A stretch of DNA of 64,000 nt from Eledone cirrhosa (Eukaryota), in assembly GCA_964016885.1 (NCBI GenBank), contig OZ024751.1, positions 17,174,001 through 17,238,000 on the forward strand, read 5' to 3'. The stretch's first letter is position 1, and each line of letters starts with the position of its first letter. The notes under the pieces are model-generated. The model made no database searches. It had not been told where the DNA came from and worked only from the letters and a program-made list of their open reading frames with translations. Positions 1-64,000 of the stretch are shown here, piece after piece. The position numbers and the translations under genes are program-made.

Positions 1-38
<38 letters not shown>

Positions 39-2040
39 TATTATACTCCTCGTCACTGTTTTTATATCACCTAGTTGCACTCACGTAGATATATGTAAAT
101 CAAAATGATCAATTCCTTACGACATAATGTTATATTATTACGATTAAATGATAAATATATCCATAAATCACCTTTGAATATCTGCTTTAAATATCATATA
201 TAGCAAAGATATAGCCAATGACGACCGATCATAACTTATTTATACTGATCTGAGATAAATAAACACCCAAAGTGAATTATATTTCAATCATAACATAATA
301 TATACATTTATAATTCATATTTGATTCGAATAACCCACAAAACAGAGATATTGATAAATAATATGATTCCAATAGCATAAATGTTTATTCTATTTAGTTT
401 AGTGATCTTGTCACTCACAACTAAATAGAAATTCACACACAATATCATCAACTTGATTTGCATATACGTCTGTGAAAGATATTGTGCTTCTTAGGAAAAT
501 CACTGATAAAACTTGAGGCTTCTTTATGAGACTAAAGTCAGTCTTAAACCCGGAGAATTATCAGGACGGGGCGAACATGGTTTCCCTGAAATAAAGCGAC
601 TGAGAATACAAGACTTTTCTCTGTCTGTACAGGAGGCCAGTACATCGCTCTCTGAAGCTCTCAGCTATGGTTGGAACTCATTTTGCAGCTACGTATGTTG
701 CAGAAACGTGAAAATATCATTTTTTGTTTTATAACATAATACACAACCTTGTTCAGGAATTTAACCCTTGACATTCTCATTGTAAGTGCAATGCATTTAT
801 CACTAGGCCATGCGTTTCCACTCACCAGTTCCCATATGAATAAATGGATGAGAAAGGAATACTCCGTTATTACTACGACGTGTTATGTGAGCTTAAAAGA
901 TGACGACTGTCTTGATATTTATACACGAGGAAAGAAATCAGATATCTTCTAAAACCACTTTCGAAAAGAACATTTACGTAAGAGAAAAAGTAGAGAAAGC
1001 ATGAAACTTCTTGCGAGAAACAACGTGATAGAACGAACAAAATTGGAATTGCAAATGATCAGTGTGAAGACAAACAAATTGATGAGCTTAGGATCCACAA
1101 CCGGGCCACAAGGTTACGATGGCAAGTAAAAGCAATGTTTTAGTACCATTAATGCAATATAATGTATATATTACATTTCTTCATTATACACTAGATTGTG
1201 AAGCGTTCCGAAATTCATCATGACCTGGTCATTGAGACAACTCGACTACATCTTTTATGATTTAGTTAATAGTGAGATTATATAAGCCAACTGGAATTTT
1301 CTTCAGTGCCGTTATATTTCTAGTTTCTCCCATGTTTTCACATTTAAAACGATTCGTTCCTTACTTACATTCAACTTGAAGCAGCATCTCAGTTTTGTAT
1401 AGGAAATAACTTTTATAAACCGATAACCTAATGGTAGGACATACTTTAGCCTCAAAACATGGGATGATCGTGAAATTAACGGTGTCTTTACAAAGCAATA
1501 TGCTATGGTAGATGTATATATATATGTCTGCATATATATCTGTGAGTTGACGAAATGGCAGAGTCGTTAGAACGTCAGATAGGGTGCTCTGTGTTAGCTG
1601 TTCCGGTTCTCTGATCGCTGAGAAGTCGATAAAATAGTATAAATAAAGAACTGCAGTCGATCCTTCCTTTATAGCTCTTTCACACTTCTCCTCTCTCACT
1701 TTCTATCTGTACTCCCCCAGGCTTAAGTGCCCAAGGAACTCTGTATGTCAATAAGGACTCCCTACGACTGCAACAGGTGTTACGGGACATACAGTCTCGC
1801 TGTGGATATTGTATGCAGTAATGAATGATGTAATGACTAAATGGCGAACATAGTATTTGTGAAGGAAACCCTAGAGTAGAAGACTACTAGATCGGTGTGT
1901 GTGTGTGTGAGCGAGAGAGAGAGAGAGAGAGTGAGTGTATCGAAATCACATGGTATACGGCATGTGTCATTCCGAGTGCCACGTATAACGCTGACAACTT
2001 CACCCATCCTGATAAAACCTTTCTGTTTTATATTATTTAT

Positions 2041-2226
2041 GGTGGAGTGGCAGTATCGAAGAGGGTCGGACGCCATGCTTTGACGCATAGAGTTACGGTC
2101 CTTACCATTCTGAGTTCAAATCCCGCCGAAGTTAACTTTGCCTTTAATCCTTACGGGGTCGATAAAATAAAGTATCAGTAATGCACTGGGTAATTGTTGG
2201 CCTTGTGCCAAAAGTAGAAACAATTA
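2041..2226 (+). mobile_element. tRNA-derived SINE, short subfamily (octopod SINE with Meta/MESC-like central domain)
   Basis: A-box-like TGGCAGTATCG, B-box GAGTTCAAATCC, central GCCTTTAATCCTTACGGGGTCGATAAAATAAAGTA, 3' end GGCCTTGTGCCAAAAGTAGAAACAATTA; about 20 related copies in the window. The domain name is from memory of SINE superfamilies. Confidence 0.9.
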
Positions 2227-2475
2227 TTTATTATTTTTTTTATTTTCCCTTCCTCAAACCAACAATCTCCTCTTTCTCCGAACTTCTGCTCTATCGTGAT
2301 GAAAGATTAGCATCCGATACGTTGAAGTATTCGTTTTCGTTTTTCCATCATGCATGAAGCAAATAAGGATGTGTATTATTGTTTTCCTCTGTTTATCTTG
2401 TACTATGTATATATATTATATACATTCACATATATCTATATATCTATACACACACACGCATATATATATATATAT

Positions 2476-2665
2476 ATTAGAAATTAGAAATTATAAGCTT
2501 TCACCGTATTTTAGACGAAAGAAATTTCTAGCCTGATAGTGGGGTTTATAACCCTCGGAGAAATGGAAAAAGATGAGTGTTGCCGTACATATATATATAT
2601 ATATATATATGTACGGCAAAATACGTCTAAAATACGGTGAAAGCTTATAATTTCTAATTTCTAAT
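2476..2665. repeat. Fold-back repeat, probable PLE terminal remnant
   Basis: 2476-2517 is the reverse complement of 2624-2665; related fold-back copy at 11270-11420; flanked by (TA)n. Confidence 0.7.
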
Positions 2666-2721
2666 TTTCAAACTCGCGCACTACTTCAAAATCATACTTA
2701 CATGTTTACATTTATAATTTG

Positions 2722-3442
<721 letters not shown>

Positions 3443-3994
3443 GCATGTTTAGGTTCGACAATATATACTAAAACTACTTCAAACTTGAATTGCAATTTAC
3501 AGCAGCTTACAGCAGTCAATTAAGTAAAAAGCAAATACATTAAATTCTGCTTAAATTTGTTTCCCTCCCCGACAATGCCATTTTAGTATAAAATTGAGAA
3601 AAAAGTACTAAGGGAAGACTTAAAATATTAATTAAAATAAAACTATCTCTAGCTAATTAAGAAATACCTATGCACTTGTTGACAGGAAATATGCAACTGG
3701 TGACCTGGGAATTACTTCTGTCTTAAGTTACTAGACTTTATAGAATTTGTTAAATAATTCATATTATAAACCCTGCCTACCTATTTGAGTAGTTTGTATT
3801 GTTTCTATATTCCTTTACACATTTATTATCTTACGTGTTTTTAATATTCATTAAGCTGCGGTTATGATCGGGTAAAATCTTGAAGGGAATTGATTAATTT
3901 CGATAAGATCGAACCAAGCAATTATTTTAATATATATTTCAAATGTTTTACTTACAGTAAAATATACTGATTTCTTTATTCTTATAGTAAAATA

Positions 3995-4180
3995 TAATTG
4001 TTTCTACTTCTGGCACTAGGCCAGCAATTATCCCAGTGCATTACTGGTACTTTATTTTACGACCCCGTAAGGATGAAAGGCAAAGTTAACCTCGGCGGGA
4101 TTTGAACTCAGACCATAAAGGGCCGTAACTCTTTACGCAAAGCATGGCGTGTGACCCTCTTCCGATACTGCTAATCCACC
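3995..4180 (-). mobile_element. SINE, short subfamily
   Basis: Reverse complement of the 2041-2226 family. Confidence 0.9.
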
Positions 4181-4357
4181 ATAATGCAGTTATTTATTGT
4201 ATTCCTTGTTTTCTCTTTACGTGAAAATAAATATTTTATACTGCAGACAGCATATTAGCAGGTAGAATATAATCGGCTAGAATATAGTAATTGATCCATA
4301 TTTCAATGATCTCTCATTTCAAATCCCGAAGAGGCCATTGTTGACTTTTATCATTGT

Positions 4358-4893
4358 GAGGTCGATAAAAAAATAGTCAAGTACTGGTGTCGAAACCTTT
4401 TCTATATATCTTTCTTCCTCTTTCTCTCCCTTATCGCTTGCTCAGTCTCTCTCTTTCTCAGTCTTTCTCTTTGTCTGTCTGACTCTCTTCTCTCACTTTC
4501 TAATTTTCCCTGGTAGAAATCGGCTGTGTTTATACGTGGAGTGGAGAAGGGATAGATTCCGCCAAATGTCTACTAGTCGACCCTTGTGGTCAATAACGTC
4601 AGGTATAGAGCTAGTGTACATACTTTTTGGAGTATATTTTGAGGTCGATAAAAAATTAGTCAAGTACTGGTGTCGAAACCTTTTCTATATATCTTTCTTC
4701 CTCTATTCCTCTCCCCTTATCTCTTTCTCAGTCTTTCTCTTTGTCTGTCTATCTCTCTTCTCTTACTTTCTCTCTATTTTTCCCTGGTAGAAATCGGCTG
4801 TGGAGAAGGGATTGGCTCCGCCAGATTTCTACTAGTCTCCCCTTGTGGTCAATAATGTCAACAAAAGAGATAGTGTACTTAATGTTTGGAGTA
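4358..4893. repeat. Tandem duplication, about 283-bp period
   Basis: GAGGTCGATAAAAAA.TAGTCAAGTACTGGTGTCGAAACC starts at 4358 and 4641; similarity continues to TTTGGAGTA in both units. Confidence 0.85.
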
Positions 4894-5566
4894 CATGACT
4901 AGTATTCTATACATACCAGGGTCACTAACTTTATAAACAATCACACAAACTGGGAAATTTGCGTTTGGATAAATAAATGGATTGCATTAGAGAAATTCTG
5001 TTGATGTTTACTGAAACTTGGAAGAGATTAAATATAAGATGGGTATTTTAAACATCTAATTACTAATAACATGCAGGATTAAATATATGATTAACGTTGG
5101 AGAAATAACTATTTACGCGGGAAATTTTGAGGTTAGACGTGGCTGTGTGATTAGAAAAGGAAATATTTATTGCAGCCACACAAATGAGATTGGAAACGTA
5201 TTGGGTGGGTGTACACATTGTAGACCGTTACTGGCAGAGATATCTATAAGTAAATAAGTATATCTACAATCATGGCGTGTTATTATGGATGATTCCTTTG
5301 CTAATGTTGCGCAATTGACATTTATAATTGTAAGGTTGTGGATACAATTGTATTAATGTAAATTATTCCTTGCTTTCGTGTGTTGTTATGTAAAATAAAA
5401 CCAGAATGGTTATTCTAGTTAAATATAAAGTGTATGTTGGCAGGTACGTAGACACTGAAACATACATTTTTGTGTATAAATCTCTCTCTGCCTCTCTCTC
5501 TCTCTCTATTTCTCTCTGTCTCTCTCTCGCTCTCTTTCTCATATATATATATATATCTGTAATGGG

Positions 5567-5794
5567 TAACAAAATATCGTTATAGGTAATCCAGTTAGAG
5601 GTTCTGAATACTTCATATTGTGGGTAGTTTTAGATACGGCGTTGTTTGACTCAACAAGAGGTTTTCGTAGGTGGCGAGTTTATGAGTTCTATTGCTTCAA
5701 GTGGTCAGCAATTTTTAGACAACTTAATCAGTGAAAGAATTTTTAGACTGTAAATAAAACCCCTTTTTTGTACTGTTGACCATGTTATTCTTCA

Positions 5795-5800
<6 letters not shown>
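5567..5800. mobile_element. PLE-type terminal remnant (family also at 28661-28850 and 35240-35563)
   Basis: 5694-5800 matches 35293-35398 directly; 5567-5690 matches 35439-35563 inverted. Confidence 0.7.
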
Positions 5801-5865
<65 letters not shown>

Positions 5866-5866
5866 T

Positions 5867-5906
<40 letters not shown>

Positions 5907-5911
<5 letters not shown>

Positions 5912-6447
5912 AAATAAAGATCCGAAGGCATGGTATAAATTTCCAATCATTTTAATCACGACACATGTTTCAATAAGAGATAGATCGATCTTGTAGCCAT
6001 GATCGATTATCACTGATACCGTCAGGTGAAAATGATATATATATGATATATATATTTTTTTCTTTGACCTCGCGTCGTGTGTGTGTGAGAGTGTGTGTAC
6101 CCACTCACATTAACTGTGACCGACTGTAATGCTACAGATTTGATTGATGTCCAGCGTCTTTTACACCTATTGGGAGATAGAGACTTGATAGTTTTATGAC
6201 CCTAACTGAGGACGATAGCAGTCGCCGTATTTTGACTGATTGATCTTCATATGAGGGACTAAACTCTGTGAGTGAACACCGTTAATTTTCTCCCTCATAT
6301 CAAGGATTTGAAGACAATTCATTTTCACCTGACGAGATCAGTGATAATCCATCATCGCTACACGATCGATCTATCTCTTATTGATACATGTGTCATGATT
6401 AAAATGATTGGAAATTTATACCATGTCTTCGGATCTTTATTGTGATA
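5907..6447. mobile_element. PLE-type fold-back with two damaged hammerheads
   Basis: Arms 5907-6035 and 6319-6447 are inverted repeats; consensus TCAC-CTGACGA...GAAA-CATGTG-TC-GTGA. Confidence 0.75.
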
Positions 6448-6573
6448 CAAATACTCCGTTTTACATCATCTAGCTGTTCCCATAAATCGAATTAAAGATA
6501 TACAAAAGCGTGAAGAATTTAATATCGCTAACAAAAATGTATTGGACCGTTTGAGACAACCAATAATACACCT

Positions 6574-6627
<54 letters not shown>

Positions 6628-6629
<2 letters not shown>

Positions 6630-6788
6630 CGAAGGAAGTGTGGTAAGGAACCAGGTGAACCATAACGCACCAGAGTACTCAATACTTTGTGTAGTAGAGT
6701 GGGTAATAGGAAATGTTCAAGACCCCTACTGAAGAAATAGCCGTCGAAAGGGCTTGAGTTCTGCCCTCGGGGTCTTGAACATTTTCCT
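6628..6788. mobile_element. Palindromic (TA)n-embedded element, family P copy 1
   Basis: AACGAAGGAAGTGTGGTAAGGAACCAGG...TAGCCGTCGAAA...GGGGTC..CCTA; 8 related copies in the window. Confidence 0.85.
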
Positions 6789-6800
6789 ATATCTCTCTCT

Positions 6801-6853
<53 letters not shown>

Positions 6854-7543
6854 CTACTACTACTTATATATATATAATTGATATATATATATATATATAT
6901 ATATATACTACTCGCTGTACTACTTTCGCTACTGAACTTCTCGCAGACACTAACAATTTTGTTGTATATCTTTTTTTCATTGTGCATACCAAATGTACCA
7001 AGTTTAAATTTTGGTAAGTTAGCAGCCTTCATAGACATTGATGCTTCACAAATCGAATTGAAAACATAATCACATCAACTCTCTCATGCGTAATGAATCA
7101 ATCAACAGATCAATACTCTTACATTCCTCTATTTATGAGATACATTTCCTTACGGAATTATAGCGCTAAATATATATCAATAATTTCTTCATCCGTTCTG
7201 TGTTAAATATCTGGGTTGTACTATGATGATATATATTATTTATAAAGATCTGTATTAATCAGGTGAGAATGTAGGTAAATATATTGTCTGTGGCTGCTTT
7301 GTAACATTTTACTCTCCCAATGTTGTAAAAAATGTTTGAATATCAACAGCCGAATAGACAAGGTGTTTTATGATGTACATTAAAGACATTAACTGTTAGA
7401 TTTCTGGTATTAATGAATGAAGGCCAGCAGTGCTATAACTTGTGAATGGAAGAATGAATTGGAGAACACTTCATGAGGATGCGACAGATGATTATGAAAG
7501 AAAGACTAAAATTGAGTACATATAGTAAAACGAAATATTCAGT

Positions 7544-7749
7544 GGTAGATTGGGACTATGGGTAGAGAGTCAAACAACATGCTTTGTGTCACAGATCTAC
7601 GGCCCTTCACGTTCTGAGTTCAAATCCTTCCCAGAATAGCTTTGCCAATCATTCTTACCGGGTCGAAAAATGAAGTACCAGTTACGAACCGGAGTCGATT
7701 TAATCGATATTTTCCCCCATCCGAAGTTGTTGGCCTTGTGCATAAATCA
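7544..7749 (+). mobile_element. SINE, long subfamily (diverged)
   Basis: B-box GAGTTCAAATCC and the GTCGATTTAATCGA palindrome. Confidence 0.8.
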
Positions 7750-7844
7750 CTCGATGAAGTACACAGGTGGATCGGTGTACTCTGGAGTATATTTATAGAC
7801 ATGAAGTAAAAGTCAACAGTTTATAACCTGCTGACTCGGACACC

Positions 7845-7902
<58 letters not shown>

Positions 7903-8314
7903 TAGCACCTCTGTTGGTCATCTATCAAAGAACGAAAGAGAGTCTTCGACAGAAGCATGATCTTTCCTCCCTAAATATGTATGTAAAAACTAATAATTGT
8001 TCTTCTCCATTTTATTATTATTCGTATAAATATGCAATTCAACTGCACTTTACACTTCCGTCGATGAAAAAGCATATAATATTGAAACCGGTACAACGAT
8101 TAAAGGCGGAAATACCCATTTTATAAATAAATGTTTTGATATGATACTGTAAAAATCCATCCAACATTTTCTACTGTATTTTTTTCCTTTTATATATATA
8201 TATATATATATGCGTGTGTGTGTGTGTGTAAAAGGTATACAGAAATAACAATACAATCGGTACTGTATATGGAATATTTATATTAGATTAACGCTCGATA
8301 TAGTAGGAAGAGGG

Positions 8315-8350
8315 TCCTAAAGTTTCGGACACTAGTCCTTCATCAGAAGA
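8315..8350 (-). ncRNA. Minimal type I hammerhead, helix III damaged
   Basis: TCTT-CTGATGA-A-GGAC-TAGT-GTCC-GAAA-CTTT-AGGA; ACTT where the palindrome ACGT is expected. Confidence 0.6.
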
Positions 8351-9101
8351 AGGAATGATAAATAAGATAGATTGAGGGGACTGGTGGTTGGAATTGGAAA
8401 AAATGTATTTAGATAAAAATAACAGGTCCATTCATGTTGACATCTCTTGCAAAACTGTTGGTGCTGGCGTTTGGTGTATGATTTATTTTTTAGAAAAGTG
8501 GATGATGGAGCCCGTCTACCTGAAATGGAAAAAAAACGTTTTGTAAAAAGTGCTATACTTGTGCAGGTGCATAAGCAGGTGTGTGTGTCTGTGTGTTTGT
8601 GTGTGTTATTATACGTCCGTACGAAGCTAAGAAGAAATGTGTGTATATGTGAGTAAAGGAGTGTGTGTGTGCATGTACGTACGAAGCTATGAGCAAAAGT
8701 ATGTTAATATAAAGGTGTGTATGTGTGTATACAGAGCAGTGAAGGGTAAAGTGGAGTGAGCATATATTGTCGGCCTGTATTAGTTGTAAGAGAAGATGTT
8801 AATGATCAAAGATAGCGATAGGAATCTAGGGGTATGATAATGGACGGGGTATTAGAGAAACTTGGAAGGTGAGTTGAGTCTAAGATGGGAATAAGAACAT
8901 ACCTTTATTGATGACGTTCCAGTAGATTGTTCTCTGCACCTCAGATCTCCAAATGCAGGTTTTTCAATGGATTTTAGAGTTGCAACAATCAGTGCCAAGA
9001 TTCTCATACTCATCATTTAATATACAGAACCATAAATATTTCAAGAAATTATTGATAATTTACGTAAGTGTTTAGAGAAACTAATGTGAAAATATATTTA
9101 C

Positions 9102-9135
9102 CTTTATTAAAGGATATGTGTAGTTGGATATAAAT
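9102..9135 (-). other. Candidate 34-nt exon
   Basis: tctatttcatttcag|ATTTATATCC...TAATAAAG|gtaaat; two frames open. Splice signals only. Confidence 0.3.
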
Positions 9136-9257
9136 CTGAAATGAAATAGAACGTACAATATACTTATAAGCCTGTGTACAAAACTACTTCATCTAAAGTT
9201 TTCATTTGCGTTACATGTAAAATATACCAGCTGTGAATACATGTATATATATATATA

Positions 9258-9726
9258 CTAACAGATTTACCCTGTGATGCCTGGGGTTTGAAATTATGCT
9301 AAGAATATACAGTTAGGAAGTAAATTGAATGGAATGTCCCATAAGGATTTAGTTTTGATGGGTTTGCTGAAACAGGCATGAGGCTTAGAAGAAAATCGAT
9401 GCTCGCTTAAGGGCCATGTAGTGCAGAGAATAAACACCTAGACTTTTGTCGCGAGTGACAAAAAAAAATGTGCAAGCTACAACTGAAAAGTTTGAATGGA
9501 AAGTCCCATACAGATTTTGTTTTGATTGATTTCTACCTTACATCATGCACTTTAGAAAAAATAATTTTACTATCGATTTTTTTATTGCTCAACCTGGGTC
9601 GATTTGAAAAATGTTTGTGATCTAACGTGCACAGAAAATTTGGTCAAATTCGGTTGGGAATTGTAAAAGCCTTAGCTGTCCAAAGTTGTCCACAGACACA
9701 CACACATCCACACTTTTATATATATA

Positions 9727-9728
<2 letters not shown>
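9258..9728 (-). mobile_element. Non-autonomous Helitron-like element
   Basis: Minus strand starts TCTATATATATAAAAGTGTGGATGTGTG and ends CCCCAGGCATCACAGGGTAAATCTGTTAG-T (hairpin plus decayed CTAG); same terminal style as 30461-31409. Confidence 0.65.
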
Positions 9729-9765
<37 letters not shown>

Positions 9766-10172
9766 TGCTTATATATATGTGTGTATGTATGCATGTTTAT
9801 GTATATATATATATATATATATATAAATATGCATATGTGTATATGTGAGTGTGTGTACATATGTGTATACGTCTGAGCGTGTATGGATTATAAGCCTGCA
9901 AGATATGTTCATAGCATTTTAGCATTCAACGAATGCATACTTTTCTTATACTTTACTCATTCCTTCATATTCCTTCGATTTCCTCTTCACTCATTGATTC
10001 GAATTACATAGTATTCTATTACAGTCGCAATATAAGAAATTATGTTTGTTATTTTCAACAATATTTTAGATGGTGTTATTAAAATAAACTCAATACAATG
10101 TATGTACGAATGTATATATACATGGTTTTATATATATATATGTAACATGCACATATACAATCATACATACAT

Positions 10173-10217
<45 letters not shown>

Positions 10218-10220
10218 TTA

Positions 10221-10287
<67 letters not shown>

Positions 10288-10402
10288 TTATATATATATA
10301 TATATATATATATACATAAACACATACATGCATATGTCTATATGTCTATATATATATTTGTGGTTATATGTATATATGTATATATATATTTATTTATATA
10401 TA

Positions 10403-10460
<58 letters not shown>

Positions 10461-11021
10461 CATGCTTATGGATATATGTCTATCCATATGTGTGGGTATA
10501 TGTATATATATATTTATTTATATATATATTTATTTATATATATATTTATTTATATATATATATATATATACATACATGCTTATGGATATATGTCTATACA
10601 TATTTGTGGGTATATGTATTTATATATATATATTTATATATATATATATATAATCCTGTATGAGAGTGTGTGTGTGTCTGACTTTGTGTGTGTTGGTATA
10701 TTAGTGTTTATCTGCCTATATATATAAATGTATATAAGCAACGTCTACTCATTGTTTAATGGTTTTTGTTAGATATTTCCATTCCATCTGGACTCAACAG
10801 CTATCATTTTAATTTCAAAAGCAAATAATATTTGTCTTTTAATTTTTTCAATCCTCATTTTCAAGTTTTACTTTTATTTCTCTTCAATAAATCTTCACAA
10901 TACAAATTCAATGTTTTCAACGTTTCTCAGTCCGTTATTTTTATATTTGTTCTTCTTCTTCTTCCTCTTATTGGCGTTGTTGGTATTGATAATATTACTA
11001 GTGATATAAAATGGCAACAAC

Positions 11022-11185
11022 CTTCTTCTTCTTCTTCTTCTTCTTCTTCTTCTTCTTCTTCTTCTTCTTCTTCTTCTTCTTCTTCTTCTTCTTCTTCTTC
11101 TTCTTCTTCTTCTTCTTCTTCTTGAGAGTGTCGTTGGGGCTGAGACCTCAAACACTCCTTCCAGCGGGTCCTGTCAAAAAGATTT
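11022..11185 (-). mobile_element. RTE-type LINE extreme 3' end with (GAA)n tail
   Basis: Translates DRTRWKECLRS (DRxxW motif of RTE C-termini) just before a roughly 100-bp (GAA)n tract. Confidence 0.5.
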
Positions 11186-11269
11186 AAGATGTTCTTCCAT
11201 TGGCCAATACATGCAGGACAATATTTGAAATGCTTACAAACTGTGTTTCGAAACAGCGACCGAATTTTG

Positions 11270-11420
11270 AAATTAGAAAATAGAGCTTTCGCTGTATTTT
11301 TGACTACAGAAATTTTAGCCTGACAGTGGGGATTAGAACCCATTTTTTAGGAGGTTCTAAACCCTACTAACAGGCTAAAATTTATTTCAAAAATACGGCA
11401 AAAGCTTCTATTTTCTAATT
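11270..11420. repeat. Fold-back repeat related to 2476-2665
   Basis: AATTAGAAAATAGAGCTTT...TAGCCTG and CAGGCTA...AAAGCTTCTATTTTCTAATT arms. Confidence 0.7.
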
Positions 11421-11434
11421 ATATATATATATAT

Positions 11435-11548
11435 AGGAAAAAAGCCAGGACCCCGATGGCTGAGTTCCAGCCGTTTCGACAGCTAGATACGAACAGTACT
11501 CTGGTGCGTTATGATCCACCTAGATTCTTACCACACTTTCTTTGTTTA
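11435..11548. mobile_element. Family P copy 2
   Basis: GGACCCCGATGGCTGAGTTCCAGCCGTTTCGACAGCTA...GTACTCTGGTGCGTTATG. Confidence 0.8.
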
Positions 11549-12793
11549 TATATATTATATTATATTATATATACTTTAGTTACATTTTAAGATTGGAAAT
11601 ATTAGCACATTGTGTATCAGGATATTTCTCTCATATTGAAGTTACAGAGATGAGTTCCTTCATTTGGATGACTGTGATTCCTTCCATTCAAATTCTGTTT
11701 TCTTTCAATGTACTCTCCCACATTCGATATACATGTTGTTTGGCTGCAGGAAAAACAACACAAGTAACTGATTAAACGATAACACAAGAAATGGTGACGA
11801 GTAGTTTCAAATAGAAAAATCAGTGACACAAAGATAAAACTGTAGATAACAACTTTTAAACAACGATAAAATAAAACTGGAAAAACAAAACAAAACAACA
11901 TCTACAGCAAAAACAACAGCTAAACACATTGCCACTATCTTCCATTTAGCAGGTGTCTTCTAAAACGTTGAGCCACGGAACAATAATAATCCAGTTTTAT
12001 AGAATAGCGTGCTTGGTTGTAATGCTAAAGAATTTGAACGGCTGCGACGTGGTTCTAGTTTCACGGATTTAGTTTCACTGAGTGGAAAGTTAGGTCAAGT
12101 GTTTTCTATTATTAGAATTTTGTTTCCATACGCTGATTCGTATATATATATATATATTATAGATAGCGAAGAATCTATAATATATCTGTAATATCCAATA
12201 TTGATGCCCTTTTCGTAATTTCTAACTATAATTTATATATTTTCCTATATATTATATTTTTTATTTACTTCAATCAAGATTTTAACTTTAAATTCTAATT
12301 TTCAATCTTATTGCACATTTTAATTTCCATTGTGAATCCATAATATCTAGTTCCTAGAATTAAGTTTATATTCTCTTTGGGGTGATGGTCAATTCTATTG
12401 TCCTAGCATAATTTTGGGGTAGCATTGAATCTTATTAAAACTTATACTCTACCACAACCACAAAGTTTCGGTTGGCTACCACTGGACGTACAAATAACAG
12501 TAAACTACAACTTAGTGGCTGGCATGAACTCTGTGACGGTGTCACCTTACCAGCCTCCATGAGGGGGATTCATTGTGTTTTTTAAGGGTAGGGGGGAACT
12601 TTCCTAGGCTAATTTTGATATTTTGGGGTAGTAGTTAGACAGTCAACCTCTTCACATTTGCGCCTGCGCAAAGCCGTGGAGGAGATTAGGGCTCACAATG
12701 AAACGGGCGAAGGCTTCAAGAACATCATTTTTGTCCATTCCCTTGGCGTTTTAACTTGTGGATTGCATCGGGAACGTAACCTTATTATGTAAG

Positions 12794-12871
12794 AAGTTGT
12801 GTGATGAGATCATGGTACTGGGTACGCGGAATCGCGTGTTTACTGCCGTCACTGAAATAGTATCACAGCTT
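12794..12871 (+). ncRNA. Hammerhead remnant (C3 to G)
   Basis: AAGTTGT-GTGATGA...GAAA-TAGTA-TC-ACAGCTT, 7-bp helix I, followed by AATAAA. Confidence 0.55.
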
Positions 12872-12912
12872 TATCAATAAAGGACTTTAACATCTGAAAC
12901 TACTTCGCATTT

Positions 12913-12991
<79 letters not shown>

Positions 12992-13225
12992 ATATATATG
13001 CAAACAGCACGGAAACTCTATCTCAAAATTATTTTTGAAAAGCATTTAGAAATGCGCAACCGGTAAACACTTAAAAACTTAAAACCACAACTGAATACTA
13101 ACCCATACAATCACTAATACTCTTTTATTCCTAATTAAACCATTTTTCAACTGTGAACAATTTGTCAGCATGTTCTATTCCGTTTACCAATATATAATAA
13201 CTTGTGTGTTACACCTCTATTCTTT

Positions 13226-13284
<59 letters not shown>

Positions 13285-13286
<2 letters not shown>

Positions 13287-13410
13287 TAATAACAATATAA
13301 AGGACGAAGTGTTAGGTATTCAATACGTTTATTAAGTTGTGACGCGCGTTTCTCGATTGATCAGCTCCAGATTCGATCTGTACGATCTGGTCCGACTCTG
13401 GAATCAAAAG
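13285..13410 (-). mobile_element. PLE-type 3' end (second copy 50343-50470)
   Basis: Minus strand GAAA-CGCGCG-TC then AATAAA, ending in (TA)n; homologous segment at 50343-50470. Confidence 0.55.
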
Positions 13411-13906
13411 TTCGTCGGGCGTCTGTTATGGTAACGGCAGAATGAACCTCTTAGGGTTGCGAAACAGCATATAACGACTCACATCAATTTATGGTGGTCA
13501 GCTGTAGTTCATTCTTGTTGGTGGTTTTGCATATATGTAAAGAAGGCGCATATCAAAATAAAATTTCAAAAGTAGATGTTTCCATTTTCAAATAGAGAAA
13601 AGTAAATAGCAAAATGTAGAGATATAGTGTGATTCATTGTTTTCATATACTTTTAATCTATCCTAATTTTAGTGATCTATAGATAGGCGGATGGTTAGGG
13701 CTTAGGATTAACTGCTTCGCAGAATTTATGTTCGATTTTTTTAAAATTCTGTTAGTTTATGTCGAGGTAACGTTTCCTTTTCCATTTCTCGTGGTCGATA
13801 GAATATAGTACCAGTCAACATTTACAGTGGTATTAATAGCCATTCTTCTTGCATCAAAATTATTAATATAATGATTTCAGCCATTAGTCTTCCGTTATAT
13901 ATATAT

Positions 13907-14090
13907 AGAAAAAAGTATGACCTCGACGGCAGAACTCAAGCCGTTTCGACGGCTATTTTTGGACTCCAGAAATAGCCGTCGAAACAGCTTGTGCTCTGCC
14001 GTCGGGGACATACTTTTTCCTATTTCCCACTCTACTACCCTAAGTATTGAGTACTCTGGTGCGTTATGGCCTATCTGGTTCCTTACCATA
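13907..14090. mobile_element. Family P copy 3 (near-complete palindrome)
   Basis: CGACGGCAGAACTCAAGCCGTTTCGACGGCTATTTTTGGA-C-TCCAGAAATAGCCGTCGAAACAGCTTGTGCTCTGCCGTCG plus tail. Confidence 0.9.
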
Positions 14091-14200
14091 ACTCTACGGT
14101 GCAAATCATGGTGTCTGACGCTCTACCGATACTGGTTTGTCTATAAGTAAACAGCGAAAACAAACTTTGTTTATATATATATATACATATATATATATAT

Positions 14201-14256
14201 AGGAAAAAGTATGACCCCGACGGCAGAGCTGAAGCCGTTTTGACGGCTATTTCTGC
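14201..14256. mobile_element. Family P copy 4 (single arm)
   Basis: AGGAAAAAGTATGACCCCGACGGCAGAGCTGAAGCCGTTTTGACGGCTATTTCTG. Confidence 0.8.
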
Positions 14257-14272
14257 ACTTTGTTATATCGTC

Positions 14273-14452
14273 GATTGGCAGTATTGGTAGAGGGTCGGAC
14301 GCCATGCTTTGACGCATAGAGTTACGGCCCTTGCCATTCTGAGTTCAAATCCCGCCGAGGTTAACTTTGCCTTTCATCCTTACGGGGTCGATAAAATAAA
14401 GTACCAGTAATACACTGGATAATTGCTGGCCTTGTACCTAACGTAGAAACAG

Positions 14453-14455
<3 letters not shown>
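14273..14455 (+). mobile_element. SINE, short subfamily
   Basis: Close match to the family consensus. Confidence 0.92.
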
Positions 14456-14528
<73 letters not shown>

Positions 14529-15123
14529 AGGTAAATTAACGGAGTCATAGACTCGTTATTCCCTGTAAATTATGTGCTTAAAGGAAAAAAAACCTAAAAT
14601 ACAATATGTAGAAAGGCACCCTTTGTGTGTAAAGTTTCATCAGGATGGGATCACTGGTTATACAAAGTTACACAGACAGAAATTGCCATTCATATAGTAA
14701 ATGTTGTTAAGCAAATGTAGTTGTTGAAGTAAGATACCTTTGAAGTTATTATATCAACCAGTATTTGTTGCATCTAATTATATTTCACCTTAAGTTTTCT
14801 CACTCAAGTAAAGCATTATAATATTAACTAGAAACCTAAGCAGATGTGTCTGCAGTGAGCAAGGGGATACATTACAGAAATGGAATATTCTTCGTGACGT
14901 TTCCTAAATTAGGCTCATCTGTTCTATTACTCTAATTAGAGATTATGGATGTCAGAAGTGTCAAAATAGTGAAATTGATGTCGGAAACATGTTTATCTAA
15001 TGAGCAACAGGCGGTTCGAGGTGAAACAGTCTAGTATTTTATATATTTGTGACGAACACATTTCTGAATTGTTCTTATATCATTTTAGTGTTTTTTGTTT
15101 TCAGCCTTTAAATTAATGCCACC

Positions 15124-15196
15124 ATGATTTTGGTATCGCTTATAAAGACCAAGCACTTATTAATAAGATTGGCTCTTATCGTATCAATGATTCTAA
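15124..15196 (+). CDS. Candidate first coding exon with signal-peptide-like sequence MILVSLIKTKHLLIRLALIVSMIL
   Basis: Acceptor gttttttgttttcag at 15104, GCCACCATG at 15118-15126, upstream in-frame TAA, donor A|gtaaga at 15197 (phase 1). No homology evidence. Confidence 0.3.
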
Positions 15197-16028
15197 GTAA
15201 GAGTGCATAAAGGAATAAAGATGTTGACTCTCATACACAAACGTCCCCTACCCCCATATATATAGACCCTCCTCTACCTGTTTTGCTCGATCTGTGGTCC
15301 CACCACGTTTTGATATCTACTCTCCACTTCTGTCACTTCCCTTTTTCCTCTCTCTCGTTCTCTCTCCCTCTCTCTATCCATCTGCTCGCTTTCGATCGTT
15401 TATGACATGCATCACACATGTCGTAAAATTCCTCTGGTTTCGATCGTTTACGACACGTTTTACAACAGTCGTAAAACTCTTTTGGATCATCTCCCTCTCC
15501 CTTCTCCCTCTCACTTCCGGTTGCTCCGTCTCTCTCTCTCTCTCTCTCTCTTTCTTTCTCGCTCCACTTCGATTGACTTGACACGGTAACACTGGGCTCC
15601 TGTTATCGCACCCTCCAGACTTACGTTTAATCGGTACGCTATAACTTATTCTATCCGATTTTTTCCTCGATTACTCACTTGCATGTTCCATTGTCCTGTG
15701 TGCCCCCCCCCAATCTGATCTGTTTACCTGTTTTTCTCTTTCTTCCTCTCTCCTCACTACCCTTCCCTTTTTTTTCTTCTGTCTTTTCTTCTTTTGTTTA
15801 TCTTTTTTCCTTCCTTTTTCTTTTTCTACACTCCTGTCCTTTTCATTGAGAAAAGGCCTTGGGGACATCGCTGATCGCTTTAGATGTCCTGTATTAAGCG
15901 CTGAAACATCTTGATCTCGGTTTTACAGTTAAAGAAGGATTTCTTCTCTTCTTTTCTTTTCTTCCCTTGCTTCGACTATACTACCATCTTAAACTTTGTT
16001 TACAGTAACCACACATATCGTTTCGATT

Positions 16029-16069
<41 letters not shown>

Positions 16070-16168
16070 CGTTTGTGAATTTGTTTTGCAGAAACTTATA
16101 ATAGATTGAAGTGAAAACAACAGGTGCGTGTGTTTTTATTGGTAACATGACACTCCCCTCCCAAAGTA

Positions 16169-16203
<35 letters not shown>

Positions 16204-16205
<2 letters not shown>

Positions 16206-16391
16206 CAAAGAGGGTGTGGTAATATAGCAGGTGGACCATAACGCACCAGAGTACTCGATACTTGGGGTAGTAGAGTGGGTAATATGAAAACATCCAAGAA
16301 CCTGACGGCTGAGTTCCGGTGGTTTCAACAGCTAGATCCGAGAATCTAGCTGTGGAAATGCCCGGGGGTCAGCCATTGGTGTCCTGTATCT

Positions 16392-16396
<5 letters not shown>
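16204..16396. mobile_element. Family P copy 5 (diverged)
   Basis: GGTGGACCATAACGCACCAGAGTACTCGATACTTGGGGTAGTAGAGTGGGTAAT plus degenerate palindrome. Confidence 0.8.
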
Positions 16397-16432
<36 letters not shown>

Positions 16433-16514
16433 AATAAAATACAGGGTTACTAACTCTTATTGATACTCTGTAATTAACAAGCTCAAAGTATAAATACTGA
16501 GCCTTATATAATTC

Positions 16515-16704
16515 TGGATTGGCAGTATCGGTAGAGGGCCGGACGCCATGCTTTGCAGCAAAGAGTTACGGCCCTTTATGATCTGATCTGAGTTTAAATC
16601 CCGCCGAGGTTAACTTTGCCTTTCATCCTTACGAAGTCGATAAAATAAAGTACCAGTAATGCACTGGGTAATTGCTGGCCTTGTGCCAAAAGTAGAAACA
16701 ATTA
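16515..16704 (+). mobile_element. SINE, short subfamily
   Basis: Family match. Confidence 0.92.
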
Positions 16705-16989
16705 TATAATAATATATGTAGAAATCAACACAGTAAATTGTGTGTCTAAAATTACGAGGGTTGAAATACCACATTGGTTTGATAAATTTAACCTGAAGCA
16801 AACGGAAGATATAGAATAAATCTACAGACCGTCTCAAAAACTCTTTCATCTCTCGGACTGATTAGAGATTTAATGTTTCGCCCTGAAAATTGTGTTTGTA
16901 ACAGATAATCCGTAGTCATTCCTCAGCAAGAGACAAGATTAAATGGAACAAGCACATAGAACTAAAAGCCACACGAATGGATATCTCAC

Positions 16990-17028
16990 CTCGTGCGCTG
17001 GACGTTAGAAGTGGTGTGAGTGGATATC
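16990..17028 (-). other. Candidate 39-nt exon
   Basis: ctattgtttttag|GATATCC...CGCACGAG|gtgaga; lies downstream of the candidate minus-strand promoter. Confidence 0.3.
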
Positions 17029-17432
17029 CTAAAAACAATAGCCTTAATTCACCCAACTTATAAGCTCACCTAGTTAGGGAGCCGAAATACAATAAAATAC
17101 ATGTATATATATAAAATATCTAAAATACAAATAGATATATATATAATGAATAAAAACATTTACTCTTGTCACATCACAATGTCACACCACAATACAAACG
17201 AAATCTCATACGTTTATATTATTCGTGAACTGATATTGCAAAATAGCAAACGAGAGAAGCATAAAACACACATAGACAAGACAAACACAAAAAACACATA
17301 CACACACACATTCAAGGGCGCACGAGCACGAAAGAGATCGAGTAAACGTTTACGACCAGGAAACAAATGAGGCACAAAACAGATATTCATTGAGGAGGTC
17401 ACACAATGTGTGACGAAAAAAGTTTGACGAAC

Positions 17433-17469
17433 GACTGAATATTCCAGATTTAATCGCGTACTTTTTATA
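17433..17469 (-). promoter_or_regulatory. Candidate Pol II core promoter (TATA + Inr)
   Basis: Minus strand TATAAAAAG (17469-17461) about 33 nt before TCAGTC (A at 17436), in a non-repetitive, CpG-richer stretch. Confidence 0.4.
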
Positions 17470-18159
17470 GGTTCTCTCAAGTAGAAACTCAACTATAGGT
17501 GAAAAACAACCGTTTTATTAATTAGGTATTAGATTGTCATGTATTCAGCAGAGTCGTTAGAACGTTAGATATGTGTCCTTATCTCTTAGCTATAAGCTCA
17601 AATCCTAACCTGACTTTGCATCCGTTTCTTTGGGTGTCCATAAGTAAATGTACATGACCCGTGTGTGTACAGCTCTCTCTCTTCTATGAGTCCTCTGAAT
17701 TAAAGATGAGAAAATCGAGAGGGTGATTTAATTTACTCCCAACTATACTCGCTAGTGAATGCCGGCGGTAAGAGTAGCTGATAATGAAGAATAGCTTAAC
17801 ATCTTTTGGATATGGAGCATGGATAAATATTTGATTTATATTAATTAGTTATGCTATTTTACTGGATATGTATTATTTCTAAGGGAATTCATTTGGCAGA
17901 TACACTCGTAGTAACGTTATAAACACACTTGATTCGGATAATTAAGATATCTAGACATATTATTTGCCTAATATCAGTATAACTTACTATAATGATGTTT
18001 TCGTGAAGTAGAAAGTTATCGTATATATCTTTCTATTTAATACATACAATGCTGGTTGAAAATCTCATAACGTTAGGCTCATTAATTTAGTAAAAGAATT
18101 CTTGCGTAGAGAAAAGAAAATTCGCACCATTGTATGTAATTCCTTATGAAATCATAATA

Positions 18160-18341
18160 TAATTGTCTCTACATTTGGTACAAGGCAAGCAATTATCCCA
18201 CTGCATTACTGGTACTTTATTTTATCGACCCCGTAAGGATGAAAGGCAAAGTTAACCTCGGTGGGATTTGAACTCAGACCGGAAAGGGACATAAGTCTTT
18301 GCTGGAAAGCATGGTATCTAACATTCTACCGACACTCTGCG
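18160..18341 (-). mobile_element. SINE, short subfamily
   Basis: Family match, reverse strand. Confidence 0.9.
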
Positions 18342-18393
18342 CCGTCTGTACTGTTTTTCTTCGTGTTAACACTTGTGGCCAATAAAGAAAACA

Positions 18394-18576
18394 GTGGATT
18401 GGCAGTATCGGTAGAGGGTCGGACGCCATGCTTTGACGCATAGAGTTACGGTCTTTGCCATTCTGAGTTCAAATCCCGCCGAGGTTAACTTTGCCTTTCA
18501 TCATAACGGGGTCGATGAAATAAAGTACCAGTACTGCACTGGGATAATTGGTGGCCTTGTGCCAAAAGTAGAAACA

Positions 18577-18632
<56 letters not shown>
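18394..18632 (+). mobile_element. SINE, short subfamily with (TTA)n tail
   Basis: Family match followed by about 50 bp of (TTA)n. Confidence 0.92.
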
Positions 18633-18701
18633 CATCATTATATATACCATATAAACCATGGTCATTAGTGACATATGGGGTTATATATATATATATATAT
18701 A

Positions 18702-19003
18702 AGAACATGATTTTTTTTCAAAATGAAAAAAAACGAGATGTCCTACACGAGTGAAAGTAGAAGGAAAACAGATGAAATCGAAAAAAATGCAACTGGAGTC
18801 TTTTTAAGAATATTTATTTGTTTCCTTTACCGGTTTCACAGTTTTTATGCTTTTCAAAAGTAGAATTGAGATGGAGGGTTTGTGGTTTTTCTCCCTCCAT
18901 CTCAATTCAACTTTTGAAAAGCATAAAAACTGTGAAACCGGTAAATAAAACAAATAAATATTCTTAAAAAGAATCCAGTTGTATTTTCGATTACATCTTT
19001 TTT

Positions 19004-19005
<2 letters not shown>
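18702..19005. mobile_element. PLE-type fold-back (single arm also at 20712-20860)
   Basis: Arms about 18763-18878 and 18893-19005; contains GAAA-CCGG-TA, a hammerhead 3' half with palindromic helix III. Confidence 0.7.
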
Positions 19006-19051
<46 letters not shown>

Positions 19052-19280
19052 TTCCGTCTTGAAGAGACGTGTGGTCGAAGACACTCAGGATACCCCTCCT
19101 CCTGTCACTCAAATTGTGATTGGTCGGAATATTGATGAATAGATAGCATTACACAAGTGAAACCGTTGGTACCAGCTGCATGTAGTGAGGGTAGCTTTCA
19201 GAAAGGGTGATATTGTTAGCGTACTCTTTAAAGATGCTGTCCAAAAGAACACGACAAATCGAACGTTGCATGGCAACAGT

Positions 19281-19695
19281 GTTGATTTAATCAATATTTT
19301 TTTTTTTAAATTGAGAGACCACTGGTGTTTAACGAAGGATGGCTGGAAAGTTGAAATGAAGCATGCCATGCAAATATCAGTATTTTAATATATGTAAAAT
19401 ATGTGTAGATGTTTGTGTGAGATGTACTAATGAAATTTCTTTCAGAGACGTGCTTAAAATATAAATATACACACTTGAATAGACAAACACACATACACAC
19501 ACACAAATATATATATATATGCATATATATATATGCATATATATATATTTATATATATATATAGGGTGGAGTGTGGAGAGGATGAGTGCGATTGTATATT
19601 GTATTTAATTGTTCTCGTATTATTTTCATTTTGTCATATATACATATGTATGAATATATATATATATATGTATACATATATCTACATACTATAAG

Positions 19696-19743
<48 letters not shown>

Positions 19744-19790
19744 AGGTGTGTCTGTGTACAGTTACACATATACATAAACATACGTATATA

Positions 19791-19874
<84 letters not shown>

Positions 19875-20214
19875 TATATATATATGTATATATATATATG
19901 CATATATATATATGTATATATATATATATGCATATATATATATATATATATATATACATGCATATATATATATATGCATATATATATATTTGTGTGTGTG
20001 TATGTGTGTTTGTCTATTCGAGTGTGTATATTTATATTTTAAGCACGTCTTTGAAAGAAATTTCATTAGTACATCTCACACAAACATCTACACATATTTT
20101 ACATATATTAAAATACTGATATTTGCATGGCATGCTTCATTTCAACTTTCCAGCCATCCTTCGTCAAACACCAGTGGTCTCTCAATTTAAAAAAAATATA
20201 TTGAGCAAATCAAT
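19281..20214. repeat. Long inverted repeat, about 260-bp arms
   Basis: 19281-19545 is the reverse complement of about 19955-20214, with few mismatches. Confidence 0.9.
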
Positions 20215-20219
20215 ACACA

Positions 20220-20289
<70 letters not shown>

Positions 20290-20330
20290 CGAAAGATAAG
20301 TCAATTCCATGAACTCATAATCCTTTATTT

Positions 20331-20386
20331 ACTGCTATATGTATTTAGATGATAGCCATTGAATGTCTATGATCTCATCAGGCAGT
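20331..20386 (-). ncRNA. Hammerhead remnant (GAAA to TAAA)
   Basis: ACTGC-CTGATGA-GAT...ATC-TAAA-TACATA-TA-GCAGT then AATAAA. Confidence 0.6.
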
Positions 20387-20458
20387 TAGTTAGTTCTTAG
20401 ATATGCCAGCTCTGTGTTTATAGTGTTGATGGTATCAGAGCCTTGGGACATATCTATA

Positions 20459-20494
<36 letters not shown>

Positions 20495-20497
20495 GTT

Positions 20498-20617
20498 TTA
20501 ATATAGATGAGATTCTACAGGACTAGAACTGTTTCATTCTTTAGAAATCATGAGAGATTCCTGATGATTTCTAAAGAATGAAACAGTTCTAGTCCGGTAG
20601 AATCTCATCTATATTAA
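20498..20617. mobile_element. Fold-back with hammerhead core lacking a proper helix I
   Basis: About 54-bp arms; right arm CTGATGA-TTTCTAAAGAAT-GAAA-CAGTTCTAG-TC. Confidence 0.6.
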
Positions 20618-20858
20618 CACTTTTATACTCTGCAATCTATTGAGTACCTTACTTACTGTGGTTACCTCCGATTCAACCCGGAATAACGTATATATATATA
20701 TATATATATATAGGAGAAAGTGAGGTTTTTTACAAAATGAAAAATAACCGAGGTGTTGTACAGGAGTGAAAGTATAAAGAATAAAAGCTGAAATCGAAAA
20801 TGCAACTGGCGTCTTATTTAAAAAAAATATATATATATTTATTTGGTTCCTTTACCTT

Positions 20859-20899
<41 letters not shown>

Positions 20900-20967
20900 C
20901 TCCAAAAACAACGGTCAATTTTTAAAAGGGGTACGTCAATGTCTATTTATAAAACTGTTATATATTG

Positions 20968-21032
20968 TATTTTGTCTGATGAAGGCATACCATAATGTAA
21001 CTTGGTATCCTTGAAATATATATAATGAAATA
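20968..21032 (+). ncRNA. Type I hammerhead ribozyme, canonical core
   Basis: TATTTTGT-CTGATGA-AGGCATACCA...TGGTATCCTT-GAAA-TATATA-TA-ATGAAATA; second copy at 34833-34897. Confidence 0.8.
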
Positions 21033-21071
21033 AATATGGTTTTATAAATATAGTTTCCATTTATTAATATC

Positions 21072-21116
<45 letters not shown>

Positions 21117-21167
21117 CGGGTGAGGTGATAGAGGTTATAGGGTTCATAGAGAAGCATTCACCCCAAC

Positions 21168-21470
21168 ATATTTACATGCATTAACATTCAATTTTGATAA
21201 TTTTATCTTATTATGATGACGACGGTGATGATGGTGGTGGTGGTGGTGGTGGTGTTGGCGGGCGATAGGGGCGACGATGATGGTGATGATGATGATGTTG
21301 ATAATAATGGTGATGATGATGTCGACGCTGATGGTAGTGGTGGTGGTGGGTAATAGTGGCGACGACGAACGATGACGTTGTTGGTGATAGTGAAAGTGAT
21401 GATGGTGATGGTAACGATGGCGATGTCGATGATGATGATCTTTATTATGATGATGATGTTACAGATAATG
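21168..21470. repeat. Degenerate (GAT/GGT)n trinucleotide tract
   Basis: Directly visible low-complexity sequence. Confidence 0.85.
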
Positions 21471-21471
21471 A

Positions 21472-21503
21472 TTCTTCTTCTTCTTCTTCTTCTTCTTCTT
21501 CTT

Positions 21504-21534
<31 letters not shown>

Positions 21535-22020
21535 GTATTGTTCTTTGAGTCTCAGTCATTGATGTTAGTTAACTGGAAAGTTTGTTGAAATGAATATCAA
21601 GCCACTACCTGCAGCCTCAGATATTCAGGACGTATCGGAGGGTTCTTGCTGTTCGCAGCAAGCATGCCGTTTGAAGCGTTCCAAAAAGCGTGGCGGGGCC
21701 AATTTTCTTTAACCATCCCTGGAAACTTTTTGAGATAGTACCTAGTGCGCCTATGACAGTTCCAAATACTTTTTACCTCCCACTTTAAGTCCTGGTATCG
21801 GTTAATTTTCTCCCTCTCCTTCTCTTGCACTCTTGTGTCGAATGGGCAGGCCACATCCACAATCAGGCACGATCTTTTTTCTTTGTCCATAAACACCAGG
21901 TCAGGTCTATTGTGTTCCAGTTTCTTGTCCGTCTGTATCCTAAACTCCCACAGCACCTTCACCTGATCGTTTTCTATCACCGGCTCTGGCTTATGCTCAT
22001 ACCACTTCTCAGAATGTGGT
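21472..22020 (-). mobile_element. 5'-truncated R4/Dong-type non-LTR retrotransposon, restriction-like endonuclease domain
   Basis: KWYEHKPEPVIEN..VLWEFRIQTD..EHNRPDLV..IVDVACPFD..KEREKINRYQDL, then after a frameshifting deletion VIGALGTISK..LQTACLLRTARTLRYVLNI*; short 3'UTR, (AAG)n tail, 5' junction in (TAA)n. Confidence 0.9.
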
Positions 22021-22540
22021 ATTATTATTATTATTATTATTATTATCATCATCGTCACGTAACTGACGACCATGACAATATCAATAATTTCCTCAACAAC
22101 TATATAAGTAGATGATAACAAGTATTTTACTTTATAAAGTTTATTAACAATAGAAAACTTGTTAAACAAATCTTACACAATTCAACATTACAGGAAACAT
22201 CCAAAGATTATTGTAGGAGATTAGATATGAGCAGGAATCGGTAGAAGGTTATATATAACAGCCATACATATATAGCTGGTTTTCGTTCCTTTCTTAATAT
22301 TCTCTGCTTCTCACAATTTATACTGTTTTTATCATTTATTATCTTTACAAACAGACACACAGATACACACACACACGCGCGCACACTCACACATTCTCAA
22401 ACATAAACACGTAAACACGCACACACACAAACATGAAACGCACATAAACAGGGACAATGAACCTGTGGTGAAGCACTCTCGGCGTCACGGCATTTCAGCT
22501 GGCCTTAGAAATGCATTCCTTCTTTCCTCGTATATATAAA

Positions 22541-22685
22541 TAATTGTTTCTACAATAGGCACAAGGCCAGCAATTATCCCAGCGTATTACTGGTAATTTA
22601 TTTTATCGACCCCCGTTAGGATGAAAGGCAAAGTTAACCTCGACGGGATTTGAACTCAGAATGGCAAGCGCCGTAAATCTATGCG
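22541..22685 (-). mobile_element. SINE, 5'-truncated
   Basis: Family match. Confidence 0.85.
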
Positions 22686-22897
22686 TAGGAATTGACGGAC
22701 CCAGCATATTTATCAATGCCAGTACTGGTTGTATCTCAGCGTACTCCATGGGCAATGTAAGATACATTACCAGAGTATACACATAGTTATTTGCTTCAAC
22801 ACAACACACGTAAAACGGGTGCCTATAATGGCTCCCGGACTCGAGTTTAATGCCGCACTAATATATATATACTTGTATATGTGTGTGTAATATATGG

Positions 22898-22962
<65 letters not shown>

Positions 22963-23091
22963 ATTATTATATATATATATACGTATGTAAACATACAACC
23001 ATATATTGCACACACACACACAAATGTGTGTGTGTATATATATATATACACACATATATGTGTGTGTGTGTGTAATATATGGTTATATGTT

Positions 23092-23146
<55 letters not shown>

Positions 23147-23410
23147 GTATATAAACATATAACCACATATTACACGCACTCACATATGTGTGTGTGTGTG
23201 AATGTATATATATATATATATATATAAATTTTTCAGGCTTGACTGGCCTTCTTCAGGACGGTCCCTCCCATCGCTTGCAGCTCCTGGACTTGAAAACAGT
23301 CCAGAATATATAGTTTTCATGCGGTGATTAATCTCATTTGAAGTTGCATAAGTTGGCTCAACTTACAATAGAAGAGTCTATTATAAGTTGAGCCAACTTA
23401 TGTAGGAGTA

Positions 23411-23448
23411 CGAACTGAGGATCCGCTAAGGTGAAACAATTGTTCTCG
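23411..23448 (+). ncRNA. Minimal hammerhead, weak helix I
   Basis: CTGAGGA-TCCGCTAAGGT-GAAA-CAATTG-TT; preceded by a hairpin at 23347-23402 and a truncated minus-strand core (CTGAAGA-AGGC..GCCT-GAAA) at 23231-23256. Confidence 0.5.
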
Positions 23449-23676
23449 GTATGGTAAACTAACTGTTGTGTTACCACTTCTACCTAACTCGTCCCATGGA
23501 CTGAGTGCTCTACCACTACTGATATTACCTTCCAGTGTTCTACCTATCTCTCTCTCTCCCCCCCTCTCTCTTTCCTTTCTCCCACTCTCTCTCTATCTCT
23601 CTCTATATATATATATGTATATCTGTGTGGTGTGTGTATGTGTGTGTATGTACATATATATATATGCATGTAAGTG

Positions 23677-23713
<37 letters not shown>

Positions 23714-23727
23714 GTGTGCGTGTGTAA

Positions 23728-23790
<63 letters not shown>

Positions 23791-23885
23791 TTAGAGCAAA
23801 CATCACGGGCGCTCTATCTCAAATTTATTTTTGAAAAGCATTAGAAATGCGCAACCGGTAAAACCTTAAAATTAAAACTGAATAC

Positions 23886-24437
23886 TAACCAATACTTATT
23901 ACTAATTTATCGTCCCCGTAAGGATGAAAGGCAACGCTAACCTCGTCGGGATTTGAACTCAGAACACAAAGCATGCTGTCCGAAGCATGCTCTACCGATA
24001 ATGGTTTCTTATATAGGCACAACGCCAGCAAATTTGGGGGAGGGGAAAGTCGATTAAATCGACTGCAGTGCATGACTGGTACTTTATTTTATCGACCCCA
24101 TAAGGATGACAGACAAATTTAACCTCGGTGAGATTTGAACTCAGATCATAAAAGGCCGTAACTCTATGTTGCAAAGCATGGCGTCCGACCCTCTACCGAT
24201 TCTGCCAATCCGCTGCCCTCCTTACATCAAATAATTGTTTCGACTTTAGGCACAAGGCCAGCAATTATCCAGTACATTACTGGTACTTTATTTTATCGAC
24301 CCCGTAAGGATGAAAGGCAAAGTCAACCTCGGCGGGATTTGAACTCAGATCGTAAAGGGACGTAACTATGCTGGAAAGCATGGAGTCCGACCCTCTACCG
24401 ATACTACCAATCCACTGCCCTCCTTACATCAAATAAT
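23886..24437 (-). mobile_element. Three head-to-tail SINEs
   Basis: Truncated copy 23886-23998, long-subfamily copy 23999-24219, short-subfamily copy 24232-24421 flanked by a 17-bp duplication TCCTTACATCAAATAAT (24219-24235, 24421-24437). Confidence 0.9.
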
Positions 24438-25268
24438 GAGGACAAACATGACTTCGTTAATCAGCAGATGCCCATCAATGTAAGGGAAAAGAAAGTTGAT
24501 TATATCGACCCTGGTCCTTAATTAGTATTAACGATCCCAAAGGGATGAAAGGCAAAGTTGACTTTTTGTGGATTACAACTCAGAATGTAAAAAACAAGAA
24601 AGAAAAAATAAAACAAAAGAAAAACCAAGCAAATGTCGCAAAGCATTCAGGCTTAAGGTCAACAATTATTTTCGATGCGGGTGGATAAGATGGTTTCGTG
24701 AAGCTTAGTACTAGTTTGGGACACTTCGAGCTCGGAATAATAAAAGGCGAAGTTGATTTCAACGCAATTTGCACTCAGAACGTAAAGAACTGTTCTTAAA
24801 TACTACAAGGTTTTTTGCGGAATGCTCTTGTAATTCTACCAAATATCTGCCACAAGGGGACAGCTTTGATTACACTATATTTTGGTTTAACTTGGGAAAG
24901 CCTTACATTTTGTGATGCGTAATCAGATGTACGAGGATTAAACAAGAATGAAATTAAGATAGTAATATGTAACCAGATCGATTTAATTTCGTCTAGCGTC
25001 ATTGATCATGCAATATGTCGAGATAACTAGAAACCAAGAATATACATCAATTCTTGGTTAAAGCTATTTAACTTCAATTAAAATGGTAAATGCCCAATAT
25101 CCTTCCATCGCCTTCCTTAAAATACTATAACTTATGGTGATATAACGAATATAATAATCGATGATTCATTTCTAAAAGATATAAAGTTATTTATGATTGC
25201 TTAACACCTAAGTATAGACTGTGTTTGTTTGGGTCGTTAAAATGTCAGGGATAAAGCTTCAACGTATT

Positions 25269-25778
25269 TGTGCCGGCTCCCTTTGTTCAAATCCAGCTGA
25301 GCTCTACTTTGCAATTCATTGTGCCGGCTCCCTTTGTTCAAATCCAGCTGAGCTCTACTTTGCAATTCATTGTGCCGTCTCACTTTGTTCAAATCCAGCT
25401 GAGCTCTACTTTGCAATTCATTGTGCCGGCTCCCTTTGTTCAAATCCAGCTGAGCTCTACTTTGCAATTCACTGTGCCGGCTCCCTTTGTTCAAATCCAG
25501 CTGAGCTCTACTTTGCAATTCATTGTGCCGGCTCCCTTTGTTCAAATCCAGCTGAGCTCTACTTTGCAATTCATTGTGCCGTCTCACTTTGTTCAAATCC
25601 AGCTGAGCTCTACTTTGCAATTCATTGTGCCGGCTCCCTTTGTTCAAATCCAGCTGAGCTCTACTTTGCAATTCACTGTGCCGGCTCCCTTTGTTCAAAT
25701 CCAGCTGAGCTCTACTTTGCAATTCATTGTGCCGGCTCCCTTTGTTCAAATCCAGCTGAGCTCTACTTTGCAATTCAT
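25269..25778 (+). repeat. Minisatellite, 10 x 51 bp, derived from an old SINE B-box region
   Basis: Unit TGTGCCGGCTCCCTTTGTTCAAATCCAGCTGAGCTCTACTTTGCAATTCAT; the last unit continues into SINE-like TCTTTCGATGACGATAAAACAAAGTACCAG. Confidence 0.95.
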
Positions 25779-27959
25779 TCTTTCGATGACGATAAAACAA
25801 AGTACCAGTCCAGTTATTCACTTGGGGTCGATTCTACCTCTATATCGAGTAAAAGTGAGCACAAAGCATTGTTCATTTAATCCATATCTTTTTATTCTGT
25901 GTGATTAACTAAGGAATTCACAATGTTCGTCACAAGTATGAAAATGCACTCTTGATAGGTGCAATGTGTTCGAACATGGAAGAGCCGAACTCCCACCGTC
26001 GTCGACCCCATCTCTCTCGCCCTCCCCATCTCATGCTATCATTCTCTATTTTGCTTTCATTCTACTCTTCACAGAAGGACATCGGCTCTGTTCACATTTA
26101 GAAACTCAATAAAAAATTAAAGGCTCCTGCATTCAGTAACTAAGTATAATGTATCTTGTTATATCTGTAACGTCATAGCGATGTCCCAACTGCACGGAGT
26201 TTCGGAGTGAATCCATGTTTAGGTCGGGTATAGCTTCGCAGCTATAATACAATGAATTATATATCAATCGTCTCGTGCATTGAATTTTGTATCTCCTGTT
26301 TGCACAGCAAAACCTAATGCCTTAGTATTTTATTTAGAATCTAATGCCCACTATAGCTAATCACGGAATTATACATATTAGAACTCCATGTACATTTCAC
26401 ATGATAGGTCATGGTCTGATCCTAATATACAACTACTTTGTGAATCGTGTTATAGACTGTGATTATCGACATTGAATAATGTCAATCAACCCACGAATAA
26501 ATTACAGATATTATGATATACCCCCCTCTCCGCCAATATTGTCCGTCCGACCTACAGTAAATTACTCTGATAATAGTAATAATTTGAATTGTAGATGAAA
26601 TAATGAAACAGAATGTATAAAGAACAAACAGCAAATTCTCCAAGGAAATCCTATGCTGGAAAATTTATCGATTTCTCACTTTGGCAAAACGCCTGGCATT
26701 ATTAATAGTCGAAGAATAAATCGAATTCTTTAAAAGAAACGTCATATTAAGTTCTGAAATTGTATTCTAAGGATATACATATAAAATTTCAAATACAAAC
26801 GTTAAACAATAATAAAAACAGCAACATCAAATGAAAGTGCCGAGTTCTCCATTTTCTTTTTTTTTTTTTTTTATTTATTTCTTTTTTTTTTGTAAATTGC
26901 AGAAGCATGGTAGAACTTGATAAAGTTCAAAAGTTTAAATAGACGGCGATAAAGTAAATAGCAGAACTAAAATATACAGTAGAGATAAGCAATAGAAGAA
27001 TGTACGAAAATAATGAGATTTAAGTATATACAAATCGTTTATACATAGTTAGTTTGCGGTTGTTTGATGATGTGCAGAATCCTAGGATAAACAATGTTTC
27101 CAGGCTAAACAATAACAACACTAAACCAGAAGCAAGAACATCAAAAACGGCAATAACAACAACACCAACATAACAGCAGCAGCAACAACAACATCATACG
27201 CGGGTTTTAACAAGAACGATAATAGCAGCAACGGGAACAGCGAGTACTTTAACAATAACCACAGTAGTAATGGCGACGTAATAACAGTAAAAATAGCAAC
27301 ATCATTGAACCAACGGCGACAGCAGTTTCATCAATAATAACCACAATAAAAACATATTCAACAAACTTTCAAATTGTCTACATTCAAATTGTTCGCCAGT
27401 GATTCTCATTTTAACTAGTAAAATATCGATGCCCAGCCCTAAAATCAACAAATCAGAGAGAAAAGAAATTCGAAATACTATCCTAACATTGATTGTACCA
27501 TATATACAGTACATTAAAAACCTAAAGCTATATTCTACCTTCTAACCTTTCGTGTCTATTTCTAGCTTCTAAGGTATGTATCCACAATTTCTCCATAGAA
27601 ACTAACAAACTATCAATAAAATGTTTAACAAGTTGCCGAGCCTATTCAAGGAACCATAACGCTTGATGAAGTGTTAGGAGCAACGTAGGTGCGTGCAAAC
27701 TCATACCAGGGATGGCTGAATGTTCAAAGTCTCACTATGAAAGAACGATGCTAGAGCTGTGAAATCTTGCTGGCATTAATTTGAACACATATTATTAGTA
27801 ATTACACTGTTTGATTCCAAGGGCTATGTTGCAAAAATAGCCCTCATTTGGTCATTCCATGAGAGTATCTTTGCCAGCACATGTGAGATTGACGAGCTAG
27901 AAAGGATCTTACAACGCGTCTCCCAGACCATCCTCCGGAGAAACGCCTTCCCTATTCTG

Positions 27960-28062
27960 CGGGGAACTCCATTTGCTCATAATAGAGATGGGGAGGCCGG
28001 GAGAGACAAAGTCAGTGACTGTGGGAGTTTGGTTCCTTTGTGTTCGGACGGGGTCTACATGT
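27960..28062 (-). repeat. Unclassified dispersed repeat (also 25983-26040, 36530-36577, 57755-57855)
   Basis: Shared GAACC.AACTCC..C.GTC...CCTCCCCATCTC...ATTATGAGCAAATGG. Confidence 0.6.
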
Positions 28063-28596
28063 ATATATTTATTTACTGCACCACACATTTACTATTTTTC
28101 ATACATGTAAAATTGAAGCCTATGAACTATAGTTATATCAAAGAAAAAATGTTTATGTCAACAATTCTCCTTGTAAATGATAATCTATATATAACTAAAA
28201 GTCTGTCATTGCTTGCTTGCTTGCTAGTATGTAATGTATTACAGCTGGAAGGGCGCATAATGGGAAAATACTTTGAAAGAAAGTTGCCCTGAAATGGGGA
28301 TACACATGAAATAAAACAAGTTTCGCGTAAATCGAAGCACGGGTTCCGAGATATGGGGTTTTCTGGGTACCTCCATAAACAAAGAAAGAAGGATAGAGAG
28401 AAAGAGATTGTGGTTGTGAGAGAGTAGATTGAAAAAGAAACACAGAGAGAAGGAGAGGGGGACAGAGGAGAATGAAAGAGAGAGAGAGAGAGCTGGTGGT
28501 GTTGTGTATATATATATATATATGGGTGTATATACGTGTGTGTGTGTCTATGACCAGTATATATAGACCACACACACACACACACACACCCACACA

Positions 28597-28639
<43 letters not shown>

Positions 28640-28878
28640 ATATATATATGGGAATAACAAGGTAATCCCGTTAGAGGTTGTGAGTACCCTGTACTATGGA
28701 CTTCTATGATTTGATCAGACACACACTATATTTAAGGTCGTGTGACGCAATTTTGAGTGATCGGCGGCCTTTAGACTCACCTGATCAATGAAACAATTGT
28801 TAGTACTGTAAATAAAACCCTTTTTGTACAGCCGACCATGTTATTCTTCACTATATATATACATATATATATATACAT

Positions 28879-28909
<31 letters not shown>

Positions 28910-29057
28910 CAAACTCACAATTTATATATATACATACACACACGAATATATATGGGCCTTCCAGTTTCCTTTCACATTATATACATGTCTGTGTATATTT
29001 TGATCATTAAAATTTATTTTTAAACGAACATGATTTAAAAGAAATATTTTGAAGCAA

Positions 29058-29087
29058 CCGTGACCCAAGGGGTTACGGGAAGTCTAG
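29058..29087 (+). mobile_element. Helitron-type 3' end
   Basis: Hairpin CCGTGACCC-AA-GGGGTTACGG followed by CTAG-T. Confidence 0.6.
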
Positions 29088-29138
29088 TATTATATATATA
29101 TAATGTGGCTTCTTGCTAACATTAATTTCTCTATTTTC

Positions 29139-29207
<69 letters not shown>

Positions 29208-29626
29208 TTGCCGTGATTTGTCAAGGAACGTTAGCTGCCACGTAGAATCATTTAAATGTATGCATTCTTTAGCCTTATATCACTTTCCACATTATCTCCT
29301 TATAATATATAACCAGCAATTTATCTGTCTGTCTGTCCGACAGTGGAAACACGTGCGCGCGTGCGAATGTTTTTTGCGCCCGCGTGGAGAGAGAAAGTGA
29401 TAGTGAAAGAAAGAGACAGACTACAAGAGAGGATAGCGGGAGGGAGAGAGGGGGGAATTGAGGAGTGCTACAGAAACATATATACATTTCTGTGTGTGTG
29501 TAATATATATATATATATACACACACAGAAATATATATATATACACACAGAAATATATATACATTTCTGTGTGTGTAATATATATATATATATACACACA
29601 GACATATATATACATTTCTGTGTGTG

Positions 29627-29669
<43 letters not shown>

Positions 29670-29941
29670 GAAATATATATACATTTCTGTGTGTGTAATA
29701 TATATATATATATATATATTACACACACAGAAATGTATATATATTTCTGTGTGTGTATATATATATATATTACACACACAGAAATGTATATATATATACA
29801 CACAGAAATATATATACATCCCTTAGCTACTCTACTGTATCTGTTGCTATCTCTCTCTCTCTCCAGCTATCCCTCTCTTTTAGTCTGTCTGTTTCTCTCA
29901 CTCTCACTCTTTCTCTTTGTAACACACTAACATTCCTCCCC

Positions 29942-30460
29942 TCTATCTACTTATAATATATAATGGGCATTTCTCTGTTTGTTTGTCTGTCTGTCCGTCT
30001 GTAAAAAAGGCCAAGGAAACAAATAGACACGGTTTCAAATCTCTATGCTTTTCAAATTGATTACATTAATCTTTATTTATACGTTTCGCTTTACGAGTGT
30101 TTTCGGCTTACGAGTGTTTCGGCTTATCATTATATATAAACTTTACTATTTCCATCGTTTTATCGTAAACGTTTATATATTTCCATCGTTATATCATAAC
30201 ATTCATGTATCATAACGTTTATGTATCATAACGTTTATATTTCCGTCACTAATCACTTTTTCTCCTTTTTCGTTTTAACATATATTTATTTCAAAGATTT
30301 CACCGTATAGATAACATATATATTTATACATGCATAAAAGACACACCGAGAGACGGTGAACATGTGGTGCCGAAAACATTTCTCATCCAAATCTCAACAA
30401 TATCAGTATATACAGTGAATTTGCTAGCAGAAAACCGCCCACCGGGTGGATTTCTGCTAG
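29942..30460 (+). mobile_element. Non-autonomous Helitron-like element (relative at about 58196-58791)
   Basis: Starts TCTATCTACTTATAATATATAA...(GTCT)n; ends CTAGCAGAAA-ACCGCCCACCGGGTGGA-TTTCTGCTAG. Confidence 0.65.
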
Positions 30461-31409
30461 TCTATATATATAAACCTGAGGTTGTCTGTCTGTCTGCCTG
30501 TCTGTCTGTCTACTAAAACGGTCGGCACACATCTCCTCCTAAACTGTACGTTCACATTTCGGTTAAATTGCTACACTTATAGAGGAAGGTCCGACGGAGA
30601 CATCGGTCAAAAATATTTTCAAATCGACCCACGCCAAGTGCAAAAATCGAATTTGTAAAGTATTGATTTTTCAGTTCAAATGTATAAATAGAGATGAGAG
30701 ACGACTTATTTCCCTTTTATGGCGTCATTCTGTCTATCTATTTACGTAACGAATATACGACGCGTGCAAAAGTACAAAAATACGCGAACAGTTTTCGGAC
30801 CAGCAAAATTTTAACCTGCAAAGTTCATGAGTTCGAAGTTTCAACATTAAGCTTCCATTTTGCTTCATTTCCATTAAAAAGTCTTTTAACCAATATTTTT
30901 ACTTGAAAACAAGCCTATTTGAATACACCGTAAAACAACCAAATATTTTGTAAAAAAAGCATTGATCTATATATATAATCTCGAATAAAGCCTTATGAGA
31001 TTTTCATTTAGAAGCAATGATTTCAAACGACAGACAGATAACGCATTTTTTTATTTTTTTTTTATTTTTTACATGTTCATCCAATTTCTTTGTTTTAAAA
31101 TAACTGATAGTTTGGTTACGCTGATGTTTTTCTCTGAGACAAGTGTTGCAGTGTTTACATTTTCGATTTTTGTTAATAGATTACCAGTGCAGTTTTTATC
31201 CTCAGCATCCTCTTTTGTTTTAACATTCGAGTTATGGTTATACTTTCTTAACTTCATAAGGCATACTGTTGGTTGAGGGAATATTAATCAAAAGTACCAC
31301 ATGAAAGTCTACACTGTAGACTCTACACTTTTTAAGCCAAGAAAGGAACTTAACATTGTAACTTTAACACAGCTACTGAGCAGCCCCGAGCAACGCAGGG
31401 CTTTACTAT
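30461..31409 (+). mobile_element. Non-autonomous Helitron-like element
   Basis: Starts TCTATATATATAAACCTGAGGTT(GTCT)n directly after the previous CTAG; ends CCCGAGCAACGCAGGG-CTTTA-CTAT. Confidence 0.65.
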
Positions 31410-31502
31410 ATATACAAAGTATATTATATATACAAAGCTTCAACCAAACTACAACATTTTAGTGTCCTATAGAATTTGATCTTCATTTTAGTGCTGATCA
31501 AT

Positions 31503-31898
31503 CGATAAAATAAAGTACCAGTAATAGACTGGAATAATTCCTGGCCTTGTACTAAAAGTAGAAACAATTATTATTACTACTGTATCTCATCCTTACGGGG
31601 TGGACAAAATAAAGTACCAGTAATACACTGGGTTCTTGCTGGCCTTGTGCTAAAAGTAGAAACCATTATTACTACTACTAAAGGGCGGTGGATTGTCAGT
31701 ATCGGTAGAGTATCGGACAAGAATTCGTGGCATTGACTTACGTCCATTTACGTTCTCAGTTCAAATCCCGCCGTGGTTAGTTTTGCCTTTCATCTTTACG
31801 GAGTCGATAAAATAAAGTACCAGTAACGTACTGGAGTCGATTTAATCGACTTTGCCGTTCCCCTAAATTACTGGCCTTGTGCCTATACTAGAAATCAT
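31503..31898 (+). mobile_element. Two SINE 3' fragments plus a full long-subfamily SINE
   Basis: Fragments 31503-31575 and 31586-31670; full copy 31681-31898. Confidence 0.88.
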
Positions 31899-32332
31899 TT
31901 TAGTGGTGATTTGTGATCTGTTGTTTGTAATTCGGGATCAAATCTGTATTAAATATGTGAACACGAACTTACCTATCGTTATTCAAGTAGTTGGCGTCTC
32001 AGTAATTAATCTCAATGATCTATGTTCGCTAGGCATCTGGATTTCTTCCAGGCATAAATTCACGCTGGAAAAAATCGGAATGTATCTAAATACAACGGCA
32101 CCAAAATAGAAATAATTAAACTATGGTATGTTCTAGAATACTAAAAATATTTCATTCAGAAATTAGGATGTAAAAACCCAATAGAGGATGAAATCATTCA
32201 ACGTTAATTAAAAAAAATCTAATACTAAGGTTAATTGATATCATAAGGCTATATTCACATGATACATTACACATGATAACATCAATCTATCTAACTATCC
32301 CCACACCCTCTCTCTCCATGTCTAGCCCCCCC

Positions 32333-32452
<120 letters not shown>

Positions 32453-32476
32453 ACTTACATATATATATATACATAC

Positions 32477-32508
<32 letters not shown>

Positions 32509-32520
32509 GTATATACATAT

Positions 32521-32678
32521 ATGTAAGTATGCATGTATACGTACATACATATATGTATACAGACGTACAGTAGCATGCATATATATATATATATATATAC
32601 ATATATACATACATATGCATACAGGTACACATACATATATGCACTGATACGTGCATATATGTATGTGTACCTGTATGC

Positions 32679-32727
<49 letters not shown>

Positions 32728-33310
32728 TGCTACTGTACGTCTGTATACATATATGTATGTACGTATACATGCATACTTACATTTAAGTAAGTGCCATACT
32801 AAGAGTGAGAAATGAAATTTCGTATTCATTTTGTTTCAATTTATCGTTTTCGGTATGCCTGACCGATTTAACTCACTCAATATGCAAATTAGGCTGCTCA
32901 GCCGTTAATTTTCATAAGTGAAGTATATACTTTCGAACGTTCAACTATCTGGCAGATGGGTAAACGGTGCTGATGATAGCTAACAAGCTTGAAACTAGTA
33001 CATCGTTCCTGTGTCAGTGTTGAACAAAAAGGTGACGTGGTTGCCTTAACACCGTATGGCATAAATTCAGGCTGTTCAGTTTGTTTACAAACGAACAAAG
33101 CGACGTTACAATAAGCGCCGCTAAACTGATACGTGCATATATGTATGTGTACCTGTATGCATATGTATGTATATATATATATATATATATATATGCATGC
33201 TACTGTACGTCTGTATACATATATGTATGTACGTATACATGCATACTTACATTTAAGTAAGTGCCATACTAAGAGTGAGAAATGAAATTTCGTTTTCATT
33301 TTGTTTCAAT
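32521..33310 (+). mobile_element. Candidate non-autonomous retrozyme / PLE-mobilised element
   Basis: Direct repeats 32643-32840 and 33125-33310 (482-bp period), inverted copy 32521-32644, central hammerhead, no credible ORF, embedded in (TA)n. Confidence 0.7.
32963..33007 (+). ncRNA. Minimal type I hammerhead ribozyme, canonical core
   Basis: AACGGTG-CTGATGA-T-AGCT-AACA-AGCT-T-GAAA-CTAG-TA-CATCGTT; 7-bp helix I, palindromic ACTAGT helix III, predicted cleavage after GUA at 33000. Confidence 0.85.
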
Positions 33311-33878
<568 letters not shown>

Positions 33879-34251
33879 GTGTGACTGTGTCTGTGTGTGT
33901 GTATTGAAATTTCGTATTTCTAAGGAAACAGTATGTTTATGGATAAACGTTTAGAAAGCCGTAGCTACGCCCAAAACACCGTGTATTATAGCCCTCTGGT
34001 GGTGTCCAGCAGAAGCAATGATGACAATCGTCGATGCATTTCGAACTTAACTGGTTCTCATCAGGCCGCTCCCTCCCACACAGTCGAGAATATATACTTT
34101 CGTACATATATATATATATTTATATACACACTTATATATATATTATAGTTAAAACAGAAAACAAAAAAACAAAAACAAAGCGAAGAGGCAGTACAAAGTG
34201 TTCGTATTAGCTTCACGCTTATATACAAATATATATATACATATATATATG

Positions 34252-34319
<68 letters not shown>

Positions 34320-34322
34320 TGC

Positions 34323-34416
<94 letters not shown>

Positions 34417-34575
34417 GTATATATAAATATATATATGTATATATATATATATTTATGTATATATATATATATGTATATATATATATGTATATATACATAT
34501 ATTTATGTATATATATATATATATGTATATATATGTATATATATATATATTTATGTATATATATATATATTTATG

Positions 34576-34608
<33 letters not shown>

Positions 34609-34629
34609 GTATATATAAATATATATATG

Positions 34630-34699
<70 letters not shown>

Positions 34700-34832
34700 T
34701 ATGCAAAAGTTCTATTTAAATTGTTGGGATACAACAAGCAAATATTTTTATAACTGATACAAAGCACTCGACAAGTATTTGGAGTAGATATACGATATTA
34801 ACAAATGGAAACTATATTTATAAAACCATATT

Positions 34833-34897
34833 TATTTCATTATACATATTTCAAGGATACCAAGTTAAATTATGGTGTGCCTTCATCAGACAAAATA
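34833..34897 (-). ncRNA. Type I hammerhead ribozyme, canonical core
   Basis: Paralog of 20968-21032 within a shared element (about 34790-34975 vs 20893-21075); helix III TATGTA. Confidence 0.8.
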
Positions 34898-34971
34898 CAA
34901 TATATACCAGTTTTATAAATAAACATTGACGTACCCTTTTTAAATGCAACCGTTACTTTTGGAAGACATCA

Positions 34972-35017
<46 letters not shown>

Positions 35018-35020
<3 letters not shown>

Positions 35021-35129
35021 AACCAGTAAGACCCCGACAGCTGAGCTCAAGCCGTTTCGACGGCTAATTCTGGACTTTGAGTACTTTGGTGCGTTATGGT
35101 CCACCTGGTTCCTTACCACATTTCCTTCG

Positions 35130-35132
<3 letters not shown>
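35018..35132. mobile_element. Family P copy 6
   Basis: One arm joined to the inverted tail, between (TA)n tracts. Confidence 0.85.
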
Positions 35133-35166
<34 letters not shown>

Positions 35167-35239
35167 CAGGTAAAGAGTTAGGCTGTGTGGTTACTGAAAG
35201 TGATGTGTTAGAAGGTAAACGGGACGTAAACAAGAGAAG

Positions 35240-35563
35240 TCCTTTCTGATGATCTGGTTAAGCTAACAACGTATTTAAAATTGAGTGGCATAGCTTCAAG
35301 TGTTCAGCAATTTTTAGACAACATAATTAGTGAAACAATTGTTAATACTCTAAATAAGACCTTTTTGTACTGTTGACCATGTTATTCTTCACTCTTTCAA
35401 TATTATTACACCAAGATAAACTTACATAGGAATGAAAGAGAACTCATATACTCGCCACCTACGTAAACCTCGTGTTGAGTCAACCTACGCCGTACGCTAA
35501 AACTATCCACAATACGGATTATCCGCAACCTCTAACTGGATTACCTATAACGATATTTTGTTA
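35240..35563 (+). mobile_element. PLE-type terminal unit with extended-helix-II hammerhead
   Basis: CTGATGA at 35246, helix II CTGGTTA/TAATTAG, GAAA-CAATTG-TT at 35332; helix I eroded. Confidence 0.6.
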
Positions 35564-36681
35564 TCTCTTATGTGTGTGTATAGTTATCTTAAACCTCCAT
35601 TTCATACAGCGATAGTTTAACACATCAAAGTGCAAATATCAATTAAAACTGGAGGTATAAATCATATATTCGATAGCATTTTCCCTGGCCATATATATGA
35701 TCGAGTAGTATCTTTCCGATACATCTCCATATATAATATGAGAATAGATTTCTGAAAATTATTCCCAGCAGTTCTTCTTTTCTAGTCTACTACTATTTCT
35801 ATAGATATTTTTTATGTAAATATTTTTAGATATTTTTACTCACTCCGTCGCTCTCTCACTCCGTATATATATACATAGATGTATACAAATATACATATTT
35901 GTGTATATAAACGGTGAATGAATACACACATGTCTTTCTTAAAATTGATATTTTCCATTTCTTCCTCTTCTCAATCTATTTCGTATTTATTATATTTCAT
36001 TCTACATTCCGAAATGTTAAGTTTTTTTTCTGTACTATATTAATCGTTTAACTAATAAACTGAATTTTGTTGTTAGATTTGATATTTCTGTTTAAGTTTT
36101 GCTTACATATTTAGTATTTACAAACATCTGGTAAAGTTTCAATATAAGTCTTTAATTGCCTTGCAGACGACAAGATGTAGATGTGTATAAAAGATATGTC
36201 GAATGTAAATCTGATGTATTTTAGCAAAATGAAATGTTTGCTGGAAAATATATTGTATTGGAATGTCGCCTAAAATGTTTCTTTCAATAATAGTAATTAT
36301 ATATTTAACAAGTTTTCTCTTTTGTGTTTCCGTTGTTATAAACAGATAATTCAACAATTCGGCGATAAGAAAATACATCTATTATACAAACACGGTATAA
36401 GAGGGGTGATCACAGGAATCGTTGGTACATGACGAAATCATTCAACTTCTCCATTTTGTACGCTGGGGCCGGGGGCGGATATTACGTAAACCCCCCCCCC
36501 ATCCTCAACCCACCATTTACTTATAATTTCGAGTGATGGAGAGAGCGAGAGTGACGGAGGCAGTTGGAATTGGGTTCTATTATACATTAGGGATTTTTTG
36601 TTACAGTGTATATGCACACACACACACACACACACACGCACCCCCCCCCCCCCCCCACACATACATTCATAATTTATTTAT

Positions 36682-36858
36682 TGGTGGACTGGTAGTATCA
36701 GTAGAGTGTGACGCCATGCTTTCCAGCATAGTTACGTCCCTTTACAGACTGAGTTTAAAACCCGCCGAGGTTAACTGCCTTTTATCCTTGCGGGACGATA
36801 AAATAAAGTACCAGTAATGCACTGGGTAATTGCTGGCCTTGTACCCAAAGTGGAAACA
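36682..36858 (+). mobile_element. SINE, short subfamily
   Basis: Family match. Confidence 0.88.
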
Positions 36859-39456
36859 TTTATTTTTATTTATTGGGCAAATGTTTATCTTAAATATTTT
36901 ATCTCTTATAAAAAAACAAAAGTCCCTAGATACAATGTTGGACAAATATGACAATATAAATTAAAGAGCTTTGTATTATAGAACCAAGACAAAATATATA
37001 AATTTTATAAATATCCTATTTATTATCCCGTGACGATTTTGCACACAAGACAATTTTGTTTTAGGGTGTTTATTCATTCAATGCTTTTTACAATACATTT
37101 TTATATTCAGATTTACAACGCTCTATGCCGCCATAAATTCTTACAAGCTGGTTCTAGCCAAACACACGAGAAATTCCATGCCAATCAATCATATAAATAT
37201 AATCCTTTTGTCTTGGCTTTCATCTCGAAGATCTAAGTAAAGAAATAAAAAGATAATTAATTAATGGATCGAATATTGCAGTAGATTCTGGTGCCAAATT
37301 TTAGAGGTAGGGGGAACATGCTATTATATTTGATGGAAATATGTGTTAATATGCAATAGATGATATTGATAATTTAATAAGATATTTCATAAGCTATTAG
37401 AAATCTGACGTCTTTTGTCTCTGATCGAGACGAAGCGAGAGTATATTTGATGGAATACATGTAAAAACGAGAACGCTCATCTCTAGGATAGCTGTTAAAA
37501 CAGCTAAATGCTGTCAAAGACAGCAATGGGCAAGAATGTTTCAGAGGACAGAGACATGCGGCCAGGGGTCAACAGAAAGACACTTTACAACGTGGGTGAC
37601 GGGCAGGTGAAATATAGAAGCTTTAAATAGGAGGAGTACGGGGAGAAGTACATTGGCACACAGAAGTGACTGGAAGAATAAAATAAAGAAGATAAGTTTA
37701 CACACACACATCTTCACCCTCATCAGCTGTCAAACCAGAAAAATGGTTTCGTACGATTTAATTAGAGTACCATTTTAAAATGCTGGATCGGGCAACAGAA
37801 AATATATCTGTCTGCTGATATGATGTGTGTGTGGAAGAGATAAAGCTATTGTCAAATCAGGGTGTGAGTATATGACTGAGCGTTATTGAAATATGTATAA
37901 TATTGAAGAATAGCACAGTAAATGTAGCGAATCATATTTATACTACTGCAGCAGAAAGGACTCACCAAAAAGCGCAAATGAACAACAAACGACCAATTAG
38001 TTTAATTTTCGAAGCAAGAATGTTCTTTTAATCAGTAATGGGAGGAGTTATATTACGTATGGCGACATTGCTAAACAATGATGTAACTTTTTCAAAATTT
38101 CTGACACGAAAATCGGACAGAAGTTTCTTTCAAGCTTGATAAAAAAGACATAAACTTCAAGAAAAGTTGATAATTAGCAAGAAAGAAACGAACTGTTGAA
38201 TCTAATTTAAATAGCAATCTACGAACGCAAACAATTCCATTAATTTAAGTAATCGAAAGAAGAAAAAAAGAACGATTGCGAAGCTGTAAGATCAAAGAAA
38301 GAATTAAGATTTTGGTGTGCTGCAGTGACGCTGGCTTTGGGTTTTGGCAAAATTAGTCACTGGTTGGAAATATACGTGACTATAAGAAATTAACATTTAA
38401 AATTCCGTTTTACGAGGAATAGTAATTTCAATGGTACTTAAAAGGAGCTAGTCACGAAATGGGGTTGAGTAAATGAGAGAATGTTGACGCCTATGGAAAT
38501 GGAATCTGACAGTTAGATGTATATCCTGAACTTGGAACATGGCGCTAGAAAATAAATATGTTAGGCAAGGGATTTGGTGCACGTTTTTCAATCACTATAT
38601 AATTTTGTGAATTGTCAAAAAGAATAAAATGATGTGAATTTATCAAATAACAGGTTACCATAAAATTACCTGTGGTAGCATATATGGTCTTGGGCGGATA
38701 AAAGATGAATAGGATAACAGCAGATAGGGGGGGGGGGTCGAGAATAGGGAGCAAGTTTGCAGGAGCGAAAGAGATGGCAGGATTGATGGATATATATATA
38801 TGAATGAAGTTTTATCAATTCCTAAGAGTCACAGGTATCTCTTTTCTATAGCTTTTGATTGATCGATTTACATAAAAACTTTGTCTTGTGTGAGCAGTTG
38901 TGATATATTATATATATATTTAAAAAAAAACATACTGCTTTTAGTTTACGCTATTTCCATACACTTCGGTTATATTTTGAACATAACTACTTGTATAGGC
39001 GTCACACCTAGAGAATCGTATGCGTTTCACATTCAAATAATTTTTGTCACTTTCTCTCAAGGCTGATTTTGACTATAAATACTTCACACTAAGATTTCCC
39101 ACGAGGTATATTTGAAATACCGCTTAATTTTAAGTTCTAGTTTTGTAAGGCTATATTTTGTATTGTTATTCAAAAGTCACGTGTAATAAGATTGGGGCCA
39201 ATATATATTTAAGTTAGAAAAATGCTTGTAATTATATCATGACAAGGTGAACAGTGAAGTCTCCATTTGCTGTAAAACAAGACAGTGTGTTAGTGTTACA
39301 TTTGTAACAATAATCAGTATGAATTCCTGGTTCATCAAATTGAAATTCAGGGAAATATCATATATAGCGAATGCAGAACCTGTTTGAGATTTCTCCAGGG
39401 AGGCTTGTTGCCAGATATAGAAGGATCTGTTGTATTTACTAAAAAAGGTTGATCAT

Positions 39457-39570
39457 GCGTGGTTGAATGGTTAGACAATTGGATTCGCAGTCGTAAGGTT
39501 GTGAGTTCGATCCCCTGATCGGGCGATGCGTTATATCCTTGAGCAAGACATTTTATTTTACGTTGCTCCT
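39457..39570 (+). mobile_element. Second tRNA-derived SINE family (CORE/V-domain-like)
   Basis: GTGGTTGAATGGTTAG A-box, GAGTTCGATCCC B-box, then TCCTTGAGCAAGACA. Confidence 0.65.
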
Positions 39571-39708
39571 TCTCTCTGGATTTGCGACCGTTAGATAGTA
39601 CTAGCAACTGGAAAGACCAATGAAAACATTGTTTCCTCAGTCCGATTTGGCAAGCTCCACCCCACTCGTTAAGATGTCTGGGATCTTGTCGATCGACTTA
39701 TATACATT

Positions 39709-39749
<41 letters not shown>

Positions 39750-40185
39750 TGATCAAATAATCACGTATGTTTATTCAAATAATCACGTATGTTTATTCAA
39801 ATAAATTTGAAATATTGCTTTTTCAATTATTGTGACCACATGATACTTCATTTATCGAGTAAGAAAGCTTATGATTATGGAATCTGTAATTTCAAATATT
39901 GTGGGCCGGTGTTCATTGGTGTTTATAATTGCAGATATAGGTATGTTTTATTTTATCACCGAATGTCAAATAAAAGAAAAATCCTTGTGAGTATTAGCTT
40001 ATGCAGATCTTTCGTCGTTTTGCTTTATGAACATCTGTCATAGTATGTGTGAAAATATGTAGTAACGCAACCGGACGAACTGATTACCCGAATATCTAAA
40101 TTATATCATAATATCTCTACGAGAAAGGTTTATCGAAAAAATAATGTTTAACAAATGCTCATAAATATGCAGCAATATAATATAA

Positions 40186-40651
40186 TAATGGTTCCTTATA
40201 TAGGCACAAGGCTAGCAATTTTGGGTGAGTGGAAAGAAGATTTATTTTATCGACCCCGTAAGGATGAAAGATAAAGTTAACCTCGGCGGAATTTGAACTC
40301 ACATCTTAAAGGGCCGTAACTCTATGTTTCAAAACATGGTGTCCACCACCCTGAAATATAATATAATAATGGTTTCTTATATATATATATATATGATATA
40401 TATTATATGTATATATATTATATATATAATATAATAAAATAATATATATATATATGATATAATAATTGTTTCTACATTTGGCACAAGGTCAGCAATTACT
40501 CAGTGCATTACTGGTACTTTATTTTATCGACCCCGTAAGGATGAAAGGCAAAGTTAACCTTGACAGGATTTGAACTCAGACCGCAAAGAGAAAAACTATG
40601 CTGGAAAGCATAGCGTCCGAGCCTCTACCGATACTGCCAATCCACCGCCCT
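40186..40651 (-). mobile_element. Two SINEs (40186-40352, 40462-40651)
   Basis: Family matches, reverse strand. Confidence 0.9.
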
Positions 40652-41029
40652 TATATATATAATATATTAATCAAAAGAGTTATACTTCAATTAGATTCTT
40701 ATAAATAAGGTAACTGTTTTTATTCGAAGATAAGCAAACATAATCAATAATTTCATATTACCATCATATCATGTTTTAGATATGATATTAGGAAAGAATA
40801 AGACATGAAATTCACCCTCAGTCTCTCTCTCCCTCTCTACCTCTCTCTCTCTCCCTCTCTCTTTCTCTCTCCCACTCCCTCTCTCCATATTTATATATAT
40901 GTAGGAGGTGAGTTTTATTGTAGTACGATAAAGCAATGCAGATATCGGATAGTAGCACTCTACAGTTTGTAGGACTGGAGTATAAATAAAATAATATAAT
41001 TTCAAAAGATGGTTAAAAGAGTTCCAAGT

Positions 41030-41098
41030 ATTTTATTATGCGCATTTCAAAAACAAATATCATCATGATATGACATCTGCATTTTCATCAGATAAAAC
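41030..41098 (-). ncRNA. Type I hammerhead ribozyme, canonical core
   Basis: GTTTTAT-CTGATGA-AAATGCAGATGTCAT-ATCATG-ATGATATTTGTTTTT-GAAA-TGCGCA-TA-ATAAAAT; 14 of 15 helix II positions pair; palindromic ATGCGCAT. Confidence 0.85.
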
Positions 41099-41378
41099 AG
41101 GGATACATGATATGAAGGTTAAAAACCACTTGTGAATAGGGAAGTTTTAAATTAACGTATCAAAAATAATTTAAGATTGATGTGTGATATTGGGAAAAAG
41201 TGAGGGGGGGGGGGGTTGGAAAGGATGGGAAAGAGGAGGAAATGAGAGTAAAGAATGTGTGGGAGGAGTATAAGAAGGAAGGATGAGATAGGAGGAGAGA
41301 TGGGTGATAGAGAGAGAGATAGCCTATCCCCCTCTCTCTCCCACTCCCTCTTTCCATATATATATATATATAATGTTT

Positions 41379-41414
<36 letters not shown>

Positions 41415-41570
41415 TTTTTTCCATTTCTACCACTTCTCATTCTATCTTTCTATTTCATATGTTATTTATCATTCTGTTTTTGTTGAAGGACTAGCTTTGG
41501 ATACGTTAAGAGACATTTCCTATGGTTTCAAGCGTTAAATGAATATATTTTTTCACTGTATTGACGTTTG

Positions 41571-41572
<2 letters not shown>

Positions 41573-41631
<59 letters not shown>

Positions 41632-41777
41632 TAGGTATGTATGTATATATATATATATATATATATATGGTAGGTATGTATGTATATATATATATATATA
41701 TATATGGTAGGTATGTATGTATATATATATATATATATATGGTAGGTATGTATATATATATATATATATGGTAGGTA

Positions 41778-41808
<31 letters not shown>

Positions 41809-41911
41809 GGTAGGTATGTATATATATATATATATATATATATGGTAGGTATGTATATATATATATATATATGGTAGGTATGTATATATATATATATGGT
41901 ATGTATGTATG

Positions 41912-41944
<33 letters not shown>

Positions 41945-41954
41945 GGTATGTATG

Positions 41955-41993
<39 letters not shown>

Positions 41994-41997
41994 TAGG

Positions 41998-42047
<50 letters not shown>

Positions 42048-42065
42048 GGTAGGTATGTATGGTAT
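41573..42065. repeat. Compound minisatellite (TA)n-TGGTAGGTATG
   Basis: About a dozen TGGTA(G/T)GTAT units spaced by variable (TA)n. Confidence 0.92.
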
Positions 42066-42290
42066 ATTTAGTCGATTCACACGTGTTGTTGAAATGTTAG
42101 GTAAATATTGTATTGCGGTCGGCCGTGAAGAGGCTGCGGTTGTTTATTTATCAAATATTTCTTCATAGGAGCCTTTTAATCTTATAGCCTGGTCTAATTG
42201 ATTTTATATGTCGTTAATTATGCTAATTGGGAGAGGAAATAGTGTAGATTTTTATCAAATGATCCTATGGACATACTTTATGATATATTG
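42060..42290. repeat. Unclassified dispersed repeat (second copy 52615-52855)
   Basis: Shared CACGTG.TGTTGAAATGTT.GGTAAATATT and TCTTATAGCCTGGTCTAATTGATT. Confidence 0.75.
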
Positions 42291-42388
42291 CTCTGATTAT
42301 TTAATTTATTAATTCTTCATTGAGCCACATCCTGAATGGTTGCCAAAACATATATATGTGACTTTGTTTAGTTTGTGTATATGTAAAT

Positions 42389-42524
<136 letters not shown>

Positions 42525-42678
42525 CGTTTCTGAATTTCTTTAGCAAGATTCTTTATCTGAAATCGTGTGTTGAAACCGATATTGTTATACTTTGGGAGGG
42601 TCATGTTGCCAATATATATATATATATATATAAAATATATATGAATGGTATTTTCCCTGTTTTCGGCACCTCAGCTTT

Positions 42679-42708
<30 letters not shown>

Positions 42709-42709
<1 letters not shown>

Positions 42710-42910
42710 ACGAATGAAATGTGGTAAGGAACCAGGTGGACCATAACGCACCAAAGTACTCAATACTTAGGGTAGTAGAGTGGGTAATAGGAACGTGTAG
42801 GACACCAACGGCTGAGCTCAAGCCGTTTCGACGGCTAATTCTGGACTACAAGTCCAGAATTAGCCGTTGAAACGGCTTGAGCTCAGCCGTCGGGGTCCTA
42901 CTCGTTCCTA
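42709..42910. mobile_element. Family P copy 7 (best preserved)
   Basis: Tail 42709-42787 plus palindrome 42788-42910 centred on TCTGGACT-ACA-AGTCCAGA. Confidence 0.92.
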
Positions 42911-42926
42911 TATATGTATATATATA

Positions 42927-42973
<47 letters not shown>

Positions 42974-43349
42974 TATTTATGAATAATCATATGTATATGT
43001 CCATAGATTGCTTTAAATAGTGAGCAAAGAAATCTACACCAATCCAAAGCTGTTCAAGTACTCAAACAAACGCTATACGTAGGCCTACACACAACCTTAC
43101 ATTGCTATGACATGGAGATGAAACATTGTATCGAAAATAACGAACGGAATTATCTCTTCTACTTTTACATGAAAATTAAGTTACTTAGTGTATATAGACC
43201 CAGGCATATAAGCTCAGTGTGAAGAATTCAGTGTAAAGAAAAATATATTCAAAAACACAATGGGAAATACAATGAGATTAATGTGTAAATTTTTCTCAAA
43301 CTTATACACACACCGGCGCACAAATGTATATATACATATATAAAGATTT

Positions 43350-43380
43350 GTAAATATATACATATATATATATATTTATG

Positions 43381-43412
<32 letters not shown>

Positions 43413-43450
43413 ATTATATATATATAATTATATATATATATATATATAAT

Positions 43451-43508
<58 letters not shown>

Positions 43509-44069
43509 ATATATATAATTATATAAATATATATATATATATATAATTATATAAATATATATATATATAATTATATAAATATATATATATAATTATATAA
43601 ATATATATAATTATATGAATATATATATATATATAATTATATAGCGGCGATGAATTAGTTTTGCGAGGTTTTTTATATGAAATCGTGTGTCGAAACAGAT
43701 ATTGTTATATTTGGGCAAACAAGCAAACAAATAAATAAATATATAGACGGACTGAACAAAAAAAATGGCGTAGACATACAACACAACAGGAGGAACAATG
43801 AATATAACACCACTGACGATGTTGCAGATGTGCAACGAAAGATTTATGTAAACTATATATATATGTGTTTGTCTATATTGTATCTGTATTATTTTATTTT
43901 TGACCGCCGGTCAGTCAATGGCAACATTGAGGACCGAGTAAGTTAGATCGCAGATATATATATATAAAAGACAGCGAGAAGCGAAAACCAACCAAACAGT
44001 GAGTGTGTTCTGTTATTAATTCTGGCAATATTACGCAAATATGACCCTCCCCAAATATAACAATATAAT

Positions 44070-44101
<32 letters not shown>

Positions 44102-44417
44102 ATTATATATATATATATAATTATATATATATATATAATTATATATATATATATGTATATATATAATTATATATATATATATAATTATATATATATATGC
44201 ATATATATAATTATATATATATATGTATATATATATATAATTATATATATATATATATAATTATATATATATATGTATATATATATATAATTATATATAT
44301 ATATGTATATATATATATAATTATATATATATATATATAATTATATATATATATGTATATATATAATTATATATATATATGTATATATATATATAATTAT
44401 ATATATATATATATAAT

Positions 44418-44449
<32 letters not shown>

Positions 44450-44532
44450 ATTCTATATATATATAGAGAGAGAGAGATAAGTTTGTACGTATATATATAT
44501 ATATCTTTCTGTATATATATATATATATATAT

Positions 44533-44590
<58 letters not shown>
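43350..44590. repeat. (TA)n tracts with periodic TAATTA, then (GA)n
   Basis: Visible at 43350-43640 and 44064-44590, with unique sequence between. Confidence 0.9.
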
Positions 44591-44593
<3 letters not shown>

Positions 44594-45741
44594 TGTATAT
44601 ATACGTACAAACTTATTCGCTTGCGTGTTTGAATATTTCATCAAAAGTTAATGAATAACATTTTATTCTATATTTTTTATTTCTTACTCTGTAATTTAAA
44701 TGTGAGGTAGTACATTATTTATGGTCATATTGCATTTGGTATCTGTGTTCCTTATAACGAATACATAAATCTAAATTTCTACGAGTTTCATTCATTGAAA
44801 TGAGGCGACTATCCTGTACATAAAAATCTCAATATGTTGTACTAGAATTCTTTTCAGCACGTTGTCTTGTATTGTATATAAGTATGCGTGTGTGTATCGG
44901 CATATGCATACATTTATATATATGGGTATATAAATATAAACACGCACACACAGGCACCCTTACAAAAATACTCACTCGCAGACATACATTCACGCAAATA
45001 CACATACATTCTCACAAACACGTACATATTTCACACACGCACACACATACATTTACTCAAACACACACATAACACAATCATATACACTTGCACACAGTAT
45101 AGAAAAATGAAACGACAGCTGCTGTTTTACTATAGTTCTTTTACCATCCTCTTCCTTCCTTTTAAATACATACACACACACACGGACGTACTGAAATCGC
45201 TCGAATTTATATATAAATGTAGTAATAAAGAGTGATAAGTTTATGAAAGCTGATACAATGTGGTAGAAATATATTAAGGGCAAAGGATGACAAATAAAAC
45301 TATAGAAAGTAATATTTTACCCACATAGGCCAGTTACAGTAGAATACATCGATCGTTAATTTTATTTTCAACTGTTTTAGCTCCATTTTTAGCTCTGTTT
45401 TAGCTCCATAGGAGTATAGTAGCCCTGAAATATGTTGGAATGTTTGGGGTAAAACATTACATTCTTCCGTTTTATTTGTCATCGTTTGCACTACATATAT
45501 TTCTACAGCATTGTATCGGCCTTTTGAAATTTAACATTCTTTATTTCATATTTCACTATACTTCGTGTCAACTATACAACTTTAAGGTATGTAGTCTTGC
45601 TTAGTGGATAATTAATATTGAGAACGTAAAATTCTACTGTCAGAAATATGGTCCTCCTTCGTTGTGTAGGTACTATGTGCATGCAATAATTTGTCTTTGT
45701 TCACCATCATCGGCTTCCGGGCTCACTATTATCATATGTGA

Positions 45742-45856
45742 ACGAAAGGATGAAAGTCAAAGTTAACATCGGGGTGATTTGAATATAAAAGACCATAATT
45801 CTATGCTGCAAATCACGGTGTCTGACGCTCTACCGATACTACCAATCCACCGCCCT
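45742..45856 (-). mobile_element. SINE 5' half
   Basis: Family match; adjoins (TAA)n/(TAG)n. Confidence 0.75.
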
Positions 45857-45868
45857 AATATGATGATG

Positions 45869-45904
<36 letters not shown>

Positions 45905-46466
45905 GTAGTAGTAGTAGTAGAAGTAGTAGTAGTAGTAGTAGTGGTGGTAGTAGCCGTAGGAATAATAATAGTAATAGTAGTAATTGTTGTAGTAGTAGTA
46001 GTAGTAGCAGTAGTGTTGTTAGTGATGGTAGTAAATGTTGCATTCGTATGTTTAGTACTAACGGATATAATAGCAGTTTATATTTTCTCTTATTGATATC
46101 TTACTTGCCCTAGATATAAATGTTATTATTCTTCAGAATTTAAATTATTTAAAATGTCATGAGAAACTGAAATAAAATGCCTAGAACTACCAGTAGACAT
46201 AAAACCATTATCTTGTCTTGTTTACACGCTAGTATTTACCTGTTCTAGATATATTGAAATAATTTGATAAACCATTTAACACCTAAATGAAAAGTTCGTG
46301 TTTAAACACCTTAATGTCTTTGAAGAATTTCAAATGGTACGACAGTCCGTACGGAATTTGCTATACTTTTGTTATATCGGTAGAATGAAATAAAAAACTA
46401 TATATATATATATATATATATATGATAAAGAACACAAGAGCGTCTACAACATCAAAAGATTTTTAT

Positions 46467-46515
46467 TGGCTTACAATGTTTCTTCCTTACGTAACCGTAG
46501 GATTCGTCAGAGCTA
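46467..46515 (-). ncRNA. Minimal type I hammerhead ribozyme, canonical core
   Basis: TAGCT-CTGACGA-A-TCCTACG-GTTA-CGTAAGGA-A-GAAA-CATTG-TA-AGCCA then AATAAA. Confidence 0.8.
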
Positions 46516-47139
46516 TAAAAGGGGTTTGATTGGTGTTATGGACTCTACCAACCAAACATTCAAGAACAAAGAGTAAAGAGAGTAAAGAGCAAAAGTAGGG
46601 GAAGATAAGTCTAATTTTGGTGCGGCAGGGTGGGGTGTGGGTCCTTGTTTACTAGCTGCGGTCATATTCATTCCCGGGAGTCGAGTGGTTAGCTGAACCA
46701 TAGATGGGGTGGCGTCGATAGTATGGTGCAGAGGGTGTGCAGAGGCTACACAAACGCAAAGGGCATACAATATATATATATATAACGGAGGAGAAAGTAC
46801 ATGAGGTAATTAGAAATGGAAAAAGAGTAATAATAATAATAATCTATAATTAATAATGTATAATAAGGCATGGGGAAGATTACACTATAATAAGGTATAA
46901 AAGTAAGAATAAGGTAAAATATAAAGGAGGATAAAAGTGGAAATAATAAATATAAAAAATATATATGTAAAAAAATATATAGAGAATATATAAAGAAATA
47001 TAAGCGAATATTTGGAGGGGAAAACACAATGTAAAAAAAACGATTTTTTCAAATAAAATTAAAAATATTATAATTATGGGGGGAGAAAACGGGATAGAGA
47101 AATATGATCAAATGTGATTAGTTGAGAGAATATAAGATG

Positions 47140-47325
47140 ATAATAGTTATGTCAAGTTTATACATCTTAATAATAAATAATCTGTGTATCAGAGTTACAG
47201 AACCTTCAATTCACTTACAGGTTCAAGCCACGTGGCATAGTCCATTGTTTATCTGTGCGGTCATGCGCGTTTGTTTTTGACACCACAGCAGATGCACAAG
47301 TTCGTAAATTCCAATGAAGATAGAA
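47140..47325 (-). pseudogene. Degraded PLE GIY-YIG endonuclease remnant
   Basis: Fragments TRMTAQIN, PVSE and FIIKMYKLDI resemble PLE GIY-YIG C-termini; same strand and upstream of the 46467 hammerhead. Confidence 0.35.
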
Positions 47326-47507
47326 ATCTATTTTTGCTCACCCGGACATTGACGGAGGATCCAATATTCCTAGTTCAATATGTGTGTGGTGTTATTTTGG
47401 TCGCACAAATCAATCGAATTTCTTTTTACTTAAAACATGTGGTTCACGAAGGCTTTTTTCTAAAAATGTAAAAAATGTAATTTGATTGGTTATAAATGGA
47501 TTTATGA

Positions 47508-47811
47508 CTGTAACGTGAACAAGTACGTTAAATTTCGCGCCCGTATTTTGCTCTTGTTTTATAGCAATTTAGAGAATTTTGTGCCAAACAAAAGATAATG
47601 GTCAAGAAAAAGGGATGGAGAGAGTTGTTCTGAGTATGACTGATGTGCTGAAATGTAATTTGAATGGTTATAAGGGAGATTATAACTGTTACGTGAACAA
47701 GTACATTCAATTTCGCGCCCGTATTTTGGAATTTATTTTGTAGCCTTTTAGAGAATGTTGTGCCAAACAAAAGATAATGGTCAAGAAAAATGTGATGGGG
47801 AGAATTGTTCT
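47508..47811. repeat. Tandem duplication, 178-bp period
   Basis: ACGTGAACAAGTAC...TTTCGCGCCCGTATTTTG...GTGCCAAACAAAAGATAATGGTCAAGAAAAA occurs twice. Confidence 0.88.
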
Positions 47812-48566
47812 GGTTCAGTGAATATGGCTGGTGCGCTGGGTTGTCATAATTCAGACTTTCTATTGAAATAAAGAAAGTAGAGATATGTTTCTTTATTTGC
47901 GTGCTTGTGTGTGTGTGTAAGAAGATGATTCTATCAGTAAAAATGGGGTAGTGAGTTGTGTCTGCATGGGTGTTATGTGTGTGTGTGAGTATTGTTAGCA
48001 TGTTAAGATGGAGAGAATATATATATTCTGTGTGTGTGTAGGAAAATGATTCTATTAGTAGAAATCGGGGAGAGAGTTGTGTGTGTGTATGGGTGTTATA
48101 TGAGTGTCGATGAGTGTTATGTGTGTGTGTGTGTGTGTATGTGTGTATGTGTATGTGTGTGTGTGGGAGTAGGGTTAGCATGTTAAGATGGAGAGAATAT
48201 ATATATATTTTCTGTGTGTGTGTAGGAAAATGATTCCGTTAGTAGAAATTGGGGAGGGAGTTATGTGTGTGTAGGGGTGTGGTTAGCATGTTAATGTGTT
48301 AGAGTATTAACATATGTTAAGGTTTATTTAATTGTGGCTGTTTTTTCTAATATAGGAGTTATGTGTGTGTGTATGTGTCTGTTGGGATGGTTAGCATGTA
48401 ATGGTGTTGACACAATGTGTATTAAACTATATTTAATGGTGGTCTATATTTTTGAATAAACATATTTTCCTTATTTATTCGTATTTGTTCTGTTCTATTG
48501 TCAACACGTATATATATATATATGTGTGTCCGTGTGCGTGTGTGTGTGTATGTATGTGTGGGTGTA

Positions 48567-48609
<43 letters not shown>

Positions 48610-48634
48610 ATATATACACACATATATATATATA

Positions 48635-48669
<35 letters not shown>

Positions 48670-48671
<2 letters not shown>

Positions 48672-48862
48672 CGAAGGAAATGTGGTGAGGAAGCAGATGG
48701 ACTATAACGCACCAAAGTACTCAATACTTAGGGTAGTAGAGTGGGTGATAGGAACGAGTAGGACGCCGAAGGCTGAGCTCAAGCTGTTTCGATGGCTAAT
48801 TCTGGACTGAATTAGCCGTCGAAACGACTTGAGCTCAGCCGTCGGGGTCCTACTCATTCCTA
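48670..48862. mobile_element. Family P copy 8
   Basis: Tail plus palindrome, between (TA)n tracts. Confidence 0.92.
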
Positions 48863-48924
48863 CATATATATATATATATGGAACAAACACAAAGAGCGCT
48901 TACATCATCAATTAATCTTTATTT

Positions 48925-48969
48925 GCTGACAGTGTTTCGTCCTTGCATAATTGCAGGAATCATCAGAGC
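48925..48969 (-). ncRNA. Minimal type I hammerhead ribozyme, canonical core
   Basis: GCT-CTGATGA-T-TCCTGCA-ATTA-TGCAAGGA-C-GAAA-CACTG-TC-AGC then AATAAA. Confidence 0.8.
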
Positions 48970-49741
48970 GTTATAAAGAGGAATTAGATCAATAGTATAA
49001 CCTCTACCGACCTATATCACAAGAACGATCCATATGAAACACAGAGGACTAAGAAGAGTGGGGTGCTTGGGCGACGCGTCACCGCTAGAAGCCAATTAAT
49101 ATAAGACCAAAATCAGTTACAATAAATAAAGATAAGGAAAAATAATGAAAAATAAGGAAAGATAATTAAAGATAAGGAAAAATAAAAGATAAGGCAATTA
49201 AAGATAAGAGATAAAACGTAAAATGTAGTGTCTAGAAGTAAGGATAAGATAAACATAACAATAAAGGAAATATAAAAAAAAATATAAAGAAATAAGAAAA
49301 AAAATAACAACAAATAATAAAAGTAAAAATAAACATTAGAATAAAAAATAGGAGGTGATAAAAATAAAAATAAAAATAAAAATAAAAATAATAAAAATAA
49401 AAATAAAAATAAAATGAAACATAAAAGATAACACATTATATAAGCAATGCACATAAATGCAAGTAAATATGGTTGTAGACAATAGAGGATTTCAGAGGTG
49501 ACAGTTTAAGAATAGTATCAACCAAAGTGAATGTAGGCAGAGTCAGATATAGCGGAAGCCAGATAAAGCGATCATATCGTGGAATTCCATGTATCCATCA
49601 CAGTATGGCAACAAGTGTTAGGGGTGGCGTTCAAATGCAATTTATCTGTGTGGTTCACAGAACATATAGGTTGCTAAAGCAAAGTGTAGTGGAAGCAGGT
49701 GAAAGCAATCATCATAGATATCAGTAGAATATAACGTTTGC

Positions 49742-49781
<40 letters not shown>

Positions 49782-50791
49782 AAGTCTACATAGACCCACG
49801 TACACACGCACATACAGACATATATATATAAATATACATACATACATGCATGTATCTACGTATTCCATTCGTCCATGTTACCCCTTACGATCACAATATC
49901 ATCTACTCCAGTCTCATGCCGTGATCAATACCTCCGCATCATAGCTGTGGGGTTGTGAATCCATGCAATCCTAAGTTTCCCAGCATACCACGTGGTGTAA
50001 AGAATGACTCGAATTATCCAAGTCATATAAGTATAGATGTAACTATACATATCAAGCTGTAAGTTACATTCGACGCATCCACAGTATCGCTTACATTATT
50101 CCAACCTGGTACAATGGTAATCCAATATGCTTTAATTTAATTAATTAAATCAAATCAATTAACCGTTTAATTCCAGTATTTACAGCGTTCCGGCGCTTCT
50201 GTGTTCTTCACTCTGCCCACATTCAAAGATCAACACATATATATAATGAGAGTAATGTCCAGTTCCTTTAGGTTCACCAGAGTGAGCACTTGCTGCCTAG
50301 TTTCCAGTAGGTATAAAGGTGTTGTACTAAGTAGTATGTAATACTACTAATAATAAAAAGGACGTAGTGTTAGATCTTCATTACGTTCATTGAGGTGTGA
50401 TACGCATTTCGCGATTGATCAGTACAAGGCTCGATCTGTATAGATCTGACCCGACTCTGGAGTTAAAAGGTAGTATTTTACTTATCTGGGAATGACTGAA
50501 ACAACTAGAATTGTATTTCTATTCTAGTTGAGCCTCCTAAAATCATACTTATCGAACTCGCAGCACGTGTATATAATGGTAAATATATAAGAATATACAC
50601 ACATAAGCGTTGTTATGTAATAAAATGAAGGAGCAACCACTTGACTGAAGGCCCAATCTTTATAAAATGGTTTATTTAAGTTAATGCTAACATATATACA
50701 ATAAACTTTACAATATTTTGTACGACTAATAAGACTGAATAAGCTTGGAACACGCCAATCCTCCTATCTTATACTTGCCTAAATATATAAA

Positions 50792-50971
50792 TAATTGTTT
50801 CTACTTTTTGGCACAAGGCCAGCAATTATTCCAGTGCATTACTGGTACTTATTTTATCGACCCCGTAAGGATGAAAGGCAAAGTTAAACTCGGCAGGATT
50901 TGAATTCGGAATGGCAAGTGTTGTAAATTTATGCGACAAAGCATGGCGTCCGACCCTCTACCGACACTGCC
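50792..50971 (-). mobile_element. SINE, short subfamily
   Basis: Family match. Confidence 0.9.
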
Positions 50972-51492
50972 TGAGCACTGATTTTCTGCTCCACAAGTAT
51001 TTTTAATATGTTTGTTGATGTTCAATGCATTAAGTATCTGGACACGAACTTAACTATTGCCTTTTAGCGTGGGTGGAGTTTTATATGATAAACGTGTTTG
51101 GTAATAGACGACAAGACATTACAGAGAAACGTTATCAATTCGATAGATCCGATAGGCGGGATAGCTAATACATCTTATGACAGAGAATACATTCATTTTA
51201 ACTAAGGGAAATTGATATCATTTTCGTAACGTTTCAACCAATGGTTGGAAGACAGATTGTTTAGTTCCTCCAATCAACCCCAACATTTCTTAGCTATAAT
51301 TATGCTTACATCTTTGTCTAAAGGAGAATATGATATGTTTTCTTTCGGGATTAGATTTGAAGAGACACTAAGAGGCTATATGCTAAACAAAATTAAATGA
51401 AATAGTAATGTTTGAACACTTTATGTTTCTACTTAATCAAACCATATTACATTAAGAAACAGAAAGTGCATCCCTCAAACACACACACACAC

Positions 51493-51558
<66 letters not shown>

Positions 51559-51644
51559 GTATATATATATACATACATGTATATATATGAATATAAATAT
51601 ATACATATATATATATATATAAATATAAACATATATACACACAC

Positions 51645-51711
<67 letters not shown>

Positions 51712-51859
51712 CACATACATATATATACATACATATAAATATATATACTATATATATATACATATACTCACACATATATGTAGATGTATGCACACTCACA
51801 TACACACATACACACACATACACACACACACATATATATATATACATATATATATATAT

Positions 51860-52468
51860 GGTGGCTGCCAACTCGTTTTCGAGTACGGCCACTACTTTAT
51901 ATCCAGGTAGGAGAACCCCTACCGATGCGCTGAACGAGTGTTACTTTTTAGTCCAGCCAGCGACTTGAAAACTCTGGTAGAAACACTACACCTGTGACAA
52001 TTATAGACACATAGTGCTGGGCCCATGGTACCATGTGACGACAAGTGCAGAGAGATCTCCAGATATAAAGCAATGCCTGTGCCGTGAAGCTTTTATAGTG
52101 AGCAAAGGCACTACACAAAGCCAGTCCCACTCTCTTAACCAAGATGATATTTATCAAAAAGAAGAACAAGACAACATCATTGGATACCATCAGGGTTGCA
52201 GGTGTTATATCAGAGTTTTCCTTCTCCTAGAATTCTGCCTTGACAAAGGCTAAGGGGTCATCTCTCCCGTTGATTTTGGATGTCCATTGACTCTTAAGAG
52301 CTCCTTTGCCCTTTGACAGGTATTGTTTTTAGTCCTGCAGGATGTCCAAAGTCACCCTCCTCACCAAGAAACCTTGGTGGGGTTGCCAGTTTAGACGCCA
52401 ACGACCCGACAATGAGACAGGTTATACTGGAATACATGTTACCAGTAGCACCAACTGGTGACTTGACA
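51860..52468 (+). mobile_element. GC-richer insertion in (TA)n, possibly RTE-type 5'UTR-derived
   Basis: Sharp boundaries at microsatellites; TTTTCCTTCTCCTAG...CAAAGGCTAA resembles RTE leader sequences (from memory). Confidence 0.4.
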
Positions 52469-52498
52469 TAAATGTGTATATATATATATATACATACG

Positions 52499-52567
<69 letters not shown>

Positions 52568-52854
52568 ATATATACATACATATAAGCATTTCTAACTTTA
52601 ATTTTTACCTAATTATGTATGGTTGACCGTATATTTCATTAGTTTCCACGTGCTGTTGAAATGTTGGGTAAATATTCTATAGCGGTTGGATGCGAAGACA
52701 CTACTGTGGCGTATTTATTTACTGTTTCTTCTTAGGTGCCTTTTATTCTTATAGCCTGGTCTAATTGATTGTTTGTGTGGTTAATTATGTTGATTGGGAG
52801 TAGAGATGATGTATATATATTATCAAATAATTCTCTAGACATACTTTACTCTAT

Positions 52855-52943
<89 letters not shown>

Positions 52944-53751
52944 ATAATAATAAATTTGAAGACTAAAATCCAAAGTGTGCTCGATAAGGATAAATATATA
53001 TCAAATATATAAGAACCGTAGAGAAAATATTTATTAAAAAAAAACAGATTAAAGTTTAAGCAAAGGATTGTGTGCGTGTGTATATATATATATATATAAA
53101 TGAGTGTGTATGGTTTTGTTTACAGATTGATACGGTGTTTAATCATCATGCACCCTATTATTTGTTATAGTAATGCCTGTCATAAGCGCACGAAAGTATG
53201 CACTGTTTTCAACTAGCTTACACAAAAATCGATACCAACTATCAAGGAGACAAGTACGGCAAACACTATCGTAACATTCTTTGAATTTAAGTATTTTCTA
53301 CTCCATTAGGAATAAATCTGTCATATTTATTCGATTTTGTATCTGCTTTGACATCTCTTGATAGTTTGATTTGCTGAAATCCGTAAGTTCAATGCTGTTA
53401 TGTGTCAGTTGCTGCCTACATGTGTACTGAATCAGTAAATGTTCTAAGGAAATAGTTAAATTTCAAGAAGTTATATACAATGATTAAATTAGAATAAGTC
53501 TATAAGTGTTCACGTGTATGGCCGGTGAGTATTGCTGTTATTGAAAGCAACCATATGGTCCACGACACATCTAAAACACTTTTTTTCTATCTAACAGACG
53601 AAATTTATTTCCATATTTGAACGATAGTTGTGTAAAGAGTAGCCTTGCGAATTATTAGATAAATAAGAATCACGTTGCTTGGTAACTTTCTTGAATATCA
53701 CCGACGTAAATAGCTTTAGAAATTTATAATATCGACATCGCAGCCTTCAGA

Positions 53752-53790
<39 letters not shown>

Positions 53791-53844
53791 AATATGAGAA
53801 TAAACGTGCTGCGCGGTTGCTAATGGGTTTTATATATATATAGG

Positions 53845-54094
53845 TGTATAGTAATAATAATTATTTCTAATATAGGCACAAAGCCAGCAATTTTGTGGGG
53901 AGGGTAAAGTCGATAAAATCGACCCCAGTGCGTGACTAGCACTTTAGTTTATCGACCCCGCAAGGATGAAAGGCAAAGTTAACCTCGGCGGGATTTGAAC
54001 TCAGATCATATAGGGCCGTAACTCTATACTGCAAAGCATGGAGTTCGACTCTACCGATACTGCCGACCCACCGCCCTTGTATAGTAATAATAAT
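53845..54094 (-). mobile_element. SINE, long subfamily, with 17-bp target-site duplication
   Basis: TGTATAGTAATAATAAT at 53845-53861 and 54078-54094. Confidence 0.92.
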
Positions 54095-54157
54095 AAATGT
54101 GAAGACTAAAATGTGCAGCGATTCTTTGCTTAAACTTTAATCTGTTATTTTAATATA

Positions 54158-55600
<1,443 letters not shown>

Positions 55601-55636
55601 ATACACTGCTGTGTATGTTTGTGTATAGAAGATTAT

Positions 55637-55937
55637 ATTAATAAAAGGAATTCCAAATTTGTCTGATTTACTCGTTTTATTTACAATCCTTTAAAATTAT
55701 AATGATATTATAATGAAATTGTGTGGTAGAATATTAAATGTTTAGTGCTAATTGAACAAGTACTTTCATGCTTTCGCAATCTTCAGATTCATATTCAGTG
55801 GTGACAGCCATGTTTGCAATTTTCAACAGCTAACATTTAATATTCTACCACACTATTTCATTATAATATCATTATAATTTTAAAGGATTGAAAATAAAAC
55901 GAGTAAATGAGACAAAGTTGGAATTCCTTTTATTAAT
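55637..55937. repeat. Fold-back, about 105-bp arms
   Basis: 55637-55743 is the reverse complement of 55832-55937. Confidence 0.88.
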
Positions 55938-55994
55938 TTATAAATATAGAGAGAGAGAGAGTGAGAGTGGAGGCGGGGAGAAGATGAAGTTGGA

Positions 55995-56285
55995 AAGTTA
56001 TTGAAAAAATAAGAGGGACGAGTTTTATAATGTATATAAAGTATTACCGGTGTCGATGTATTATTAAAATTTCTCAGCATGGAAGATGAAAAAGAAAACT
56101 TTCCTCTTAATTTTAAATCTATAAATTTTAGTTTTTAATTCTTATTAATTCTTTTTAATTTTAATACTCAACATTTGATGAGATGAATTTTAATAATACA
56201 TCGAAACAGGTAATACTTTATATACATTATATACTTTATAAAACTCTTTTTTAAAAGAATTGTCCCTCTCATTTTTTCAATAATG
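55995..56285. mobile_element. Fold-back with damaged hammerhead
   Basis: Arms about 55995-56072 and 56186-56285; TTGATGA-GATG..CATC-GAAA-CAGG-TA at 56175-56212. Confidence 0.65.
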
Positions 56286-56423
56286 TCACTTTGACGAATC
56301 AAAAATAGGAAAAAAATGAAAAACAGACCCTAAAATATATTTTCCCTGCTATTTCCAGCTTCACCTCTTCTCTATAACTAATGTTTTGTATAGAACCTTA
56401 CTTCCCTTTTCCAATATATATAT

Positions 56424-56545
<122 letters not shown>

Positions 56546-56631
56546 GGTGTTGGATGCTTAAAGCGTCCGTATGCAGTAGGCCGCATGAGCACTCGATGGT
56601 CTCATAGAACAGAGTATGATATCACAGGAAA

Positions 56632-56836
56632 AAAGAGAATCAGTGTTGCGACGAATGGAATTTATTGGACATATTACATAGGAAAATCTGCTTCGTAGAA
56701 TCAAGACGTATCTGAGGACCTTGCGATTTTCAGAGTCAGGTTCGATCATCAAATCGATCGTGCCTCGAGTTTGTCGCCAGAAAAACGTTTGTAATATGTC
56801 TAATAAATTCCATTCGTCGCAACACTGATTCTCTTT
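56632..56836 (+). mobile_element. Fold-back with hammerhead (56705-56800)
   Basis: Arms 56632-56678 and 56790-56836; GACGTAT-CTGAGGA...GAAAAA-CGTTTG-TA-ATATGTC, 7-bp helix I, then AATAAA. Confidence 0.7.
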
Positions 56837-57501
56837 GTTGCTGTGCTATATATATATATATATTCTAGATGTTTCTAGTAAGCATCCATGTGAGATTTGT
56901 TGAGGTTTCACTAAGTCAATCTCGAGAAACTTAACACATGTTATTTATGGCAGAAGTCTCTAAAGAGTAATCTAAATATATTCATGTATGTGAGAGTTGA
57001 AATATGCCACAAAAATATTTCTAATTTAGACACAAAGACAGCACCTTTTGAGAGATGGGGCTGTCGATAACACTCACCCCGTTATTTTACTACTAATTTA
57101 TTGTATCAAGGTTGAAAGGATGTATCACAAATCTGACCTCGAAACAAATACCGCGAGTCATTTCTCCGATTCATTAACAACTCTCCCAATAAATATCCCT
57201 TTCAAAGACCTCAATATAACTTTAGATTTACTTTCAAGTGATGCCGTTGCAAGATTCCTTGGTAAATGCTCCATTTCATTAACAGAGGTGAAACTAGGAT
57301 ACAAAAGAGATAAATTAATTGCACCTCCTGCAGGTTTTTGTAGAATACAGAATTTCTTAATACAGAGAAGATAAAGCAGATGTAATGTGCTTAGTTAAGT
57401 TTGATATGATTTTGAGTCGATCGCATCAATAATTGTGAGAAGGTTATTATTAGGAACATATCCTAATAATAACCTTCTCACAATTATTGATGTGGTCTTC
57501 A

Positions 57502-57680
57502 TTGGCAGTATCGGTAGAGGGTCTGACGCCATGCTTTGCAGCAAAGAGTTACGGCCCTTTATGGTCTGAGTTCAAATCCCGCCGAAGTTAACTTTGCCTT
57601 TCATCCTTACGGGGACGAGAAAATAAAGTATCAGTAATACTGGGATAATTTCTGGCTTTGTGCGAAATGTAGAAAAAATT
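57502..57680 (+). mobile_element. SINE, short subfamily
   Basis: Family match. Confidence 0.88.
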
Positions 57681-57988
57681 AGTAGGAACATGTCACTTAC
57701 AAACATTTGACAAGATGGTGTACAAAATAATCGAGAGCGTAAAAAATACACACACATGTACGTCAGGTCCAGACACAGAGGAACCGAACTCCTACTGTCA
57801 CCGCCTCCGTCCCACTCGCCCTCCCCATCTCTCACTATTATGAGCAAATGGGGTGCCACACGCTAGCCACGCTACGGTTCCTGTGGACAGTATAAGTAAA
57901 GACCAAATGAAACACACACATATATAATATATATATATGGAAGTGAACCATCAAGACCGTTGAGGTATGATATACATCAATTCATGTA

Positions 57989-58050
57989 TTTTATCTGACG
58001 AGCACGTACTTAAAAAACACCACAGTACCTTCGAAATATATATAATAAAA
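57989..58050 (+). ncRNA. Type I hammerhead ribozyme, canonical core
   Basis: TTTTAT-CTGACGA-G-CAC-GTACT...AGTAC-CTT-C-GAAA-TATATA-TA-ATAAAA; the base of helix II is partly mismatched. Confidence 0.7.
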
Positions 58051-58119
58051 CATATATTTTGATTATTTGAATGTCTTCATTTATTAATATTCTGAATAAT
58101 ATATCTATATACATATATA

Positions 58120-58171
<52 letters not shown>

Positions 58172-58195
58172 GATATATATATATATATATATATA

Positions 58196-58791
58196 TACTT
58201 ATATTATAGATAGATAGATAGATGTAGATATACTTATATATGTATCGTGATATAATACAGGGAGGAGTGCGGGACTGCGTCCTGAATATATATTTTTTAA
58301 ACCGTTAGTAAAATAAGTTAGATTATTTTGAATAAATAATGAATGAATATTACATAATTTTTGTATTACATTTCGTAGTTGTTGATTAAACATAAATATT
58401 CTTATATGTAATGATTGCTTATTTTAAAATTCACTTCTTATAAAATTTCAAAATGTCTACACTTCAGGTTAGGTGTCATAACACTTATCACATCACTTAT
58501 GTAAACATTCATATGTTTGCATCGTTATATAAGGTTTATATTTCTCGCTAATTTTCTACTTTTTCGTTTTCATTACATTTCACCGTTTATATATAATATC
58601 CTCTTTTTAAAATGTATCATGGATTACTTTACCGATTAGAGCAGGCAGTGTAACACAGTCTCTCTTCAATTTCTATGCATATTATCAATTACGATTTTAT
58701 TTGACATATCATATCTACATGTATGTATAATTTCATATAATATCACTACACATGCTAGCAGAAAAGGCACCCGGGGTGGCTTTTCTGCTAG
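58196..58791 (+). mobile_element. Non-autonomous Helitron-like element
   Basis: Ends CTAGCAGAAAAG-GCACCCGGGGTGG-CTTTTCTGCTAG-T as at 30424-30460, with internal similarity to 30229-30310. Start approximate. Confidence 0.6.
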
Positions 58792-58854
58792 TATATATAA
58801 GTATATGTATTAGATAGATAGATATAGATATACTTTTATAAGTATATATATAAG

Positions 58855-58886
<32 letters not shown>

Positions 58887-58925
58887 AATATACGTATATA
58901 TATATATATATATACACATATATAC

Positions 58926-58999
<74 letters not shown>

Positions 59000-59010
59000 C
59001 AGATATATAA

Positions 59011-59055
<45 letters not shown>

Positions 59056-59096
59056 TATATAAGTGTATATATATATATATATATACAGATATATAA

Positions 59097-59155
<59 letters not shown>

Positions 59156-59200
59156 TATATAAGTATATTTATATATATATATATATATACAGATATATAA

Positions 59201-59269
<69 letters not shown>

Positions 59270-59277
59270 TATATAAG

Positions 59278-59313
<36 letters not shown>

Positions 59314-59336
59314 TAAGTATATATATATATATATAT

Positions 59337-59547
59337 GCTCACCGACATCCAGAGTTGACATTGCACTCAGTGCTCCTTTGGGAGCCCCTACATGGACACA
59401 CTAGAAGAGGAAGACCAAGGTTAACATATGTTGATGCCCTAAGGACAGACACTGGTCTGTTGGAGATGCAGGATATGGCAGCGATAATGAGGGACAGAGA
59501 CCGCTGGAGAGAACTCGTCCATGGATCTCGGGAATTTTACCCGCCTT

Positions 59548-59549
<2 letters not shown>
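59337..59549 (+). mobile_element. 5'-truncated RTE/RTE-X LINE 3' end inserted in (TA)n
   Basis: [47 protein letters not shown]: GRP and DRxxWR motifs of RTE C-termini. Confidence 0.85.
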
Positions 59550-59620
<71 letters not shown>

Positions 59621-59642
59621 CAGATATATAAGTATATATATA

Positions 59643-59723
<81 letters not shown>

Positions 59724-60403
59724 ACTAACAAACTATCCTCTTGCATTATCTTCGTAAACTGCCGATGTTGTATTTTAGCTTTAATTTTTGTTTTAATATG
59801 ATTTTAATTTTTGAATTTAAATTGCCATGCAAAAATATTATAAGGGATGCCACCCCACTGTGCATCGATATATACATATGTTTCTGTATGTCTCTTGTGT
59901 TGGAAAGGAGGTCATGTATGTAAACAATCATTGAAAAATTGCTCCGAAGACACCAAACCTCGGTTTTGACGAAACAATTGTAATCTAATAAATGGTTTGA
60001 ACAGAACTTTGATTCATGTGATTTCTATATAACTGCTCTACAGAACAACTGATGTTATTACATTGAGCTATTTATCTTACTGGTAATAAGATAGTAATAA
60101 ATTACTGTCTTTCACTGTTTAGGGTTTAAAATATATATAACTATAAAAAGTTTTAGTATATACATAACCATAAATAGTATCCTTGATACTATAAATATAT
60201 ATATATATATATAGATAAATCTACCAAAAGTTTACGGTAGTGTCCAATCCGTATGAAGAACTCAATGTAATCCGGATATCATGAAAAGAGCAGATGCATT
60301 CAAAAACTACTTTCGGTGAAAAATAAACGGAAAACAGAGTCAAGATAAAATATTTAAAAAATAATGAATAAACAAAGAAACAGTTCCTTATATTAAAAAA
60401 ATC

Positions 60404-60545
60404 TCATTATTTTACGATCGTTTCTAGGATATATATGTGTTAGAGTTGGTATGCATATTCTATAGATCTATGTACAATATTTATACAAACTATCAGAGGG
60501 AATATACATACCTTCACATATATATGCTGTCTTCAGAAATAATGA
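60404..60545 (-). ncRNA. Hammerhead ribozyme, inverted copy of 62667-62808
   Basis: Same core and helices on the minus strand. Confidence 0.75.
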
Positions 60546-60795
60546 TACTTGTTTATTGATAAGAACAAAGATTCAATACAATAGGTCTGTTTGGGAACAG
60601 GTTTTGAATTGACCAATCAGGAGATAGTGAGGGTCAAGATAGTGATATTAGGAGAATCTTAAATTATGGGTAGAGGAAGGTAGATTTCAGTTTTGGATGG
60701 AAAAGAGTATTATAAATGAAGGATTAATTTAGGGAAGAAGTAGGTCATATGTTGACCTCAGAAATAATTTTATTTGTTCATTGAATAAAACATCT

Positions 60796-61041
60796 AATAC
60801 AACATCTCTAGCTGAAAAAATTAATAGTTATAGAAAGAGGAATATAGAATATGACCTGACCTGGAGTGTGCTCAAAAGGGCCACCCCTTATCAAAATAGT
60901 AGAAATGAATGTAGATTGTGTTCCCAAGAACTTTTCAAAATAATGAAATCTAAGGATATCCTATTAAATAAGCGACAGGAATTAATAATATCGTGTAATC
61001 ATAAACTGAGAAAAACATTTAAATATTATAAACCTAATTAA
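60796..61041 (+). pseudogene. PLE GIY-YIG endonuclease C-terminal fragment
   Basis: TSLA..IEYDLTWSVLKRATPY..CRLC..E..LLNKRQELIISCNH matches the WxILxxAxPY..CxLC..LLNxRxE..CxH pattern of invertebrate PLEs. Confidence 0.8.
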
Positions 61042-61533
61042 TATACACTTTAGAAATTAATATATAAATTAATTTTAATTTAGTTAACCTATAATTAATA
61101 TTCTACTACAGATGAATTACAAAATTCTGCTTTAAATATTATAAATCTAATTAATATACACTTTAGAAATTAATATACAAACTATTTTTAATTTAGTTAA
61201 CTTATAATTAATATTCTACTACTGATGAACTACATAATTTGGCTTTCCTTCTTACAAATATCATTTCCTAAAACTGATACCATTAAGTAAACATATGTAA
61301 TTATTTTTTATTTAGTTAACCTATAATTAATATTCTACTACTGATGAACTACATAATTCTGCTTTAAATATGATAAACCTAATTAATATACACCTTAGAA
61401 ATTTATATATAAACTATTTTTATTTTAGTTAACCTATAATTAATATTCTACTAATGATGAACTACATAATTTGGCTCTCCTTCTTACAAATATCATTTCC
61501 TAAAACTGATACCATTAAGTAAACATATATAAT
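61021..61533. repeat. AT-rich tandem repeat in the PLE 3'UTR (about 113-bp unit, about 231-bp higher-order duplication)
   Basis: TAGTTAAC.TATAATTAATATTCTACTA occurs four times. Confidence 0.85.
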
Positions 61534-61730
61534 GCTTTAACTTCAGGTTATGACTCTATGTTCCTTGAAACCTATATATATTTACTATTTCCCACTAATA
61601 AATTTAATCCCCCCCCAATAATTATATGTATATGTAAGTGTGGATGTGTGTGTATATAAGTGTGTATGTATGTATGTGTATATGTATGTGAGTGTAAACA
61701 AAAATATATATATGTATGTATATATATATG

Positions 61731-61781
<51 letters not shown>

Positions 61782-61909
61782 ATATGTGTGTGTATGTGTA
61801 TGAGTATATATATATATATGTCTGTGTGTGTGTATGTATATGTACATGTGTATATGCGTGTATATATATATATATATATATGGGTATATATTTGTGTGTG
61901 TATGTGTAT

Positions 61910-61949
<40 letters not shown>

Positions 61950-61991
61950 ATGTGTGTGTATATGTATGTATATATATGTAGGTACATATAA

Positions 61992-62035
<44 letters not shown>

Positions 62036-62666
62036 TTCTTATATTCTTTTAATCTCCCCTCATCCTTAACAGCACTTTTCAACTGCATCTAATTCTTATT
62101 TATCACATCTATATGTATTAGTATAATTTTATCAATATAAATATACCCATCAATTAAATTAATTTTATATCCTTTTCATAGATGTATTTTTTTTTCATTA
62201 ACATCCTTATCTTAAAACTCTGGTCACCTTAGATATTTGTATTGGCATTACTATTTTATAACAGCAACTGCTTGTATACCTTCTACTGACCACCTGACCT
62301 AGTTACACCCCTAAAATAAGTTTCAATTACTACTATTTTACCATTTGGCCAATTATTAACTTTCTATTGGTTAATTCTAAACCTCTTACCAAACAGACAG
62401 AATATATTTGATCTTTGTTGGTTTTATTCAATGAACAAATAAAATTATTTCTGAGGTCAACATATGACCTACTTCTTCCCTAAAGTAATCCTTCATTCAT
62501 AATACTCTTTTCCATCCAAAACTGAAATCTACCTTCCTCTACCCATAATTTAAGATTCTCCTAATATCACTATCTTGACCCGCACTATCTCCTGATTGAT
62601 CAATTCAAAACCTGTTCCCAAACAGACCTATTGTATTGAATCTTTGTTCTTATCAATAAATAAGTA

Positions 62667-62808
62667 TCATTATTTCTGAAGACAGCATATATATGTGAAG
62701 GTATGTATATTCCCGCTGATAGTTTGTATAAATATTGTACATAGATCTATAGAATATGCATACCAACTCTAACACATATATATCCTAGAAACGATCGTAA
62801 AATAATGA
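62667..62808 (+). ncRNA. Type I hammerhead ribozyme with about 105-nt extended helix II
   Basis: TCATTATTT-CTGAAGA...GAAA-CGATCG-TA-AAATAATGA (9-bp helix I); helix II ATATATATGTG/CACATATATAT and GGTATGTATATTC/GAATATGCATACC. Confidence 0.8.
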
Positions 62809-62998
62809 GATTTGTTTAATATAAGGAACTGTTTCTTTGTTTATTCATTATTTTTTTAATATTTTATAAATATATATATATGCATATATATATATAATAT
62901 ATATATATATATGCATATATATATGAGTATATGTATAAAATATATATAACTATAAAAAGTTTTAGTATATACATAACCATAAATAGTATCCTTAATAC

Positions 62999-63040
<42 letters not shown>

Positions 63041-63179
63041 TATATATATATGAGTATATGTATACACACTCACACACACACATATATATAAAGGACATTT
63101 TTTTAATGGATATTTATTAAATATGCGTGTGTGTTCCTCACACCTGCCATATGTTCTGCAGTTATTTAATAATTAATTT

Positions 63180-63560
63180 TGCTTCCTTGCCTTTTCTCCA
63201 TTGTTTCGTGTGATTCCGATATTATTTGTTGCCATAATCATTCCCAGTTTGAGTCCGGAGTTGTCAGCGAGTATTAAGATATTCCTTGTTTGGTGTTTTT
63301 GCTATTTTGTTTTTCCTGTTTTCATGATATTTAACATATCAAGACCTTCCTTTTCCAGGGTCTTTAACAACACTTTACGTTTAGTTTTTTGCCTTTTAAT
63401 AATTAATGTTGTTGTTTTTCTCTTTAAAACTGTATGCAATTTCAACCGCTTTTTGTTTTCGAATGCATTGAGTTCCTTCAAGCCAGAATTCCTGTTGTAT
63501 GGTGCTGCGTAACATTCCATACCCTTGGTCATTGCGTATACACTTTCATGCATAGAGAAC
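63180..63560 (-). pseudogene. Possible degraded RTE-type LINE C-terminal region
   Basis: GMECY..KELNAFENK resembles the GxExW..LxAFE motif; stop codon and heavy decay. Confidence 0.3.
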
Positions 63561-63671
63561 ACACTACTAAGCTAAATGTTCCACGTAGTAATTCTATATA
63601 CAAACATCCGTTTTATTATTATTTTTCGTTATCAGATATTTGTTTATTTTTATGTTACGAACGTTATATAA

Positions 63672-63960
63672 TATGAGGGTCGGCTGAAAAGATTATTGGC
63701 TGAAAAATGTTATAGGCTGACCAAGATACTCTCATGGAATGACTAAATGAGTTTTATTTTTCAACAATACAATTATTAATAAGAACTGAAAACTATTCAT
63801 GCTAACCAAAATACTCTCACGGAATCACTAAATGAGTTTTATTTTTCAACAATACATCTATTAATAAGAACTGAAAACTCTTATAGGCTGACCAAGATAC
63901 TCTCATGGAATGACCAAATGTTTTTTTTTTCTTTTTTCATCAATGCAGTTATTAATAAGT
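63672..63960 (+). mobile_element. Tc1/mariner-type terminal sequence with 3 x about 85-bp tandem amplification
   Basis: TA-TGAGGGTCGGCTGAAAAG start; unit TATAGGCTGACCAAGATACTCTCATGGAATGAC; inverted match at 27845-27872. Confidence 0.65.
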
Positions 63961-64000
63961 AGAATTTAAATTAATACATGCAAGATTTCACAGCTCTGCC

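Follow-up and report, generated by a model that had tools for sequence, protein, structure and literature searches.

How animal retrozymes return to DNA has been proposed rather than demonstrated in the available text of the literature concerned (PMC7229834; PMC7761336; bioRxiv 10.64898/2026.07.22.740005), and a hammerhead-bearing repeat in Eledone cirrhosa DNA raises this question at a single locus: to which class of element does it belong, and by which enzyme and from which template was it placed in a (TA)n tract? We analyzed a stretch of 64,000 nucleotides (hereafter the window) with the repeat near its middle. On balance, we favor the reading that the locus represents a solo copy, 1.4 units long, of a retrozyme-type animal hammerhead repeat that numbers several thousand copies, and that it was likely inserted via the borrowed RT/endonuclease of a Penelope-like element (PLE). 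The class and the PLE link are already known or proposed; the contribution of the present copy is the footprint of its insertion, from which start sites open to testing can be read. It places a PLE-type footprint, in terms of two arms, a one-sided tail and a (TA)n site, on a protein-free hammerhead unit, and its two candidate RT starts can be tested in a PAc-type in vitro assay with circular versus linear templates. A single 1.4-unit copy is weaker evidence than a long array.

Structure of the Locus and the Repeat Unit

The features of the locus are collected in Table 1. The long arm (32643–33310, plus strand) measures 668 nt and comprises 1.4 copies of a non-coding unit of ~470 nt, the surplus being visible as two direct repeats of 198 and 186 nt; with the TA run set aside, they differ by one mismatch in 158 nt. 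Measured between the repeat starts the period is 482 nt, and between the repeat ends 470 nt, with the discrepancy located in the TA run; the unit is given here as 470–482 nt, with a GC content of 35.7%. The left arm is the reverse complement of unit positions 32651–32782, and the two arms meet head-to-head through a 2-nt AC overlap (32643–32644) and a 6-nt spacer (32645–32650). At each outer end the sequence passes into (TA)n, in which the CA interruptions are the same on the two sides, and (TA)n tracts are frequent across the window. The near-identical direct repeats, the palindromic left end with its 6-nt spacer and the (TA)n at both ends had all been described in the earlier note and were recovered at the same positions; its “285-bp unique core” is a core of 284 nt, whose uniqueness holds in the window and gives way to a multicopy state in the species.

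Table 1. Features of the hammerhead repeat locus, in window coordinates.
Feature	Position	Strand	Remarks
Possible target-site duplication, 11–12 nt	32510–32521	+	With 33310–33321; weak, ~10% chance level
Inverted short arm	32521–32644	-	Outer end in the loop of the predicted unit hairpin 33244–33263 (candidate RT start 1)
Head-to-head junction	32643–32650		AC overlap and 6-nt spacer
Direct repeat 1 (DR1), partial second unit, pLTR-like	32643–32840	+	One change at 32824
Core, 284 nt	32841–33124	+	Single occurrence in the window; 41% GC
Octamer ATGCAAAT (32882–32889) and TATA-like palindrome (32919–32934)	32882–32935	+	Putative internal promoter
Extended interrupted stem bearing the hammerhead	32939–33025	+	Predicted fold
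Type I hammerhead	32963–33007	+	Motif; predicted cut after GUA at 33000/33001
Direct repeat 2 (DR2): AU-rich long hairpin (33127–33239) and 3′ end of the long arm	33125–33310	+	Repeat comparison, fold
58-nt “tail”, right arm only	33253–33310	+	Between candidate RT starts 1 and 2; two small predicted hairpins

Metazoan non-LTR retrozymes are recognized by the lack of LTR, PBS and PPT and, where a target-site duplication is present, by its length of >4 bp. The 11–12-nt candidate duplication at this locus has an equally good match in 8,522 of 88,711 random flank pairs, which is a chance level of ~10%. No protein-like ORF was seen by eye in the six-frame translation of the unit, and an ORF with RT and GIY-YIG endonuclease, the hallmark of an autonomous PLE, is absent from the unit in both the six-frame translation and the ORF list.

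The Hammerhead Motif and Its Predicted Fold

The hammerhead consists of a 7-bp helix I with one G.U pair, CUGAUGA (32970–32976), a 4-bp helix II with U.U, GAAA, and a helix III formed by the palindromic CUAG (1 bp plus tetraloop), followed by GUA at 32998–33000, a triplet found in natural hammerheads (PMC1636495, as far as available). A strict descriptor, designed post hoc from this very motif, hit 2 sites in the window compared with 0 in 100 Markov-2 simulations of the window, and a single site within 32521–33310. Rfam gave no match to the hammerhead at gathering level; below the threshold, Hammerhead_HH9 matched weakly (18.5 bits, E 0.12, with the gathering score set at 52). Rfam matches to miRNA families were dismissed as AU-repeat noise. 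The exact hammerhead pattern had 0 matches in metagenome contigs and 0 in viral contigs.

In the accessible text of a review, the minimal hammerheads of PLEs are defined as those without non-conserved helix III nucleotides (PMC7761336). Since CUAG between GAAA and UA keeps such nucleotides, the motif studied here is not minimal; by its sequence it is of the amphibian type, with a 1-bp helix III, a palindromic tetraloop and U.U. A previous designation as a “minimal type I hammerhead” therefore stands for type I, with an intact core and GUA, and falls for “minimal”. By nearest-neighbor energies, the active monomer fold reaches -2.0 kcal/mol, compared with -9.5 kcal/mol for its best competitor; for the double hammerhead the value is -20.8 kcal/mol, the dimer optimum being -21.7 kcal/mol. 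As the monomer fold is disfavored and the double-hammerhead fold lies near the dimer optimum, cleavage would be expected in the dimer; the palindromic helix III suits a double hammerhead, and the ribozyme is probably dimer-acting, an earlier suggestion with which the computed energies agree. In the published excerpts available, axolotl hammerheads cut better as dimers (PMC7229834), and of nine predicted dimers from Xenopus eight failed to cleave (Li, Clavereau, Pollet, 2026; bioRxiv 10.64898/2026.07.22.740005). With its single hammerhead, the present copy could not by itself release a monomer, as had been anticipated, and is probably a dead end.

The predicted stem at 32939–33025 carries the hammerhead at its tip, with outer pairs (32939–32954/33012–33025) at p 0.9–1.0. 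The fold of the core is better than that of 199 of 200 shuffled sequences (z -3.05), and the fold of the whole unit has a z of -8.6, a value inflated by AU repeats.

A Family of Thousands of Copies

Unitigs and contigs of sequencing runs were used to place the copy in its family. The unit or part of it was present in 20 listed runs from 15 studies under 16 different labels, none of them recorded as RNA, so that they are uninformative on expression. Three runs from one sample (X1, X4 and X6) represent the species of the window, as judged by a contig over 37773–39400 with 0, 0 and 3 substitutions at depths of 3.93, 7.33 and 4.6, respectively; the X1 control contig spans 1,629 nt with 0 substitutions and 1 indel at depth 3.93. 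As these runs may derive from the source sample of the assembly, they serve as calibration and not as independent support. The unit is represented in X1 by 3,924 unitigs, one of which, a variant with a 6-nt deletion at 33108, has a depth of 22,000 compared with 3.93 for the single-copy flank. This corresponds to ~2,800–5,600 copies for that one variant unitig (2,800 if the control contig represents one haplotype), and an alternative estimate gives 1,200–2,500, obtained by dividing by 31, to correct for overlap, the smallest summed depth of any listed core site other than the 33108 indel. The sum of unitig depths itself (300,000 and more) is no suitable measure of copy number, as overlaps inflate it up to 31-fold, and the single-unitig figure was preferred. 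The unit is thus multicopy in Eledone cirrhosa, with thousands of copies, and a single-copy core, which would have spoken against a retrozyme, is not what the depth indicates.

The period of ~470 nt is a property of the family. The junction 32840|32841 is bridged by unitigs (X1 record 1, X2 record 12), as is the junction 33124|33125 (X1 records 7 and 8, X7 record 24), each with at least 31 letters per side, and the duplicated segments have a unitig depth similar in order of magnitude to that of the core; both observations indicate that the duplicated part belongs to the unit and not to the flank. The concern that the core might always be the terminus of an ORF-bearing PLE is countered by the same bridging unitigs, which indicate that the 470-nt period is general. 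No loose end at 32840 was found among the 18 of 109 loose ends that were listed, and the stretch beside the other end, 32726–32776, was masked.

Fifteen variant sites at no less than 5% of the family depth were listed, with 2 in helix I, 0 in the catalytic core and 0 in the octamer. The helix I variants at 32963 (42% of summed depth) and 32967 (5%) are not accompanied by a compensatory change, and for the 31-nt catalytic core, in which no variant was listed, ~1 would be expected by chance, a difference without significance. Positions 32824, 32919 and 32920, and possibly the 6-nt indel, set the present copy apart from nearly all of the family depth; at ~1% of the ~390 nt covered, this divergence marks it as young; the change at 32824 is confined to DR1 and absent in DR2. 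Among the family variants at this frequency, A>G and T>C numbered 2 and 4, with no mark of RNA editing in what is an insensitive test.

The unit shares with metazoan retrozymes a type I hammerhead with an intact core, a small non-coding unit, a GC content <50% and a multicopy state, and it very probably belongs to a family of the retrozyme type. The bridging unitigs show a head-to-tail period of the family, with no two hammerheads in succession among them. Two consecutive hammerhead units are absent at the locus, which makes it a solo or monomer-class copy outside the “active” definition of Li et al. (2026). A wide distribution across organisms, or horizontal transfer, was rejected as unsupported, trace carry-over of a high-copy repeat being simpler, and the other organism labels most likely reflect such traces. 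A contig run labeled as organism E contained the unit at low depth, with majority alleles as in organism A. Among 1,938 million letters of raw reads from organism E there were 0 matches, which is no true test unless the organism is shown to be in the run. Run X13, from another sample of the same organism, covered the intergenic control in 5 of its 30 bins, as either RNA or shallow DNA might, and was left out.

Insertion Footprint and a Probable Penelope-Like Route

Both arms of the copy face outward, and their ends lie 58 nt apart in the unit (33252 on the left, 33310 on the right), with the extra 58 nt on the right only. The right arm ends just past a small hairpin and the left arm in the loop of another hairpin, and “AT” is common to the unit and the target at both arm ends. 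The candidate RT starts, read from this one insertion, are located downstream of the cut site, at distances of 252 and 310 nt. Where the TA run begins, the left arm agrees with DR2 and not with the adjacent DR1, which slightly favors independent priming over fold-back copying; a microsatellite change could also explain it.

This layout resembles that of PLE insertions, which, according to the available text of Craig et al. (2021; PMC8557442), comprise partial tandems, often with an inverted 5′-truncated copy at the 5′ end, a 30–40-nt tail at one end and, in several clades, (TA)n targets. A partial tandem with an inverted 5′-truncated copy and an AT-rich (TA)n target are both found here, and the one-sided extension is 58 nt in the one copy compared with the published 30–40 nt. 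The earlier note had proposed an insertion exceeding one unit in length and bearing an inverted 5′ arm as in PLEs, and the 1.4 units together with the reverse-complement arm bear this out. Similarly, in vitro, PAc, a protein of a PLE, cuts a nick in each target strand and extends both, prefers AT-rich DNA and starts reverse transcription at two internal sites in stem-loop regions, the tail being the sequence between them, as far as can be taken from the accessible part of the report (Frangieh et al., 2024; PMC11167929). That animal retrozymes derive from PLEs has been proposed earlier (Li et al., 2026, in the part available). By analogy with these systems, insertion at the present locus was likely driven by a PLE, and, judged from its sequence, the unit acts as a non-autonomous passenger of PLEs and does not count among the autonomous ones. 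No significant match of the unit to a PLE was found elsewhere within the window.

The following route would account for the copy. A tandem source copy elsewhere would be transcribed, its paired hammerheads would cut after GUA, and the monomer would likely be ligated into a circle. A PLE protein would then nick both strands of the (TA)n tract, and each nick would prime synthesis at one of the two internal RNA starts, 58 nt apart. One cDNA would extend over 668 nt, past the cut and ligation site and 198 nt into a second round, while the other would halt at ~130 nt, and the two cDNAs would be joined via the 2-nt overlap.

Template of the Insertion and Alternative Explanations

As the long arm crosses the cut site, two templates come into question first, a ligated circle and a tandem transcript left uncut, with a template jump as a less likely third source; a cut, unligated 3′ fragment is insufficient because it could template 310 nt only. 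The view that the copy is a cDNA of a circular or multimeric RNA thus holds for a template longer than the unit, to which the 668-nt arm testifies, and does not extend to the circle as such, since an uncut tandem transcript yields the same 1.4 units. We lean narrowly toward a circle. Circular RNAs have been shown for coral, mussel and axolotl retrozymes (PMC7229834, in part available), and circles are the templates of animal retrozyme insertion proposed in the literature, likewise available in part. Alternatively, with the same element and a PLE enzyme, read-through of a tandem or partial-tandem copy may have supplied a linear RNA that stayed uncut, the hammerhead being slow or protein-gated and no circle being involved, as in a non-autonomous mini-PLE. 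Although a dimer transcript would be long enough and the weak monomer fold (-2.0 vs. -9.5 kcal/mol) is compatible with slow cleavage, we consider this rather unlikely: the hammerhead core is intact, with no listed family variant at 5% or above (by itself not significant), the unit is highly structured like retrozyme circles (z -8.6 for the whole, AU-inflated, and -3.05 for the core), and related animal repeats accumulate as circles. A precedent for a linear template is PAc, for which the available text reports that uncut RNA was inserted in vitro and was the main insertion substrate, that hammerhead cleavage was dispensable in vitro, that the ribozyme needs protein, and that 0 RNA-seq reads ended at its cleavage site (PMC11167929); non-autonomous Chlamys elements, moreover, form pLTRs and head-to-tail copies (PMC8557442, in part).

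Two further explanations dispense with a retrozyme-like unit or with its insertion in the present form. The locus could be what is left of an autonomous PLE with an ORF, namely its 5′-truncated end (pLTR), in which case a template switch at this locus only would have produced the direct repeat. Every feature of the layout is indeed a PLE feature, a GIY-YIG-like relic lies at 60733–61041, and a few low-depth contigs of X2 and X7 share the hammerhead segment only, with unrelated sequence upstream (loose ends at 32959–32960). Nevertheless, the family unitigs join tail to core and core to AU hairpin at a depth like that of the rest of the unit, a protein-like ORF was not seen by eye in six frames, and the hammerhead is not of the “minimal” PLE type, all of which renders this explanation highly improbable. 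It is also very unlikely that a monomer came first and that the duplication and palindrome arose later at the DNA level, through slippage, fold-back repair or local microsatellite duplication, or that they are an assembly artefact, given that the duplicated part is family unit and not flank (depth, bridging unitigs), that the left arm is like DR2 and unlike its neighbor DR1, and that the arrangement is the one published for PLEs; the three copies also differ slightly, which is unexpected from a simple mis-join. Such a rearrangement would find some footing in the 2-nt junction overlap, which could self-prime a fold-back, in the long, unstable (TA)n tract, and in the fact that no single read or contig was aligned over the whole locus.

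A Candidate Internal Promoter

The octamer in the core of the unit, which we take to be the octamer motif of snRNA-type promoters, sits together with the TATA-like palindrome directly upstream of the ribozyme arm, and the two may form an internal promoter of the unit. The octamer has no listed family variant at 5% or more. It occurs five times in the window, and the promoter idea therefore stays a lead only. An snRNA-type internal promoter has been reported for newt satellite 2 (PMC2220036), and according to a review retrozymes seem to be without promoters (PMC7761336), both sources being available in part. An extended model, quite unlikely in its entirety, would be a self-transcribing retrozyme, in which each unit carries an snRNA-type promoter, cleavage and ligation yield a circle of ~470 nt, a PLE enzyme primes both strands of one (TA)n break at two fixed sites of the circle, and the terminal TTTCAAT acts as recognition signal. 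If true, it would give retrozymes a promoter and a defined PLE recognition signal, and the step from circle to DNA would be directly testable in vitro.

Comparison with Known Systems

The closest counterparts are the metazoan non-LTR retrozymes of coral, mussel and axolotl (Cervera and de la Pena, 2020; PMC7229834), which in the available text are likewise small, non-coding, low-GC repeats in thousands of copies with a type I hammerhead and a predicted self-paired RNA. Helix III resembles that of HHR_Amex1 (1 bp plus palindromic tetraloop), and the U.U at the helix II base that of HHR_Amex2. In contrast, the unit of 470–482 nt, with its single hammerhead, exceeds the 170–400-nt RNAs of these retrozymes, the inverted arm and tail are absent from the descriptions in the accessible part of that paper, and circles and cleavage were shown there, whereas the features reported here are at sequence level. 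The vertebrate retrozymes of Li et al. (2026) are also regarded as non-autonomous PLE derivatives, with units of 51–972 bp, a range that takes in the present unit, and solo “monomer” copies are counted as members; in the part of the preprint available, no mollusc is sampled, the PLE link relies on co-occurrence and pLTR similarity rather than on insertion anatomy, and local tandem amplification is favored.

As for PLEs, the resemblance to PAc/Poseidon of Anolis (PMC11167929, in part) is one of layout: both strands are extended, two internal RT starts bound a one-sided tail, the target is AT-rich, and the hammerhead lies upstream of the starts. PAc encodes an RT-endonuclease, whereas the unit encodes nothing, and the tail is 30–40 nt in PAc and 58 nt here. 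With EN+ PLEs and the non-autonomous Chlamys/MRC1 (PMC8557442 and its preprint, both in part) the copy has in common the partial tandem, the inverted 5′-truncated copy, the tail at one end and the (TA)n targeting (Naiad, Hydra). Derivatives of the Chlamys/MRC1 type have pLTRs and head-to-tail copies, and PLEs are present in Octopus spp. (PMC8557442); Naiads are reported, in the accessible text, to be without canonical hammerheads, whereas the unit has one. Newt satellite 2 (PMC2220036; PMC7229834; both in part), likened by description only, is a short repeat with a dimer-type hammerhead, and the octamer recalls its snRNA-type promoter. In the available portion of a paper that lists Penelope expansions in octopus (PMC8967140), ribozymes are unmentioned, and literature searches, which left most subscription journals outside their coverage, found no paper on a cephalopod retrozyme.

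Other Elements in the Window

A second hammerhead element of ~200 nt lies at 33903–34105 (minus strand), ~600 nt from the studied element, which it faces across the same TA tract; its core is at 34064, with a palindromic UGCA helix III and a degenerate helix I. Each carries AAGTATATA in a hairpin located 30–50 nt before the core as well as GAAATTTC close to the 3′ end, their TATA hairpins are similar, both elements end in TTTCAAT before the microsatellite, and only 2 of 30 window sites, namely those of these two elements, have TTTCAAT followed by three AT/AC units. They do not align with each other (61 of 300 shuffles score equally). The window contains six more hammerhead-like cores, at 20561(+), 20976(+), 34889(-), 41091(-), 46510(-) and 55786(-), of which 20976 and 34889 are clear homologs, and the core at 55786 has U.U at the helix II base and a palindromic GUAC helix III within an inverted repeat. 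In addition, related short sequences beside TA tracts at 54400–54530 and 60215–60330 carry hammerhead-like pieces (TATGAA, GAAA), and near-identical inverted arms of ~200 nt surround a TA tract at 19300–19500 and 19990–20210, each with the octamer and GAAATTTC.

A PLE-like relic occupies 60200–62870, with a GIY-YIG-like ORF fragment at 60733–61041 (Atlas feature score 0.95) followed by tandem repeats of 113–232 nt, and an inverted arm of 447 nt with 98% identity (~60345–60791 vs. 62421–62867) gives it a two-armed layout as in the studied copy. No link between the relic and the studied unit was found. An ORF fragment at 21597–22172 (minus strand) presumably resembles the restriction-like endonuclease of non-LTR retrotransposons. 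For four ORF fragments of the window, including these two, Pfam gave nothing at cut-off, and no tRNA gene was found in the window. An interspersed repeat of ~200 nt at 2033–2244 and ~20 other places, with copies 73–92% identical, is by eye probably a SINE, and a 51-nt minisatellite at 25268–25779 comprises ten copies with 97% matches and is open in several frames. Palindromic insertions centered on TA runs occur at 2476–2665, with identical arms (2476–2517 and 2624–2665), and at 29470–29816, and nested inverted CACACAGAAA units are found among them.
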